DNA of 64,000 bases, taken from NCBI GenBank assembly GCA_937903605.1, contig CALCZC010000025.1, forward strand, positions 131,275-195,274, read 5' to 3'. The DNA comes from an uncultured bacterium (GTDB taxonomy: Bacteria; Patescibacteriota; Patescibacteriia; Magasanikbacterales; GWA2-37-8). Below, piece by piece: positions 1 through 64,000 of this stretch (within the stretch, counting starts at the first letter, position 1; every line of letters begins with the position of its first letter). The notes beneath the pieces were generated by a model. The model made no database searches. It was not told the DNA's origin and saw only the letters and a list, made by a program, of their open reading frames with translations. A program made the position numbers and the translations under genes.

Positions 1-762
1 GGTTCAATATTTTTTTCTACGGGTTTGATATTAAGCAATTTGACCCTTTTGTTATCATAAAAAGTAAAAACTCCTGGCCAAGGGTTTAATCCTCGGAATT
101 GGTTATAAATTTCCACAGCTGACTTGTTAAAATCAATTTGCCCGTCTTCACGCGTAAACATTTTACACAAAGTCGCTTGCTCGTGGTTTTGTTCTTGAGG
201 AGCGATGTCGCCGGCCAAATATTCCCGGATTGTTTTAAGAAGCAGTTCGCAGGCAACAGGCAACATTTTGTCACTAAGTGTCAAATAGTTATCGTTCGGG
301 GCAATAGTCAATTTTTCTTGGGCTAGAATCGGTCCATGGTCCATTTTGCTGTCCATGAGCATGATAGTAACACCAGTTTCTTTTTCACCATTTATAATCG
401 CGGACTGTATCGGGGAGGCGCCACGATATTTCGGGAGTAGAGAAGTATGAATATTTATACTTCCGTGTTTAGCTGAATCTAACACCGTTTGAGGAATAAT
501 AATCCCATATTGGCAAACAATATTTAAATCTGCGCCCAAATTTGGTATTTCGTAGTTTTTTAAACTTTCCGGTTGGAGTATTTTTAAATTATGATCTTCA
601 GCCAATATTTTCACCGGTGATTTTTGGATCTCTTGTTTGCGTCCCACCGGTCTGTCCGGTTGGGTGAATACTGCGACAATTTCAAAATCGGAACTTTTTA
701 TCAAAGCTTCCAAAATGCCTTTGCCAAATTCCTGAGTTCCAAAGAAAATGATTTTAGTCATA
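1..762 (-). CDS. fmt: Methionyl-tRNA formyltransferase, 3' end truncated by the window edge (ATG at 760-762 on the minus strand). This frame is absent from the ORF track because it runs off the window.
   Basis: Manual minus-strand translation from 762 gives MTKIIFFGTQEFGKGILEAL...QPDRPVGRKQEIQKSPVK...SINIHTSLLPKYRGASPIQSAIINGEKETGVTIM, the Fmt N-terminal formyltransferase domain. It lies immediately downstream of def, the classic def-fmt arrangement. Confidence 0.85.
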
Positions 763-788
763 ATAATTTCTGTAATCTCTGCAATCTA

Positions 789-1277
789 TCACAGCGCTTT
801 TTCCGCATGTCTTAGTTTCTTCGCTTTATCGATAAACAAAATTCCATTGAGGTGATCAACTTCGTGCTGAATCACACGGGCGGGGAAGTCAACAGCTTCA
901 AAACAGATTTCTTTACCATGTTCGTCAAGCGCTTTAACTTTGATTTTTTTGTAGCGCTTTACCAAACCATAAATTCCAGGCACGGATAAACAACCCTCTT
1001 CATCCAAGGTTTTAAGAATGCTTTTTTTCTCCCAAAACGGATTTATCAAAATCAAATCTTTTTCTTTGGTCGGGGTAAAATCTTTGGCAATTAGACAAAC
1101 CATGAGTGATTCTCCGACTTGAGGTGCGGCAATGCCAACACCATCTCGGATATACATGGTTTCCGTCAAATCCTTGATAAATTTCTTAAATTTTTTTGAC
1201 CCGATATCTTCTTTGGTAAGTTGTTTGCCAACTTTACGCAAAATAGGATTCGGTTCGGTAAAAATTTCTAATAACAT
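789..1277 (-). CDS. def: Peptide deformylase
   Basis: Contains GIGLAAPQVG-like (GVGIAAPQVG), EGCLSVPG and QHEVDHLNG motifs. The start is placed at MLLEIFTEPNPILR, 2 nt from the upstream gene's stop. Confidence 0.85.
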   Translation of the reverse strand: MLLEIFTEPNPILRKVGKQLTKEDIGSKKFKKFIKDLTETMYIRDGVGIAAPQVGESLMVCLIAKDFTPTKEKDLILINPFWEKKSILKTLDEEGCLSVPGIYGLVKRYKKIKVKALDEHGKEICFEAVDFPARVIQHEVDHLNGILFIDKAKKLRHAEKAL

Positions 1278-1278
1278 A

Positions 1279-1731
1279 TTATTTAAAATACATTTTTGCA
1301 CATTCTAAAATTCCCGAAACAAATAAATTATTTAAATTATTTTTTATTTCTTCATAAGACATCCAAGTATACGAAGCGTGCTCATCGCTTATTTTTATAT
1401 CGCCTTCCAAGAGTTTTCCTTCAAACACCAAATAAAAACATCTTGCAAGTTTATTTTGTCTTTTTGAAAACGATTCATGCCTTCCATAAGCAAGTGGTGT
1501 TTCAGATAATAATTCGTATTTTATATCAGACCCAATCTCTTCGTCTGTTTCACGCTTTAAAATTTCAGGTAGTCCAATATTGAATTCTTCTTCACCAATT
1601 CTACCTCCGGGAAAATCATAATATCCATGATACCTTCCGCCGTCTTCAACTTTCAATAATAAAAATTTACCATCTTGATTTTGAAGAATAAGTTTCAATG
1701 AAATTTGATAGTTATCGTAATTTGTAGACAT
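1279..1731 (-). CDS. NUDIX hydrolase
   Basis: Nudix box GGRIGEEEFNIGLPEILKRETDEEIG (GX5EX7REUXEEXGU). The start is placed at an internal Met to avoid overlap with the upstream gene. Confidence 0.7.
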   Translation of the reverse strand: MSTNYDNYQISLKLILQNQDGKFLLLKVEDGGRYHGYYDFPGGRIGEEEFNIGLPEILKRETDEEIGSDIKYELLSETPLAYGRHESFSKRQNKLARCFYLVFEGKLLEGDIKISDEHASYTWMSYEEIKNNLNNLFVSGILECAKMYFK

Positions 1732-1732
1732 A

Positions 1733-3601
1733 TTATACTGAAAATAGCGTGCTTGGATTTGGGTCAACCTTCCAATTTTTTGGAATAATCTTATTAATTT
1801 CTTTGATTACAGTGTGATAATTTTCATATCCCAGACGAATAAGCAATATATAACGATAATTTCCTTTTTGAAAATAGGGGATTGCTTGATGCGGACCGCT
1901 TATTTTAGCGCTTTTAACGGTTTTTGTCAAGTCTTCCAGGTGGTTTTTCAAAATATTTGCTTCTTTGATAGCTAAATTGGCGTTGGGAGAAAAAATAGCT
2001 AATTTTAGCCAATAATTAAAAGGTGGATATTGAAAAATAGATCTTTCCAATAATTGATTTTTATAAAAATCATCAGGTTTGTTTAGAGAAGAAAATAAAT
2101 AATGACCAGGATGAGAAGTCTGTAAAATAACGGAGCTTTCCAAAGATGTTTTATAAAATGAATCACGAATTTTTTGCCAAAGATGTTCTATGTTTTTATA
2201 TTCCGTAGACATGAGAGAAGGATCGGTGTTGATAAAACAAATCAATTTTATTTTTGACCAAGGGATAAGAGCCCAGGCCATTTCAGTCCCTACATAAATA
2301 GTTCCCGGTCTATGTTCAAAAGTCGTATTTTTTTCAAGTTCAGAATCTAGGCGTACAATTTGAAAATGTTTTAACTCCGATTCTTTGCGCAATTCTTTTT
2401 CTACACTCTCTGTTCCGGGGTTACGCATCTTCAGGTTAAAACTTTGACAATTGGGGCAAGATCCGATAAGAGGTTGAACAGACTCACAAAAATTACAACG
2501 TAACTCTTTTTTATTACCAAAATAAGCCAAAGGCCGGCCGCATTTCTGACAAAGAAAAGGTTTTTTACAATCACCGCAAAAAAGATAACCAGCGCTCCCT
2601 TTTTTATTTAAAAACATAAAGGCGGAATCTTTACGGTCTAAGTTCTTTAATTCTTCCAAAAGTTCAAAACTCAAAGGAGAATAGTTTTTAGCGCGTTTTT
2701 CTAAATTTAAATCAATGAGCTTAAAAGATTTTTTGAGATTATTCAAATTTCCTTCCAAAATATATTTTTTTTGTTCGGCAAAATAAAAAGAAGAAATGGA
2801 AGGGGAATGAGAAATCAAATAAATCTGACAACCGGTAAATTTAGAAAGTAACATGGCGGCATCGCGAGTGTGATAACGCGGAGCCATATCGTAGGATTTA
2901 TAATTTTCATTTCCTTCATCAAGAATGAAAACATTTTTTAAATTCGTCCAGGGTAAAAATAGAGCTTTGCGGGTGCCGATTACCAAGACATCTTCATTTT
3001 TTCGTATTTTTTTCCAAAGTGACGAAGTTTTTTTATCCGTCAAATCACTACTTAAAACCACAGTAGGAAATTTATCAGAAAAATATTTTTCTAATTTTAC
3101 AAGATCGTTTTTTTCCGGAGTTAGAATCAGGTTTTGTCCGCTAAGAGAAATATTTTTTTGTAAAAAATCCTCTGTAGTAGAGTTATCAGGAGTGACAACA
3201 AGATGGGGTTTAGCTGAATTTTTTTTTGCAAAATAATCCGAAAAATCTGATACTGTCAAATCGTTAAAAAACTTTTTTGTAAATTTGGGAAAACTGAATT
3301 TATATATAAAACCAAGATCAGTGGCATAAAACGAGGATATTTCTTTATAATATTCAAAAATAGATTGGGGTAAAAAGGGTGTAGAAAAACAAATTTTATT
3401 CAAAGCGCGCAATTTAGTTTGATTTTTCAAAAGAGAATTTTGTTCCAAAGAATAAACTAGACCATATTCGTTGTTGTTGCGAAAAGGTATTTCTACAAGT
3501 TGACCGATTTTTATTTCTTTTTCTAAATTTTTTGAGACCAAATAATCAAAATAATTTATTTTGGGTGGCATTCTGCGGAAAAGTATTATTTGTGCCCGCA
3601 T
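1733..3601 (-). CDS. PriA-like primosomal protein N'. Walker motifs are degenerate; the C-terminal Cys4 zinc region is retained.
   Basis: CGDCKKPFLCQKCGRPL...CNFCESVQPLIGSCPNC zinc-binding module and the overall size are PriA-like. No canonical Walker A is seen in the helicase region. The start is assumed at MRAQ. Confidence 0.45.
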   Translation of the reverse strand: MRAQIILFRRMPPKINYFDYLVSKNLEKEIKIGQLVEIPFRNNNEYGLVYSLEQNSLLKNQTKLRALNKICFSTPFLPQSIFEYYKEISSFYATDLGFIYKFSFPKFTKKFFNDLTVSDFSDYFAKKNSAKPHLVVTPDNSTTEDFLQKNISLSGQNLILTPEKNDLVKLEKYFSDKFPTVVLSSDLTDKKTSSLWKKIRKNEDVLVIGTRKALFLPWTNLKNVFILDEGNENYKSYDMAPRYHTRDAAMLLSKFTGCQIYLISHSPSISSFYFAEQKKYILEGNLNNLKKSFKLIDLNLEKRAKNYSPLSFELLEELKNLDRKDSAFMFLNKKGSAGYLFCGDCKKPFLCQKCGRPLAYFGNKKELRCNFCESVQPLIGSCPNCQSFNLKMRNPGTESVEKELRKESELKHFQIVRLDSELEKNTTFEHRPGTIYVGTEMAWALIPWSKIKLICFINTDPSLMSTEYKNIEHLWQKIRDSFYKTSLESSVILQTSHPGHYLFSSLNKPDDFYKNQLLERSIFQYPPFNYWLKLAIFSPNANLAIKEANILKNHLEDLTKTVKSAKISGPHQAIPYFQKGNYRYILLIRLGYENYHTVIKEINKIIPKNWKVDPNPSTLFSV

Positions 3602-3605
3602 AAAA

Positions 3606-4397
3606 TTATATTTTGAAGTAAGCGGTAAGATAACCGACACCAAACGGTGCTTCATAACAAAGCTGTCTATAGTCGCAATTAATACCCTGTAAAATGCCGG
3701 CTAGAATAAGTAAAGATCTAAAACCACATTCCGCCGCCGAAGATATTAGTTCGGGTTTGAGCTGTAGCATACCAGCTAAATTTTGAGTAGAGAGAAGTTC
3801 TTGTATTTTAGTATCAAAAATTTTTCCTTCAGAAGTGTAGCCGGCCGGCGCTTCGGTGGTTAACGCATGGGACATGTCACCTGAAGCTATCACCGCCACT
3901 CTTTTGTTGGAAGATAAAATAACTTCTTGTAAAATGTTTCCAAATTCAACATGAGTTTTATTTGGCAAGTCACAAAAACCCAATTGCAATAATCCAAAAT
4001 TTTTTAAATGAGAAGTTAAAAAATAAAGAGGAACTCCACTACCATGATCCAGAGACGATTCACTAATGGTGGCGGTTGGAATATTTTGTTCAAAAGAATT
4101 TTTACGTATTTTGTAAGCCAACATGGTTTCACCTTTAAATTTTATTTTTGTGGCCAAATCTCCAAACTCTTTAAAATCCGTGATGAATTCCGGACAGGCA
4201 TTTATTGTAAAAGCGTCAACAAAAAAACTACCATGGGGAGAAATGATGATTATAATATCCGGATGGGTCGCATATAACTCTTTTTCCATCTGAAGCAAAG
4301 CTTTCTTTGTTTTATCTACTTTTTTAGCTTCTTCCTTACCGATAGTCGGTAAAATTAAAGGTGGGTGCGGGGTAATCCCGGCAAAGACTAATGACAT
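3606..4397 (-). CDS. LigB-family class III extradiol dioxygenase / Memo-like protein (AmmeMemoRadiSam system protein B-like)
   Basis: 263 aa with an N-terminus MSLVFAGITPHPPLILP and IIISPHG typical of the Memo/LigB fold. An AMMECR1 gene lies 7 kb away. Confidence 0.45.
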   Translation of the reverse strand: MSLVFAGITPHPPLILPTIGKEEAKKVDKTKKALLQMEKELYATHPDIIIIISPHGSFFVDAFTINACPEFITDFKEFGDLATKIKFKGETMLAYKIRKNSFEQNIPTATISESSLDHGSGVPLYFLTSHLKNFGLLQLGFCDLPNKTHVEFGNILQEVILSSNKRVAVIASGDMSHALTTEAPAGYTSEGKIFDTKIQELLSTQNLAGMLQLKPELISSAAECGFRSLLILAGILQGINCDYRQLCYEAPFGVGYLTAYFKI

Positions 4398-4401
4398 ATG
4401 A

Positions 4402-6780
4402 TTATGGTTTTTGACTGGCTATTTGGGCGTATTTTTCCAAAGCTGCCCATTGGGCTATTTTATCAGGTTCGATAAAACGATTTTTATAATCTTTGTTGCC
4501 CAAAGTGATAATGATATATTGTTTTCCGGTTCTTGTTTTGGAATAATTGTCCAGTGCTTGTTTGGTGGCAGTGCCGTAATAACCGGTATTACTCTTGTGT
4601 TTAAAGAATCCTTCTTTACGCAAAAGTGCCTGGAGTTGTTTGACTTGATTGTTAGTTTGTCCAAACTTTACTTTTTCAGCCAAGTTTATTATTGGGTCGT
4701 TTATTTTTCCTTCGATAAGCATGAGTAATGTTGAGCTGGCCTCATCGGTAAAACCCGTTTTACTGGCTAAAATTTTATAATTTTTTGTTGTTCCCAAAAG
4801 CTTGTTAGTGTTATTTAAAGTTTGGGTTGAAACTTTTTTTCCGGAAGTCTTGGTTATTTTGTAAGACTTTAAACCCAAAGCTTCTTTGATTTCTTTTTTA
4901 TCAAGCGCTTTGACGAAAATTTTTAACAAATCTCTGGCAGTGGAAACATTTTGTTCACTCAAACCGGAGACATCGGATATTTTTGTATTATCCGCACCCC
5001 AATCTTCCAAACGTTTATTGATGTTTTGTATAAATTCCGTTTCGTTCACCCCGCTATTTTGAGCGATAATATTGGAAACATTGTTTACAGAACCAACCAA
5101 CATACCATAAAATAAATCTTTATTTTTAATTTTATCACCGTTTATTAGGTTAAGAGGATTACTGTCAGAAGCTTGTTTTTTGGCATCAAAAACCGAAGTT
5201 TTACTGAGACTAAAGTCAGTAACCAGAGCTTCATAGGCGGTTAAAATTTTAGTTAGAGAAGCTATAGGAAAGGCCGTATCAATATTTTTTCCGGAAATTA
5301 TACGACCACTAGGGAATTCAGCTACCAAATAAGCCGGCAAATTGGTTTTGTATAAGTCTTCAACTGTCATACCGCTATCACCCAAAAATTTATTTTTGGA
5401 AGAAGCCAAGCTATTGTTGACATATATGGAATCGCCTTCAGCCATGGACAATAATGTTGAAAGTTCGGCAGTGACTAAATTTTTATAATTATAACCCATT
5501 GCCAAAAAAGTTTCTTCATCGGCAATACGTCTTTTTTTACCTTTATCGATAACGTAAATAATATTTCTATCCTTCATTTTAAGCAAAGTTCCATCGGCAA
5601 AAGTTATTAATTTATCGGAAATAGCATAAGTGGCAATATCTTTTTTTTGCTTGTTTTCAATTTCCAATCCCGGGTAGTTGGTTTTGGCTACTTCAGATGC
5701 TGTTAGGGGAAACAAAACACCGTCTTTAAATAGGAAATGAGCGTTGGCTGCATCGGTAATTTTATAAATAACACCTTGAGGTTTGGTTGTAGAGGTGGTA
5801 ATTGTCGGGCCGATTTCATAACCACTCATCTCATTTTCAGTTGCTTCGATTATTTCTTGTGGATTAAAACCCAGTTTTCTAACAGTCTCTTCATTGGCAA
5901 AAGGTCGTTTAGTGTCATAATCAAGTAAATAATAAGCACGTTCCGTTTTGATAATGGAATAGTTGGGAAAATTAATAGGGGCACCTTCCGGATAATTTAT
6001 CAGGTCAGTATCAGGAACGATAACCGCTAAATTTGGATTGGATCGAGAAATCAAAACCGTCTTGCTTTCAAAAGGTCTTTTTTTGCCATCAGAAATCAAA
6101 TAATATTTTTCCGAAGTGGCGGCTTGTAGAATTGTGCCGTTGGGATAGATAGAAGCAAACCAATTATTCCAAATTCGCCAAAAATTTTTATTTCCATTTA
6201 AATGAGGAGTATAGGTATATAAAAAAGCGGTAGCCCAGCTCTGAGGAACGACCTGTTGATTATTGATAAAGACCGGAGAATTTATTTTTTTCACTACGCT
6301 ATGAGAAGTATTGTTATAGTACCAACGGATTATCCCGGCGGCGTTATCAACTTGTTTGGCAAAGCCTTTGTATTTTTGAATTTTCGGATCATTCATACTG
6401 CAAGAATCACAAACCGCATAACCCATCGCCCAATCAAGTTGTTTTTGAGTGGGGGAGTTGTCCATCACCAGACTTTGTTCCTTCTGTAAATTCACCAAAA
6501 GAAATTTGGGATTAATGTTGTATCTTTGTGCAGCCTCATAAATTATTTGTGCGGCTGTTTTGTGGCAATCATCTATGTCCAAAGCCGAATAAGTTGCCAA
6601 ATAACTTCCCTTGGCTTCTAAAAATTTTTGGACATCCCGAACGGTCATAGAACTGCTTTGTTGCATCTCTTCGTCGGAAATAATAAAATTAGGATTAAAT
6701 TCCGTTTGTGCCAAGGAAAAAATAGGTAAAAGTAGACTAAATAAACATATAAAAATAAAGGCAATTTTGGATAGTCTCAT
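4402..6780 (-). CDS. Secreted serine-type D-Ala-D-Ala carboxypeptidase (PBP5/S11-like) with a large N-terminal domain of unknown function and a C-terminal peptidoglycan-binding domain
   Basis: Signal peptide MRLSKIAFIFICLFSLLLPIFSLAQT. Carries the SxxK (ASLTK), SxN (SVN) and KTG (SKTGFT) motifs. The C-terminus LQALLRKEGFF...GYYGTATKQAL is PG_binding_1-like. Confidence 0.7.
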   Translation of the reverse strand: MRLSKIAFIFICLFSLLLPIFSLAQTEFNPNFIISDEEMQQSSSMTVRDVQKFLEAKGSYLATYSALDIDDCHKTAAQIIYEAAQRYNINPKFLLVNLQKEQSLVMDNSPTQKQLDWAMGYAVCDSCSMNDPKIQKYKGFAKQVDNAAGIIRWYYNNTSHSVVKKINSPVFINNQQVVPQSWATAFLYTYTPHLNGNKNFWRIWNNWFASIYPNGTILQAATSEKYYLISDGKKRPFESKTVLISRSNPNLAVIVPDTDLINYPEGAPINFPNYSIIKTERAYYLLDYDTKRPFANEETVRKLGFNPQEIIEATENEMSGYEIGPTITTSTTKPQGVIYKITDAANAHFLFKDGVLFPLTASEVAKTNYPGLEIENKQKKDIATYAISDKLITFADGTLLKMKDRNIIYVIDKGKKRRIADEETFLAMGYNYKNLVTAELSTLLSMAEGDSIYVNNSLASSKNKFLGDSGMTVEDLYKTNLPAYLVAEFPSGRIISGKNIDTAFPIASLTKILTAYEALVTDFSLSKTSVFDAKKQASDSNPLNLINGDKIKNKDLFYGMLVGSVNNVSNIIAQNSGVNETEFIQNINKRLEDWGADNTKISDVSGLSEQNVSTARDLLKIFVKALDKKEIKEALGLKSYKITKTSGKKVSTQTLNNTNKLLGTTKNYKILASKTGFTDEASSTLLMLIEGKINDPIINLAEKVKFGQTNNQVKQLQALLRKEGFFKHKSNTGYYGTATKQALDNYSKTRTGKQYIIITLGNKDYKNRFIEPDKIAQWAALEKYAQIASQKP

Positions 6781-6866
6781 AAAAAATTCAAATTATTTTT
6801 CTATATGTTTATTTTAACATTTTTTCAAATATAAAACAACCCCTTTTTACAGGGTTGTTTTACGAC

Positions 6867-9500
6867 TTACTTTATAACTATTTCATTTTTGTTGAGAGAA
6901 ATTTTTACTTTCTGTCCTTCTTTAATTTTGCCTTCAATAATAAGTAAGGATAGTTTGTCTAGAAGTTCGTTTTGAATAACGCGTTTAAGCGGACGAGCAC
7001 CATAATTGACATCATATCCTTTTTCCGCTAGATATTTTTTAATTTTATCTTCAAAAGAAAGATAAATCTTTTTTTCCGCCAAACGTTTTTCCGTTTGAAT
7101 CAATTGTAATTCTACTATTTTTTCAATTTCTTTTTCTCCCAAAGAATGAAAGACTATAGTTTCGTCAATGCGATTGAGAAACTCTGGTTTAAAATAATCA
7201 TTGAGCGATTCGGTAATTTTTTCTTTGATTTTTTCTTCTTCGTTCATCTTTTTCTTACGTGATTCAGAAAAACCAAACTCACTATTTTTGCGAAGGTTTA
7301 AAATAGCTTCACTGCCAATATTGGAAGTCATGATAATAACGGTATTTTTGAAATTAACAACACGGCCTTTGGCGTCTGTGATTCGGCCGTCGTCAAGTAT
7401 TTGTAACATGATATTAAAAACATCTCCGTGTGCTTTTTCTATTTCATCAAACAAAATTACACTATATGGTCGACGACGAATGATTTCCGTCAATTGACCG
7501 CCTTCGTCATATCCGACATATCCCGGGGGAGAACCGATGATTTTACTGACACTATGTTTTTCCATGTATTCACTCATGTCTACTCTCACCAAAGAATCCG
7601 GGGTATCAAATAAAAACTCAGCCAGTGTTTTTGCCAATTCTGTTTTACCAACTCCGGTTGGACCCAGAAAAATAAATGAACCTATCGGACGATTGGGTTC
7701 GGAAATACCGGCGCGACTTCTACGAATAGCTCTGGATACCGCGATTACGGCTTCGTCTTGTCCGATAACGCGTTTTTTCAACTCTTCTTCCATATCAATT
7801 AGTTTTTCCGTATCACTTTGTAACATTTTATTGACAGGAATTCCGGTCCAGCGTGAAACTACGCCGGCTATATCGTTTTCCGTAATTTCCTCTTTTAAGA
7901 TTCCGCGGTTTTTTTGTATTTCACGTAATTTCTTTTCACTTTCTTTGATCTCATTTTCTAATTCAGAAATTTTTCCGTAACGTAACTCGGCGACTTTTTG
8001 TAAATCTCCTTTACGTTCTTCAATGTCAGCTTGTTGTTTGGTTTTATCAATCTCTTTTTTGAGATTATGAATTTTTTCTATAGCTTCTTTCTCGTTTTTC
8101 CATCTTGCTTCCAATTCAGTGGCTTTTTCTTTGATTTCCGCCAAATCTTTTTCCAATTTTTTTAGTTGTTCTTTGGCATCCTGTGTTTTTTCACTACCTA
8201 AAGCGCGTTTTTCAATTTCTAATTTTATTATTTGTCTTTTGAATCGATCCAATTCTTCAGGCATAGATTCCACCTCTAGGCGTAAAGCTGAAGCGGCTTC
8301 ATCTATCAAATCAATAGCCTTATCCGGTAAAAATCTGTCGGTAATATAACGTTCGGAAAGTTTAACCGCGGAAACAATCGCTGAATCTGTAATTTTAACT
8401 CCATGGTGCACTTCGTATTTTTCTTTAATTCCGCGCAAAATAGCGATAGCATCATCTTCATTTGGTTCAGCAACCAAAACAGGTTGAAATCGACGTTCCA
8501 GAGCCGCGTCTTTTTCAATATATTTTTGATATTCTTTCAAAGTAGTGGCACCGATAGCTCGCAGTTCACCGCGGGCCAGCATCGGTTTGAGCATGTTGGC
8601 GGCATCAATAGAACCTTCAGAAGATCCGGCTCCAACAATAGTATGAAGCTCATCAATAAATAAAATTATTTTTCCGGCTGCGGCATCAACTTCTTTGAGC
8701 ACGGCTTTGAGACGATCTTCAAATTCACCTCTGAATTTTGAGCCGGCAACCAAGGAAGAGATGTCCAAAGTTATCAATTCTTTATTTTTGAGTGATTCCG
8801 GAACGTCTTTATTGACTATCCGTTGCGCTAACCCTTCGGCAATGGCCGTTTTACCAGTACCCGGTTCGCCAATAAGTACCGGATTGTTTTTTGTTCGACG
8901 AGTAAGAATCTGCATCACACGACGAATTTCTTCATCTCGCCCGATAACAGGATCGATTTTTTCTTTACGTGCCAGTTCAGTTAAATTCTTACCGTATTTT
9001 TTCAAAGCATCATATTTGCTTTCTGGTTCAGGAGAATCAACTTTTTGATTACCACGGATAGAAGCCAGAACCTTGAGCACCTCATCGTAATTTATTTTAT
9101 AAATTGATAAAATTTCACTGATGGGATTTTTACCTGAAAGTAAAGAAAGAAAAAGGTGTTCAACACTGATATAATCATCACCCATTTTTTTTGCGATTTC
9201 TCCGGAATTTTGCAAAACAAAAACCGTTGCTGGAGAAAGCATGAGTTGTCCGTTTTGAAGTAGGGGAGAAGCACCGGGATTTTTTGGTATTTTATTAAGC
9301 AATTTTTCCATTTCCGCGTGAATTTGAGAAACTGAGATGTTCATTTTACACAAAACTGAAGCCGTTACTCCTTCCTCATCTTGGAGCATAGCTAAAATCA
9401 AGTGTGGTGGATCTACTTGTCCATGACCATTTTGTGTGGCAATTTGTGCCGAAATTTGAATAATTTCTTGAGATTTAGTGGTAAAATTGTTTGGAAACAT
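6867..9500 (-). CDS. clpB: Chaperone ClpB (Hsp100), two AAA+ modules with a middle coiled coil
   Basis: 877 aa with a Clp_N domain. Walker A GEPGTGKT and GPTGVGKT are present, with a long M-domain between them. Confidence 0.9.
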
Positions 9501-9546
9501 ATAATTAAATTTAGCTTACCACGTAGCGCGGAGCGCTTTATGTGGT

Positions 9547-9573
9547 TATCACTCCATAACAGAGAGTGATAAT
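9547..9573. promoter_or_regulatory. CIRCE-like HrcA operator (TTATCACTC-N9-GAGTGATAA) in the clpB 5' region
   Basis: A 9-N9-9 inverted repeat one mismatch per arm from the TTAGCACTC-N9-GAGTGCTAA consensus. It sits just downstream of a minus-strand TTGACA-16-TACAAT promoter (9569-9602). Confidence 0.55.
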
Positions 9574-9891
9574 ATTGTAGCACGAGATAAAAATTTGTCA
9601 AATGGGGTTATTTATTGACAAATTTTCATTTAAAAGCTACTATTTTTGTCATAGTTCTTTTATTTTTTAAAAGGAGGTAGTGCTTTTAGTGAAAAAATAA
9701 TCAATTTAGTTTTAGTGATCCTTATTTCCGGTTGCATAGCTGGAATAGGCGCAATCTTAATCTTGAGAGTTCTTTTGAACCAAGTTATGGGAAAAAACAA
9801 ACAATAACATTTTTAGGGACTAAATAGTCCCTTTTTTGTTTGAATTTTTTCGATAAATAAGGTAAAATATATCGGCTAAAGTATTTTAGAT

Positions 9892-11664
9892 ATGGAAGAA
9901 CAAGAAAAACAAGAAAAAATAGACTTTGGTTTGGTAAAACAAACCCTGAAGCTTTTTGCCGGCTTTTATAAAAAAAGATGGAAATTTTTGGTATTAATGC
10001 TTATTTTTACCATTATTAATCAGGTCTTGGACATCATTGTTCCAGTTTATTATAAAAAAATAGTTGATTTTTTAACTATTAACGCCTTTGAACTTGCTAT
10101 AAAAGTTTTATTGCTTGTTTTTGCTTTAAAATTAACATCATTTATTTTTCAACGCGCATATTTCTTTGTTGTTAGTTATTTTGAAACATACGGCGATAAA
10201 GATATCCAACAATTTTGTGTTACTCGCATGCTGGAACATTCGTTTTCTTTTTTCAATGATCAATTTATCGGTTCGTTGGTTCGAAAAATAAATAAATTTT
10301 CCGGAGCTTTTTTTACTCTCAATGATATAATATTTTTTGAGTTAGGCAATTTGTTTATCGGTACCGGCGGTATTTGTTTCGTATTATACGGACGTAATCC
10401 TGGGTTAGCTTACGGAGTTTTAATCTGGTTGTTGTTTTTTATCTTGCTTAACTTGTTGGTCTTGAAAGGTAAGATGAAAATAGATATAGAAAGTAATAAA
10501 GAAGGAAATAAAGCCACTGGATACGCGGCGGATGTTTTTGCCAATTATGCCAATGTTAAACTTTTTAATAAAACAGAAGAAGAAATTAAGAATTTGGAAA
10601 ATAAAAATGAAACCATTCGTTTGCTCAATTTGAAAAGTTGGCGTTATGGTATTTTATTTTTTGCTATCCAGGGTTTTTTGTTTATTATTTTGGAAATAGG
10701 TATTAATTATTTGGCTATCAAACTTTATCAAGATGGTGCTTTAACCATCGGTGATTTTGTGATGATCCAAGCTTATGTTGTAATGATCATGATGAATGTT
10801 TGGGGTTTGGGCAGATCTATCCAGCGACTTTATGAATCTATGGCAGATGCTACGGAGATGACCGCGATTATCGTCAAAGAAGCGGAAGTTGTTGATGTAA
10901 AAAATGCCAAAAACATAAAAGTAGACAAGGGAGAAATAATTTTTGATAAAATAAATTTTGGTTATAAAGAAAATGACAAGATATTTGAAAACTTTTCCTT
11001 AACAGTTGGAGATAATGAAAAGTTGGCTCTTGTCGGACCAAGTGGCTCGGGAAAATCGACAGTGATAAAACTTTTGTTGCGTATGTATAATCTAAACAAA
11101 GGTAAAATAACTATTGATAAACAAGATATTGCCAAAGTAACCAAAGAAAGTTTATGGGAAAATATCTCGTTTGTTCCTCAAGATCCGGTACTATTTCACC
11201 GCTCTCTTTTTGAAAATATTGCTTATGGTAAAAAAGATGCTACCAAAGAAGAAGTTTATGAGGCAGCCAAAAAAGCCTTTGCTCATGAATTTATCAGTAA
11301 GTTGAAAAATGGTTATGATACTGAGGTGGGTGAACGGGGTATAAAACTTAGCGGTGGAGAAAGACAACGCGTAGCTATTGCGCGAGCGATTTTAAAAAAT
11401 GCGCCAATTTTAATAATGGACGAGGCTACTTCTTCCCTTGATTCCGAATCGGAACAATTGATTCAAAAAGCTTTGGAAAATCTGATGAAAGAAAAAACAG
11501 TAATAATTGTCGCGCATCGTTTATCAACCATTGCTAAAATGGATAGAGTAATAGTAATGGAAAATGGTAAAATCATTGAAGAAGGTGATCATAATGATTT
11601 GGTAAAAAAAGGCGGTTTATACGCCAAGTTATGGCATATCCAAGCCGGAGGTTTTATAGTCTAA
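9892..11664 (+). CDS. ABC transporter, fused permease/ATPase (MsbA-like exporter)
   Basis: An N-terminal 6-TM domain, Walker A GPSGSGKST, signature LSGGERQRVAIARA and Walker B ILIMDEATS. Confidence 0.85.
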   Translation: MEEQEKQEKIDFGLVKQTLKLFAGFYKKRWKFLVLMLIFTIINQVLDIIVPVYYKKIVDFLTINAFELAIKVLLLVFALKLTSFIFQRAYFFVVSYFETYGDKDIQQFCVTRMLEHSFSFFNDQFIGSLVRKINKFSGAFFTLNDIIFFELGNLFIGTGGICFVLYGRNPGLAYGVLIWLLFFILLNLLVLKGKMKIDIESNKEGNKATGYAADVFANYANVKLFNKTEEEIKNLENKNETIRLLNLKSWRYGILFFAIQGFLFIILEIGINYLAIKLYQDGALTIGDFVMIQAYVVMIMMNVWGLGRSIQRLYESMADATEMTAIIVKEAEVVDVKNAKNIKVDKGEIIFDKINFGYKENDKIFENFSLTVGDNEKLALVGPSGSGKSTVIKLLLRMYNLNKGKITIDKQDIAKVTKESLWENISFVPQDPVLFHRSLFENIAYGKKDATKEEVYEAAKKAFAHEFISKLKNGYDTEVGERGIKLSGGERQRVAIARAILKNAPILIMDEATSSLDSESEQLIQKALENLMKEKTVIIVAHRLSTIAKMDRVIVMENGKIIEEGDHNDLVKKGGLYAKLWHIQAGGFIV

Positions 11665-11665
11665 T

Positions 11666-12244
11666 ATGAACAAAAAGAGCAAACAATTGTTTGAAGTAAC
11701 TTACGATGAAAATGAAAAAAGGCAACTTTTGGAGTGGGCTAGAGTTGCTATAGAAACTTATCTGCAAAACGGTTGGGCTATTCAACCTATTACAAACAAT
11801 CAGGTATTAAAGCAAAAAGTGGGAGTATTCGTTACTTTATGGGAAGATGAAAAATTGCGGGGCTGCATAGGTCTTCTGCAATCGGATAAACCATTGAATG
11901 AATCGGTAGTAAATATGGCTATTGAGGCTGCGACAAAAGATGAAAGATTTTCGCCCGTGTCATTAGAAGAAATGTCTAAAATTAAAATAGAAGTTTCAGT
12001 TTTGTCACCATTAAAAAAAATCAAGAGCATAACAGAAATAAAATTAGGAAAACACGGTGTTTTGATCTCTAGGGGAAATAAAAGTGGAGTTTTTTTACCG
12101 GAAGTAGCGGAAAAAGAAGATTGGGACTTGGGAACTTTTTTGGAAGCTTTGTGTGTAGAGAAGGCCGGATTGCCTTCTAACGCTTGGATGGATAAAGATA
12201 CGGATTTATACATTTTTACAACAGTTACTTTTCAAGAAGAATAA
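11666..12244 (+). CDS. AMMECR1 domain protein (AmmeMemoRadiSam system protein A-like)
   Basis: Motif LRGCIGLL and FLPEV, the characteristic AMMECR1 core. Confidence 0.8.
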   Translation: MNKKSKQLFEVTYDENEKRQLLEWARVAIETYLQNGWAIQPITNNQVLKQKVGVFVTLWEDEKLRGCIGLLQSDKPLNESVVNMAIEAATKDERFSPVSLEEMSKIKIEVSVLSPLKKIKSITEIKLGKHGVLISRGNKSGVFLPEVAEKEDWDLGTFLEALCVEKAGLPSNAWMDKDTDLYIFTTVTFQEE

Positions 12245-12320
12245 AAAAAGAGATCCCGGCAAAAACCGGGATCAGAGAGCGAAACGATCGAAGAATGAGA
12301 GGATTTACTCCCAAAGAATT

Positions 12321-12464
12321 TTAGAATTCGTCGTCGGGAAACGACGGGAATAATTCTTCCAATTCTCCGATAGAATGAACGAAGCTTTTTTCCATGGTCG
12401 GAACCAGTGTTTCTTCCTCTAAGATTGACTCGTCGTAACGGGGGTCTTCAAAATGATTGGGCAT
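12321..12464 (-). CDS. Small acidic protein (47 aa), hypothetical. Not in the ORF track because it is under 60 aa.
   Basis: Strong SD (GGAGGTG) 7 nt upstream of the ATG. Peptide MPNHFEDPRYDESILEEETLVPTMEKSFVHSIGELEELFPSFPDDEF. A minus-strand hairpin plus T-tract at 12242-12273 follows. Confidence 0.3.
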   Translation of the reverse strand: MPNHFEDPRYDESILEEETLVPTMEKSFVHSIGELEELFPSFPDDEF

Positions 12465-12556
12465 GGATACACCTCCACAAAAAGGACTCATAAAAGGAGA
12501 ACAATCTATTCTCCAACCGTAATATTATAATATATTTTTTATCAAAAAGTCAATAG

Positions 12557-13315
12557 TTGTGTATGAAATTTTGCCAGATAAATATTGATAATATAAACCT
12601 AAAAGAAGCTGAAAATAAGGTTTTGGATTTTTTAAATTCGATTGATTCTCATAAGATATTTACTCCAAACCCCGAATTTATTGTTGCAGCGCAAAAGGAC
12701 GACAAATTTAAAGAAAGTTTAAATAATTCAGATTTAAATATTTGCGACGGTTTTGGCCTAAGTTTATTTTCTGGTTGTCCACGAATACCCGGAGTAGATT
12801 TTATGTTAGAAATTTGTAAAATTGCAGCAGAAAAAAATATAGGTATTTATTTGCTCGGATCAGGTGATGATGTGGTTGTAAAACAAACTGTGGAAAAACT
12901 ACAAACGCAAATTCCAAAATTAAAAGTTTGTGGTTATAACAAAGGTTTAGAGATAGATTGCCGACTACAGAGTACGGACTGTATTTATAATAATATAGAA
13001 AATGAAGAAATAATTAAAAACATAAACGAATCTGGTGCAGGTGTTTTATTTGTTGCTTTCGGAATGAACAAACAAGAACGTTGGATTAATGAAAATTTGA
13101 TTAAAATGCCAAATATTAAGATTGCCATGGGAGTTGGCGGATCATTTGATTATATTTCCGGGACTATTCGTCGCGCCCCTTGTTTTTTGCGTAAAATTGG
13201 TTTAGAATGGCTGTATCGTCTTATCAAACAACCAAGTCGTATTCGAAGAATTTGGAATGCTACTGTAGTGTTTGTATATATTGTTATAAAAAATAAATTA
13301 TTTAAAAAAATATGA
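12557..13315 (+). CDS. WecB/TagA/CpsF-family glycosyltransferase
   Basis: C-terminal MGVGGSFDYISGTIRRAP...EWLYRLIKQPSRIRR matches the family signature. Confidence 0.75.
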   Translation: MCMKFCQINIDNINLKEAENKVLDFLNSIDSHKIFTPNPEFIVAAQKDDKFKESLNNSDLNICDGFGLSLFSGCPRIPGVDFMLEICKIAAEKNIGIYLLGSGDDVVVKQTVEKLQTQIPKLKVCGYNKGLEIDCRLQSTDCIYNNIENEEIIKNINESGAGVLFVAFGMNKQERWINENLIKMPNIKIAMGVGGSFDYISGTIRRAPCFLRKIGLEWLYRLIKQPSRIRRIWNATVVFVYIVIKNKLFKKI

Positions 13316-14793
13316 TAAAAACCAGATTTGCTCCGAGTCCAACCGGATATTTGCATGTAGGGAGTTTGCGAACAGCCTTGTATGCCTATTTGTTAGCAAA
13401 GAAAAATAACGGTAAGTTTTTGCTGCGTATTGAAGATACCGACAGAGAAAGATACGTGGCGGACGGCATACAAAATATATTAAAATCGCTTTATTGGGCG
13501 GGAATTATTCCTGATGAGGGGGTTTGCTTTAATAAAGACGGAAATATAACACAAAACGGCGATAATGGGCCGTATATCCAGTCGGAAAGATTACCTGTTT
13601 ATAAAAAGTATGTGGAAGAGCTTATCGAGAAAGGGCATGCTTATTATTGTTTTTGTACAAGCGAACGTCTTGAAGAATTGCGAAAATTTCAACAATTAAA
13701 CAAACTTCAAAGTGGTTATGATAGACACTGCAGGGACATATCGCCTACAGAAGCAAAAAAACGAATAGCTGCGGGAGAAAAATACGTTGTTAGGATGAAA
13801 ATGCCAATTGATGGTGAAACGATTTTTTTTGACGAGATTCGCGGAGAAATAAGAATCAAAAATGAATTAGTGGATGACCAAGTAATTTTAAAGTCTGATG
13901 GCTATCCAACTTATCATTTGGCTGTAGTTGTAGATGACCACACAATGGGAATAAATCTTATGACTCGTGCCGATGAATGGATAAGCAGTACTCCAAAATT
14001 AATACATCTTTATAAAATGTTTGATTGGGAATTGCCAAAGATGGCACATCTTACTTTGTTGTTAAATACCGATCGATCAAAACTTAGTAAACGCCAAGGT
14101 GATGTCTCGGTAGAAGATTATCGTAAAAAAGGTTATTTACCAGAAGCCATGATTAATTTTGTCGCTTTTTTGGGCTGGAATCCGGGAGATGAACGTGAGT
14201 TTTTTACCTTGGAAGAATTAACCAAAGAGTTTTCTCTGGAGAAAATAGGAAAATCAGGCGCTGTATTTAATTTGGAAAAATTGGATTGGTATAACGCCCA
14301 TTATATCAGAGAGTTGCAAGGAGAGGATCTATTAAAAAGAGCTATGCCTTTTATATTACAATCCGGTCTAATGTCTGAAACTGAGATAAATAATAGAAAA
14401 GACTGGTTGTTAGAAGCTTTGAATTTGGGTAAGGAAAGAGCCAGTACATTGGTTGAACTAGTGGAGAATATGGTTTTTTTACTTAAAACTCCGAATTATC
14501 AAAAAGAGCTTTTAATTTGGAAAAAGGGTAGTTTGGAAGAAGTAAAGACAATATTACCAGAGTTAAAAGAACTTTTGAACAATTTTGGTGTTCAAGATTT
14601 TAAAGCTATTAAATTACAAGAAAAAGTAGGGGAGTGGGTAACACAAAAAGGATATAGTAATGGTAGTGTTTTATGGCCTTGGCGAGTGGCATTATCCGGA
14701 ATGGAAAAATCACCTCCACCCTTTGAAATAGCTCAAGTACTGGGTAAAGAAGAAACTATAAAAAGAATTGAGGAAGCTTTAAATAAAATTTAA
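13312..14793 (+). CDS. gltX: Glutamyl-tRNA synthetase
   Basis: RFAPSPTGYLHVGSLRTALY (HIGH region) and KLSKR (KMSKS). Confidence 0.9.
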   Translation: MIKTRFAPSPTGYLHVGSLRTALYAYLLAKKNNGKFLLRIEDTDRERYVADGIQNILKSLYWAGIIPDEGVCFNKDGNITQNGDNGPYIQSERLPVYKKYVEELIEKGHAYYCFCTSERLEELRKFQQLNKLQSGYDRHCRDISPTEAKKRIAAGEKYVVRMKMPIDGETIFFDEIRGEIRIKNELVDDQVILKSDGYPTYHLAVVVDDHTMGINLMTRADEWISSTPKLIHLYKMFDWELPKMAHLTLLLNTDRSKLSKRQGDVSVEDYRKKGYLPEAMINFVAFLGWNPGDEREFFTLEELTKEFSLEKIGKSGAVFNLEKLDWYNAHYIRELQGEDLLKRAMPFILQSGLMSETEINNRKDWLLEALNLGKERASTLVELVENMVFLLKTPNYQKELLIWKKGSLEEVKTILPELKELLNNFGVQDFKAIKLQEKVGEWVTQKGYSNGSVLWPWRVALSGMEKSPPPFEIAQVLGKEETIKRIEEALNKI

Positions 14794-14869
14794 AAACAAA
14801 AATACTCGACTTTAAAAAGCCGGGTATTTTTTTCTTGGCAATAAATTTGAAAAATGTTATAATATTAGC

Positions 14870-16108
14870 ATGAATAAAAATTTGAAAATATTTTTTACTT
14901 CCTTCTTAGCGACATTTATTTTGGCGCCTTTGTTTGTGTTTGCTCAAACAGTTAATATTGCCAGTAACGCCGAGGAAATAACCGAGCTCAACAAAGAAAT
15001 TTCCGCTCGTAAAGATAAAATTAAACAACTGGAAGAAACCATCAGCGTTTATAAAAAAAATATATCACAGAAACAAACTGAAGCTGTTTCTTTGAACAAT
15101 CAGCTAAGTATTTTGGAAAATAAAATCAAACAAGCCGAAGCGGAAATCAAGATGGCACAGTATAAAATAGACGAAACTAAGCTTGAAATTGAAGCTTTAC
15201 AGTTGAGTATTGAAGATAAACAAAAAGTGATTTCCAGGCAAAAGAAGATTATCTCTGAAATTATTCGAAATATTCATGCCAATGATCAAAAAAATTATAT
15301 TGAAATACTCTTAACCAACGACACGTTCGCCGATTTTTATGATCAAGTCCAGTATTTAGAGAGTGTTTATGTAGATTTGGGTCGTTCGGTCAAAAGTGTT
15401 CGTTTGGCGGCCGAAGATCTAAGTAATAAAAAAGATCAGGTTGAGGCTAAGAAAAAGATATATGAAGAACAAAAAGCTGAACTGGAAAACAAAAAATTGG
15501 ATCTCAAGGAGCAAACCGCAGGAAAACAAGATCTTTTGATAGAAACCAGAGCCTCTGAAATGAAGTATCAAACTTTACTTTCAAGTTTGAAACGTCAGTA
15601 TCAGTTGATAGAAGGTGAGGTAAGATCTTATGAAGAACAAGTGCGTAAAAAACTGGAAGAACAAGAGAGGTTCAAAAATCTTGGTGCTGGCACAGGGGAT
15701 TTGAGTTGGCCGGTATCATCTCGCTATATTACCGCCGAATTTTATGACAACAGTTATCCTTACAGAAATATTTTTGAACATACGGCTATAGACATTCGCG
15801 CTTCGCAAGGTACGGCCGTGCGTGCGGCTGCCGCCGGTTATGTCGGTCGCGCAAAACGTTGCACACTTTCTTCTTGTTATAGCTATGTTTTACTTATACA
15901 TACAGGTAATATTTCTACAGTTTATGGGCATTTGAGTTCAATAGCGGTCAAAGAAGACGATTTTGTGAATCGTGGCGATGTTATAGGATATTCCGGAGGA
16001 ACTCCTGGGACTATTGGTGCCGGACCTTTCACTACCGGTCCCCATCTACATTTTGAAGTGCGTAAAAATGGTATTCCAGCCAATCCGGTAAACTATCTAT
16101 CAAACTAG
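14870..16108 (+). CDS. M23 family metallopeptidase with an N-terminal signal peptide and long coiled coil (EnvC-like)
   Basis: Coiled-coil N-terminal half. C-terminal HTAIDIRA...GPHLHFEVR M23 motifs. Confidence 0.8.
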   Translation: MNKNLKIFFTSFLATFILAPLFVFAQTVNIASNAEEITELNKEISARKDKIKQLEETISVYKKNISQKQTEAVSLNNQLSILENKIKQAEAEIKMAQYKIDETKLEIEALQLSIEDKQKVISRQKKIISEIIRNIHANDQKNYIEILLTNDTFADFYDQVQYLESVYVDLGRSVKSVRLAAEDLSNKKDQVEAKKKIYEEQKAELENKKLDLKEQTAGKQDLLIETRASEMKYQTLLSSLKRQYQLIEGEVRSYEEQVRKKLEEQERFKNLGAGTGDLSWPVSSRYITAEFYDNSYPYRNIFEHTAIDIRASQGTAVRAAAAGYVGRAKRCTLSSCYSYVLLIHTGNISTVYGHLSSIAVKEDDFVNRGDVIGYSGGTPGTIGAGPFTTGPHLHFEVRKNGIPANPVNYLSN

Positions 16109-16196
16109 TATCAATTTAAAACTCAAATAAAAAAACCTGATTTAAACGATCAGATTTTTTTATAGTCTGTAGTCCGTAGACTAAAGTCCAATACAA

Positions 16197-17168
16197 CTAT
16201 TTCTTCGCTCCGCTATGGAAGTTTTTATAAACGTTTTTCAGTCCGGTATTAGTGATATGGGTATAAACTTGGGTGGTGGCAACACTACTATGTCCGAGCA
16301 TTTCTTGAACTGAGCGTAGATCAGCCCCATGAGAAAGTAAATCTGTGGCAAAACTATGACGCAGAGTGTGTGGAGTGACTTCTACCGGCAATCCGGCCAT
16401 CATAGTATATTTGCGCACCAAGTTTTCCACTGATCTGGCGGATAATCTATGTTCATCATCTTTATCTCCACCACGGAAGTAGTTAATAAATAGGGGAGGG
16501 GTCATTTCCGGACGTACTTTTAAGTACTTAGATAACCACTCCAGAGTTCTTTTGGAGAAATAAACCGGACGCATTTTACCTCCTTTACCAATAATATTTA
16601 GTTCGACATAATCAGGAATTCTATCTGCGAGCAAATCGTTAACATTAAACTGTTTTAGGTTAAGCGAAGTAAGTTCAGAGACCCGCATACCGGTAGAGAA
16701 GAGTACTTCTAAGATGGTCCGATCGCGTAAACCATCTGGCGTAGAAGTATCGGGCATGGCTAAGAGTTTTTCTATTTGTTCAAAAGTCAAGAATTTAATT
16801 TGTTTGTCTTTGTCAGTCAATTTTGGTAATTTAATTTTTTCTGATGGCAAGGTCACGATATCTTTTTCAGACAGATATTTCAGGAAATTACGCAGGGCTC
16901 TTAGGTAATAGCTCTGCGAGGTCTTTTTGAGATAGGCACCCTTATAGTCCTGTTTACGGGATAAAAACAACCTATAATTCCAAATATGTTCTGATGTCAA
17001 TTCATGAGGCAAAAGATCGCTTAATTTCGACTTATCAAGCCAATCAATAAAGAGTTTAAGGAAGTTGTGGTAATTCTTGGAAGAGACCGGGGAAAGGCCT
17101 TTTTCCACTTCACAGTATTCCAAAAACATAGGAATATGCTTTATTAAAGGTTTATTTGATTTTTGCAT
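16197..17168 (-). CDS. xerD: Tyrosine site-specific recombinase, Xer family
   Basis: C-terminal RHSFATDLLSHGADLRSVQEMLGHSSVATTQVYTH with the catalytic Tyr, and an R...HxxR core. Confidence 0.8.
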   Translation of the reverse strand: MQKSNKPLIKHIPMFLEYCEVEKGLSPVSSKNYHNFLKLFIDWLDKSKLSDLLPHELTSEHIWNYRLFLSRKQDYKGAYLKKTSQSYYLRALRNFLKYLSEKDIVTLPSEKIKLPKLTDKDKQIKFLTFEQIEKLLAMPDTSTPDGLRDRTILEVLFSTGMRVSELTSLNLKQFNVNDLLADRIPDYVELNIIGKGGKMRPVYFSKRTLEWLSKYLKVRPEMTPPLFINYFRGGDKDDEHRLSARSVENLVRKYTMMAGLPVEVTPHTLRHSFATDLLSHGADLRSVQEMLGHSSVATTQVYTHITNTGLKNVYKNFHSGAKK

Positions 17169-17217
17169 ATATTATATAGTTCGGTTATCCTCTGTTATAC
17201 GAAGTTAGATATATTAT
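17167..17217. other. Candidate recombination site adjacent to the xer start codon: 9-bp direct repeats ATATATTAT flanking ATAGTTCGGTTAT-CCTCTG-TTATACGAAGTTAG
   Basis: The right arm TATACGAAGTTA matches 12 of 13 positions of a loxP arm. dif sites of single-recombinase Xer systems (XerS, XerH) are known to sit immediately upstream of the recombinase gene. Confidence 0.25.
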
Positions 17218-17270
17218 CTCATTATGTAATAAATAAGGCAACTATTCTTAATTACCCTACTATTTCACTA

Positions 17271-18335
17271 TTATTTCCAAAATACCCTATCACCAAAACG
17301 AACATCAATGTATTCAAGAGGTGTCACCTTTTCTTTGTCGTTTAAAATAGCTTTTATTTTTTGAAGTTGTTGAATAATGTCTTCTGGGGATATCTTCAAA
17401 TACCACCTTGTGCCTTCTAGATAAGCTTCGAGACTGCTTTGTTGATTATCTTGTCCAATAAAGTACTTTACCGTGCCTATCCCCTCTTTTTTGAGATTTT
17501 CTTGCCAAGATATGATATTTTCCAAAAAACTAACGGGTAAAATATTTTTTTGGTTCAAATATAATTTTTCCGATTTTTTTATACAAAAAAGAGGCAGATC
17601 GTTATATTCAACATCTATTTCTTTGCGACTAGGCTTAAAAACCTCTTCTTCAACTGTAGATGTCACTACAAATACCGTGGTCGTAGTTATTGTTTCGGTT
17701 GAAGAGACAGTGGCAGATAACGTTTCTGGTAAAATTTCTTTTTCCCAAATTACCTTGATAACTCCCCCGTCATGATTGAGTAAATAATAACCGTCTAAAG
17801 TGCAGTAAATTATGCTTTGATTTTTTTCAACTATTTCAATCTGCATCTTATCGGGAAAAATTTTTGTAATTTTAACGTCGCTTAGATCAAATTTTTCTTT
17901 AATACCTAAAATTATTTTTTCCGGTTTAGTTACAAAATAATTATTTTTGTGCCAGTATTTTCCGGATTTAAGATAATTTTCAAAAACAAAATTTTGAATT
18001 TCTTCCTTGTTTAATGTTTTTATTCCAGAATAAGAAACATTATCGATATCAAAATATGGCAAATAAAAAATAAGCCAAAACCAAGCTAAAAAGAAAGATA
18101 AAATAAAAAATATAGAAAAAAATCTACGATAGTTCAATTTCTTTTTTTCTTGCTTACGGAAAGGATTGGAGCCGGTAGAAAAACCCAAAGGATCTGGTGG
18201 TGCAGAAACTTCAAAAACTTTTAACGACCGAGATCTTTTTGGTTTTTCGGCAAAAGAAAAAAAAGGCCGGCGTTTTTTTTCGTCGTATTTATATTTTTGG
18301 AAATCAAGATAAGGTTTTTTACCTCCCAAAGACAT
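17271..18335 (-). CDS. FtsQ/DivIB-like cell division protein (bitopic, POTRA-like region)
   Basis: A basic N-terminus, a single TM (FFSIFFILSFFLAWFWLIFYL) and an extracytoplasmic domain. Only weak similarity. Confidence 0.35.
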   Translation of the reverse strand: MSLGGKKPYLDFQKYKYDEKKRRPFFSFAEKPKRSRSLKVFEVSAPPDPLGFSTGSNPFRKQEKKKLNYRRFFSIFFILSFFLAWFWLIFYLPYFDIDNVSYSGIKTLNKEEIQNFVFENYLKSGKYWHKNNYFVTKPEKIILGIKEKFDLSDVKITKIFPDKMQIEIVEKNQSIIYCTLDGYYLLNHDGGVIKVIWEKEILPETLSATVSSTETITTTTVFVVTSTVEEEVFKPSRKEIDVEYNDLPLFCIKKSEKLYLNQKNILPVSFLENIISWQENLKKEGIGTVKYFIGQDNQQSSLEAYLEGTRWYLKISPEDIIQQLQKIKAILNDKEKVTPLEYIDVRFGDRVFWK

Positions 18336-18340
18336 AATTT

Positions 18341-19597
18341 CTAAAGCTTTTTAAAACCACAATATTTTTGCAAAATTTTTGGCACTGAAATAGTACCGTC
18401 TTTTTGCTGATGATTTTCTACTATGATTATTGGAAAACGACTTAGTACTGCGGCGGTGCCGTTTAAAGTATGTACAAAGGCGGTAGACCCGTCTTCTTTT
18501 TTATATTTAATATTCAAACGTCTAGCTTGATAATCAGTACAATTACTGCAAGAAGTTATTTCTCCGTAATCACCTTGTTTTTTATCATCACCTTTCATAA
18601 TCATATACCCTTCGATATCAAATTTACGATAAGCCGGACCACCTAGGTCGGCACTGGCAATATCTATTACTTGATAAGGAATTTCCAACCCATCCAAAAT
18701 TTCTTTTTCTATTTCCAAAATTTCCGCATGATATTTTTCACTATCTTCCGGTTTGCAAAACACAAACATTTCCAATTTGGTAAATTGATGTACTCGATAA
18801 AGACCTTTGCTGGTTTTACCATAAGCTCCGGCTTCGGTACGAAAACAATGAGATAAAGCGATGTATTTTTTTGGTCCGTCGTTCAAGTCCAGTACTTCAT
18901 TGGTATGATATCCCCCGACGGTTATTTCCGCAGTTCCCACCAAACTCAAATCTGTATCCTTGATAGAATAAATTTGTGTTTCTTCATCGCTTCTAGGATT
19001 AAAACCAATTCCGTTTATTATTTCATTTTTGACAATATCCGGAGTTTCCATCAAAGTATAACCGTATTTAACGGCAACATCCATACTGTAATTTAAAAGC
19101 GCTTGATTTAAACGAACCAAATTGTTTTTATAAAAATAGAATTTCGTACCGGTAGTTTTGGTGGCTCGTTCAAAATCAACTAAATCGTTTTTTAACAACA
19201 ATTCTTCATGATCGAGAGGTTTAAAAGAAAATTCTTTTGGTTCAAAATTTTTATAAACTACTTTAAAATCAGATTCTTCACCTATAGGAGATTCTGGATG
19301 GGTCAAATTGGGAATTTTCATCATTTCGTCAATATATTTCGTTTCTACTTCACTCAATTCTTTTTCAATTTTGGCGATATTATCCCCTACTTCGCGCATT
19401 TTTTTAATTTCTTCGTCAGTTGGTTTACCTTTGGATTTTGCGTTACGTAAACTTCGTAATTCTTCTGCTTGTTTTAAGAGGTTTTTTCTTTCTTCATCTA
19501 GCGACAAAACCAAATCAATATCGACTTTAGCACGACGGTCAATGCAATTTTTTTTGACCAATTCTTTATTTTCACGAATAAATTTAATATCTAACAT
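18341..19597 (-). CDS. serS: Seryl-tRNA synthetase
   Basis: An N-terminal coiled-coil arm and class II motifs (FRTEAGAYGKTSKGLYRVHQFTKLE, GTAAVLSR). Confidence 0.9.
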   Translation of the reverse strand: MLDIKFIRENKELVKKNCIDRRAKVDIDLVLSLDEERKNLLKQAEELRSLRNAKSKGKPTDEEIKKMREVGDNIAKIEKELSEVETKYIDEMMKIPNLTHPESPIGEESDFKVVYKNFEPKEFSFKPLDHEELLLKNDLVDFERATKTTGTKFYFYKNNLVRLNQALLNYSMDVAVKYGYTLMETPDIVKNEIINGIGFNPRSDEETQIYSIKDTDLSLVGTAEITVGGYHTNEVLDLNDGPKKYIALSHCFRTEAGAYGKTSKGLYRVHQFTKLEMFVFCKPEDSEKYHAEILEIEKEILDGLEIPYQVIDIASADLGGPAYRKFDIEGYMIMKGDDKKQGDYGEITSCSNCTDYQARRLNIKYKKEDGSTAFVHTLNGTAAVLSRFPIIIVENHQQKDGTISVPKILQKYCGFKKL

Positions 19598-19607
19598 AAA
19601 TTTAAAA

Positions 19608-21074
19608 TTATTTTTCTTCTGGTTTTAAAGTCGGAAATAAAATTACTTCCTTGAGATTGTCGGTATTCATCAAAAGTTTTACCAATCGATCTATTCCCAT
19701 ACCCAAACCCGCTGTCGGTGGCATACCTTGTTTTAAAGCGGCGATAAAATCAGCGTCATATTGCATACCTTCATCATCCCCTGCTTTGCGTAATTTTTCT
19801 TGTTCTTTAAAGCGAGCTTCTTGGTCAAGCGGATCGTTAAGCTCGGAAAAAGCATTACAAAGCTCATTTCCGCCCACACATACCAATTGCATCCTTTCTA
19901 CATATGCAGGATTATCAGTTTTTCTTTTTGCCAAAGGCGATAATTCTACCGGATGATCAATCATAAAAACAGGATTGATAATATTCGGTCTGGCATAAGT
20001 TTTGTAAATCTCGTCAACCAGTTTTCCACGACCAGTATTTTTATCAACACCCTCTATTTTTAATTCTTTGGCTTTTTCAAAAAGAGATTTTTGATCAGGA
20101 TAATCCTCTATGTCTATTTTGGCGTATTGTTTGATGATTTCTCGCATAGTTATACGCGGATAAGGCGGGGTAAAATCAACTTCTTGATCTCCTACCGTCA
20201 TCTTTAAAGGTAAATTCATAGCTTTAATAAGACGGGGTAATAAATCTTCCATCAAGTTCATCAAATCTTGATAATTGGCATAAGCCCAATAAAATTCTAT
20301 TTGGGTGAATTCGGGGTTATGGTTATTATCTATCCCTTCGTTACGAAAACATTTGGCGACTTCATACACTTTTTCAAAACCACCGACAATCAAACGTTTA
20401 AGATAAAGTTCCGGGGCAATGCGTAAAAATAAGTCCGCTCCCAGTGCGTTATGATGAGTAACAAAAGGTTTAGCGTTAGCTCCACCATAAAGAGATTGTA
20501 AAATGGGAGTTTCTACTTCATAAAAACCCTTATCATTAAAATAATTTCTTAATTCTTTGACTAATAAGCTTCGGGCAACCGCAATTTTCATGGATTCTTC
20601 GTTTGAAAGTAAATCCAAATATCTTTGGCGATAACGAGTTTCAATATCGTTTAGACCGTGAAATTTTTCAGGCATCGGTAAAAGAGCTTTGGCTATAATT
20701 TTAAACTCTTTCACTAAAACTGAGATTTCTCCTTTGTGGGTAATAAAAATTTTTCCTTTTATTTCCAAAAAATCACCAATATCAAAATTTTTAGTAAAAA
20801 ATTTAAATTTATCTTTACCTAAATCTTTTTCCGAAATAGCCAGTTGTATTTTACCGCTAAAATCTTTCAGATGAGCAAAGCAAAGTTTTCCCATTTCTCG
20901 AGAAGATACCAAACGCCCGACCAAAACAACATTGGAATCAACCGATAATTCACGAGCCTGTGCGATAGTATGGGTTTTTTGACAAGAGCTAGGGTACGGA
21001 TTTATACCCTGTTGCTGTAACAACTCCAGACGGCCTAGTCGGACCGCTTCTTCGCTTAAATTTTTATCTGTCAT
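19608..21074 (-). CDS. lysS: Lysyl-tRNA synthetase, class II
   Basis: An OB-fold N-terminus and class II motifs (FRNEGIDNNHNPEFTQIEFY, GLGMGIDRLVKLL). Confidence 0.9.
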   Translation of the reverse strand: MTDKNLSEEAVRLGRLELLQQQGINPYPSSCQKTHTIAQARELSVDSNVVLVGRLVSSREMGKLCFAHLKDFSGKIQLAISEKDLGKDKFKFFTKNFDIGDFLEIKGKIFITHKGEISVLVKEFKIIAKALLPMPEKFHGLNDIETRYRQRYLDLLSNEESMKIAVARSLLVKELRNYFNDKGFYEVETPILQSLYGGANAKPFVTHHNALGADLFLRIAPELYLKRLIVGGFEKVYEVAKCFRNEGIDNNHNPEFTQIEFYWAYANYQDLMNLMEDLLPRLIKAMNLPLKMTVGDQEVDFTPPYPRITMREIIKQYAKIDIEDYPDQKSLFEKAKELKIEGVDKNTGRGKLVDEIYKTYARPNIINPVFMIDHPVELSPLAKRKTDNPAYVERMQLVCVGGNELCNAFSELNDPLDQEARFKEQEKLRKAGDDEGMQYDADFIAALKQGMPPTAGLGMGIDRLVKLLMNTDNLKEVILFPTLKPEEK

Positions 21075-21171
21075 AAGTAAATTTTAAATATATTTGATAT
21101 TAAAATTATAGCTAAAATTGCCATAAAAGTAAAGAATCCCGCCTGTGGAGCGGGATTCTTACAAATTGATT

Positions 21172-21633
21172 TTAAATTACTCTTATAATTTCGTAATTTT
21201 GTATTCCGGCGGGAGTGCGAATTTCTACTTTATCCCCTGCTTTATGACCTAAAAAGGCATTTCCAAGCGGAGATTCATTGGATATTTTGCCGTTAATCGG
21301 ATCAGCCTCTTGCGCTCCGACAATTTGGTAAGTTTTCTCTATTTTATTTACTTCAACTACCACAGTATTGCCCAAACCAATTTTATCGCTTTTACTTTTT
21401 TCAATAATTTGTGCATTACCAATGATATTTTCTAATTCCAAAAGACGCCCTTGTGCCCAGGCCATTTCCTCTTTGGCTTGGTGATATTCGGCATTTTCAG
21501 ACAAATCACCTTGCTGTTTAGCTTCGTTGATTTTATTGGCCACAGCCGGGATTTGAACGTATTTTACGTCTTCATACTCTTTTTTTAGAGCTTCCAAGCT
21601 TTCTTTGCTTAAATAGTGGATTTTATCCGCCAT
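21172..21633 (-). CDS. greA: Transcription elongation factor GreA
   Basis: Coiled-coil tip GDLSENAEYHQAKEE and a C-terminal FKBP-like domain. Confidence 0.85.
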   Translation of the reverse strand: MADKIHYLSKESLEALKKEYEDVKYVQIPAVANKINEAKQQGDLSENAEYHQAKEEMAWAQGRLLELENIIGNAQIIEKSKSDKIGLGNTVVVEVNKIEKTYQIVGAQEADPINGKISNESPLGNAFLGHKAGDKVEIRTPAGIQNYEIIRVI

Positions 21634-21724
21634 ATTTCGTTAAAATTCAATTTTAGTAAAAAATAAGATTCCGAAGAGAATCGGAATATTTATATGTATA
21701 TATTAACATTTATGAAAATAAGCG

Positions 21725-22438
21725 TCAAGAACTGAATTTAACAACTTTCTCCATTATTTTGACACTCGCTTCAATTCTCTTTTTCAACGGTTGTTTACCC
21801 GGTGTTTCAGTACACATACTGTATGGAGTGCCTTTGCGGAACAATTTATCTTCAAAAGAATCATCTTGAAGATTTGTAACTAATCCCCCACTTGCTTTAT
21901 CGCCATAAATTTTTTCCGCCAACTCAATAGTAAAATATTTTTTTGCAAGTTTTATAATATCGCGGTAAATAATCTCCGGCTGTTTTTCAAAATTATAAAT
22001 ATAAAAGGTTTTTTTATCCATGTCTTCATGTAAAGCGCAGAAGAAAAATATTTTTTCGTATTTTATTTCGTTATATAAAATTTTATTTTCTCCAGTCAAC
22101 GATTTTTTACAAAACAAAGCATTCAGATTCTTTTTTAGGTAATTTTCTCTTATATTTTTATCAAAACCCGTAGGATTGGCAACCGGAAAAATAATCAACT
22201 TGTTTTTTATTTTTTTAATATTGAGTTTTTCCAAAAATTTTAGCACTGCCCATGGTCCGGCGATTTCATACCCGTGAATTCCGGCGGAAAAACAAACTGT
22301 TTTTCCCTTATTATTGATAATAATTTTATAAATTGGATATTCTTTTTTAAATCCAACCCTGCCGATTTCCACCAAATCAAGATTTTTCTTTTTACAAACG
22401 GCATTCAATTTTTTTAAGTAATTTTTATAATAGGACAT
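21725..22438 (-). CDS. Succinylglutamate desuccinylase/aspartoacylase-like (M14-type) zinc hydrolase
   Basis: GIHGYEIAG (HxxE zinc ligand) and a later H in LHEDMD. Confidence 0.45.
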   Translation of the reverse strand: MSYYKNYLKKLNAVCKKKNLDLVEIGRVGFKKEYPIYKIIINNKGKTVCFSAGIHGYEIAGPWAVLKFLEKLNIKKIKNKLIIFPVANPTGFDKNIRENYLKKNLNALFCKKSLTGENKILYNEIKYEKIFFFCALHEDMDKKTFYIYNFEKQPEIIYRDIIKLAKKYFTIELAEKIYGDKASGGLVTNLQDDSFEDKLFRKGTPYSMCTETPGKQPLKKRIEASVKIMEKVVKFSS

Positions 22439-22444
22439 AATTTT

Positions 22445-22496
22445 CCTGGATCCCCGCCTTTCTCAAAGGGAGGTCGTTGGCCCGCGGGGATGACAG
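22445..22496 (-). repeat. REP-like GC-rich hairpin element (GTCATCCCCGC...GCGGGGATCC), family C
   Basis: A GC island in AT-rich DNA; an 8-bp perfect stem. The same motif recurs at 53124-53210, 40302-40399 and 43356-43395. Confidence 0.5.
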
Positions 22497-22535
22497 TATT
22501 ATATCATTTATAGTCAGTAGTCTGAAGTCTAAAAT

Positions 22536-24506
22536 CTATTTCAAGTATTTCTGTCCCCACCAACGTAAAAACTCGTTGGCTACCGGCATAGCGGCCGTAG
22601 AACCCTCTTTTCCTTCTTCTATGAGCACGGTAATGACGATTTTGGGGTTGTTGTAGGGCGCAAAACCGGTAAACCAGGCGTGTGGATCGGCTTTTTTACT
22701 CCACTGGGCCGTACCTGTTTTTCCGGCCGCTAAGAAAGGCAAGGAATTCAATAATTTACAACTGCCGGTTTTAACACATTCACGCATGCCTTCACGAACG
22801 ATATTAATATTTTTTTCAGAGACAAAATCGCTATTTAATGTTTGATTGGGAATTTCATAAGTAATTTTTTCTGTTGTGTCTATAATATATTTTCCCAAGT
22901 GCGGACGAACAACATCACCTCCGTTGGCAATTGCTGCAGTCCAAACCACTGCCTGTAACGGAGTAACTAACAAATCACCTTGACCAATAGATAAATTATA
23001 AGTATCTCCCACATACCAACGTTCTTTTTTTGTTTCTAGTTTCCATTCTTTGCTGGGTAAAAAACCGATATTTTCACCTGGTAAATCAATTTGCGTGCTT
23101 TTGCCCAAATTGAACTCTTGCATATATTGGATTATTTTGTCCGCTCCCAAACCAGAAAAATTACCATATCCCCCGCCGACATAATAAAAATAAGTATTAA
23201 CAGACCAAGCAATGGCGCGAATAACATTGGTAACACCGTGACCGCCTGGTTGCCAATCTTTAAAAAACCAATTTCCAACTTCCAAACCGCCGGAGCTTAA
23301 AAAGGCCGTAGTTCTGCTGACTATTTTTTCTTGCAAAGCTGCTGCCGCTACCACCATTTTGACAATAGAACCAGAAGGATAAATACCCCCTATTGCTCTA
23401 TTGAAAAGGGGTTTGTTTTTATCATAAAGATATTTTTTATAATTTGAGACGGATATTCCTCCGGAAAAATCATTATTATCAAATGAAGGTAAAGAGACCA
23501 TGGCCAAAATTTCACCGGTTTGCGGATTCATCGCAATAGCTACCCCCTTTTCACGTCTAATGTTTTTCAATTGATTTGCTAAAATCTTTTCAAGTTTAAC
23601 TTGAGCTTCTACATCCAGAGTTAAAATTAAATTTTTCCCCGGAATAGGCGGTTCTTCCGCTAAAACATTCTGTTCTTTACCCAAAGCATCAACTTCTACT
23701 TTTTTCTTTCCATAAACCCCTCGTAAAACTTCTTCGTATGTTTTTTCCAGACCGGCTTTACCTAAATTATCGGTTGTCAAATAACCTTTGGTTTTTAATG
23801 ATTTTAAATCATCTTCACTCAGTTTTCCGAGATATCCTAACAAATGTGACAAACTAAGAGTACTATCTTTTTCTTTGGGGTCCTGGTTTAAATAAAGACG
23901 TTTAGTACCTTTTTCTATCAAAATACCCGGTAAATTGGCATTTTCTATATACAATTTTAAAGCTGTTTCATAATCCAGGTTTTCTTTTATTACTAAGGAT
24001 TCATAACTATAAGAACCATATTTATCAAGAATATCTTGAAAATTTTCTTGTGGAACCCCGGTAGTTTCCGAAAGTTGTTTTATAATTTCCGCAGCCCTTG
24101 CTTTATCTTTGGGAAAATCTTGAGGTACGATAGAAAGCATAAAACTCGGAACATTTTGTACTAATTGTGTATGAAAACGGTCGTAAATAATTCCTCGCTC
24201 GGCGGCTATCGGTCGCAAACGTGCCCGATTATTTTCAGCCAAAGCGCGGTATTCTTCTCCTTTGATAGTCTGTAAATATAGAACTCGTCCGGACAAAACC
24301 AATACTCCCAAGATAATACCAATAAAAAAATAAAATATTTTTTTATTATTTAAAGAAGGTCCTAAGTGATCTTTGGTAGCAGAAAAAACTTTTTGTTTAC
24401 CTACCTGTTGTTCAAAACCAAAAGATTCTTCCACCCAAGTTTGACGATATTTACCACTGAGGTCGCCTCGACTTTCATTAAAAAATTCAAAAAAATTATT
24501 TTTCAT
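22536..24506 (-). CDS. mrdA: Penicillin-binding protein 2 (elongasome transpeptidase)
   Basis: SxxK (SGSIVK), SxN (SVN) and KTG (KTGTA). The last gene of the mreBCD-mrdA cluster. The start is chosen at MKNNFFEF to give a 2-nt overlap with the mreD stop. Confidence 0.85.
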   Translation of the reverse strand: MKNNFFEFFNESRGDLSGKYRQTWVEESFGFEQQVGKQKVFSATKDHLGPSLNNKKIFYFFIGIILGVLVLSGRVLYLQTIKGEEYRALAENNRARLRPIAAERGIIYDRFHTQLVQNVPSFMLSIVPQDFPKDKARAAEIIKQLSETTGVPQENFQDILDKYGSYSYESLVIKENLDYETALKLYIENANLPGILIEKGTKRLYLNQDPKEKDSTLSLSHLLGYLGKLSEDDLKSLKTKGYLTTDNLGKAGLEKTYEEVLRGVYGKKKVEVDALGKEQNVLAEEPPIPGKNLILTLDVEAQVKLEKILANQLKNIRREKGVAIAMNPQTGEILAMVSLPSFDNNDFSGGISVSNYKKYLYDKNKPLFNRAIGGIYPSGSIVKMVVAAAALQEKIVSRTTAFLSSGGLEVGNWFFKDWQPGGHGVTNVIRAIAWSVNTYFYYVGGGYGNFSGLGADKIIQYMQEFNLGKSTQIDLPGENIGFLPSKEWKLETKKERWYVGDTYNLSIGQGDLLVTPLQAVVWTAAIANGGDVVRPHLGKYIIDTTEKITYEIPNQTLNSDFVSEKNINIVREGMRECVKTGSCKLLNSLPFLAAGKTGTAQWSKKADPHAWFTGFAPYNNPKIVITVLIEEGKEGSTAAMPVANEFLRWWGQKYLK

Positions 24507-25036
24507 AAACGATCGAGATATTTGGGGTTTAGTTTCTTTATCCAATAAGAAAGTATGAGATAACTAAACATAATCACAAAAGCGGTTAAAGCCATTTCAT
24601 AAGCATAATCGGCAAATGTGCGAGAAGTATATAAAAAAGTTTTTTTGAAAAAAAAGTTAGATAATGAGTTTAGTCCTAAAAAATAAACCCGATAAATAAA
24701 GATACTGATTGCAGAAGTTAAGGTTATAATATAAAAACTACGATTGGTTAGAAAATAAGTCAGTAACCAAGATGTTGTCAATAAACAAAAATACAATGAT
24801 ATCATTGTTACACCGAAAGAAGAGGCTACAAAAAGTTCTAAAAAAAGACCTAAAATAAGTGAATACCAAAGCGCTTGTTCGGTTTTATTCATCAAAAGAG
24901 TGAGGAACAGAAAAACAAAAACTAAGTTTATGTGTTCAAAAGGATATGGTAAAACATTATTTACCCAAATATGCGCAATAAATATTATTGCCAATAAAAA
25001 AATTTTGCCAAAAATTTGTAAAAATATTTTTAACAT
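24503..25036 (-). CDS. mreD: Rod shape-determining protein MreD
   Basis: A small polytopic membrane protein directly downstream of mreC. Confidence 0.6.
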   Translation of the reverse strand: MLKIFLQIFGKIFLLAIIFIAHIWVNNVLPYPFEHINLVFVFLFLTLLMNKTEQALWYSLILGLFLELFVASSFGVTMISLYFCLLTTSWLLTYFLTNRSFYIITLTSAISIFIYRVYFLGLNSLSNFFFKKTFLYTSRTFADYAYEMALTAFVIMFSYLILSYWIKKLNPKYLDRL

Positions 25037-25037
25037 T

Positions 25038-25841
25038 TTATTGGGTTAAAATAATTCCGATATAAACAAAACGACTATAATCGACACTGGGAGTCAAAAT
25101 AGCTTGTTGAAAGGGTTGATAAGCTTCATTTTCAACAGCAGCCACTTTACCGATAAGCAATCCACGCGGAGTATCCTTTTCTAAGCCGGAAGTTACAACC
25201 AAATCCCCTATTTGGACGGTTTCGTTACGGGGAATAAAATTCATTCTAACTGATAATCCATAACCACCTTCCACTACACCTAAACTTTTTTCCCGATTAA
25301 TTATAGTAGCTGCCACTTTACTTTGATTGTCTGAAAGTAAACGAATAATAGAAATATCTTTATCTGTCTTTACAACTTTACCCACCAGAACGCCATCTTC
25401 CACGATAGCGGAGTTTCCGGCCTTAATACCTTCATTTTCTCCACGATCAATAATAATCGTTTTTTCTGTGCCTTCCAGATTATTGCCAATAACTTTAGTA
25501 ATTAAAATGTTTTGTTTGGTTTTTTCTTTAAAATTTAACTGTTTTTTTAATTCCGCATTTTCTTCTTCTAATAATTTTAATTTTGCCTCGTTTTCATCTT
25601 TTTTTTGCAAAGACAGTTGAGCAGAGCGATAAGCATTAAAAAACTGTTCTTTGTTTTGAAAAAATTCATAATCATCTTTTATTTTAATACTAAAATCTCC
25701 ACTTTGACGAATAAACGGAACAAAAATTTGACGGAGTGTTTTTTTACCAAAATTGAGACCGCCTAAATAATTAAAAAAAACGAGGAATATGATTATTCCC
25801 CCGACCAGCATCGTTGTTTTTTGCAAATTACTTTTTCGCAT
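25038..25841 (-). CDS. mreC: Rod shape-determining protein MreC
   Basis: An N-terminal TM and coiled coil, then a beta-rich domain (GDLVVTSGLEKDTPRGLLIGKV). Confidence 0.8.
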   Translation of the reverse strand: MRKSNLQKTTMLVGGIIIFLVFFNYLGGLNFGKKTLRQIFVPFIRQSGDFSIKIKDDYEFFQNKEQFFNAYRSAQLSLQKKDENEAKLKLLEEENAELKKQLNFKEKTKQNILITKVIGNNLEGTEKTIIIDRGENEGIKAGNSAIVEDGVLVGKVVKTDKDISIIRLLSDNQSKVAATIINREKSLGVVEGGYGLSVRMNFIPRNETVQIGDLVVTSGLEKDTPRGLLIGKVAAVENEAYQPFQQAILTPSVDYSRFVYIGIILTQ

Positions 25842-25843
25842 AA

Positions 25844-26893
25844 CTAATTTAAATTATCTTGAGTTGGAAAAACAGCCACTGTTTGCAACAATTCTTCATC
25901 ATCCAACAGCATTCCACAGCCTCTTACCACGGCAGTAAGTGGATCATCGGCAACTCGAACCGGTAATTCAGTAGCGCGAGAAATAAGCTGGTCAACACCA
26001 CGTAGTAAAGCTCCACCCCCGGTCAACAATATTCCACGTTCATGAATATCGGCTATCAATTCTGGCGGAGTAACCTCCACCGTAGCTTTTATATCATCAA
26101 TAATGGCTTTTAGAGATCTACTCAAAGCTTCACGGACTTGTTTATCATTAATGATAACTTCTTTTGGTAAGCCGGTAACCATATCTCGTCCACGCATCGG
26201 ATATTCCATACGTTCGGCTAATTCTACTGCCGAACCTATTTTTATTTTTATTTCTTCCGCCTGTCTTTCACCAACCAACAAATTAAAGTTGTCGCGAGCA
26301 TACTGTACAATGTTTTGATTAAATTCATCACCAGCAATTTTGATAGACTTACTTTTGACAATTCCGGAAAGAGAAATAACTGCTATCTCCGTAGTTCCCC
26401 CGCCAATATCAATAATAAAATTACCTACAGGGTCTTTTACCGGCATTCTAGAACCGATAGCGGAAAGCATTGGCTCTTCAACAATAAAAACTTCCGAGGC
26501 TCCGGCGTTAAAAGCCGCATCACTTACCGCTTTGCGTTCCACCTCAGTTAAATCAAGTGGTGCCCCGATAACAACACGCGGTCGAGAAACAAAACCAACA
26601 CTACCGGCGTTTATTTTTTCAATATAATAAGTAATCATCTTTTCTGTAACTTCAAAATCAGAAATAATCCCATTAGTCAATGGTTTAGTAGTCGAAATAT
26701 GCGGTGGAGTTTTGCCGATCATGTCTTTAGCCTCGTTGCCGACAGCCAAAATCTGTTCTGTTTTGGTGTTAACCGCCACCACAGACGGCTCATTTACCAC
26801 AATTCCCCGTCCTTTGAGATAAATCAAAGTGTTAGCAGTGCCCAAATCTATGCCGAGTTCTTTACGAAATTTATTAAAAAATTTATTAAACAT
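25844..26893 (-). CDS. mreB: Rod shape-determining protein MreB (actin homolog)
   Basis: GIDLGTANTLIY, DIGGGTTEIAV and LTGGGALLRG actin-fold motifs. Confidence 0.9.
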   Translation of the reverse strand: MFNKFFNKFRKELGIDLGTANTLIYLKGRGIVVNEPSVVAVNTKTEQILAVGNEAKDMIGKTPPHISTTKPLTNGIISDFEVTEKMITYYIEKINAGSVGFVSRPRVVIGAPLDLTEVERKAVSDAAFNAGASEVFIVEEPMLSAIGSRMPVKDPVGNFIIDIGGGTTEIAVISLSGIVKSKSIKIAGDEFNQNIVQYARDNFNLLVGERQAEEIKIKIGSAVELAERMEYPMRGRDMVTGLPKEVIINDKQVREALSRSLKAIIDDIKATVEVTPPELIADIHERGILLTGGGALLRGVDQLISRATELPVRVADDPLTAVVRGCGMLLDDEELLQTVAVFPTQDNLN

Positions 26894-26903
26894 AAAATAC
26901 TTT

Positions 26904-27284
26904 TCAAGTTTCTTTACGTGTAAAGATTATCCCCTCAAAAATTAAATAAAAGAAAAGAATTAATAAAAAAGTTAACCAATTCAGCAAATCTTCTCGGGCT
27001 AAAAATAAAATTCCGATTATCAAACAAGAAAAAACCAATGCTTGACGAAAAACCTTCTTTATTTGTCGAAAAATTATTTCGTCCTCTTTGTATTTTATTT
27101 TTTTAACCAAAATTACCACAAAAGAAAATCCGCCCAAAATCCCGAGAAACAAACTTAAATAGAAAAAAGTCAAAGGTAAAGTAGCGTTTATATTCGGATC
27201 AAAATTTAATACCACCAAAATACAAATAGTAAAGCAGAGTATCGAACCTAAACCGATAGAAAATAAATATTCTTTCAAGTTCAT
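26904..27284 (-). CDS. Hypothetical small membrane protein
   Basis: Three to four predicted TM segments. No recognizable motif. Confidence 0.35.
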   Translation of the reverse strand: MNLKEYLFSIGLGSILCFTICILVVLNFDPNINATLPLTFFYLSLFLGILGGFSFVVILVKKIKYKEDEIIFRQIKKVFRQALVFSCLIIGILFLAREDLLNWLTFLLILFFYLIFEGIIFTRKET

Positions 27285-27324
27285 AATAAGTTGATTTTAA
27301 CAGAAAAAAAGCACTTTTGGCAAG

Positions 27325-27615
27325 CTACAAAATGGTCTTTATACTAATAATTTTGACAGAGGTATTTTTTTCTCTTATTTTAGCCAAAATATTGTTTTCG
27401 TTGAGTCTTATTTCAGAAGCAACCACCGGACTCTTACACCAAACGTATAAAATACTATTTTTAATATAACGTGCTTGTAAAAAATCGGTAGCTACCTCTC
27501 CAAAAATTTCCAATAATACTCTATTGGCTTCTTCTACGGTTAAACTGGCTCCGGCACTACGTAAAACCGGAATTTCTTCCATCTTGTTTTTAAGAATTGA
27601 AAACAATGATTTCAT
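27325..27615 (-). CDS. DUF721 / DciA-like protein (candidate replicative-helicase loader)
   Basis: 97 aa from the ATG at 27615, 1 nt after the UvrD-like stop. The pattern EEANRVLLEIFGE...VWCKSPVVASEIRL resembles DUF721. Confidence 0.45.
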   Translation of the reverse strand: MKSLFSILKNKMEEIPVLRSAGASLTVEEANRVLLEIFGEVATDFLQARYIKNSILYVWCKSPVVASEIRLNENNILAKIREKNTSVKIISIKTIL

Positions 27616-27616
27616 A

Positions 27617-36533: not shown

Positions 36534-38237
36534 ATGGAGGACGTTTTTATCCAAATTACTCTGCTTTTAGTATTGACTGTTGGTATTGCTTTTACTGTGA
36601 GACTTTTCAAACAACCACTTATCATCGCGTATATTATCACCGGTATGGTGTGTGGTCCGCTTTTTTTGAATCTTTTACACGGTCAAGAAAGGATGTATGA
36701 AGTATTTGCACAGTTTGGCGTAGTTCTCCTACTTTTTATCATCGGTTTAAATCTCAATTTCAATCATCTCAAAAATATAGGCAAAACTTCTCTGGTTGCC
36801 GGATTGGGACAAGTTATTTTTACCGGGATTATCGGTACTCTGATTTTACTGGCGATGAAAGTTCCGCTTTTAACCTCTGTTTATTTAGCAGTAGCGATTA
36901 CTTTTAGCAGTACTATCATAATCATGAAACTGCTCTCGGATAAAAAAGATACAGAAACGGTTTACGGTCGTTATACTATCGGCTTGATGTTGGTACAAGA
37001 TGTTATCGCCGTACTTATTATGATCGCTTTGGGAGTTTTAAAAAACGCGCAAGGTAATATTTTGGATTCTTTTTCTTTACTTTTTTTCAAAGGTCTTTTT
37101 GCTGTAATTTTTGTCGTGTTACTAGCAAAATATGTATTACCTAAATTTTTGGATAAAATTTCTGATTCCGGTGAATTACTTTTTATTTTTACAGTAGCTT
37201 GGTGTTTTGGTGTCGCATCTTTACTAATGTATTTTGGTTTTTCCGCAGAAATTGGAGCTATTGCCGCGGGTTTGGCTCTGAGTAATTCCCCTTATCAACC
37301 GCAAATAGCCTCTCGCGTCAAACCGTTGCGCGATTTCTTCTTAGTATTGTTTTTTATCGTTTTGGGTAGTGAGATGAACGTCGCTTCTTTCAGTGAGATT
37401 TGGCAACCAGGCTTGGTTTTATCTCTTTTTATTCTTATTGGTAATCCATTTATCCTCTACACCCTTTTCCGTTTGATGAAGTTTACTCGTCGCAACAGTT
37501 TTCTCTCCGGAGTAACGGCGGCGCAAGTGAGTGAATTCGGTTTTGTTTTACTTTTTATCGGTGCTCAAACCGGACATATTTTAGGAAATGAAATTGCTAT
37601 TTTTACTCTAGTGGCTATAACAACCATTTTTATTTCTTCCTATTTGATTTTATATAACGAACAAATTTATCGTTTTTTGATCCCGCTATTTAACTTGTTT
37701 GGTTCAGATAAATATCGTGAACAAGAAAAAGAACCTGGCGGTTTATACGATGTCTGGGTAGTCGGATATCATCGTATCGGTCAAAATGTTTGTGAAACCT
37801 TACAAAAAATGAAAAAGAGGTTTGCAGTGATAGATTTTGATCCGTTGGCGATAAAAAAACTACGCGAAAAAAATATCCCTTCGGTTTTTGGCGATGTGGC
37901 TGATATAGAATTTTTGGCTGATTTGAAATTTTGCGCTACTAAGCTGGTTATTATGACTATCCCGACCACCGATGATCAGCTCAATTTCCTCAACCACTTA
38001 CGCGGTGCTCGTTGTAAAGCTCTTGTTATTGCCAATGCTTATCACAAAACCGATGCCAAAATACTTTATGCCGCAGGTGCGGATTATGTGATGATGCCTC
38101 ATCTTCTGGGCGGAGCTTTTGTTGCACAAATGTTGCAAAAAAACGCTTGGAATAAAAAAACTTTTTCGCTGTTAAAAAAAGAACAGCAAAAAATGATTCC
38201 AGAATCAGGAACATTATTATCTCATCTTTTAAATTAA
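36534..38237 (+). CDS. CPA2-family K+(Na+)/H+ antiporter with a C-terminal RCK/TrkA-N domain (KefB/KefC-like)
   Basis: 12-13 TMs, then VWVVGYHRIGQNVCETL...VIDFD, a Rossmann-type RCK domain. Confidence 0.85.
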   Translation: MEDVFIQITLLLVLTVGIAFTVRLFKQPLIIAYIITGMVCGPLFLNLLHGQERMYEVFAQFGVVLLLFIIGLNLNFNHLKNIGKTSLVAGLGQVIFTGIIGTLILLAMKVPLLTSVYLAVAITFSSTIIIMKLLSDKKDTETVYGRYTIGLMLVQDVIAVLIMIALGVLKNAQGNILDSFSLLFFKGLFAVIFVVLLAKYVLPKFLDKISDSGELLFIFTVAWCFGVASLLMYFGFSAEIGAIAAGLALSNSPYQPQIASRVKPLRDFFLVLFFIVLGSEMNVASFSEIWQPGLVLSLFILIGNPFILYTLFRLMKFTRRNSFLSGVTAAQVSEFGFVLLFIGAQTGHILGNEIAIFTLVAITTIFISSYLILYNEQIYRFLIPLFNLFGSDKYREQEKEPGGLYDVWVVGYHRIGQNVCETLQKMKKRFAVIDFDPLAIKKLREKNIPSVFGDVADIEFLADLKFCATKLVIMTIPTTDDQLNFLNHLRGARCKALVIANAYHKTDAKILYAAGADYVMMPHLLGGAFVAQMLQKNAWNKKTFSLLKKEQQKMIPESGTLLSHLLN

Positions 38238-38247
38238 TCTTCGCTTT

Positions 38248-39609
38248 ATGAATGAATTAAAACAAAAAATTAATGAATTATTATCTTCCAAAGATCCCAG
38301 AGGTGCAATAAGGGAAATGAAAAAACGTCATGCCAGCGAAGTGGCGGAAATTCTACGTGAGATGCAACCGCGAGATCGTAATCTACTGTTCGCTCTACTT
38401 CCTACCAAATTGGCGGCCAAGGCCTTTGCCTATCTTCATCTCAAAGATCAAAAATATTTTTTAAATACTCTCAAAAATGCACAGGTTAGGATTTTACTTT
38501 CCAACCTTTCTCCGGATGACCGTACTCACCTGTTTGAAAGCTTACCTGCCAAACAAGCGGAAAAATTACTTGACCTGCTTTCTATCAACGATTTGCGAGA
38601 AACCAAATTTCTTTTGAACTACCCCAAAGAAAGTGTGGGGCGTGTCATGACCCCGGATTATATTTCCGTTAATTACGCCTGGTCTGTACAAAAAGCTATA
38701 AATTATATTCGCAAAAATAGCGCTAGCGCGGAAACCGCGGATACTATCTATATTACCGATGATGGTGAGCACTTACTTTTTAAAATCAAAATTTCCAAAC
38801 TTATCTTGGCGCAACCAAATTCGCAAATCAAAGATATTTTGGACGAGACAAACACGACCTTAGGAAAATTATCTCCTTTTGATGATCGAGAAAAAGCGGT
38901 GCATCTTATCAAAAAATACAATCTGACCGCGCTACCGGTAGTGGATTCTGCTAATGAAATGCTCGGGATAGTGACAGTTGATGATTTGATGGATGTACAA
39001 GAAGAAGAAACCACTGAGGATTTTCATAAAATTGGGGCTATCTCGCACGATCCCGATGACGGTATAACCGATGATCTAGCCAACGCTCCTATTCGTTTTG
39101 TTTACAAACGTCGAGTTTGGTGGCTTTTGGTTTTGGTCGGAGTAAACTTTTTTTCCGGGGCTGCCATGATGCGCTTTGAAGATATCATCGCCTCCACTGT
39201 CGTGTTAGTCGCTTTTCTTCCACTTCTTATCGGTAGTGCCGGTAATGCCGGCGCTCAAGCCTCTACTATAGTTATCCGCGCTCTGGGTACCGGTCATATC
39301 AAAAAAAATTCCTGGCTAAAAACTCTTTTCAAAGAAATAGCTATTTCTTGGATGCTCGGAATTTCTATGGCCCTGGCAGTTAGTCTGGTTGGATATTATG
39401 CTGGCGGAACAAAAATTGCTTTGACCGTAGCTCTGGCGATGATGAGCGTAGTGATGATTGGGAGTTTACTCGGAGTAACTTTGCCGTTTATTTTTGCCAA
39501 ACTCAAAAAAGACCCGGCTACAGCCAGCGGTCCACTAGTTACCTCTATTGTTGATATTCTCGGAGTTATAATATATTTTTCTATTGCTACTTTTATTTTG
39601 AGTTTATAA
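38248..39609 (+). CDS. mgtE: Magnesium transporter MgtE
   Basis: An N-terminal MgtE_N, CBS pair and a C-terminal 5-TM domain (PLLIGSAGNAGAQAST). Confidence 0.88.
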   Translation: MNELKQKINELLSSKDPRGAIREMKKRHASEVAEILREMQPRDRNLLFALLPTKLAAKAFAYLHLKDQKYFLNTLKNAQVRILLSNLSPDDRTHLFESLPAKQAEKLLDLLSINDLRETKFLLNYPKESVGRVMTPDYISVNYAWSVQKAINYIRKNSASAETADTIYITDDGEHLLFKIKISKLILAQPNSQIKDILDETNTTLGKLSPFDDREKAVHLIKKYNLTALPVVDSANEMLGIVTVDDLMDVQEEETTEDFHKIGAISHDPDDGITDDLANAPIRFVYKRRVWWLLVLVGVNFFSGAAMMRFEDIIASTVVLVAFLPLLIGSAGNAGAQASTIVIRALGTGHIKKNSWLKTLFKEIAISWMLGISMALAVSLVGYYAGGTKIALTVALAMMSVVMIGSLLGVTLPFIFAKLKKDPATASGPLVTSIVDILGVIIYFSIATFILSL

Positions 39610-39626
39610 GACACGATTTAAAAACC

Positions 39627-39660
39627 AAACACTTCAGCCTCTAGACTGAAGTGTTTTTTG
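39627..39660 (+). terminator. Rho-independent terminator
   Basis: ACACTTCAGCCTCTAGACTGAAGTGT followed by TTTTTTG. Confidence 0.7.
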
Positions 39661-39718
39661 TTGTGACATTTTTAATTATCAATTTGATTTGTCATGCTGA
39701 ATTTGTTTCAGCATCTCC

Positions 39719-40252
39719 CTATATTTTATATTTTTTTAAATTTTTTCTGCATTCTTTGCGAGAAGGAAAAAGTTCATCAACCAATCGCCAAAACCTAGAC
39801 GAATGATTGAGTTCTTTCAAGTGACAAACTTCGTGCACTATGATATAATCTCGCAAATTTTCAGGCAGATAAATCAATTTATAATTGAAACTTAGAGTTC
39901 CGTTTTTAGCGCAACTCCCCCATCGGCTTTTTTGATTTCCAATTCTGATTTTAGTAAATTGCAAACCCGTTTTTTCACAAACTTCTTTTGTTTTTTGGGT
40001 GATGATTTTTCGCGCTTTTTCTTTGTTTTGTAAATAATCTTTTTTACCTTTGGGGAGCGCTATTTTCGTTTCTTGGTTTTTGATTAAATCTATTTTATGC
40101 GTTATCCAATCGTTTTTTCTACGCAAAAAATCCTCTATTTTGGTAATACTTAACCATACCGGCGCGCAAACAAAAACATCACCATCCTCTTTGATGGTGA
40201 CACGTAGACTTGAAGTTCGTAGATTTCTTTTGAGTAAATACTTTATTGCCAT
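39719..40252 (-). CDS. YgjP/DUF45-family (SprT/WLM-like) zinc metallohydrolase
   Basis: HEVCHLKELNH (HExxH) near the C-terminus. Confidence 0.55.
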   Translation of the reverse strand: MAIKYLLKRNLRTSSLRVTIKEDGDVFVCAPVWLSITKIEDFLRRKNDWITHKIDLIKNQETKIALPKGKKDYLQNKEKARKIITQKTKEVCEKTGLQFTKIRIGNQKSRWGSCAKNGTLSFNYKLIYLPENLRDYIIVHEVCHLKELNHSSRFWRLVDELFPSRKECRKNLKKYKI

Positions 40253-40254
40253 AA

Positions 40255-40445
40255 ATAATTTTAGATTTTAGATTGCAGATTTCAGAATGATAGAGTTATT
40301 TTGTCATTCTGAGTAAAGCGAAGAATCCCTTGTAGTTAATATTATTTCTCAAAGCGTTGCTTAAGGGATCCTTCTCCGCTGTAGCGGATCAGGATGACGA
40401 CGGTTAGACAATCATAATTCATAAATCATAAATCTAAAATTGGTT
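40255..40445. repeat. Composite intergenic element: AT-rich TTTAGATTTTAGATT motif + inverted pair of family C hairpins (40302-40329 and 40365-40399) + inverted AT-rich motif
   Basis: TGTCATTCTGAGTAAAGCGAAGAATCCC and GGGATCCTTCTCCGCTGTAGCGGATCAGGATGACG, flanked by AATTTTAGATTT / AATCATAAATCTAAAATT. Confidence 0.5.
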
Positions 40446-41833
40446 TATTGCTGTTGTCTCATAAATTCAACAACCACCGGATCTGTAATCACATGCCTTT
40501 TGAGTAACGGTTGTTTGAGCACCAACCCGGATAAGCTGGCGCAACGAGAAAGCGCCACATAAAGTTGGCCGTGGGCAAAAGTTCCCCAACCGATATCCAG
40601 CACCGCTTTTTGAAATGTTTTACCTTGGGCTTTATGGATAGTGACCGCCCAAGCGAGTTTGAGCGGATATTGAGTATAAGTTCCGACAATTTCAGTTTCC
40701 ACTTTATTTTTGGCTTTATCCAAAAAATGTTTGTAATTATTCCAAGTATATGGCAATACCTCTACTATACTTCCTCCGTCCAGTTCTACCAAAATTTTGG
40801 CGCCTTTTATTTCACGACCGATTTCTATCACTTTGCCGATACTACCGTTGACCCAACGACTTTCTTTGTCATTGCTTATCATCATCACTTGCGCGCCGAC
40901 TTTGAGTTTGAGAAGGTTTTCCGCCGGAACTACTCTGTCCTCAAAATCTCCTTCCATTTTACCTTTGAACACTCTTTCTGCTCCCGGCAGTTTACGCAAA
41001 CGAGCTTCGTTTATCTGATTGGCTTGCGCATTGGTAGCGGTTAGTGAAATATAAAAATCATTTTCCGGGCAAATAAAATACGGATCACATTGCTGATTGA
41101 GTAGTGCCAACTCTTTTTCTTGCACGATATTTTCTCGGACTTTGTTGAGGATTTCTATAAACCCATCGTCTTTTTGTCTATAAATTTTACTCAATTCAAT
41201 AATCCTAAAATTAAATTCATCTCCGAGCAGCCTCCTGTCGTTGAGTGCTTTGGCGCTAAAAAAATACGGTGAGGAATAATAAGACTCGAAGTAATCTCTT
41301 TCATCGTCAGTTACTACCGGCGGGAGCTGATAAAGATCGCCCAAAAACACCATCCTCACTCCGCCAAACGGCTTCCCCGGGTTTTTGCCGTTTAATCTCA
41401 TAAATTTATCAATACAATCCAGCAAATCCGCCCGCACCATGGATATTTCATCTATTACCAGTGCATCTAGTTTGCTATAAAGCGATTTACTACTATCTTT
41501 GCCGTGTTTTCTGACCATTGCCGGACTAATTCCCGGACGAAAACCGAAAAATGAATGGATAGTTTGTCCGCGGACATTGAGTGCTGCCACACCGGTTGGC
41601 GCCAAGACAGCGATATTTTGTCCGGTTTTGGCGCGCCAATATTCAAGCAAGGTTGATTTACCTGTCCCGGCTTTACCGGTCAAGAAAATATGATCACGAC
41701 GATTTTCCAACATATCCAGCGCAACAGCAAACTCATCGCTGATTTCAATATTTGAAAATTTATCTTTATCTTCTTTTTTATCTTTAAATTTTTCTTCATC
41801 ACTCTTTTTCCGGCGCAGAGAGTATTTGTGCAT
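40445..41833 (-). CDS. RecD/PIF1-like superfamily-1 DNA helicase
   Basis: Walker A GKAGTGKST, Walker B VIDEISM, and a C-terminal SH3 / UvrD_C_2-like region. Confidence 0.8.
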   Translation of the reverse strand: MHKYSLRRKKSDEEKFKDKKEDKDKFSNIEISDEFAVALDMLENRRDHIFLTGKAGTGKSTLLEYWRAKTGQNIAVLAPTGVAALNVRGQTIHSFFGFRPGISPAMVRKHGKDSSKSLYSKLDALVIDEISMVRADLLDCIDKFMRLNGKNPGKPFGGVRMVFLGDLYQLPPVVTDDERDYFESYYSSPYFFSAKALNDRRLLGDEFNFRIIELSKIYRQKDDGFIEILNKVRENIVQEKELALLNQQCDPYFICPENDFYISLTATNAQANQINEARLRKLPGAERVFKGKMEGDFEDRVVPAENLLKLKVGAQVMMISNDKESRWVNGSIGKVIEIGREIKGAKILVELDGGSIVEVLPYTWNNYKHFLDKAKNKVETEIVGTYTQYPLKLAWAVTIHKAQGKTFQKAVLDIGWGTFAHGQLYVALSRCASLSGLVLKQPLLKRHVITDPVVVEFMRQQQ

Positions 41834-42181
41834 ACAACAATTTATGATTTTAGATTTATGAATTTAGATTACGTACGAACTTACGAAATGATACCTGCCC
41901 GCCAACGGCCTGGAGCCGTAAGGTGAATGGCAGGCGGGCGAAATTACGAAAAATAAAATGGTTTTTGTCATTATTTATTCGAGACATTCGGATGAATTCG
42001 TAGATTCGGATTATTCTTGAGAGAATATTATAACACTTCTGAGTAGAAAAAACAAAAATCAATATTTTTAAAATTATTTATATCAAGATATCTGACTAAA
42101 TAACTCTAATATTAGCTAAATTTTGATTAAAAATTACATATTTTATCTAATATTAGCCAAAAATTGGTTTATATGATGGTC

Positions 42182-42210
42182 TTGACAAAAGTGTCAAAAT
42201 ATGCTATAAT
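42182..42210 (+). promoter_or_regulatory. Consensus sigma70 promoter (TTGACA-17-TATAAT)
   Basis: TTGACAAAAGTGTCAAAATATGCTATAAT, nearly the same architecture as the promoter at 54479-54507. A perfect SD GAAGGAGGG follows at the downstream gene. Confidence 0.55.
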
Positions 42211-42254
42211 ATGCCGTTGAGTTCCTTTTATTAACTAACCCGAAGGAGGGTAAA

Positions 42255-42695
42255 ATGAGTTCAGGATTATTTTTAAGTCTCGAAATTTTTGTTATCATTC
42301 TCAGTGGAATTTCTCTTAACTTCTATTTCTCAAAAAATACTGAGAAGAAAGAAAAAGAAATCTTCCAGGTGCTTTCCGCAGTTTTCATCATCTGTTTCTT
42401 TGTTCTTGTGTCCTATCAAATTGGATACAAAGTAAATGAAGACTCTGGAAAAGGATACGCGGAAGCTATCCAAGAGGGAGAATCTTTCACTATCCATGCT
42501 CTGGTTGACAGAGCGGCGCTGGCTAAAAAGTCAGGCGAAGAAGGGCCGCTTCGTTATTTCCAGATCCCTCTTTCGTGTGTCCGGAAAGAGATTATACTTC
42601 CTGCCAGGCTTATGGTGACTGGCAAAAACCACTGCGAGTGGTTGGATGTCAAAGAAGAAAAACCGGAAAAAATATTTTCTTTATTTGTAAAATGA
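42255..42695 (+). CDS. Hypothetical protein (146 aa) with an N-terminal TM segment, GC-rich codon usage and strong expression signals
   Basis: Consensus promoter, perfect SD, two tandem terminators downstream (42718-42745, 42762-42785). GC content is clearly above its neighbours. Confidence 0.5.
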   Translation: MSSGLFLSLEIFVIILSGISLNFYFSKNTEKKEKEIFQVLSAVFIICFFVLVSYQIGYKVNEDSGKGYAEAIQEGESFTIHALVDRAALAKKSGEEGPLRYFQIPLSCVRKEIILPARLMVTGKNHCEWLDVKEEKPEKIFSLFVK

Positions 42696-42834
42696 AGAAA
42701 ATTGCTCTTTAAACTTTTGTCGCAGGCCTACCCGGGCCTGCTTTTAAATTTTAAAAAACAAAAACCGGCCTTCCGGCCGATTTTAATATCAAGTCCGCAT
42801 TCGTTAAAACTATGGACGGACAAGTGTTCAATAT

Positions 42835-43305
42835 TTAATATCCAATATCTTTTATGAATTTTTCTAATTTTGTTTCAAACTGACCACTATTCATCTCCTT
42901 GTTGTTTATTGCCACGCTAGATAGAGATTTTTTTCCAACCAGTGTTTCTATCTCCGCTACGGCTTTGTCGGCCCCAGAGCCTCCCTGAGTGCAAAAAACA
43001 GCTATTCTAGGGAGTCTATCGGCATATCTGGTCGCAAAAGCGCGTATTGGCGAGCTCATATTCCAACCCCAGATAGGAGTACCGATAATCACTAGATCAT
43101 AGGTGGTCAAATCAGATTTTATATCTTCTATCGGAGCAAGAATTTTTTTTATTGATTCTTTGCCACAGCGGAAATACCCCACCACTCCGGCTCTATCAGT
43201 CGGGTCTTTTATTTCTTCTATGTCGGCATTGAGTTTGGTTCTTAAATTTTCAGCAACCTTACGAGTCATCCCCGTACGGGAAAAATAAATAATTAGTGTT
43301 TTCAT
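42835..43305 (-). CDS. Flavodoxin-like protein
   Basis: MKTLIIYFSRTGMTRKVAE (FMN phosphate-binding loop) and a flavodoxin fold pattern. Confidence 0.8.
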   Translation of the reverse strand: MKTLIIYFSRTGMTRKVAENLRTKLNADIEEIKDPTDRAGVVGYFRCGKESIKKILAPIEDIKSDLTTYDLVIIGTPIWGWNMSSPIRAFATRYADRLPRIAVFCTQGGSGADKAVAEIETLVGKKSLSSVAINNKEMNSGQFETKLEKFIKDIGY

Positions 43306-43400
43306 ATTTTTGATTTATGAATTATGATTTTTGAATTATGATTTATAGACACCTGCGTCATCCTGAATGACAAAATGGTTTTATCATTCTAAAATCTGCA
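43306..43400. repeat. Composite element: tandem GAATTATGATTT AT-rich repeats + family C hairpin (CGTCATCCTGAATGAC...TTTATCATTCTAAAAT)
   Basis: Same organisation as 40255-40445, placed immediately upstream of the flavodoxin start codon. Confidence 0.45.
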
Positions 43401-43415
43401 TTCTAACATCTAAAA

Positions 43416-43913
43416 TTAATTAATCATCACTATTGTTAAATTAAGCACTGAAGCAAAACTCACCCATAAAATATACGGAACCAAAAGCCACCCGGCTGTC
43501 TTGTTGATTTTATAAAAAAAGTAAATATTTATCGCAATAGCAAACCATAAAAAGACGATATCAATAAAAGCCAGGAGCGGATTGTGAAAACCAAAGAAAA
43601 ATATTGACCAAAAAACATTGAGAGTTAGCTGCACGGCAAACGCGGTTATGGCCCAGAGTTTGAGATGATTACCTTTAAATAATCTAGTGAACCAATTCCC
43701 CTGTTTACTGGTCCAAACAAGTGCCAAAGCTATACCCATCATAATAAAAAGTATTGTCCAAACCGGTCCGAAAATCCAACTTGGCGGATTAAACTCAGGT
43801 TTATTGAGAGTTGCGTACCAACCTGGAATACTCGGGGTGGTAAAAAGAGAACCTACGGCGCTAGCCGCCAGCGGAATAATGATAGCGATGATATATTTTA
43901 AATATTTGGGCAT
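43416..43913 (-). CDS. tspO: TspO/MBR family tryptophan-rich sensory protein
   Basis: Five TMs with a W-rich motif (WYATLNKPEFNPPSWIFGPVWTILFIMMG). Confidence 0.85.
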   Translation of the reverse strand: MPKYLKYIIAIIIPLAASAVGSLFTTPSIPGWYATLNKPEFNPPSWIFGPVWTILFIMMGIALALVWTSKQGNWFTRLFKGNHLKLWAITAFAVQLTLNVFWSIFFFGFHNPLLAFIDIVFLWFAIAINIYFFYKINKTAGWLLVPYILWVSFASVLNLTIVMIN

Positions 43914-43951
43914 ATGTTATTTTTAATTTTTGAATTAACAAATGTATTATA

Positions 43952-44386
43952 TCACTTACATTCTCCATTATACAATTTATCCAACGCGCAAGTTGATCCG
44001 TCATCAAAAGTACAAATATCACCATTGTTGGTCGTGGTGTGTCCCCCTACCCAAGCGCAAAATCTTTGCTCTTCCGTGTCGTAACCTGTAGTTTTTACCC
44101 CACCGACCGGACATTCACCGCGCATCAACGCCCATTCTTCACAAGCTCGATTATCTTCAAAATAACACAAACTGTATTGTCCAGCATTATTTTCTTTCAT
44201 CACCGAAGTTCCACTTTTTTCCGCACAATTCACACTGGCCGGATTGGCAATACCAAGATTTTGTTCTTGATCATTATTTAACGTCTGTTTATAATTATTT
44301 ATTTTTTCCGGATAAAACGTCAAAAAAATACTTATTCCGGCCAACACAATTACTGTCATCAGTAAAGAAAATAATTTTTTTGTCAT
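43952..44386 (-). CDS. DUF333 domain protein (putative hemolysin-like), membrane-anchored, two repeats
   Basis: NPASVNCAEKSG...CYFEDNRACEEWALMRGEC and a second ...CAWVGGH...CTFDDGSTCALDKLYNGEC repeat. Confidence 0.55.
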   Translation of the reverse strand: MTKKLFSLLMTVIVLAGISIFLTFYPEKINNYKQTLNNDQEQNLGIANPASVNCAEKSGTSVMKENNAGQYSLCYFEDNRACEEWALMRGECPVGGVKTTGYDTEEQRFCAWVGGHTTTNNGDICTFDDGSTCALDKLYNGECK

Positions 44387-44575
44387 ATAATTAAAGTAAT
44401 TATATAAAAATAATATTTAATATCTACTTTTCATTTTTACTATTAATTATCTATATATTACACTTATTTTATAAAAAATTCAATCTTATTTATTTTTACT
44501 AAAACAAGTGCTTAAACCTACAAGCTAAAGCATTTGGCTAAAAATAATATCTTAATATTTTAATTTATCTTTTTA

Positions 44576-45697
44576 CTATTTTTCCCAACTAAAACCCTCT
44601 CTCCCAAAATGTCCATAAGCGGAAGTCATGGAATAAATAGGCTGTTTTAATTGCAAAAATTCCGTAATACCCCGTGGGGTAAGATCAAAATTGGCGCGCA
44701 AATATTCGCCCGCTTCTTTTTCTCTACTTTTATCTCCGCGAAATATTTCAACATTTACATCCACTGGTTCACTAACACCGATAGCATAAGCCAAGCGTAC
44801 TTCGGCTTCTGCTGCAAAACCCAGTTTGATAAGCTGTCTGGCGAGAAATCTAGCCATATAGGCGGCACTACGATCCACTTTACTGGCATCTTTACCGGAA
44901 AATGCCCCTCCTCCGATACGACCGATACCGCCATAAGTATCTACCGCAATTTTTCGACCGGTCAAACCACAATCACCATAAGGTCCGCCGGTTTCAAAAC
45001 GTCCGGTCGGGTTGATATAAATTTTTATTTTTTTATCATCCTTGATATTTTGAAAATGCGGATTAATAATGAATTCTTTTTTAAACCATTCACCGCAAAT
45101 CGGCTTGATAACATTTTCCAAAACATATTTTTCCAAATCCGCGCTGGCAATGTCTTTGATGTGTTGCACGGAAACAATCACTGATTCTATTTCTTTTGGG
45201 ATACCGTTTTCATACGCGACAGTAACTTGGGCTTTGCCGTCGGGCAATAGCGGACAATCTGCTTGGGTTTTGGTCAACTCATTTAATCGTGCGCAAAGAC
45301 GATGGGAAAGCAGTAGTGGCAACGGTATCATCTGGGAAGTTTCATCTGTGGCATAACCGTACATCATCCCCTGATCGCCCGCTCCGCCAGTATCCACTCC
45401 TTGAGCAATATGCGCGGATTGTTGACCAATGAGATTTTGGATCTGGAAATTATTAACTTCTCTTTCACTATAACCAATATTTTTCAATACATTTTTGGCA
45501 ATAGTTACATAATCAGGTCTAGCACCAGAAGTTATTTCTCCAGCCAAGATAAGGTGGTTGTCCTTGATAAGACATTCTATAGCTACGCGCGAATTTGGAT
45601 CTACCCCTAAACAAGCATCCAAAATCGCATCGCTAATTTGATCACAAATTTTGTCCGGATGACCGGCACAAACTGATTCACAAGTTTTATATTTCAT
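44576..45697 (-). CDS. metK: S-adenosylmethionine synthetase
   Basis: GHPDKICDQISDAILDACL, GGGAFSGKD and the GAGDQG motif. Confidence 0.9.
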   Translation of the reverse strand: MKYKTCESVCAGHPDKICDQISDAILDACLGVDPNSRVAIECLIKDNHLILAGEITSGARPDYVTIAKNVLKNIGYSEREVNNFQIQNLIGQQSAHIAQGVDTGGAGDQGMMYGYATDETSQMIPLPLLLSHRLCARLNELTKTQADCPLLPDGKAQVTVAYENGIPKEIESVIVSVQHIKDIASADLEKYVLENVIKPICGEWFKKEFIINPHFQNIKDDKKIKIYINPTGRFETGGPYGDCGLTGRKIAVDTYGGIGRIGGGAFSGKDASKVDRSAAYMARFLARQLIKLGFAAEAEVRLAYAIGVSEPVDVNVEIFRGDKSREKEAGEYLRANFDLTPRGITEFLQLKQPIYSMTSAYGHFGREGFSWEK

Positions 45698-45760
45698 ATT
45701 TAAAAATTTAAAGATTGTAAAATTAACGAATTTTAGATTTATGATTTTAGATTAACAATT

Positions 45761-45851
45761 TAAGACTCTCCCCTAACCCCTCTCTTATCAAGAGAGGGGA
45801 AACCATAGACCCCCTCCTTTTATTTAAGAGGAGGGCTTGGGGTGGAGTCTA
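45761..45851. repeat. Family A modular hairpin repeat, copy A1 (modules X+Z) with AGACTC...GAGTCT termini
   Basis: AGACTCTCCCCTAACCCCTCTCTTATCAAGAGAGGGG...CTCCTTTTATTTAAGAGGAGGGCTTGGGGTGGAGTCT. It starts a ~500-bp hairpin-rich non-coding stretch (45700-46255). Confidence 0.55.
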
Positions 45852-46156
45852 TAAATAAAAAACTTTCCCTATTTGGGAAAGAAGAAAATCGACCTGCCTG
45901 CGCGTTTTTTAAGACGAACAGGCCTTATCTTTCCCTATTCTCCGCATTTGAAACGGAGTAAAGGCTAGAATTGGCACCTTTCTTTGAAGTTTAATCAAAG
46001 AGGTTGTCGGCAGTGTTCGGGCTAGATCCCTAGATTCTTCGCCAAAGCGAAAAAACAAACTGCACTCTGGATAATTTAAATTGTCTGGGATAATTATAAC
46101 ACAAATAATTTAAAGTTGTAAAGTTGAAAATTAAAATTGAAAGATTAAAAAGATTT

Positions 46157-46216
46157 ACCCCTGTGAAATGGCGCTTTGCGCCAATTTTTGTTAAAACAAA
46201 AATTATTTCACGGGGT
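46157..46216. repeat. Family B element: ACCCCTGTGAAAT / ATTTCACGGGGT termini enclosing two small hairpins
   Basis: A perfect 12-13 bp closing helix, with internal hairpins GGCGCTTTGCGCC and TTTTTGTTAAAACAAAAA. Confidence 0.5.
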
Positions 46217-46255
46217 GAATAAAAAAAGCGGAGGGTTAACTCCGCTTCTGATTTT

Positions 46256-47653
46256 TTAAACCTTTCTAAATTTACTTTCGCGACATTTCAAATCACGTCC
46301 GCAATAACGAACACCTTCGGCACAGGCGCCGCTATGAAAACAAGGCGGAATCATTTTGGCAATAATTTTTTTTATGCCTTCTTTCGTGTGGTTGCTCTCT
46401 TTGTTTTTACTCAAAGACAATATGGCATCTCTGAGCAAAACATTGAGATTGTAGATTTCTTCCTGTGCTTGCCAACAGAATCTCTTTGCACTTTCATGAA
46501 GCCAAGCATTGAAAGTGCTAGTTTTCTTGTAAGTAACTACGGTACCATAAGGAGCGATAGCTGAAAACAGGCTTACAGGAATAGAATCTCTCAAGTCACA
46601 GTAGTATGAAAAAAAAGATTTAGCAATTTTTTCCATTCTGAGTTCCTGACATATCGGCGTAAGATAAAACTGTCCGGTAAATATAGGTTCGCCACGACGA
46701 ACCGTCCGGTGTCGCTGATCCTGTCCCATGGTTGTTAGAGAAATTCTAGCGCGATAAGAAATCATACCGATATTATTTTCCATTCTCTCCGGCAAAAAGT
46801 GAAGCTTGTCAACCGGATGCATATCCGTCTCTTCGGGAGATTTGAATTCCATCAAATCTTGAAAATTAACATCTTCTACTTTGGGATTAAGAACAAGTAT
46901 TTCTTTCGGTAAAATCAACGGCCAACGGCAAATCCAATCATCTTTACGTCGACGGTTATGGTCAAACATAAAGGCGATCTGGGGATATTTTTCTAAAATC
47001 CGTTCTTTCATCATTTCCGTAATCTTCCGCATTCCCGGCGACCAAGCCGATTCCCACAAAGAAACCAGGGTGACAAGATCAATGGTATGCACCAGGCCAG
47101 TGGGAAAAATTGTGGAAATAAATACCCGGAGTTGCTCCTGAGCGATTTTCGGCGCTCTATCAGCAATAACTTCTTCATTCAAATCAGGTCTTTCTTGACG
47201 AAAAAGTTTTGCGGTAGTCGCAATCGCTTCACTAATATGAGACGAGTAAATTTCTGTTCCGAGTTTTATAAAACCCAGAACATTTTCAACTTGTGTCGGA
47301 GTACACTCCGGCCACAAGGACAAGATGTGCGCGCGGATAGAGATATAATCGGGGTTGATAAACATTTTGGCACAATATCTGCCCGAACGCTGGTCCGAAT
47401 TGTAAAAGGGATGAGTCAAATGAAGACCCAGCGTCACATCACTTACCGGAATATCTTCCAAGAAAAAGGTGAAATTGGTGTGTTCCAATGTAGTGTGATG
47501 AGAAACGAAAAAAAGTTTGTTTTGAACGAATTTTTTCGCATTTTCTTCTTCATTAATCAAACCGGGCATTTCATCTTGATAACAAGTTTTACCGGAAAAT
47601 TCCGCCATTCCCAACGGTGGGTTGGAAGAAACACCTAACAACGTTACTTTCAT
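46256..47653 (-). CDS. Divergent ThyX-like (flavin-dependent thymidylate synthase family) protein, 465 aa, RHR motif not conserved
   Basis: SHHTTLEHTNFTF...HLTHPFYNSDQRSGRY aligns to ThyX GHETPFEHIVFTF...FRHRIASYNELSGRY. RHR is replaced by LTH/THP. There is a ~230-aa C-terminal extension with a Cys cluster. Confidence 0.55.
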   Translation of the reverse strand: MKVTLLGVSSNPPLGMAEFSGKTCYQDEMPGLINEEENAKKFVQNKLFFVSHHTTLEHTNFTFFLEDIPVSDVTLGLHLTHPFYNSDQRSGRYCAKMFINPDYISIRAHILSLWPECTPTQVENVLGFIKLGTEIYSSHISEAIATTAKLFRQERPDLNEEVIADRAPKIAQEQLRVFISTIFPTGLVHTIDLVTLVSLWESAWSPGMRKITEMMKERILEKYPQIAFMFDHNRRRKDDWICRWPLILPKEILVLNPKVEDVNFQDLMEFKSPEETDMHPVDKLHFLPERMENNIGMISYRARISLTTMGQDQRHRTVRRGEPIFTGQFYLTPICQELRMEKIAKSFFSYYCDLRDSIPVSLFSAIAPYGTVVTYKKTSTFNAWLHESAKRFCWQAQEEIYNLNVLLRDAILSLSKNKESNHTKEGIKKIIAKMIPPCFHSGACAEGVRYCGRDLKCRESKFRKV

Positions 47654-47827
47654 GACTTTTCTCCTATAGAAAGGTTATTTTGTAAAGTACAATAATCAAA
47701 AAGACTTTAACAGCTTACAAACAAAATGTCAAAGATATTTGGGCCCTTCTGATTGACAAGACAGCTTTTATTTGTTACTTTCAAAATGGTTATTTAATAA
47801 TTTTCCTATATTTATAAGGAGGATATT

Positions 47828-48043
47828 ATGAATTATCCGGAAAAAAAGATTTTGGATGAATTTGAAGATGGAGCTTATACCTACACCTTCACCTGTAAAA
47901 TTTGCGGTTCAAAATTTGATTTCAGAGCTGATAACATGCAAATAGCTGTTTTTCGCGGTTTCAAAAAACACGACAAAGAAAATCCGAACTGCCACAGCAA
48001 CAAATATCATCTTTCCGGCGCCGGAGCCGTGCAGGAAAATTAA
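47828..48043 (+). CDS. Small hypothetical protein with a C-x2-C...H...C-H motif
   Basis: Strong SD AAGGAGG and a terminator at 48048-48082. Confidence 0.4.
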   Translation: MNYPEKKILDEFEDGAYTYTFTCKICGSKFDFRADNMQIAVFRGFKKHDKENPNCHSNKYHLSGAGAVQEN

Positions 48044-48085
48044 AATCAAAACCGACCCTTTTTACAGGCCGGTTTTTTATTTTTT

Positions 48086-48232
48086 AGACTCTCCACTAAC
48101 CCCTCTCTTATTAAGAGAGGGTGTTTTCTCCCACTCCCTCCCAACCTCCCTCTTCCGCCAAAGGCGGACAGGCTGGGCAGAGGGAGGAGTTTTCCCCTCC
48201 TTTTATTTAAGAGGAGGGATAGGGTGGAGTCT
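48086..48232. repeat. Family A modular hairpin repeat, copy A2 (modules X+Y+Z)
   Basis: X = ACTAACCCCTCTCTTATTAAGAGAGGG. Y = TCTCCCACTCCCTCCCAACCTCCCTCT...GCAGAGGGAGG. Z = CTCCTTTTATTTAAGAGGAGGGATAGGGTGGAGTCT. It lies between convergent genes. Confidence 0.6.
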
Positions 48233-49023
48233 TAATTTCTTCTAAAAAATTCGTATAGAAATATACTGGCAGCGCAAGCGGCGTTGAGCGATTCTATCTT
48301 TTCACTGGTTTTGATACAAACATTGGCATGAGATAATGCCAAAATTTCATCATCTATCCCACGGGCTTCACTGCCGATAACTATACAGTAATCCCCTGTT
48401 TTTTTGAAAACTTCGGACAACTCAGTATTATTTTGCGAAACAGTCGCGCAGACTATGGTGGTTTGTTTTTGTAACTGTTTTATAATTTCCCTATTTTTAT
48501 CTTTAAAAATTTTGACTTTGAAAATGGCATCTTTGGTGGCGGAAATAGTTTTGGGACTAAACGGATCGGCACATTTTTCATCTACCACGATATTTTCTAT
48601 TCCGAAACTCACGGCCGAACGGATAATCGTGCCGACATTTCCCGGATCGTTCAAACCGTTGAGATAAATAACACTGCCTTTGATTTTTTCACTCATTGTC
48701 GGCAGAGGGTAAACAGCGGCCAAGCCGGACGGAGTTTCCAGAGAGCTAAAATGTTTGTTCATAGGCGCGCTAATCTGAAAAACCGGAATATTTTGTTTGG
48801 TTTTTTGCAAAAACTTTTCCAGTTCACCTTGTTTATCAGACAGAAATTCCTCAGTCACATAAATTTCTTGCGGATAAAAACCACTTTTGAAAGCATCAAA
48901 AACAGTATTATGATTTTCAACCAAAAATAAACCGGATTGAATACGATATTTGTTCAATTCCAGTTTTTTCAATTCTTTGATTTTCGAACTGTTTTTTCCC
49001 AAATTTATAATATTCATAACCAA
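48232..49023 (-). CDS. TrmH/SpoU-family RNA 2'-O-methyltransferase (RlmB-like)
   Basis: SPOUT motifs LNDPGNVGTIIRSAVSFG and IVIGSEARGI. Confidence 0.8.
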   Translation of the reverse strand: MVMNIINLGKNSSKIKELKKLELNKYRIQSGLFLVENHNTVFDAFKSGFYPQEIYVTEEFLSDKQGELEKFLQKTKQNIPVFQISAPMNKHFSSLETPSGLAAVYPLPTMSEKIKGSVIYLNGLNDPGNVGTIIRSAVSFGIENIVVDEKCADPFSPKTISATKDAIFKVKIFKDKNREIIKQLQKQTTIVCATVSQNNTELSEVFKKTGDYCIVIGSEARGIDDEILALSHANVCIKTSEKIESLNAACAASIFLYEFFRRN

Positions 49024-49024
49024 C

Positions 49025-49489
49025 TTATTTTAATACTTCACCAACATAATAAGTGACAATAATTACAATAGTGGCGATAGTCAAATGTTCAAAAATTACC
49101 CCTACAGGATTGACATTCTTTTGCTTGGCAATATAGTAATTGAAGGTAACAAGTAAAAAAATACCCCAAAGTATACAAGCGACAACCGCAATATTTAAAG
49201 GTAAAAATAAAATCGGTAGAACAAAAGATAACGCAATAAAAAACTTTGATAAGAAAGTAGCTAAGGTGGATTCCCAAATTTCTTTTTCCGTATTACTTTT
49301 TTCCGATTCTTGCGAGACATGAATTCCCAGAGCATCCGACATGGCATCTGCTATTGCGATCACCAAAATACCGCTGATAATAACTACACTGGAGTGTGTG
49401 TTGGAAAAAAGACCGACGATTAAGCCCAGAGTAGTGATAATCCCGGAAGTCAACCCAAAACTAACCCCTTTTTTAACGGATAATTTCAT
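49025..49489 (-). CDS. VIT1/CCC1-family (DUF125) membrane protein, short form
   Basis: GVSFGLTSGIITTLGLIVG-type helix and four TMs. Confidence 0.4.
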   Translation of the reverse strand: MKLSVKKGVSFGLTSGIITTLGLIVGLFSNTHSSVVIISGILVIAIADAMSDALGIHVSQESEKSNTEKEIWESTLATFLSKFFIALSFVLPILFLPLNIAVVACILWGIFLLVTFNYYIAKQKNVNPVGVIFEHLTIATIVIIVTYYVGEVLK

Positions 49490-49509
49490 AAAATTTTAAA
49501 AAATATAAA

Positions 49510-49719
49510 TTATTTTTTCTTGTTCGTGTTAATACCAAAAAGCACATAAACACCGCAAAATCCGGTGATCGCAGTAAAAAGCAAAATTATGCTTACCACA
49601 TATAAAAACCAAGCCATCAAACCGACAAACGAAGTATAGGCCCAAAAAAATACACCAACTGAAGCCAGAAAACGAATAACTCTATCTAGAGTTCCTTCGT
49701 TTTGTTGAAATTTAAACAT
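49510..49719 (-). CDS. DUF2892 (YgaP-like) small membrane protein
   Basis: Two TMs with the GFCGVYVLFGINT pattern. Confidence 0.45.
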   Translation of the reverse strand: MFKFQQNEGTLDRVIRFLASVGVFFWAYTSFVGLMAWFLYVVSIILLFTAITGFCGVYVLFGINTNKKK

Positions 49720-49733
49720 ATATGTTAAATTAT

Positions 49734-49815
49734 TCTCTCCTTTTATTTAAGAGGAGGGATGGGTGGAGTCTCTCCCACTCCCTCCCAACCTCCCTCTCAG
49801 GCAGAGGGAGGGGTT
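49734..49815. repeat. Family A modular hairpin repeat, copy A3 (modules Z+Y, permuted order)
   Basis: It fills the whole spacer between the stop of the upstream gene and the start of the downstream gene on the minus strand. Confidence 0.55.
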
Positions 49816-49816
49816 A

Positions 49817-50236
49817 TTAAATTTTTTTTAAAAGATCAACCAAAGACAATTTAACAAAATTACCATTATAAGTTTTCAATGTTTTTTCCCATTTTTTTGG
49901 AAGTAATTTTTGCAATTCCGGCATAATAGTCCCCGGAGCAAATAGATAAGCGACTTTGGCACTACTGACATTTTTGAGATTGGATTTAAAAGCGGTAAAA
50001 GATTCTTTTTGTAAAAAGTTTTTCATAGCCCCCGCCTTATCTCCGGACTGAAAAAACACATTACCGTATTTACCAGTCTGTTCCCTGTCGGAAAATTTGG
50101 ACTTTTCTACTACAAAACCGGACACTTTGTTTATTACTCCTTTATCAGCCAAATAAAAATCCGCATTTAAATTTCCCGCCACGATAATCGCCACGCTGTT
50201 TTTCTCAAATTGAGGTAAGTTTTTTGGTATTTTCAT
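49817..50236 (-). CDS. Hypothetical protein. The true start is probably MKIPKN; the ORF-track N-terminus NFCNLCNFCNFCNL is translated tandem-repeat DNA.
   Basis: The 9-bp tandem repeats at 50254-50289 lie upstream of the internal Met. No family assignment. Confidence 0.4.
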   Translation of the reverse strand: MKIPKNLPQFEKNSVAIIVAGNLNADFYLADKGVINKVSGFVVEKSKFSDREQTGKYGNVFFQSGDKAGAMKNFLQKESFTAFKSNLKNVSSAKVAYLFAPGTIMPELQKLLPKKWEKTLKTYNGNFVKLSLVDLLKKI

Positions 50237-50253
50237 AGAAGCTATGAATAGAT

Positions 50254-50289
50254 TACAAAAATTGCAGAAATTGCAAAGATTGCAAAAAT
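50254..50289. repeat. Tandem 9-bp repeat (ATTGCARAR) x ~4 in the short spacer between two minus-strand genes
   Basis: ATTACAAAA ATTGCAGAA ATTGCAAAG ATTGCAAAA. Confidence 0.6.
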
Positions 50290-50300
50290 TAATAAAATAT

Positions 50301-50681
50301 TTATCTTTTATGTTCAAAATTTTTAATTAAATAGCTGCGAAAATGTGAAAGGTGTGAAGAAATATTATGTAATTCTTTTAATAATTCTTCAGCCTCTTTT
50401 TTGTTAATATAATCATTATCAAGCAAAATATAAACTATTGTTCTTACTTCACCAGCCGATCCTTTGGCTATATTTATAAAATTTGCAAATTCTTTATTAG
50501 ATGATCTTTCAAAACCTTCAGCAATATTTAACGGAACTGAATATGTTGCCCGCTTTAACTGATCACAAAGAGAAAAATCTCTCTTTAATCTTACGTTTTT
50601 ATCAATAAGCTTATAAATGTCTGAAACAAATTTTCTTGAAATTTGCCATACTGGAATATCCTCAAATTTTTTATAATACAT
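50301..50681 (-). CDS. Four-helix-bundle protein (23S rRNA intervening-sequence protein family, TIGR02436-like)
   Basis: NIAEGFERSSNKEFANFINIAKGSAGEV core pattern. Confidence 0.65.
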   Translation of the reverse strand: MYYKKFEDIPVWQISRKFVSDIYKLIDKNVRLKRDFSLCDQLKRATYSVPLNIAEGFERSSNKEFANFINIAKGSAGEVRTIVYILLDNDYINKKEAEELLKELHNISSHLSHFRSYLIKNFEHKR

Positions 50682-50744
50682 ACCTCCTTTTATTTAATTT
50701 CTGTTATTTTTGTAATATTTGTTATTTTTGTAATCTCTTTGGTC

Positions 50745-51701
50745 TTACCCTCTGTAAATCAAGAAACTAATATACGCAACATACATCACTATAAAAGCAA
50801 CACCCTGCCAACGATCCAATCTTTTCTTGGTGCCGATAAACAAAAATAGAAATAATATCAAAGTGGCAATAATCTCAGCCAAAATATCAAAATTCATTCC
50901 TGAATTAAACGGCAAAGGTTTAATAGTAGAAGTAAGTCCTAAAATCCAAAAAATGTTGAAGATATTGGACCCGACGATATTACCCACGGCAATATCCGCT
51001 TGTTTGCGATAAGCGGCTACTGCAGAAGTTACAAGTTCAGGAAGAGATGTCCCGACCGCCACAATAGTCAAACCGATAAGCGCTTCGCTCATCCCGGCTA
51101 AACGCGCCAAAATAATAGCGTTATCCACTAAAATTTTACCGCCTAAAAATAACAAACCTATACCTGCTAAGAGAAAAATAATTGATCTGGCCCAAGTAAA
51201 AACTTGGACTTCTTCTTGTTCAACTGCTCCGTTTTTGGCTAAATTGAAAACATAATAAAGAAAAATAATAAATACCGCAATTAAAGCCAAACCATCCGTA
51301 CGAGTCAAAATATTTTCTCCCAAACCATCAAAGAAAATATCATTTCCCATAAACAAAATCATCCAACCGGCTAGGATAGCAAACGGGATTTCTTTCCAAG
51401 TCGTGCTTTCTTTGACTAAAAGCGGACAAATGAGGGCTGAAACTCCCAAAATCAAAAAAATATTTGAAATATTACTTCCAATAATATTACCTACCGCCAA
51501 ATCTGTCGCGCCTTTGAAAGCTGAAAAAATATTTACCACCAGCTCCGGCATAGATGTGCCAAAAGCAACCACAGTCAAACCAACGACTAATGTAGAGACT
51601 CCCCACTTTTTGGCCAACGATGCTGCACCTTTTACCAAATATTCACCGCCAAAAACTAACATTACCAAACCTATTATGAGTAAAAATATTGCCATGAACA
51701 T
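50745..51701 (-). CDS. Ca2+/Na+ antiporter (CaCA family, YrbG-like)
   Basis: Two alpha-repeats, GNIIGSNISNIFLILG and GNIVGSNIFNIFWILG. Confidence 0.85.
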   Translation of the reverse strand: MFMAIFLLIIGLVMLVFGGEYLVKGAASLAKKWGVSTLVVGLTVVAFGTSMPELVVNIFSAFKGATDLAVGNIIGSNISNIFLILGVSALICPLLVKESTTWKEIPFAILAGWMILFMGNDIFFDGLGENILTRTDGLALIAVFIIFLYYVFNLAKNGAVEQEEVQVFTWARSIIFLLAGIGLLFLGGKILVDNAIILARLAGMSEALIGLTIVAVGTSLPELVTSAVAAYRKQADIAVGNIVGSNIFNIFWILGLTSTIKPLPFNSGMNFDILAEIIATLILFLFLFIGTKKRLDRWQGVAFIVMYVAYISFLIYRG

Positions 51702-51819
51702 ACGATAAGTTAAAAATTTAAAAAATAAAGATAATGGATATTGAATACTGGATATTAACCCGATGATATTTTTAATCCGCCTTCGCCCTCTGGGCTACGG
51801 ACGGACAAATATTCAATAT

Positions 51820-53064
51820 TTAATATTCAATATTAGCAATTTGGCTTCCCGCCAAATTGCCTGTACTCCAACAAACCTGCAAATTATAACCACCAGTTGG
51901 ACCATCAATATCCAAAATCTCTCCGACTAAATATAGATTTTCAATAATTTTGGAACGCATAGTTTGCGGATCAATTTCTTTGAGGTCAACCCCACCAGCG
52001 GTAATAATAGCTTTATCGAAACTATCCAGCGCTTTGATTTCCAGAGTAAAGCTTTTTAATAACTTGAGTAAATTTTTTCTTTCTTCACGCGAAATTGTGT
52101 TTACTTTTTTATCCGCTTGAATTCCTGATAATTTTACCATAACCGGGATTAATTTTGAAGGGCAAAGTTCAGCGAGATAATTTCTAAATATTTTAGCGCC
52201 AAACTCTTTGAAATCTTTTTGTAAACGATCGTCCAATTTTTTATCATCAAGTGCGGGTTTAAAATCAATTTTCAAATTTACATCTCCAGGCAACAACTCA
52301 CCTGCTGTTTTGCTCAAATCCAAAATTATCGGTCCGCTAAGCCCGTTGTCGGTAAATATCGCTTCACCAAATTCAGACTTTATTTTTTTATTGTTTTTAT
52401 AAATACCTATTTCTACATTTTTTAAACTCAAACCTTCCAATTCTTTTATCCATTTTTCTTTGACAATTATCGGTACCAACGCTGGACGGGGTGCAACAAC
52501 ATGATGACCAAGTTTTTGCAACCAACTATATCCATCTCCGGTAGAGCCAGTCATGGGGTATGATTTACCACCTGTGGCTATGATAAAATTATCAGCCACC
52601 AACTCTTGCCCATCGGATAAAACTATTTTTTCTATTTTCTTTCCTTTTTTGACAATATCTTTAACTTGCGCCTTGGTTTTTATTTCTACTTTGGATTCTT
52701 TTAGAAACTTTTTCAAAGCATTTAACACATCGATAGCTCTATCACTTTGTGGAAAAACTCTATTTCCTCTTTCTACTTTTACCCCTACACCATAATTTTC
52801 AAAAAAAGACATGGTATCCTCTACGTCAAATTTATTAAAAGCAGAAAAAAGAAATTTACCATTTACCCCATACTGCTTAACTAGTTCAGAAACTTTCAAA
52901 GTATGGTTGGTGATATTACATCTCCCCTTACCGGTAATCAATAATTTTGCTCCGAGGTTATGGTTTTTTTCAATCAAAAGAACACGGGCGCCATTTTGCC
53001 CCGCAATCCCAGCGGTCATCATACCTGATGGTCCTCCACCTATAACTATAATATCGTATTTCAT
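51820..53064 (-). CDS. FAD-dependent oxidoreductase, HI0933/aminoacetone-oxidase-like family
   Basis: N-terminal DIIVIGGGPSGMMTA dinucleotide-binding motif and family-typical length. Confidence 0.8.
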   Translation of the reverse strand: MKYDIIVIGGGPSGMMTAGIAGQNGARVLLIEKNHNLGAKLLITGKGRCNITNHTLKVSELVKQYGVNGKFLFSAFNKFDVEDTMSFFENYGVGVKVERGNRVFPQSDRAIDVLNALKKFLKESKVEIKTKAQVKDIVKKGKKIEKIVLSDGQELVADNFIIATGGKSYPMTGSTGDGYSWLQKLGHHVVAPRPALVPIIVKEKWIKELEGLSLKNVEIGIYKNNKKIKSEFGEAIFTDNGLSGPIILDLSKTAGELLPGDVNLKIDFKPALDDKKLDDRLQKDFKEFGAKIFRNYLAELCPSKLIPVMVKLSGIQADKKVNTISREERKNLLKLLKSFTLEIKALDSFDKAIITAGGVDLKEIDPQTMRSKIIENLYLVGEILDIDGPTGGYNLQVCWSTGNLAGSQIANIEY

Positions 53065-53123
53065 AGGAGTATTATACCAAAAAAATTATAAAATTTAAAG
53101 ATAAAAACCAATAAATCGGAATC

Positions 53124-53210
53124 TGTCATCCCCGCGAAGGCGGGGATCCAGGAAATGTTATAATTAACCACTGGATTCCCTCCGCCAGCTGGCGGATTGA
53201 CGGGAATGAT
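53124..53210. repeat. Inverted pair of family C REP-like hairpins (BIME-like)
   Basis: TGTCATCCCCGCGAAGGCGGGGATCCAGG and inverted CTGGATTCCCTCCGCCAGCTGGCGGATTGACGGGAATGAT. Confidence 0.55.
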
Positions 53211-53269
53211 AATAATAACAAAAAACCACCCTTACGAGTGGTTTTTATTATTTTTAAACAAATCTGAAA

Positions 53270-53470
53270 TTAAGCAAGTGTTACATTGATAGCGCGAGGA
53301 CCCTTATCGGATTCTTCGGTATCAAAACTAACTGCATCGCCAGCTTTCAAATCAGTGAAATTAACACCATTAAGAGCGGATTCGTGAAAGAAAATATCTT
53401 TCGCGCCACCTTCTGGAGTAATAAAACCGAAATGTTTATCAGCAATCAAGGTTTTAATTGTACCTGTCAT
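53270..53470 (-). CDS. cspA: Cold-shock protein (CspA family)
   Basis: GTIKTLIADKHFGFITPEGGAKDIFFH RNP motifs. A long AT-rich 5' UTR and a terminator at 53228-53258. Confidence 0.9.
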   Translation of the reverse strand: MTGTIKTLIADKHFGFITPEGGAKDIFFHESALNGVNFTDLKAGDAVSFDTEESDKGPRAINVTLA

Positions 53471-53662
53471 AGTGATAGAAATAAAGTGAATAGTTTACAA
53501 AACTTAGGCCGTTGTAAAGAAATTCGACTGTATTTCTACTACGGGATTTTGTGACTACAGTATAGCATATTTTGGCCATTTTGTCAAGTTGCAAATCTTT
53601 TTTATAAAAATAAAATCCGCCTGCAAAAAAGCAAACGGATATAAAATAATGAACATACTGTT

Positions 53663-54382
53663 CTATTCCATTTCTGTACCTGAACCAAGAATCAAAAAAA
53701 GATGATAGAATATTTTGGCAATAACATAAATAATCATCGCCAAAATCCAAACAAAGAAAAAACCTGTAGCCAACATCGCATTATTCAAATTCCTTGGAAT
53801 TCTATGGGCTTGATAAAATACTCCTCCGATAAGAAACGCCAAAATAAAGACGACCACCCATCGAAAAACAAAAAATTCAAAAAAAATATCGGGTTCTGTA
53901 AAGAAAATCGCGGCTGAAACCACAAACCCTAAAACACTCACGATAACGGTTGATCTCCAAGATTCATACAATTTGGGATACACGGCTCCAATGGTGGTAA
54001 AAACAAGGGTAATCAAAAGTGCATTAATAAATATATCCCTAAAAATTGGAGTGTAATAAACCACAAATCCGAAAAACATTGAGGACAAGAAGTAGCCAAA
54101 AATAGGTAATTTCTTTTGCCACCACAATAAATTTTCTTCCATACCGAGAAACATAAATTTTGCAGCAATCCATGGTGAAACAAGCGCTAAAAGCAAAGGT
54201 CCCAATTTAACAGAACTAATTTCTAATAAATCCGAAGGAAAAGCATTACTAGGGTATACAATAACTATCCAAAGAAACAAGAAAAATAATCCCAGAATTA
54301 AATAAAACATCCTCCTGTTCATTTCTGATTTTTCGCTGTTTTGCTTAAAAAATCCTTCTTTGTAGTAACTAAAGGTTTTCAT
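53663..54382 (-). CDS. Hypothetical polytopic membrane protein
   Basis: Seven to eight predicted TMs. No motif recognized. Confidence 0.4.
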   Translation of the reverse strand: MKTFSYYKEGFFKQNSEKSEMNRRMFYLILGLFFLFLWIVIVYPSNAFPSDLLEISSVKLGPLLLALVSPWIAAKFMFLGMEENLLWWQKKLPIFGYFLSSMFFGFVVYYTPIFRDIFINALLITLVFTTIGAVYPKLYESWRSTVIVSVLGFVVSAAIFFTEPDIFFEFFVFRWVVVFILAFLIGGVFYQAHRIPRNLNNAMLATGFFFVWILAMIIYVIAKIFYHLFLILGSGTEME

Positions 54383-54478
54383 TGGTTATACCTCTCGTAT
54401 GTAGTTAATAAAAAGAACACACTTGTAAGATACCAACTAATTATTAAATAGTCAAAAAAGTTAGTTTTGCTGGCTAAT

Positions 54479-54507
54479 TATTGACAAAAGTCCGAAATTG
54501 CGCTATT
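54479..54507 (+). promoter_or_regulatory. Consensus-like sigma70 promoter (TTGACA-17-TATTAT) for the Cys-rich gene pair
   Basis: TTGACAAAAGTCCGAAATTGCGCTATTAT. It shares TTGACAAAAGT...GC-TATWAT with the promoter at 42182. Confidence 0.5.
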
Positions 54508-54558
54508 ATACGATGATTGTTCATTTTATAAACCACTAACGCAAATGGGAGGTGCGTT

Positions 54559-54756
54559 ATGGAAAACATTCCTAAAAAAGAAGATGACCGTTGTACCTGT
54601 CCGGCCAAGCATTCTTTGACCTGTTGTTGTATTTCTCTGCCTGGTCAAGGAAAGATGCTTTCTCCGTACTGTCCGGTATGCAACGAACGTCCGATGCCTT
54701 CTCCGGATTGTCCGTTGCATGGCGGACTTGCCTGCTATCCCAAAGATATCAATTAA
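54559..54756 (+). CDS. Metallothionein-like small Cys-rich protein (65 aa, 9 Cys, 2 His)
   Basis: SD GGGAGGTG. CTCP...CCC...CPVCNERPMPSPDCPLH. GC-rich. Confidence 0.5.
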   Translation: MENIPKKEDDRCTCPAKHSLTCCCISLPGQGKMLSPYCPVCNERPMPSPDCPLHGGLACYPKDIN

Positions 54757-54777
54757 CATTCATAAAGGAGGTACTTC

Positions 54778-55038
54778 ATGTGTCATGACAATTGCGAATG
54801 TGATGGAAGCTGTGGAGATGACTGCAGATGCAAAAGGTTGCAGCCGGTAACGGTCTACTGCACCTGTCCGGGACAAAACAGTGCGAACTGTTGTTGCCCG
54901 GATGACGATCTGAATCTCTGCTGTCCGCAGCACAACGAACGCCCCAAACCGGCATCAGATTGTCCACTGCACAAACATCTGGAATTCTTTCCGAGAAATG
55001 CGAAGAAGTCGATGATTAGATGGGTTCTCCCCAAATAA
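54778..55038 (+). CDS. Metallothionein-like Cys-rich protein (86 aa, ~16 Cys), paralog of the upstream gene
   Basis: SD AAAGGAGG. N-terminal CHDNCECDGSCGDDCRC, then CTCP...CCCP...NERPKPASDCPLH shared with the upstream protein. Confidence 0.5.
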   Translation: MCHDNCECDGSCGDDCRCKRLQPVTVYCTCPGQNSANCCCPDDDLNLCCPQHNERPKPASDCPLHKHLEFFPRNAKKSMIRWVLPK

Positions 55039-55090
55039 TCTCTCTTTTTCGTAAAATTCAAACGGCCCACTCGCGTGAGCCGTTTTTTTT

Positions 55091-55152
55091 ACCCCGTGAA
55101 ATTTTGTCCGCCGTGGCGGACGAACCTGCCTTTGGCAGGATTTCACTGGGGT
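55091..55152. repeat. Family B element: ACCCCGTGAAAT / ATTTCACTGGGGT termini enclosing two hairpins
   Basis: Internal hairpins GTCCGCCGTGGCGGAC and CCTGCCTTTGGCAGG. It lies between convergent genes just after a terminator. Confidence 0.5.
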
Positions 55153-55187
55153 AAATTCTTTTTCTTACCTGCTTACAAGCTTACTAG

Positions 55188-56279
55188 CTAATCAAGGTAT
55201 TTCGCCCCCAAAAATGTCGCTATAGGCATAGAAAGTGCCACCCCGATACTACCGGTTAATGTGCGGATAATTTCCGTGGCCACCATTTCGTTATTTATCG
55301 CCTGTGCAAAAGTCAAAGCTTCATTTTGCCCTAAAGTAAATAATATTAGTAATGGTAAAGATGCACCAGCATAAGTCAAAAATAAAGTATTTACTATCGC
55401 GCCCAGATGAGTATTACCCACTTCATAACCCATTTTGAAAACTTGCCAAAAAGGAAGATTTGGGTTAGCTTTTTTGATTTGTTTAACCGCTTCTATTTGT
55501 CCGATAACCACATCGTCAAGCACCCCAACCGCACCAATCAACATCCCAGCCAAAAGAAGCCCACGAAAATCTATCGCTTTTTCCCCTACTCCAATGAGAA
55601 AAACCGCTTCTTCATTAGCCAAACCGGTCAATTTACTCAAAGAAACAAAAAGCCAGGATAAAAATAAAGTTGCAACCAAAGAAATAAAAACACTTGCTAA
55701 TCCCAAATTTGATTTTCTATTTATCCCTTCAGTAATATAAATCATCGCCACTAAAATAAAAAACGAACCAAATAAACTGATAACAAGAGGATTGTTACCG
55801 CCGATAATTTGCGGTAAAATAAATTTCAAAATTATAAAAAAACTAACAATGAGCCCGAGCATGGCGCGCCAGCCTTTTTTCCCTCCTATCACGGCAATTA
55901 TCAACACAAATAAAAATGCTAGAAAGCCCAATTTACCCGAACGGACATAATCCATCACAAAAAATCTTTCTTCATCATCAAAATCAGCGATTTTTTGTAC
56001 CAAAACCTTATCTCCGACTTTATAAATATTACTGCCAGCAATATCAACTTCAGAAATTCCTAAATATTTTACTTCTTTATCTTTATAAAAACCCTCTGTC
56101 CCTAATAACAAAAGATTTTGTTGGATTTTTTGCGTACCATCACCTCTGTCTATTTGCTGTTCTTGTAAAATTTCAATAACTTTAGCTTGAAAAATATCTT
56201 CCGCGGTTTGCGCAAATACAAAAAACGGGCAAAAAAGTCCGACCAAAAGCATAATAACAAAAAACTTTTTTAAAAACAT
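55188..56279 (-). CDS. YibE/F-like polytopic membrane protein with an N-terminal signal peptide
   Basis: Signal peptide + ~110-aa extracytoplasmic segment + seven TMs. The family call is weak. Confidence 0.35.
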   Translation of the reverse strand: MFLKKFFVIMLLVGLFCPFFVFAQTAEDIFQAKVIEILQEQQIDRGDGTQKIQQNLLLLGTEGFYKDKEVKYLGISEVDIAGSNIYKVGDKVLVQKIADFDDEERFFVMDYVRSGKLGFLAFLFVLIIAVIGGKKGWRAMLGLIVSFFIILKFILPQIIGGNNPLVISLFGSFFILVAMIYITEGINRKSNLGLASVFISLVATLFLSWLFVSLSKLTGLANEEAVFLIGVGEKAIDFRGLLLAGMLIGAVGVLDDVVIGQIEAVKQIKKANPNLPFWQVFKMGYEVGNTHLGAIVNTLFLTYAGASLPLLILFTLGQNEALTFAQAINNEMVATEIIRTLTGSIGVALSMPIATFLGAKYLD

Positions 56280-56281
56280 AT

Positions 56282-57499
56282 TTATCCAAACATCAAAAAT
56301 TCCGGTTTAAAAATCAACAAAAAGCCGATGATTACCATCAAAATACCGCCAATCAGATTGGAATATCTACTGTATTTACCGGATAGCACAGTCATCCGAA
56401 GAGTAATCATAGCGGCAAAAAATACTACCAAATCGTCGAGCATAAAAAAGAAAACATACCCGAGAATATATAGATAATATTGCCAAGTCGGTAAATTATT
56501 AAGCGCCAACACCTGCGTATAAATAGCCGGAAATCCTGCAGAACAAATAAGTTCCACCAAATTAACCATACCAGCTAAAAGCATAATTCCACCGAGCGCC
56601 AACCAAAAACTGTTGTGTTGAACCAACCCTTTCAGCTTAGCAAAAGTTTTTTGTTTTTCTTCTCCACCCGTCACTTTACAAGCTCCGTCTTTATTTTTCC
56701 AATATTCTCGCAAATGATAAAGTCCTCCACCCACAGCAAAAACAGCAATAGCGACACGAACCCAAATGATAAATCCCAAAAAAATAAGTAAATTTAACCA
56801 AGCCGCCATAAACATGAAATAAACGGCGGCTGAAGAAACAATGAATGCGGTTCCTAAAATAAACATCCTTTTACGATTTTGCATCCCGAGTAACAAACTG
56901 ATAAGAAACACCAAAACCCACATAGCACAAGGATTGAAACCGTCCAAAATACCGATAATAACAGTGAGCGCTGGCAAAGAAAAATCCATCGCATCAATTT
57001 TACCCAAAAAAGGCACATCGATAATCTTTTTTTCTTTTTCCTCATCTTTTGGAAGCTGTTCTTCTGAAGTTGGCTCTTTTGTTACGCCGACAATTTCTCC
57101 TACGCTATCTGGGCATTTTTTCCTACCACATTCTTCTATCCTATTGGCAAGTTCCGACGGTGACATGGTTTCCAAAAAACCGACAAAAGTTTTATCACCG
57201 ATGATAGTAAAAGGCACACCATCCACTCGTGCGCCAAGTTTTTTTCCAATCTGTTGCAAATAATTCATGTTTTGAAAATTGGTATAAACTTCAAAACTAT
57301 GCACGCGTAAATATGAATACTTGGTTTGAAAATATTTCAATAATTCTTCTTCTTTGGCACAATGAGGACATCCCTTGCCCCAAAAGAAATATAAATTAAC
57401 TTCTTCTTGAGCGGAAGCAGTCGGTGTCAAAAATAAACCAAAAATAGTAATAAATGTAATAACAATTAATTTAGCGACATTTTTTTGTAAAAAATTCAT
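56282..57499 (-). CDS. Thioredoxin-fold (CPHC) protein fused to a CcdA/DsbD-like transmembrane thiol-disulfide transporter domain
   Basis: N-terminal WGKGCPHCAKEE, a second Trx-like stretch, and C-terminal TMs with DGFNPCAMW (an SPC-like motif). Confidence 0.55.
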   Translation of the reverse strand: MNFLQKNVAKLIVITFITIFGLFLTPTASAQEEVNLYFFWGKGCPHCAKEEELLKYFQTKYSYLRVHSFEVYTNFQNMNYLQQIGKKLGARVDGVPFTIIGDKTFVGFLETMSPSELANRIEECGRKKCPDSVGEIVGVTKEPTSEEQLPKDEEKEKKIIDVPFLGKIDAMDFSLPALTVIIGILDGFNPCAMWVLVFLISLLLGMQNRKRMFILGTAFIVSSAAVYFMFMAAWLNLLIFLGFIIWVRVAIAVFAVGGGLYHLREYWKNKDGACKVTGGEEKQKTFAKLKGLVQHNSFWLALGGIMLLAGMVNLVELICSAGFPAIYTQVLALNNLPTWQYYLYILGYVFFFMLDDLVVFFAAMITLRMTVLSGKYSRYSNLIGGILMVIIGFLLIFKPEFLMFG

Positions 57500-57686
57500 A
57501 AATCTAAAATCAAAAATATTTATTGATAGTTTATCATATTAATTCTTTTTTTCCAAGAGTCCCAAATTTGGCTTATCTATCCCCAATTTAACCTTGACTT
57601 TTTGGCTAAAAAGTGTTATTTTTAAAGCCGGTTTAAAAAAATTGTACCTTGACAATATTATCAATCATCATCAAAAGGAGACTCTG

Positions 57687-59873
57687 ATGACAAACTGGAT
57701 TATTTGGGCTGTACTTGTCTGCGCCGTTATCGCTCTGTTTTTTGCTTGGAAATTTTTTCAAGCAATGAAAAAAGAAAAGGAAGATGAACGAACAAAAAAC
57801 ATTGCATTGTACATCAGAGAAGGGGCTATGGCTTATCTGCGTCAGCAGTATAAAATAGTCGGACCTTTTTTGATCGTGTTGGCAATAATTTTTGCCGTAA
57901 TGGCATACTTTGGATTGCAAAATCCTTGGGTGCCGTTTGCTTTTTTGACCGGAGGATTTTTCTCCGGTTTAGCCGGGTTCTTTGGGATGAAGACTGCTAC
58001 CTACGCGAATTCTCGCGCAGCTAGTGCAGCCACTGTATCTTTAAACAAAGGGTTACAAGTTTCGTTCCGCTCAGGAGCGGTGATGGGATTGGTGGTTGTA
58101 GGACTGGGATTATTGGATATAGCAGTTTGGTTTATGGTTTTAAGCCATTTTTATTCTTATCTGCAGGATCCGCATAATCTCATAATTATCACAACAACAA
58201 TGCTAACTTTTGGTATGGGTGCTTCCACTCAAGCGCTTTTTGCGCGTGTGGGCGGAGGTATTTACACCAAAGCTGCAGATGTTGGTGCTGACCTTGTGGG
58301 TAAAGTTGAAGCCGGGATTCCCGAAGATGATCCTCGTAACCCGGCAACCATTGCTGACAATGTCGGTGATAATGTTGGTGATGTAGCTGGGATGGGTGCC
58401 GATCTCTATGAGAGTTATTGCGGAAGTATTTTGGCTACCGCAGCTCTGGGAGCAGTGGCTTTTCAAGCTGATACCACCATGCAACTGAGGGCGGTTTTGG
58501 CACCGATGATTATCGCTGCTATTGGTATATGTCTTTCAATCTTTGGAGTTTATACAGTGAAAACTGCAGAAAATTCTACGATGAAACAGTTACTTTCCGC
58601 TTTAAACCGCGGTACATTTCTCTCATCAATCCTGGTTGCGATTTTTACTTTCGTGTCTTTATTTTTTCTCGGACTGCATAACTGGATAGGTGTTTCTTTT
58701 TCCGTTGTCATTGGACTTGTGGCTGGAGTTATCATCGGTCAAGCGACTGAATACTATACTTCGCATAGCTACGCTCCGGTAAAAGCAGTAGCTGAAAGTT
58801 CCAAAACTGGCCCGGCAACAGTTATCATCGCCGGTCTAGGGTTAGGAATGAATTCAGTATCTATTCCAGTGTTGACAGTTACATCTGCTGTTATTTTGAG
58901 TTTTCTATCTGCGATAAACTTTGATGTAGCCAATATGTTGACTGCTGTGAATTTAAATACCGGACTTTATGGTATCGGTATAGCAGCAGTTGGCATGCTT
59001 TCTACTCTGGGTTTTACTTTGGCTACAGACGCTTTTGGTCCTATAGCGGACAATGCCGGTGGTATTGCCGAGATGGCCGAACTGGGTAGCGAAGTTCGTA
59101 AAAGAACCGATGCGCTGGATGCACTGGGAAATACTACAGCCGCGACTGGTAAAGGCTTTGCCATAGGTTCAGCCGGCTTAACCGCACTGGCACTCTTGGC
59201 CGCTTATCTGGAAGAAGTGAAAATTGCTCTTATTCGCGATGGTCAAACTTTTATCGGAGAAATTCCAATAAAAGACGCTGGTATTTTGGATTTTATACAA
59301 CACTTCCAAATACACTTGATGAACCCTAAGGTTTTGGCCGGAGCGTTTATAGGTTCGATGCTGTGCTTTGTATTTTCTGGAATCACCATGAACGCTGTTG
59401 GTAGAGCTGCCGGAAGCATGGTAGATGAAGTCCGCCGTCAATTCCGGGAAATCCCCGGAATATTGGAGGGTGCGAGTAAGCCTGATTATGCGCGTTGCGT
59501 GGCAATATCCACCAAAGGTGCACAGAAAGAAATGCTCTTTCCTTCATTTTTGGCTATAGTCACCCCGGTTTTTGTTACTGTAATTTTTGGAGTAGCCGGA
59601 GTAATGGGGCTTTTGGTCGGAACACTTTCCACTGGCTTTATTTTGGCTGTATTTATGGCTAATGCCGGCGGAGCATGGGACAACGCCAAAAAATACATCG
59701 AGGAAGGCAACCTTGGTGGAAAAGGTAGTAATAATCACAAAGCTACCGTTGTCGGCGATACGGTCGGAGATCCTTTCAAGGACACCTCCGGACCAAGTTT
59801 AAACATACTCATCAAGCTGGTGAGTATGGTCAGTATCGTCATGGTCGGACTCACAACCTTTTCGATACTTTAA
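57687..59873 (+). CDS. hppA: Membrane-bound H+(or Na+)-translocating pyrophosphatase
   Basis: [37 protein letters not shown] and ~16 TMs. The start is set at MTNWII after SD AAAGGAG; the ORF-track start at 57594 is probably upstream read-through. Confidence 0.9.
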
Positions 59874-59886
59874 AATTTTGTTCTTT

Positions 59887-59917
59887 AAAACCGCCTGTTT
59901 TCACAGGCGGTTTTTTT
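59887..59917 (+). terminator. Rho-independent terminator
   Basis: CCGCCTGTTTTCACAGGCGG followed by TTTTTTT. Confidence 0.75.
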
Positions 59918-59956
59918 ATTTGCTAAAAATTATAAAATAAATTATTATTATATCGT

Positions 59957-60454
59957 ATGCAAATCCCTTACCGTAAACCGGGAAAATATAATTATAACGA
60001 TAAAGATCCTCTAATAACAGAGGATAAATTTTTACAATTAAAAAATAAATTGGAAAGACTAAAAAGAAATCAACCGGAAGCCATATCAGAAGTATCACGT
60101 TTGGCACAACTGGGAGATTTCAGTGAAAACGTAGAATATCAATTAGCCAAAGGACGTTTACGTAAAATAAATCACGAAATGCAGGTTTTGGAAAATCAAT
60201 TACACCAAGCAAAAATTATAACAAGTACAGACAGTTCTAAAATACAAGTTGGCCACACTGTAACAGTGCTTATAAAAGATGAACAAAAAACATATACAAT
60301 ATTGGGGTCTGAAGAAACAGATCCGTTTACAGGTAAAATTTCTTACAATTCCCCTATCGGATCTGCGCTTTTAGGTCATCGAGTTGGAGATGTGGTTGAA
60401 ATAAATATTGGGGGAAAAGGAGTAAAATATGAGATATTAGATATTAAATATTAA
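59957..60454 (+). CDS. GreA/GreB-family transcript cleavage factor, second paralog
   Basis: GDFSENVEYQLAKGRL coiled-coil tip with acidic residues retained, plus a C-terminal FKBP-like domain. Confidence 0.75.
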   Translation: MQIPYRKPGKYNYNDKDPLITEDKFLQLKNKLERLKRNQPEAISEVSRLAQLGDFSENVEYQLAKGRLRKINHEMQVLENQLHQAKIITSTDSSKIQVGHTVTVLIKDEQKTYTILGSEETDPFTGKISYNSPIGSALLGHRVGDVVEINIGGKGVKYEILDIKY

Positions 60455-60474
60455 AATATTGTAATATTAAAAAC

Positions 60475-60505
60475 AAAAAACGGACTTTAAAGTCCGTTTT
60501 TTTTT
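60475..60505. terminator. Bidirectional intrinsic terminator between convergent genes
   Basis: AAAAAA-CGGACTTTAAAGTCCG-TTTTTTTTT. Confidence 0.75.
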
Positions 60506-60506
60506 A

Positions 60507-61190
60507 TTATTTCTTCTTTTTTACTACAACTTTTTTTGGAGCAACTTTTTTTTCTTTCACTGGTTTTTTTATCTCTTTTTTTACTTCTTTCTTTGCCTCT
60601 GCTTTAATAACTTTTTTATCTTCTTTTACTTCTACTTTTTCGGCTTTTTCTGCTACTGCGTTTGGAGCTAAGATTTTCATCAATCTATCCAATTTTACAT
60701 GCAAGCCTTTGAGCTCTACCATAAGTTCTCCATTATCTTTTCCACCTTTTCCACTTTTACCAAAACAGTCATCACACAAAACTTCTTTACCCGGAGTTGG
60801 TCTGAAAGGCACTTGGCATTTTGCTCCGCATTTACCACAAACCGCATCATGCATACCACCTCTATCTTCGTGACGAGGTCTGCTATCTGACCTTTCTCCT
60901 CTGCCTCTGCCAAATCTATCTGGTCTTTCACTGCCACCGCCTTGTTTGTCAAAACAGGTGCTACAAAAAACCGGCCTGTCGCCTGTCGGCCTAAACGGAA
61001 GTTCACATTCTTTACCACATTCACTACAAGTAGCTTTGTGCATTTGAGGTCTACCTCCGCCAAAACCACTCCCAAAGGGACCCCTTCGGGGCGCGCCACC
61101 ACCAAATGATCGTCCCCCGCCAAAACCACCTCTATTACCACCAAACTTATTTCCACCACCAAACTTTTTTCTGTCGTTAAATTTTCCCAT
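60507..61190 (-). CDS. Gly/Arg-rich (RGG-box) protein with two CxxC...CxxC zinc-ribbon repeats and a Lys-rich C-terminal tail. Putative nucleic-acid-binding.
   Basis: FGGGNKFGGNRGGFGGGRSFGGG. Two copies of C-x2-C-GK-x-C-x-[LV]PFRPT-x5-V-x-C-x2-CF. Tail KKEVKKEIKKPVKEKKVAPKKVVVKKKK. Confidence 0.5.
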   Translation of the reverse strand: MGKFNDRKKFGGGNKFGGNRGGFGGGRSFGGGAPRRGPFGSGFGGGRPQMHKATCSECGKECELPFRPTGDRPVFCSTCFDKQGGGSERPDRFGRGRGERSDSRPRHEDRGGMHDAVCGKCGAKCQVPFRPTPGKEVLCDDCFGKSGKGGKDNGELMVELKGLHVKLDRLMKILAPNAVAEKAEKVEVKEDKKVIKAEAKKEVKKEIKKPVKEKKVAPKKVVVKKKK

Positions 61191-61395
61191 ACACTTAAAT
61201 TTTAGATTTATGATTTAAAATTTTAGATTTAAAATTATCAATTATAATATCCATTTATGCAACTTTATGAACTTTATAAATTTTTTAAAACTTTTTATAT
61301 TTTATCATATTTTAGCGAAAAAAGCAAGGGCAAGGCAAAAAAAGACAAGTTTATTAAAAAAACAACCAGCTTTTTTAGCAGGCTGTTTTTTGTTT

Positions 61396-62364
61396 TTATC
61401 TTATAATTACCGGCTCTACTGTATCCTTTCTTTCCTTATCTTTATAATATTCTGGGTCTATTTTTCTTTCAAAACAAACTCTTCCGGCTTCGTGTTGCCA
61501 ATTTTCTTGATAATAAGGATCCGGATAATAACCATATTTTCCCGCATAATTTGAATTTTTATCATCTGTGTTTGATGTACCAAAATTGGCGCAAAGACTG
61601 AAATTAAGCGCATCTTTCACAATATATTCATAATTTTGTTCAGTATCCGGATCTTGCGGAATATAAAATCCGGTGATATCAACTTTCAGGTCATCCAGAT
61701 TTTCCGGCAATTTTCCTTTTTGAATCCAAAAATTTATAACTTGACCTTGGATTGATTGTAAATCGTTGATTCTTCTTTCGTCAAAACGACGGTTGCGTTG
61801 GTCAGCGGGTGTACCGACAATAAAAAATCCGGCAATAATACTGCCTAGCACCACTATTGCAACAACTATTGTTAAAATCTTCGGTATATTGGTTTTTTTA
61901 TTATCTCTTTTGAGTTCCCAAAAATAATACCCGAAAACCGCTCCTGCGACCAGTAACACTGCCAAAACTTTCAAGAAAAATCTGGTGGAAATTTCTCCAT
62001 CAAGAAAATAATAAACCGTTATCATCAAATCAACAATTATAGTAATAGCAGAAAGAAAAAGTGTAAAATAAATCAACCATTTACGTAATTTCAAATCTCT
62101 TTTTTCCGGTTGTTTTTGAATATCTTTACCAAGCATCCAAGAACTCAACAAATAAGCTGGAACAGCTATAAATAATACTGAACTGGCCCAACGAACACCT
62201 GTAGAAATTCCGGTAAAATAATAATTTAGCGCATCTGGAAAAAGAGCGTTGATATAATTGACGTAAAGTGTTATCAAACCGATAACACTGAGATAAAAAG
62301 TCACGATGTTGAAAAGATGTAAAAATACATCTTTGGGTGTGCTTTTGACGTGAGTTTGTTCCAT
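61396..62364 (-). CDS. Hypothetical membrane protein (four N-terminal TMs and a C-terminal soluble domain)
   Basis: No motif recognized. Confidence 0.4.
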   Translation of the reverse strand: MEQTHVKSTPKDVFLHLFNIVTFYLSVIGLITLYVNYINALFPDALNYYFTGISTGVRWASSVLFIAVPAYLLSSWMLGKDIQKQPEKRDLKLRKWLIYFTLFLSAITIIVDLMITVYYFLDGEISTRFFLKVLAVLLVAGAVFGYYFWELKRDNKKTNIPKILTIVVAIVVLGSIIAGFFIVGTPADQRNRRFDERRINDLQSIQGQVINFWIQKGKLPENLDDLKVDITGFYIPQDPDTEQNYEYIVKDALNFSLCANFGTSNTDDKNSNYAGKYGYYPDPYYQENWQHEAGRVCFERKIDPEYYKDKERKDTVEPVIIR

Positions 62365-62370
62365 ATAAAA

Positions 62371-64000
62371 TTAATTATAATTAAAATTTAATTGTTTTTT
62401 GTTTTTTATATATTTAAATATTTCAGAAAAAGCAATGACGGTAAAGCTCAATAGGAACAAAATAATCCAGTTTTTCAAAGTTATTGGAGAAACTCTGAGC
62501 AACTTTGACAAATATGGATTGTACATGGCAAAAATATGCAAGGCATGAGCGGCAATAATAGCAAAAACTAATAACCTATTTTTGTTTAACGAAATCTTGA
62601 ATATTGAACGTCGTTCGGAACGGCAATTCAAAGCATGAAGATTTTCAAACATTATCATAATCAAAAAAACAAAATTACGAGCAATGTTTTCTTCTAAATG
62701 TAAAAATCTCAAACCTACAAACCAAACAGAAAAAGCGACAAATCCGATAACTAAACCGGAAATCAAAGTTTGTTGAATCATCAGATGATCAAATACCCCC
62801 TCTTTGGGAGATCTGGGCGGACGAGACATGGCTCCCGGTTCTCCGGCTTCAAAAGCCAACGCCACATATTGAATGCCCTCGGTTACCAGATTTAACCATA
62901 ATAATTGTACGGCAAAAAGTGGCAGAGGTAAACCGGCAAAAATAGCAAAAAAGAAAAGCATGATTTCCGCACATCCGGTACTGATCAAAAGATAAATTAC
63001 TTTACGCACATTATCATAAGCAAATCTACCCTCTTCCACTCCGGCAACGATGGAAGAAAAATTATCATCCAAAACAATCATTGAGGAAGTTTCTTTGGCA
63101 ACATCGGTTCCGGAGCCCATTGCCACCCCTAGGTTGGCGCGTTTGAGAGCCGGCGCATCGTTGGCCCCATCTCCGGTTACTGCCACAAAATGTCCGGATT
63201 TTCTCAAAGATTCCACAATTTGATATTTTTGCATAGGAGAGACTTCGGCAAAAACCCGACAAGCGGATATTTTGTTATAAAACTCCGGCGTGTCTGACGG
63301 GCCTAATCTTTGAATTTGTTCTCCGGTGATGACTTGTGAACCTTCTTTGGCAATATTTAATTCTTTGGCTATCGCCATAGCGGTAAGCGGATGGTCCCCG
63401 GTAATCATCGCTACTTCTATACCGGCACCACGACATTTTTCTACCGCTTTTTTGGACTCGGCTCGCAACGGATCAATAAATCCAACCAAGCCCAAAAATA
63501 CCAATTTTTTCAAATCTTTTTTATTCAAATTATTTATTATAATTTTTTCGCCACATTCTTTTTTGGCTACCGCCAAAACCCGATAACCCTGCGAAGCCAT
63601 GTTTTTAACCTGTTTTAAAATTTCTTCTTTATCAATATCTTTATTTTTTCCTTTTACCAAAATATGAGAAGATAGTTGAACTATAACTTCAACCGCGCCT
63701 TTAACAAAAGCACAATGCTCTTTTTGGTTTTCAACCAAAATAGCGGAAAACCTGTTTTCCGATTCATAAGGAATAGACAAAATTTCTTTATATTGTTTTT
63801 TGCTTTTTTCCAAATCAATTCCTTTTTTAATGGCCAAAGCCAAAAAAGCCACGTCCATAGAATCGCCATGATAATGCCATTTGTTACCGGATTTTTTTAA
63901 TTCCGCTTCATTGTTGATGGCTCCGGAAAAACACAGTTCTTCCAAATCTTCTAAATAATTTTTTCCTTCATCCTTATCACCAATAAATTTTATTTTTCCT
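62371..64000 (-). CDS. P-type cation-transporting ATPase (P2-type, Ca2+/Mg2+-like), C-terminal portion. The 5' end lies beyond the window edge.
   Basis: VAVTGDGANDAPALKRANLGVAMG (hinge motif) and the C-terminal TM bundle. The reading frame stays open to position 64000. Confidence 0.85.
   Translation of the reverse strand, partial: GKIKFIGDKDEGKNYLEDLEELCFSGAINNEAELKKSGNKWHYHGDSMDVAFLALAIKKGIDLEKSKKQYKEILSIPYESENRFSAILVENQKEHCAFVKGAVEVIVQLSSHILVKGKNKDIDKEEILKQVKNMASQGYRVLAVAKKECGEKIIINNLNKKDLKKLVFLGLVGFIDPLRAESKKAVEKCRGAGIEVAMITGDHPLTAMAIAKELNIAKEGSQVITGEQIQRLGPSDTPEFYNKISACRVFAEVSPMQKYQIVESLRKSGHFVAVTGDGANDAPALKRANLGVAMGSGTDVAKETSSMIVLDDNFSSIVAGVEEGRFAYDNVRKVIYLLISTGCAEIMLFFFAIFAGLPLPLFAVQLLWLNLVTEGIQYVALAFEAGEPGAMSRPPRSPKEGVFDHLMIQQTLISGLVIGFVAFSVWFVGLRFLHLEENIARNFVFLIMIMFENLHALNCRSERRSIFKISLNKNRLLVFAIIAAHALHIFAMYNPYLSKLLRVSPITLKNWIILFLLSFTVIAFSEIFKYIKNKKQLNFNYN

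Follow-up and report, generated by a model that had tools for sequence, protein, structure and literature searches.

GC-rich mosaic elements in a candidate-phyla bacterial genome are probably built from BoxC-like intrastrand triplex-motif units

The 64-kb stretch of DNA analyzed here (the window) carries three short GC-rich intergenic elements, which raises the question of what these elements are and why they contain the same modules in different orders. The original prediction described three hairpin-forming modules, X, Y, and Z, in three permuted copies, and all of them were recovered at the predicted places. On the plus strand, X (CTAACCCCTCTCTTATYAAGAGAGGG) occurs at 45773–45798 and 48096–48121, Y (TCTCCCACTCCCTCCCAACCTCCCTCT) at 48127–48153 and 49771–49797, and the Z core (CTCCTTTTATTTAAGAGGAGGG) at 45814–45835, 48197–48218, and 49737–49758. 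None of the three has an additional match in the window with up to three mismatches, and none appeared in 100 shuffles. An 11-mer, GGGTGGAGTCT, is found on the plus strand at 45840–45850, 48222–48232, and 49761–49771; these three occurrences compare with a shuffle mean of 0.24 and a maximum of 2 (one mismatch allowed). In total, the window contains seven units, all within 4.1 kb and distributed over three composite elements, with the order and orientation X>..<Z in copy 1, X> Y> <Z in copy 2, and <Z|Y> in copy 3. The elements and their units, written as C-rich arm / loop 1 / purine arm / loop 2 / third arm, are as follows.

45763–45850, unstranded: composite element 1 (X + Z), an inverted pair of candidate triplex-motif units located in the 5′ leader of metK, with the riboswitch terminator on one side and the metK start on the other.
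45765–45799, minus strand: unit X1, CCCCTCTCT / TGATA / AGAGAGGGG / TTA / GGGGAGAGT, with 9 triplets and loops of 5 and 3 nt.
45812–45846, plus strand: unit Z1, CCCTCCT / TTTATTTAAG / AGGAGGG / CTTG / GGGTGGA, with 7 triplets, followed by GTCT to 45850.
48086–48232, unstranded: composite element 2 (X + Y + Z), between the Zn-ribbon ORF terminator and the SpoU stop codon.
48088–48121, minus strand: unit X2, CCCTCTCT / TAATA / AGAGAGGG / GTTAG / TGGAGAGT, with 8 triplets and one mismatch.
48133–48187, minus strand: unit Y2, CCTCCCTCT / a 25-nt loop containing the extra hairpin CCGCCTTTGGCGG / AGAGGGAGG / TTG / GGAGGGAGT.
48195–48228, plus strand: unit Z2, CCCTCCT / TTTATTTAAG / AGGAGGG / ATA / GGGTGGA, followed by GTCT to 48232.
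49734–49813, unstranded: composite element 3 (Z + Y, with adjoining third arms), in the spacer between ORF 49817–50317 and the YgaP-like gene.
49735–49767, plus strand: unit Z3, CTCTCCT / TTTATTTAAG / AGGAGGG / AT / GGGTGGA.
49777–49811, minus strand: unit Y3, CCTCCCTCT / GCCTG / AGAGGGAGG / TTG / GGAGGGAGT, with 9 perfect triplets.

X, Y, and Z share a common design, in which a C-rich arm is joined by a loop to its complementary purine arm, and a short loop leads on to a third arm that mirrors the purine arm. The second loop is roughly 3 nt long and usually TTA or TTG. The design runs on the minus strand in X and Y and on the plus strand in Z, so each of the three permuted copies is a mosaic of independent units facing both ways. 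The sequences AGACTCTCC and GGTGGAGTCT, previously regarded as inverted-repeat termini, do form apparent inverted ends, but they are not transposon ends: they are the third arms of separate units in opposite orientations. An ITxF-like scan, which demands a perfect Watson–Crick hairpin and a third arm with at most one mismatch and more than 50% G, detected six units with at least 7 triplets, four with at least 8, and three with 9 in the window, versus none in 200 dinucleotide-preserving shuffles. The seventh module, Z3, was missed by this strict scan because of a single Watson–Crick mismatch in its C-rich arm. X, Y, and Z show all three class II blocks, namely the pyrimidine arm, the purine arm, and the mirror third arm, under the class definition of a stem of 6–15 nt, at most one mismatch, and third-arm triplets of G.GC, A.AT, or T.AT. 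The scan also recovered its positive control, the E. coli BoxC unit CCCTCTCCC TGA GGGAGAGGG TTA GGGTGAGGG; the E. coli BoxC consensus has matches in 5409 of 5426 genomes of that species (median, 18 places per genome). Loop lengths for triplex motifs are limited to 1–6 nt in ITxF and to 0–10 nt by Hoyne et al. X1, X2, and Y3, with loops of 5 and 3–5 nt, lie inside the ITxF limit, the 10-nt loop 1 of Z exceeds it and lies inside the wider limit, and the 25-nt loop 1 of Y2 exceeds the ITxF limit through an inserted hairpin. The stems are more than 50% G/C, the placement is intergenic, and the family recurs with inverted pairs (X..Z in the first two copies, Z|Y in the third), a layout also present at E. 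coli lldD. Considering these features, it is likely that X, Y, and Z each represent one G/C-rich potential intrastrand triplex unit of the class II type described as BoxC/PIT/TM-ECO (Holder 2015, PMC4666352), with the mechanism proposed below.

The BoxC/PIT/TM motifs of E. coli and other Proteobacteria and the cyanobacterial G/C-rich triplex motifs (Hoyne et al. 2000; PMC4666352) contain the same three class II blocks. BoxC/PIT/TM-ECO is characterized by inverted pairs, a TTA loop, an intergenic location, and no link to transposons (PMC4666352). The likeness extends to the G/C-rich arms of about 9 nt, the predominance of TTA in a second loop of 3 nt, and a third arm with one A-to-T 'mismatch'. 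Both groups are also strictly intergenic, often form inverted pairs in which the two partners differ in loop 2, undergo local indels and rearrangements among relatives, and have shown no transposase link. The arms themselves differ: the purine arms in the window are AGAGAGGGG, AGAGGGAGG, and AGGAGGG, not the TM-ECO arm GGGNGAGGG, and no window unit matches the literal TM-ECO pattern CCCTCNCCC N3–6 GGGNGAGGG N3 GGGNGAGGG. Likewise, a BLAST search of copy 2 against the 5,426 E. coli genomes gave no match. The window units also depart from BoxC/PIT/TM in the 7 triplets and 10-nt AT-rich loop 1 of Z, in the 25-nt loop of one Y, in the stacking of units into sets of three (X Y Z), and in an apparently much lower copy number, with a handful per genome of about 1 Mb versus about 18–23 for each E. 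coli genome. Their host has a 35%-GC Patescibacteria/CPR (Magasanikbacteria-like) genome. The assignment would thus place a known repeat class in a new host, a tiny AT-rich candidate-phyla bacterium.

The relation between the arms was evaluated across unrelated organisms. Among the loci matching the Y pattern, a compatible third arm follows the hairpin in 44 of 177 orientations versus 2.95 expected. These orientations yield 32 distinct purine-arm/third-arm pairs, and only 12 of 188 cross-pairings of arms are compatible. In 58 distinct units from unrelated metagenome contigs with GC contents of 0.31–0.56, the third arm co-varies with the purine arm, although part of the likeness within this cross-organism set is due to its collection with a pattern that fixes the Y arms. 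The third arm tracks the purine arm as a mirror across family members. In the 58-unit list, the third-arm base opposite A is A in 95 cases, T in 54, and C in 4. Many units, from CPR and non-CPR organisms alike, carry GTC after the third arm.

According to the proposed mechanism, a single G-rich strand could form a hairpin and place its third arm in the major groove of that hairpin, with predicted reverse-Hoogsteen contacts of the G.GC, A.AT, and T.AT types. The selected or propagated property would act on DNA, where the G-rich strand may become transiently single-stranded during replication, repair, or transcription. This assignment to the G-rich DNA strand is suggested because T accounts for about one third of the third-arm bases that face A; a T there is compatible with the purine motif but disrupts the pyrimidine motif that the C-rich strand or its RNA would form. 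The units would have no dedicated regulatory role for neighboring genes and may instead persist as structure-forming, locally recombining DNA, with copies kept alike through exchange between them or through constraint. Small insertions, deletions, and rearrangements would tend to occur at their loci, in line with reports on E. coli. In vivo footprinting in E. coli did not show a stable triplex (PMC4666352). As single strands, all three elements fold more stably than shuffles, with z-scores of −2.6 to −4.5 computed by programs that consider Watson–Crick pairs only.

Related MAGs, whose genomes are 73–92% identical, carry units at the same three sites. Every relative sharing a site has units there, and the variation concerns single units; more distant relatives lack synteny. 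At site 1, X + Z in the window corresponds to a decayed X + Y + Z in L004 and L009. X has decayed to AT in L001 with the hairpin retained, since TTTTTTT pairs with AAAAAAA, and in L009 and L035 a 60-nt insert interrupts it. A homologous 20-nt insert in the Y loop is located at site 2 in the window but at site 3 in L003, L032, L035, and L039. L005 lacks the segment corresponding to 43.3–49.0 kb of the window at this position. Y and Z are more strongly conserved than coding DNA, with Y identities of 27/27, 9/9, and 42/42 to genomes whose flanks are 77–82% identical. These observations show persistence at orthologous intergenic sites with turnover at the level of the unit. The extreme conservation of Y could instead derive from a specific binding site or an RNA function. 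Units are also present at two further, non-homologous sites in related MAGs (in L002/L006/L036 and at L004:2820–2862), and Z-core matches fall on two or three contigs per related MAG.

The original prediction likened the elements to Correia, BIME, and ERIC sequences. This held for the short GC-rich intergenic hairpin modules in varied order and orientation, but the absence of target duplication, the apparently low copy number, and the occupation of the same sites in relatives did not support it. BoxC has historically been listed beside REP/BIME and ERIC. REP/BIME sequences are present in tens to hundreds of copies per genome, and a RAYT gene is typically flanked by the repeats. The window elements resemble REP/BIME/REPIN in their 30–40-nt hairpin units in intergenic spacers, their mosaic clusters with alternating orientation and inverted doublets, and the varying unit number at orthologous sites. 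Unlike REP/BIME/REPIN, they have no GTAG-type head and do not appear abundant, and their mirror-repeat third arm is not a REP feature. Correia (Neisseria) and ERIC/IRU MITEs are similar in their length of 80–150 nt, apparent inverted ends, and placement at gene ends. They differ in that the window elements lack target duplications, have ends belonging to separate units, and show a free unit order, including the Z|Y arrangement without both 'ends'. The GC clusters of yeast and other fungal mitochondria are likewise short GC-rich palindromic modules, scattered between the genes of very AT-rich genomes; they are not known to have an enzyme of their own, nor is a triplex design known for them. Their sequences and hosts are unrelated to those considered here.

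Alternatively, a transposase or RAYT from another genomic locus might move the elements in trans as non-autonomous MITE or REP/BIME-like units, recognizing AGACTC...GAGTCT as their ends. The mosaic BIME-like architecture, the long hairpins formed by inverted pairs, the two further non-homologous sites, the GTC after the third arm in many unrelated units, and the appearance of the 20-nt loop insert in different Y copies of different lineages are consistent with such movement. We nevertheless regard it as unlikely. The flanks (attaacaattta and ataaataaaaaa, tttttatttttt and taatttcttcta, and atgttaaattat and ttattaaatttt) contain no target-site duplication, and copy 3 lacks both 'ends', which is not what a MITE with terminal inverted repeats would show. 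No cognate enzyme was detected, as none of the 30 ORFs scanned with Pfam has a transposase or Y1/RAYT domain; the other window ORFs were read by eye. The copy number appears very low, with only one exact Z core in a 906-kb contig of a relative, and unit and hairpin scans found no unit in the other 60 kb of the window or in 61 kb from distant relatives. Furthermore, the occupied sites are orthologous, neither an empty site nor whole-element presence/absence was seen among the relatives sharing sites, and the E. coli elements are reported to have no link to mobile elements (PMC4666352).

The gene context raises the alternative of a role in RNA. Copy 1 is upstream of metK, 66 nt from its start (45697). 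Copy 2 is flanked by a small convergent Zn-ribbon ORF (47828–48043, plus strand) and the SpoU methylase gene (48232–49023, minus strand), and its final base is the final base of the SpoU stop codon. Copy 3 takes up most of the 97-nt spacer from the stop of ORF 49817–50317 to the start of the YgaP-like gene (49719). These positions agree with the predicted placement at gene ends and in spacers. The original prediction also noted that such miniature elements can carry terminators or promoters. A loose terminator scan for a G+C-rich stem followed by a T-run is passed only by X2 (plus strand) and Z1 (minus strand), and the region has its true terminators in other hairpins, at 48048–48076, 46224–46249, and 45863–45881. 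An intrinsic-terminator role is not indicated, as most modules lack a T-run after the stem and show no consistent terminator shape, and neither promoter nor terminator activity is reported for E. coli BoxC/PIT (PMC4666352). A scan of the 64 kb for polypyrimidine/polypurine hairpins returned only the three elements and the riboswitch terminator.

The units may alternatively function as RNA hairpins in minus-strand transcripts, acting as mRNA stabilizers, processing sites, or translation modulators, like some REPs. All three sites (the metK leader, the spacer from ORF 49817–50317 to the YgaP-like gene, and the 3′ end of SpoU, upstream of the shared terminator) are probably transcribed on the minus strand, and both the conservation of Y and Z beyond that of coding DNA and the retained hairpin of the decayed X in L001 would fit. 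This explanation appears improbable, since the third arm co-varies as a mirror rather than as a complement, which Watson–Crick RNA folding does not explain, and RNA can form only one triplex type, which a third-arm T opposite A disrupts (PMC4666352). In addition, no Rfam family matches, most units lack the T-run, and the units occur in both orientations relative to the transcripts.

Within the triplex-motif reading, the units might further serve as substrates of a copying or maintenance system that acts on single-stranded DNA and is shared across phyla. This idea, to which we give a low probability, is prompted by the shared design, the repeated use of TTA as a loop, the GTC after the third arm, the conservation of Y, and the movement of the loop insert. 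If it is correct, a CPR genome of about 1 Mb with few units and few candidate genes would be the simplest place to look for a BoxC partner protein, the PIF1-like helicase (40445–41833) being one example of a candidate gene.

The same helicase would also suit G-quadruplexes, in which case the functional structure on the G-rich strand would be a G4 rather than a triplex, and the only two canonical motifs (G3+N1–7 ×4) in the 64 kb coincide with the Y modules (48130–48150 and 49774–49794). This is very unlikely, because the three-block design is shared by X, with only two G tracts, and Z, without four G3 tracts, because covariation tracks mirror symmetry and not G-tract spacing, and because many of the 58 listed units lack four G tracts. 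Purely local duplication or chance low-complexity sequence without any family, the former named originally as the simpler explanation should the modules be confined to this locus, is hardly credible: the seven window units do cluster within 4.1 kb, but shuffles yield none, and units of the same design recur elsewhere in the genomes of relatives and across many unrelated organisms.

The X, Y and Z copies of the original prediction were all recovered. A search of both strands allowing up to three mismatches for X, Y and Z, combined with a reading of 45500–50100, revealed no additional copies in the 64 kb. Shuffled sequences gave no module matches, except for the 11-mer terminus GGGTGGAGTCT, which was searched with one mismatch allowed and occurred 0.24 times on average (maximum 2) versus three times in the window. 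Hairpins with a polypyrimidine 5′ arm were found in a scan of the 64-kb window only at the three element sites and in one terminator. The elements are real and lie well above chance expectation. The surrounding DNA has a G+C content of 35% and carries housekeeping genes. Among named organisms, its nearest relative is a Candidatus Magasanikbacteria MAG, which places the host in the Patescibacteria/CPR.

Composite elements (refined limits) and neighboring genes
44576–45697, minus strand, metK
45763–45850, composite element 1 (X+Z)
46256–47653, minus strand, Thy1-domain protein
47828–48043, plus strand, small Zn-ribbon ORF
48086–48232, composite element 2 (X+Y+Z)
48232–49023, minus strand, SpoU methylase
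49025–49489, minus strand, VIT1-like protein
49510–49719, minus strand, YgaP-like membrane protein
49734–49813, composite element 3 (Z+Y)
49817–50317, minus strand, ORF without assigned function
50301–50681, minus strand, 23S-IVP-like (23S-rRNA-IVP/Avd-like) protein

A link between the 23S-rRNA-IVP/Avd-like gene and the elements was rejected, as tblastn searches of the other loci with elements found no homologue.

X, Y and the reverse complement of Z are mutually alignable, with a conserved "head" preceding a GC-rich hairpin. Each module is a three-armed unit, in which a C-rich arm, loop 1 and a purine arm are followed by loop 2 and a third arm mirroring the purine arm.

Parts of three units (numbered by element site)
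X1, minus strand: C-rich arm CCCCTCTCT, loop 1 TGATA, purine arm AGAGAGGGG, loop 2 TTA, third arm GGGGAGAGT
Y3, minus strand: C-rich arm CCTCCCTCT, loop 1 GCCTG, purine arm AGAGGGAGG, loop 2 TTG, third arm GGAGGGAGT
Z2, plus strand: C-rich arm CCCTCCT, loop 1 TTTATTTAAG, purine arm AGGAGGG, loop 2 ATA, third arm GGGTGGA

In all three units, the third arm mirrors the purine arm but for a single A-to-T replacement, and T·AT is a permitted triplet in the purine motif. At the sequence level, this is exactly the three-block design of the BoxC/PIT/TM elements, which have been known since the 1990s and are abundant in enterobacteria and cyanobacteria. To our knowledge, neither a function nor a mode of spread has been established for this class. 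Its members are described as "intrastrand triplex motifs", and the E. coli element was named BoxC, then PIT and then TM-ECO (Holder et al. 2015, PMC4666352). TM-ECO follows the pattern 5′-CCCTCNCCC N3-6 GGGNGAGGG N3 GGGNGAGGG, in which a C-rich arm and its G-rich complement flank one loop, and a second G-rich arm, the mirror of the first, comes after a 3-nt loop that reads TTA in type A units and CCG in type B units (PMC4666352). It is intergenic, with 23 copies in E. coli K-12, and frequently forms inverted pairs that combine a type A with a type B unit; it shows no transposon linkage and neither promoter nor terminator activity, and its triplex forms in isolated single strands in vitro, with none detectable in vivo (PMC4666352).

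The window was scanned with criteria resembling the published triplex-motif definition ITxF (perfect hairpin, at most one third-arm mismatch, more than 50% G). Six units were detected at seven or more triplets and four at eight or more, with none in 200 dinucleotide-preserving shuffles. The seventh module, Z3, was missed solely through one Watson–Crick mismatch. As a positive control, the scan picked up an E. coli BoxC unit adjoining lldD. Among 5426 complete E. coli genomes, 5409 match a BoxC-like consensus, at a median of 18 places each. With copy 2 as query, BLAST returned nothing relevant from E. coli genomes or plasmids. By strict sequence criteria, the window elements fall outside TM-ECO, and they are best filed as a CPR-host addition to the known class of G/C-rich intrastrand triplex motifs.

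Several other readings were considered. A G-quadruplex fits only Y, and no canonical G4 motif occurs in the 64 kb outside its two units. A terminator role for the units is unsupported; the hairpins that serve as true terminators in this region are distinct from the elements. Sequestration of a Shine–Dalgarno sequence at copy 3 was rejected, since the 16–17 nt separating the GGAG of Z from the ATG are too many. Rfam yielded no family over the elements, either in the window at gathering scores or in 17 metagenome loci, and its E-value mode over 45600–46300 produced only microRNA-like long-hairpin noise over the element. The elements had been likened to Correia/BIME/ERIC-like miniature elements with imperfect inverted-repeat termini, AGACTCTCC and GGTGGAGTCT. 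These "ends" are actually the outward-facing third arms of separate units, X and Z, followed by (G)TC(T). No target-site duplication surrounds the composite elements and Pfam found no transposase or RAYT in 30 ORFs of the window; the elements are judged not to be Correia/ERIC-type MITEs. GC-rich "inverted-repeat MITEs" of AT-rich genomes need a check for mirror symmetry before transposon ends are called. Inspection by eye disposed of an attC/integron reading, as the R′/R″ core does not fit and no integron integrase context was seen. The elements most likely represent intergenic DNA that forms structures, is prone to recombination and has no dedicated role for its neighbors. As far as seen, none of these findings alters the biology of the neighboring genes.

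When metagenomes were scanned for the head and hairpin of Y (CTCCYAACCTCCCTCT N3-30 AGAGGGAGG), 33 loci with G+C contents from 0.31 to 0.69 were retrieved, plainly from unrelated organisms. Most share the general form GACCTC(A/T)CC-CTCCTAACC-TCCCTCTCC-loop-GGAGAGGGAGG, and several are inverted doublets. Viral contigs contained no meaningful match, with none to the Y pattern and one to the Z core; the latter, lacking the rest of the element, looks like chance. Across all fetched loci, a compatible third arm follows 44 of 177 G-rich Pu/Py hairpin orientations, versus 2.95 expected from shuffled flanks. These 44 orientations represent 32 different purine-arm/third-arm pairs, such as GGGAAGGGGG/GGGGGATGGG, GGAGGAAGGGG/GGGGATGGAGG and AGGGGAGG/GGTGGGGT, and cross-pairing of third arms with the purine arms of other units was compatible in only 12 of 188 cases. 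Of these 44, 18 have TTA as loop 2. A list of 58 distinct units was compiled, and in many of them GTC follows the third arm. The three-armed design is thus now seen in a minimal, AT-rich candidate-phyla genome as well as in many unrelated metagenome contigs, and because co-varying arms recur among them, it is the design itself, rather than a particular sequence, that is kept.

In the 58 distinct units, the third-arm base facing a purine-arm A is A in 95 cases, T in 54 and C in 4. A T facing A fits the purine (reverse-Hoogsteen) motif of the G-rich DNA strand. On the C-rich strand, the pyrimidine motif, which is the sole triplex type open to RNA, would be mismatched at that position (PMC4666352). 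This pattern favors a purine-motif DNA structure over an RNA structure, and we infer from it that the design would be maintained by something acting on DNA rather than RNA. The main value of the system lies in this cross-organism covariation, the inference of strand and motif, and a small genome in which to seek a partner protein.

In three metagenome contigs (L024, L033 and L034; GC 0.38–0.40), different triplex-motif units are packed into dense mosaics, with several units per 3 kb, including the pairs GGGAAGGGGG/GGGGGATGGG, GGGAGAGGGG/GGGGTGAGGG and GAGAGGGAGG/GGAGGGAGAG. The units sit inside larger repeats of ~200 nt (D1 in L034 is 214 nt), and these contigs would lend themselves well to studies of unit multiplication.

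The Z core occurs in only 3 of 185,579 species-representative genomes. It was found once in a 906-kb Magasanikbacteria contig (L005) and on two to three contigs per genome in a pair of public MAGs (CAYRYH01 and CAYUIA01; L001–L004 and L006) that bear the title 'uncultured Gammaproteobacteria bacterium'. Since both MAGs have a low G+C content (0.35–0.38) and DNA 73–92% identical to the window, they are close relatives of it and the label is probably wrong. All three sites are also occupied in these MAGs and in the metagenome contigs L009, L032, L035 and L039, and the relatives have two further sites, one in L002/L006/L036 and one with a solo X (L004:2820–2862). Site 1 holds X+Z in the window versus a decayed X with Y and Z in L004 and L009. 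At site 2, X has decayed into an AT-rich hairpin in L001 and is split by a ~60-nt insert from another repeat in L009 and L035. A 20-nt hairpin insert in Y loop 1 is located at site 2 in the window, while its homologue is at site 3 in L003, L032, L035 and L039, and outgroups have short Y loops at both sites; this distribution points to exchange between Y copies. Y is invariant where the flanking DNA is 77–82% identical (27/27 and 9/9 at site 2; 42/42 at site 3 versus L005), whereas X matches its relatives at only 26–30 of 37 positions.

L005 lacks window positions 43316–49037, a 5.7-kb segment containing copies 1 and 2 together with TspO, DUF333, metK, the Thy1-domain gene, the Zn-ribbon ORF and SpoU; the corresponding point, L005 2917–2957, lies between the flavodoxin and VIT1 genes. 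Because the TspO homologue of L005 is located elsewhere (L005 2–165), this difference indicates a local rearrangement between the two lineages. Contigs of more distant relatives, with SpoU homologues at 45–50% identity, showed no synteny and no units in 61 kb, and thus yielded no pre-insertion site for comparison. The elements are persistent yet locally unstable, with whole units gained, lost and mutated at lasting sites, as reported for E. coli TM loci, which are unusually variable among strains (PMC4666352).

A second short repeat family, ..TCCGCC..CTAYGGACGGACAA(A/G)T(A/G)TTCAATATTTAATATYCAATAT, occurs at 42793–42848, 51776–51833 and, partially, 35558–35596, and also at the copy-2 site of L009 and L035, with a piece nested within the X unit. 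It covers the final codons and stop of the minus-strand genes 42835–43305 and 51820–53064, each with the ending I-(G/E)-Y-stop.

The 550-nt spacer upstream of metK had been described as containing additional unrelated hairpins. The hairpins exist, and they are accounted for by parts of a metK leader and the terminator of the upstream gene.

Features of the metK leader region
46224–46249, terminator hairpin of the gene upstream of the leader
46122–46093, minus strand, promoter-like site
46077–45922, minus strand, weak SAM-I (S-box) riboswitch match with large insertions (27.4 bits versus the Rfam threshold of 44.4)
45881–45863, minus strand, terminator of the SAM-I candidate

On the minus strand, the promoter-like site, SAM-I match and terminator are followed by element 1 and the metK start at 45697. 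The match recurs in the orthologous contig L009 at 29.7 bits, and may represent a divergent SAM-I variant of CPR bacteria.

An AT-rich, TTTAGATTTATGATTT-like motif is present at 40254–40286, 41836–41868, 45729–45770 and 61195–61239, directly 5′ of the starts of the minus-strand genes for YgjP-like, PIF1-like, MetK and zf_Tbcl_2 proteins, and may serve this lineage as a leader or promoter motif. The PIF1-like helicase gene (40445–41833, minus strand) is found 4–8 kb away from the elements, in synteny with L005. PIF1-family helicases unwind G-quadruplexes and other non-B DNA.

On the plus strand (32300–32965), two copies of a GC-richer 63-nt module, 81% identical, occupy 32387–32449 and 32854–32916. 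Rfam gave no match in this region even at E<0.05, and ARAGORN found no tRNA or tmRNA. A terminator made of a hairpin and a T-run comes after each module (~32455–32490 and ~32930–32962), and between the two, at ~32503–32535, there is a promoter-like TTGACA..TATAAT. This arrangement looks like two putative tandem small-RNA genes with a common 3′ domain.

Follow-up and report, generated by a model that had tools for sequence, protein, structure and literature searches.

The locus and its surroundings

A complete open reading frame of 465 aa lies on the minus strand of the window (the whole 64-kb stretch of DNA that was analyzed). Its extent agrees with the original prediction, which had read it as a ThyX homolog. 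The gene and the features around it are listed below.

46256..47653, minus strand: predicted tandem two-domain ThyX (flavin-dependent thymidylate synthase), complete reading frame taken from the open reading frame list
46224..46249, minus strand: intrinsic-terminator-like hairpin and T-run, 7 nt past the thyX stop codon
47704..47732, minus strand: sigma-70-like promoter, TTGACA-17-TAAAGT with a TG extension, upstream of thyX
45754..45845, no strand assigned: palindromic GC-rich intergenic repeat, copy 1, downstream of thyX and upstream of metK
48082..48241, no strand assigned: palindromic GC-rich intergenic repeat, copy 2, beyond a divergent 71-aa reading frame

A Shine-Dalgarno sequence (AGGAG) is found 8 nt ahead of the thyX ATG. 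The reading frame looks real and, judging from the promoter-like site, the Shine-Dalgarno sequence and the terminator, is probably expressed. Another protein, 99% identical to the window ThyX, was found elsewhere.

Repeat elements had been noticed on both sides of the gene, and they are indeed there. Copies 1 and 2 share one stretch of 40 nt (93% identical) and another of 31 nt (94% identical), with a chance expectation of 0, and a partial third copy occupies positions 49730-49810. The possibility that they are the ends of a mobile element was rejected, as the three copies are short, palindromic and confined to 4 kb, a transposase is absent and the close relative L001 has the same gene order. 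We treat them as intergenic hairpin repeats.

The window neighbors of thyX are metK and a gene for a SpoU-type RNA methyltransferase. The adjacency to metK was considered as a clue to SAM-dependent chemistry and set aside, since the two genes have separate transcription signals and are linked in the closest relatives only. For metK these signals are a promoter-like site of its own, a leader resembling SAM-I and a terminator in that leader; with thyX ending in its own terminator, the arrangement is not an operon. Rfam, at gathering thresholds, gave no match in the window, and the region ahead of metK in relative L001 showed no SAM riboswitch. A tblastn search of the window (E ≤ 1) found no thyA, folA, second thyX, tmk, dut, dCMP deaminase, glyA or folD, in keeping with the earlier statement that the stretch carries no other thymidylate synthase.

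Two ThyX-fold domains and a divided set of active-site residues

Compared with Pfam family Thy1 (PF02511), the whole protein scores 61.4 bits in two stretches, above the cut-off of 24.8, and is thus a member. The NCBIfam equivalog for thyX (TIGR02170) matched only over profile positions 17-96 and gave 38.6 bits, against a cut-off of 87.9; relatives are likewise below it (30.8-46.8 bits). The AF2 model of the whole chain is compact and of high confidence (pLDDT 91, pTM 0.90). When it was compared with the PDB, all 50 listed matches were ThyX chains, 47 of them at E ≤ 0.001, and each of the best matches spans one half of the protein only (TM normalized to query 0.26-0.34), no tandem ThyX having a solved structure. 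HMMER searches of PDB sequences with the protein and with family profiles returned only weak ThyX matches to the N-terminal half (E 0.0014-0.07). Conservation was assessed in three samples: a 46-sequence alignment, 80 sequences from species-representative genomes reaching down to 38% identity, and 120 family members. The domains and motifs are as follows.

46949..47653, minus strand: N-terminal ThyX domain, residues 1-235 (Pfam, hhalign, conservation)
47480..47500, minus strand: HHTTLEH, residues 52-58, equivalent to T. maritima H53-x-T55...H59
47375..47419, minus strand: LTHPFYNSDQRSGRY, residues 79-93, a degenerate RHR position and, after it, the intact dUMP-binding/lid motif S-x-R-Y
46259..46948, minus strand: C-terminal ThyX-fold domain, residues 236-465 (predicted fold, Pfam, hhalign)
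46706..46729, minus strand: MGQDQRHR, residues 309-316, the RHR motif R314-H315-R316 with Q311 (equivalent to T. maritima Q75)
46454..46486, minus strand: KRFCWQAQEEI, residues 390-400, in which R391 corresponds to T. maritima R174 (uracil-binding Arg); includes C393
46295..46348, minus strand: PPC438FHSGAC444AEGVRYC451GR, C-terminal Cys motif C-x5-C-x6-C

The N-terminal half was originally recognized as a ThyX domain, and taken alone it is readily assigned by both Pfam (PF02511, E 6.6e-13, residues 14-207) and hhalign against a canonical ThyX profile (E 5.6e-6). It retains H52/T54/H58, S90-G-R92-Y93 and R176, along with the FTF block; H52, T54 and H58 each occur in 79/80 species-representative sequences. 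The replacement of RHR, also noted at the outset, holds for this half, where the canonical position reads T80-H81-P82 within LTHPFYNSDQRSGRY. Across the family sample SxR[YF] is found in the N-terminal half of 120/120 members and RHR in 0/120. The hhalign alignment gives this half no equivalent of R174.

The remaining residues had been described as a C-terminal extension of ~230 aa. Instead, they fold as a second ThyX-like domain. Modeled in isolation, the C-terminal half gave a pLDDT of 86.6, and its top 50 Foldseek matches in the PDB were all ThyX or PolB chains (E about 1e-6, probability 1.00, TM 0.5-0.6). Because HMMER gave no ThyX match for this half among PDB sequences, its identity had to come from the fold. 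Pfam Thy1 scored it at E 0.012 and 15.8 bits (under the 24.8 cut-off, profile positions 76-178), and hhalign against ThyX gave E values of 0.014-0.085, the E 0.014 match being collinear over 115 columns. In the registers against T. maritima ThyX and the canonical profile, RHR falls on RHR, FYIP on FYLT (FYLP in the family consensus), R174 on R391 and AQWEI on AQEEI. The proposed homology of the C-terminal half to ThyX thus depends mainly on the predicted fold, with weak similarity at the sequence level. Comparison of the N-half and C-half profiles by hhalign yielded no significant similarity (E 0.13, a spurious 21 columns); the two are too diverged for an internal duplication to be provable by sequence.

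The C-terminal domain carries the motif that the protein had been said to lack. RHR occupies residues 314-316 (nucleotides 46706-46714) and is invariant in the 46-sequence alignment, in 80/80 species-representative sequences and in the C-terminal half of 120/120 family members. This half is without S-x-R-Y. Consequently, the ThyX motif RHRx7-8S(x)R(Y/F) exists only as a composite of both domains: the N-terminal half reads THPFYNSDQRSGRY, with S-x-R-Y retained and RHR absent, and the C-terminal half reads RHRTVRRGEPIFTGQFY, with RHR retained and S-x-R-Y absent. Pooled, the halves cover T. maritima H53, T55, Q75, R78, H79, R80, S88, R90, Y91, R147 and R174, the respective equivalents being H52, T54, Q311, R314, H315, R316, S90, R92, Y/F93, R176 and R391, all invariant or near-invariant. 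These equivalences were read from hhalign sequence alignments, one with T. maritima ThyX (in a sequence 100% identical to the database entry) and one with the canonical profile, rather than from three-dimensional superposition. Equivalents of T. maritima R165 (M. tuberculosis R190) and of M. tuberculosis R87 were not found in either half of the hhalign alignment. It had been anticipated that restoring the RHR alignment would make the protein an ordinary ThyX. The motif was restored, but it is the second domain that supplies it in trans; a better alignment of the first domain played no part.

A cysteine cluster had been reported near the C terminus and is present as PPC438-x5-C444-x6-C451GR, to which C393, two residues past R391, can be added. 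The four cysteines (overall spacing C-x44-C-x5-C-x6-C) are invariant in the 46-sequence alignment and occur in 79/80 species-representative sequences. T. maritima ThyX lacks counterparts to them, as does a Cys-less tandem lineage of the Candidate Phyla Radiation (CPR). The tail alone matched nothing in Pfam, metal-binding families included, or among PDB chains.

Related proteins and their genomic context

More than 5000 full-length homologs were found, mostly in Patescibacteria. Genes of the dTMP pathway are associated with thyX in these relatives and not in the window. Locus L003 has the order dCMP deaminase, kinase, tmk, tandem thyX, dut, glyA, folD, and loci L004, L005, L006 and L007 are arranged similarly. 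Within ±6 kb of the gene at 86 loci, dCMP deaminase was found at 30 loci, tmk at 30, dut at 18, glyA at 10 and folD at 7; a tmk-dut fusion query matched at 17 of the 86, partly the same loci as those with tmk.

The fold of both halves is that of canonical homotetrameric ThyX (T. maritima TM0449, 1O26; M. tuberculosis 2AF6/3GWC). The window protein resembles these enzymes in its Pfam Thy1 membership and its pooled active-site residues, and its relatives in their pathway neighborhood. It differs in architecture, as canonical ThyX consists of four identical subunits of ~220-250 aa, whereas the window protein is a 465-aa chain of two diverged domains. Canonical ThyX has four active sites, whereas two are predicted for the fusion, with RHRx7-8S split across domains. 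The invariant cysteines, the R165/R87 equivalents that were not found and the score under the TIGR02170 cut-off are further differences.

An architectural parallel is a second tandem lineage of Patescibacteria, here called type B (e.g., P0121, 449 aa, from Moranbacteria). Like the window family, type B proteins have two domains, with RHR in the C-terminal half only and S-x-R-Y in the N-terminal half, and they occupy the same operon slot, between dCMP deaminase/kinase and tmk. They too are annotated as FAD-dependent thymidylate synthase and score under the TIGR02170 cut-off. Unlike the window family they lack the C-terminal Cys motif (0/120), and they are too diverged from the window protein for tblastn detection at E ≤ 1. 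The closest 120 type B members are 74-100% identical to one another; more distant relatives fall in clusters without informative names. In one genome, at locus L007, the two tandem lineages are direct neighbors.

Phages have ThyX-like proteins of double length, for example the 491-aa "Thymidylate synthase" of Microcystis phage LMM01 and A0A6B7EUB9 (461 aa). Their structural match to the window model takes in both domains, with a TM of 0.54-0.60 across 464-504 columns and an E value of about 1e-9, at just 11-12% sequence identity. A fused two-domain ThyX architecture, annotated as thymidylate synthase, therefore exists elsewhere. In the literature on ThyX fusion or duplication, on ThyX with an Fe-S cluster, on Chlamydia CT632 and on CPR ThyX, and in ThyX reviews and phylogenies, we found no description of a two-domain ThyX. 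Chlamydial ThyX may be double-length, a point to which we give no weight as evidence.

PolB, the UMP/dUMP C5-methylase of Streptomyces cacaoi (4P5A), shares the ThyX fold and appears near the top of the structural matches to the C-terminal half. It is reportedly flavin- and folate-dependent. PolB is a single-domain homolog from a nucleoside-antibiotic cluster, whereas the window family is linked to tmk, dut and dCMP deaminase and not to secondary metabolism; the neighborhoods we found consist of housekeeping genes for dNMP metabolism or translation.

The proposed enzyme and its alternatives

Passages of PMC6514825 describe each active site of homotetrameric ThyX as built from three subunits; for the M. 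tuberculosis enzyme, they place RHR and Arg199 on subunit A, Ser71/Arg190 on B and Ser105/Arg107/Tyr108 on C. Put in terms of motifs, RHR and the uracil-binding Arg (T. maritima R174) belong to one subunit, H-x-S/T to a second and S-x-R-Y to a third. Given such a three-subunit site and the division of residues between the halves, a dimer of the fusion should hold two complete sites rather than four. The C-terminal domain would contribute RHR (R314-H315-R316), Q311 and R391, and the N-terminal domain H52/T54, S90/R92/Y93 and R176. A homodimer would then be a pseudo-tetramer with two complete FAD/dUMP/CH2-THF sites, each made from one C-terminal and two N-terminal halves, and the remaining two symmetry-related sites would be dead. 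At the complete sites, dUMP would be methylated to dTMP; methylene-tetrahydrofolate would donate the carbon, and reduced FAD would act as relay.

We consider it probable (roughly 0.77) that the gene product is a functional flavin-dependent thymidylate synthase in which two ThyX domains, fused and diverged, each hold a partial active-site set. Most likely it is the enzyme that ordinarily makes dTMP in this cell, with an architecture that is unusual and little studied. The suggestion of a pseudo-enzyme or of a new activity loses its basis here: the RHR thought missing sits in the second domain together with the R174 equivalent, which argues for a functional synthase, and relatives place the gene in dTMP-pathway operons. 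The description "catalytically divergent ThyX" survives in a weaker form only, as a fused architecture with a split site and four added cysteines.

The invariant cysteines suggest a putative zinc or Fe-S site. Four invariant cysteines with this spacing (C-x44-C-x5-C-x6-C) fit a metal site better than they fit regulatory disulfides. C393 and the tail residues C438, C444 and C451 could form an extra metal site beside the substrate-binding loop, either structural zinc or an Fe-S cluster. RumA, the 23S rRNA m5U1939 methyltransferase, combines uracil-C5 methylation with a four-Cys [4Fe-4S] cluster; it is a functional analogy for this site only, as its fold is unrelated, it uses SAM and an RNA substrate, and there is no sequence relationship. 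A more specific version, which we hold tentatively and think rather unlikely, is that the cysteines bind a [4Fe-4S] cluster near the flavin, within electron-transfer distance of it, so that the enzyme would depend on ferredoxin or flavodoxin and not on NAD(P)H. With two of its four ancestral sites alive, it would be a natural "heterodimer-in-one-chain".

The cysteines also bear on a distinctly unlikely alternative, in which the protein is a ThyX-fold paralog with a different activity, such as a flavin/folate-dependent methylase or hydroxymethylase acting on UMP (as PolB does) or dCMP, or an enzyme of nucleic-acid modification, with the four cysteines serving that chemistry. That neither T. maritima ThyX nor the other tandem lineage of the CPR has them would fit, as would the score well under the TIGR02170 cut-off, the place of PolB among the best C-half matches and window neighbors (metK and the SpoU-type methyltransferase) that are not dTMP genes. 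The adjoining lineages at L007 could mean that the two are not fully redundant. Against this, the dUMP-contacting S-x-R-Y, RHR and the equivalents of R174 and R147 are all conserved, linkage to tmk, dut, dCMP deaminase, glyA and folD recurs, and metK does not form an operon with the gene. Furthermore, a tandem lineage without the cysteines fills the identical operon slot, which argues for the same function.

It is very unlikely that the enzyme is a functional synthase for which the two-site dimer is the wrong model, being instead, for example, a monomer with one intramolecular site or a higher oligomer of other stoichiometry, perhaps with the cysteines as a redox-regulatory pair of disulfides. 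Our subunit bookkeeping is borrowed from descriptions of homotetramers, and the tail motif matches no recognized zinc or Fe-S family. However, canonical sites need three subunits and one chain offers two domains, so at least a dimer is required to bring H-x-T and S-x-R-Y from N-terminal halves, and the spacing of the cysteines, as noted above, speaks against disulfides. That the protein is a catalytically dead regulatory or structural relic of ThyX is scarcely credible: each domain singly would be inactive, the N-terminal half being without RHR and the R174 equivalent and the C-terminal half without S-x-R-Y, but each half has kept exactly what the other has lost, with the kept residues invariant over >5000 homologs and 80 species, which is the mark of a composite active site under purifying selection, and both the linkage to dTMP-pathway genes and the intact expression signals point the same way.

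Many bacteria make thymidylate de novo through ThyX alone. The enzyme is pursued as an antibiotic target because its composite three-subunit site has no human counterpart. The present family (>5000 sequences, mostly CPR) appears to have fused two subunits and halved the catalytic residues between them, a natural version of the engineered heterotetramers that have been used for mapping the ThyX site. If the apparent fusion history holds, it is a clean case of subfunctionalization following internal duplication. The four-cysteine site could reveal a new reductant coupling; were the [4Fe-4S] reading true, it would be a new electron feed into DNA-precursor synthesis in anaerobes of minimal metabolism. 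Motif checks on the first domain and TIGR02170 under-call thymidylate synthase in these genomes, which matters for metabolic reconstructions that label such organisms nucleotide auxotrophs.

The thyX gene and its surroundings

The 465-aa reading frame of the original prediction is present in the ORF listing, and public metagenomes contain a protein 99% identical to its product. A Shine-Dalgarno sequence (AGGAG) lies 8 nt 5′ of the ATG on the reverse strand. As had been claimed, no other thymidylate synthase was detected by tblastn in the 64-kb window, either as thyA or as a second thyX; the same searches found no folA, tmk, dut, dCMP deaminase, glyA or folD. The original prediction also placed repeats on both flanks of thyX, and these proved to be palindromic GC-rich modules.

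Features around thyX
47732–47704 (−), sigma-70-like promoter of thyX
46256–47653 (−), thyX, 465 aa
46249–46224 (−), intrinsic-terminator-like hairpin directly 3′ of the thyX stop codon
46122–46093 (−), promoter-like site before metK
45922–46077 (−), SAM-I riboswitch match (RF00162) in the metK leader
45881–45863 (−), terminator-like hairpin in the metK leader
44576–45697 (−), metK
47828–48043 (+), 71-aa ORF
45754–45845 and 48082–48241, palindromic modules flanking thyX
49730–49810, third, partial copy of the palindromic module

A thyX–metK operon was ruled out, because thyX has its own terminator and metK has its own promoter-like site, riboswitch-like leader and leader terminator. The SAM-I match in that leader is full-length and sub-threshold (27.4 bits vs a gathering score of 44.4, local E 6.6e-4). 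Two of its stems carry large insertions, and it is probably a diverged SAM riboswitch that the Rfam threshold fails to catch in this lineage. In the 65%-identity relative (L001), the search ahead of metK gave no SAM-I equivalent. The 71-aa ORF, divergent from thyX, follows a strong Shine-Dalgarno sequence and encodes a Cys/His pattern (CxxC...C.H); the closest relatives (L001 and L008) carry a 66%-identical counterpart in the same place. The sole similarity found is a weak one to Zn_ribbon_8 (E 0.008), and the ORF is likely to be a real small zinc-ribbon protein.

The palindromic modules, which are intergenic and consist of CCCCTCTCTTATCAAGAGAGGG and CCCCTCCTTTTATTTAAGAGGAGGG hairpins, occur in three copies within 4 kb, and no others were found in the 64 kb. 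There is no transposase near them, and they behave like REP/terminator-type hairpin repeats. Three further elements were observed in the window.

Other repeated elements
40258–40286, 41840–41868, 43306–43334, 45723–45765, 57491–57519 and 61199–61227, AT-rich heptamer motif
32387–32449 and 32854–32916, 63-nt repeat (81% identical, 467 nt apart)
50247–50297 and 50689–50739, 51-nt inverted repeats (76% complementary, TTGCAAAAAT-like units)

The AT-rich motif (TTTAGAT/TTATGAT-like heptamers) is found directly 5′ of several genes, in both orientations, and may act as a common promoter or regulatory sequence. The 63-nt repeats carry a GC-rich hairpin, GGTCGAATTCCCC...GGGGG, and sit upstream of asnS in a stretch of 2 kb without long ORFs (31044–33029). 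Neither a tRNA nor an Rfam match (E ≤ 1) turned up there, and the pair may represent a structured RNA or a repeat that has escaped annotation. The 51-nt repeats bracket a 126-aa ORF (50301–50681, −) that by eye resembles the four-helix-bundle "23S rRNA intervening-sequence protein" family. They also supply the odd NFCNLCNFCNFCNL N-terminus of ORF 49817–50317, which suggests that the true start of that ORF lies further downstream.

Two ThyX domains in one chain

The N-terminal half of the protein (N-half, residues 1–235) is indeed a ThyX domain: residues 14–207 alone match Pfam PF02511 (E 6.6e-13), and a canonical ThyX profile aligns to it in hhalign with E 5.6e-6. The reported loss of the RHR motif holds for this half, in which the position reads T80-H81-P82 and is followed by an intact S90-G-R92-Y93, but not for the protein, since RHR is found at residues 314–316 of the C-half (residues 236–465) within MGQDQRHR.

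Pfam recognizes two Thy1 stretches in the full-length protein, and AlphaFold predicts the whole chain as a compact structure with high confidence (pLDDT 91, pTM 0.90). Every PDB match to this model is a single-domain ThyX chain spanning only approximately half of the query (query-normalized TM 0.26–0.34); this search found no solved structure with a two-domain ThyX architecture. Predicted alone from its own alignment, the C-half has a pLDDT of 86.6, and its top 50 PDB matches consist without exception of ThyX and of PolB, a ThyX-like methylase (E about 1e-6, probability 1.00, TM 0.5–0.6 over about 200–230 columns). The C-half sequence is strongly diverged (Pfam Thy1 E 0.012; hhalign E 0.085 against one sequence and 0.014 against the canonical ThyX profile), and HMMER gave no match to PDB ThyX sequences. 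Despite the weak E values, the hhalign alignment is collinear over about 115 columns, pairing RHR with RHR, FYIP with FYLT (family consensus FYLP), R174 of Thermotoga maritima ThyX (Tm) with R391, and AQWEI with AQEEI; the T. maritima sequence used is 100% identical to the database entry. The collinear alignment and the fold matches to ThyX and PolB therefore identify the ~230-aa segment, originally described as a C-terminal extension, as a second ThyX domain. Profile and fold both place the protein in the ThyX/Thy1 superfamily; as to two criteria commonly applied to ThyX, it has no single-domain RHRx7-8S motif and scores below the TIGR02170 cut-off.

A divided active site

In M. tuberculosis (Mtb) and H. 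pylori structures, one ThyX site is assembled from residues of three subunits (PMC6514825; also PMC5954106). Subunit A gives RHR and Mtb Arg199 (Tm R174), subunit B gives Mtb Ser71 (Tm T55) and Arg190, and subunit C gives Mtb Ser105, Arg107 and Tyr108 (Tm S88, R90 and Y91) (PMC6514825). Residue equivalences were taken from the hhalign registers.

Active-site residues (Tm = window protein)
N-half, kept: H53 = H52, T55 = T54, H59 = H58, S88 = S90, R90 = R92, Y91 = Y93, R147 = R176
N-half, lost: Tm Q75, R78, R80, R174
C-half, kept: Q75 = Q311, R78-H79-R80 = R314-H315-R316, R174 = R391
C-half, lost: S-x-R-Y, Tm R147

The residues of role A are exactly the set held by the C-half, and those of role C, with the Ser/Thr of role B, belong to the N-half. 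Neither half yielded an equivalent of Tm R165 (Mtb R190) or of Mtb R87. Together with the D2 symmetry of the tetramer, this partition predicts a fusion dimer with two complete sites. The protein would dimerize into a pseudo-tetramer of two N-type and two C-type domains with two FAD/dUMP/CH2-THF sites, each live site drawing on one C-half and two N-halves; the other two, symmetry-related sites would be dead. Conversion of dUMP to dTMP would proceed by flavin-relayed methylene transfer, as established for ThyX. We predict a functional thymidylate synthase with composite sites, at a probability of 0.77.

The family is large, with >5000 full-length homologues of about 440–510 aa, the named ones being "FAD-dependent thymidylate synthase". 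Among sequences from species-representative genomes, R176, Q311, R314, H315 and R316 are each present in 80/80, H52, T54, H58, S90, G91 and R391 each in 79/80, and R92 in 77/80. Each of the 120 nearest members of the family has RHR in its C-half and SxR[YF] in its N-half, and none has RHR in its N-half (0/120). Judged from sequence, this is the pattern expected of purifying selection on a composite site and not of a decaying pseudo-enzyme. That the protein is a ThyX-fold paralogue acting on another substrate is unlikely, though it is the better of these two alternatives. Variants of the assembly model take up the remaining probability, and a pseudo-enzyme is highly improbable. The databases already label the protein as FAD-dependent thymidylate synthase.

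Distribution, a second lineage and the cysteine site

The scan of species-representative genomes gave 80 loci, the majority in Patescibacteria. The closest match is from Candidatus Magasanikbacteria (65% identity), and further carriers include Moranbacteria, Portnoybacteria, Parcubacteria, Campbellbacteria, Wolfebacteria and Nealsonbacteria. Homologues at 38–42% identity also occur in gut or rumen "Rickettsiales/Alphaproteobacteria" MAGs, which points to horizontal transfer from or to Patescibacteria, or to mislabelled bins. The loci so labelled, e.g., Candidatus Enterousia, are L040, L045, L049, L052, L055, L057–L061, L070–L076 and L083–L086; the tandem ThyX of this gut/rumen set retains the Cys motif.

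In one Portnoybacteria genome (L003) thyX sits among dTMP-pathway genes, in the order dCMP deaminase, thymidylate kinase, thyX, dUTPase, SHMT, FolD, and four further loci (L004–L007) have comparable arrangements. Across 86 loci (±6 kb flank, many on short contigs), dCMP deaminase and tmk were each found near tandem thyX in 30, dut in 18, a tmk-dut fusion query in 17 (overlapping partly with the tmk loci), glyA in 10 and folD in 7. By contrast with these loci, thyX of the window and of the relatives nearest to it has been relocated beside metK, with the conserved divergent 71-aa ORF upstream.

In the Moranbacteria locus L007, the window-type (type A) gene is directly preceded by another gene for a protein with two Thy1 domains (449 aa). 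This type B family has 3969 matches (482 clusters at 50% identity with E ≤ 1e-30), and its closest 120 members are 74–100% identical.

Type B genes
L007, 4508–5857 (+), type B tandem ThyX
L088, 7001–8350 (+), type B tandem ThyX

Type B shows the partition of type A, its RHR being confined to the C-half and its S-T-R-Y lying in the N-half, and both types fall below the TIGR02170 equivalog cut-off; unlike type A, type B has no Cys tail. In another Moranbacteria genome, type B alone fills the slot between dCMP deaminase/kinase and tmk, so the two types seem to share one function, and this speaks against an essential part for the Cys site in the core chemistry. Two phage proteins annotated as thymidylate synthase, from Microcystis phage LMM01 (A0A7D4, 491 aa) and A0A6B7EUB9 (461 aa), match the window model over both domains (TM 0.54–0.60, BFVD). 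Fused pairs of ThyX domains have therefore evolved in, or reached, lineages other than Patescibacteria as well. Chlamydial ThyX may likewise be of double length.

The C-terminal Cys cluster noted originally is real: C438, C444 and C451, together with C393, are invariant in the 46-sequence family alignment and present in 79/80 species-representative sequences. C24 is invariant too, but it aligns with a Cys of M. tuberculosis ThyX and with Tm S30, and so is an ordinary ThyX position. C393 is two residues past R391, the uracil-binding Arg equivalent, in the loop after helix 381–391. The other three lie in the tail (PPCxxxGxCxEGxRYCGR), which has no Pfam family and no PDB sequence match. Tail pLDDT is 78–86 in the full-length model vs 49–75 with the C-half alone, a modelled difference that hints that the tail packs against the remainder of the protein. 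Four invariant Cys without a C-x-x-C pair fit a putative metal site, holding either structural Zn or an Fe-S cluster; given where the site lies, the latter, if present, would plausibly be within electron-transfer range of the flavin. A metal held there may stabilize the substrate loop or relay electrons.

The literature search found no description of a fused two-domain ThyX, a split active site or the Cys4 motif. The flagged anomaly, a missing RHR, no longer stands, which leaves an architecture of moderate interest that lends itself to testing.
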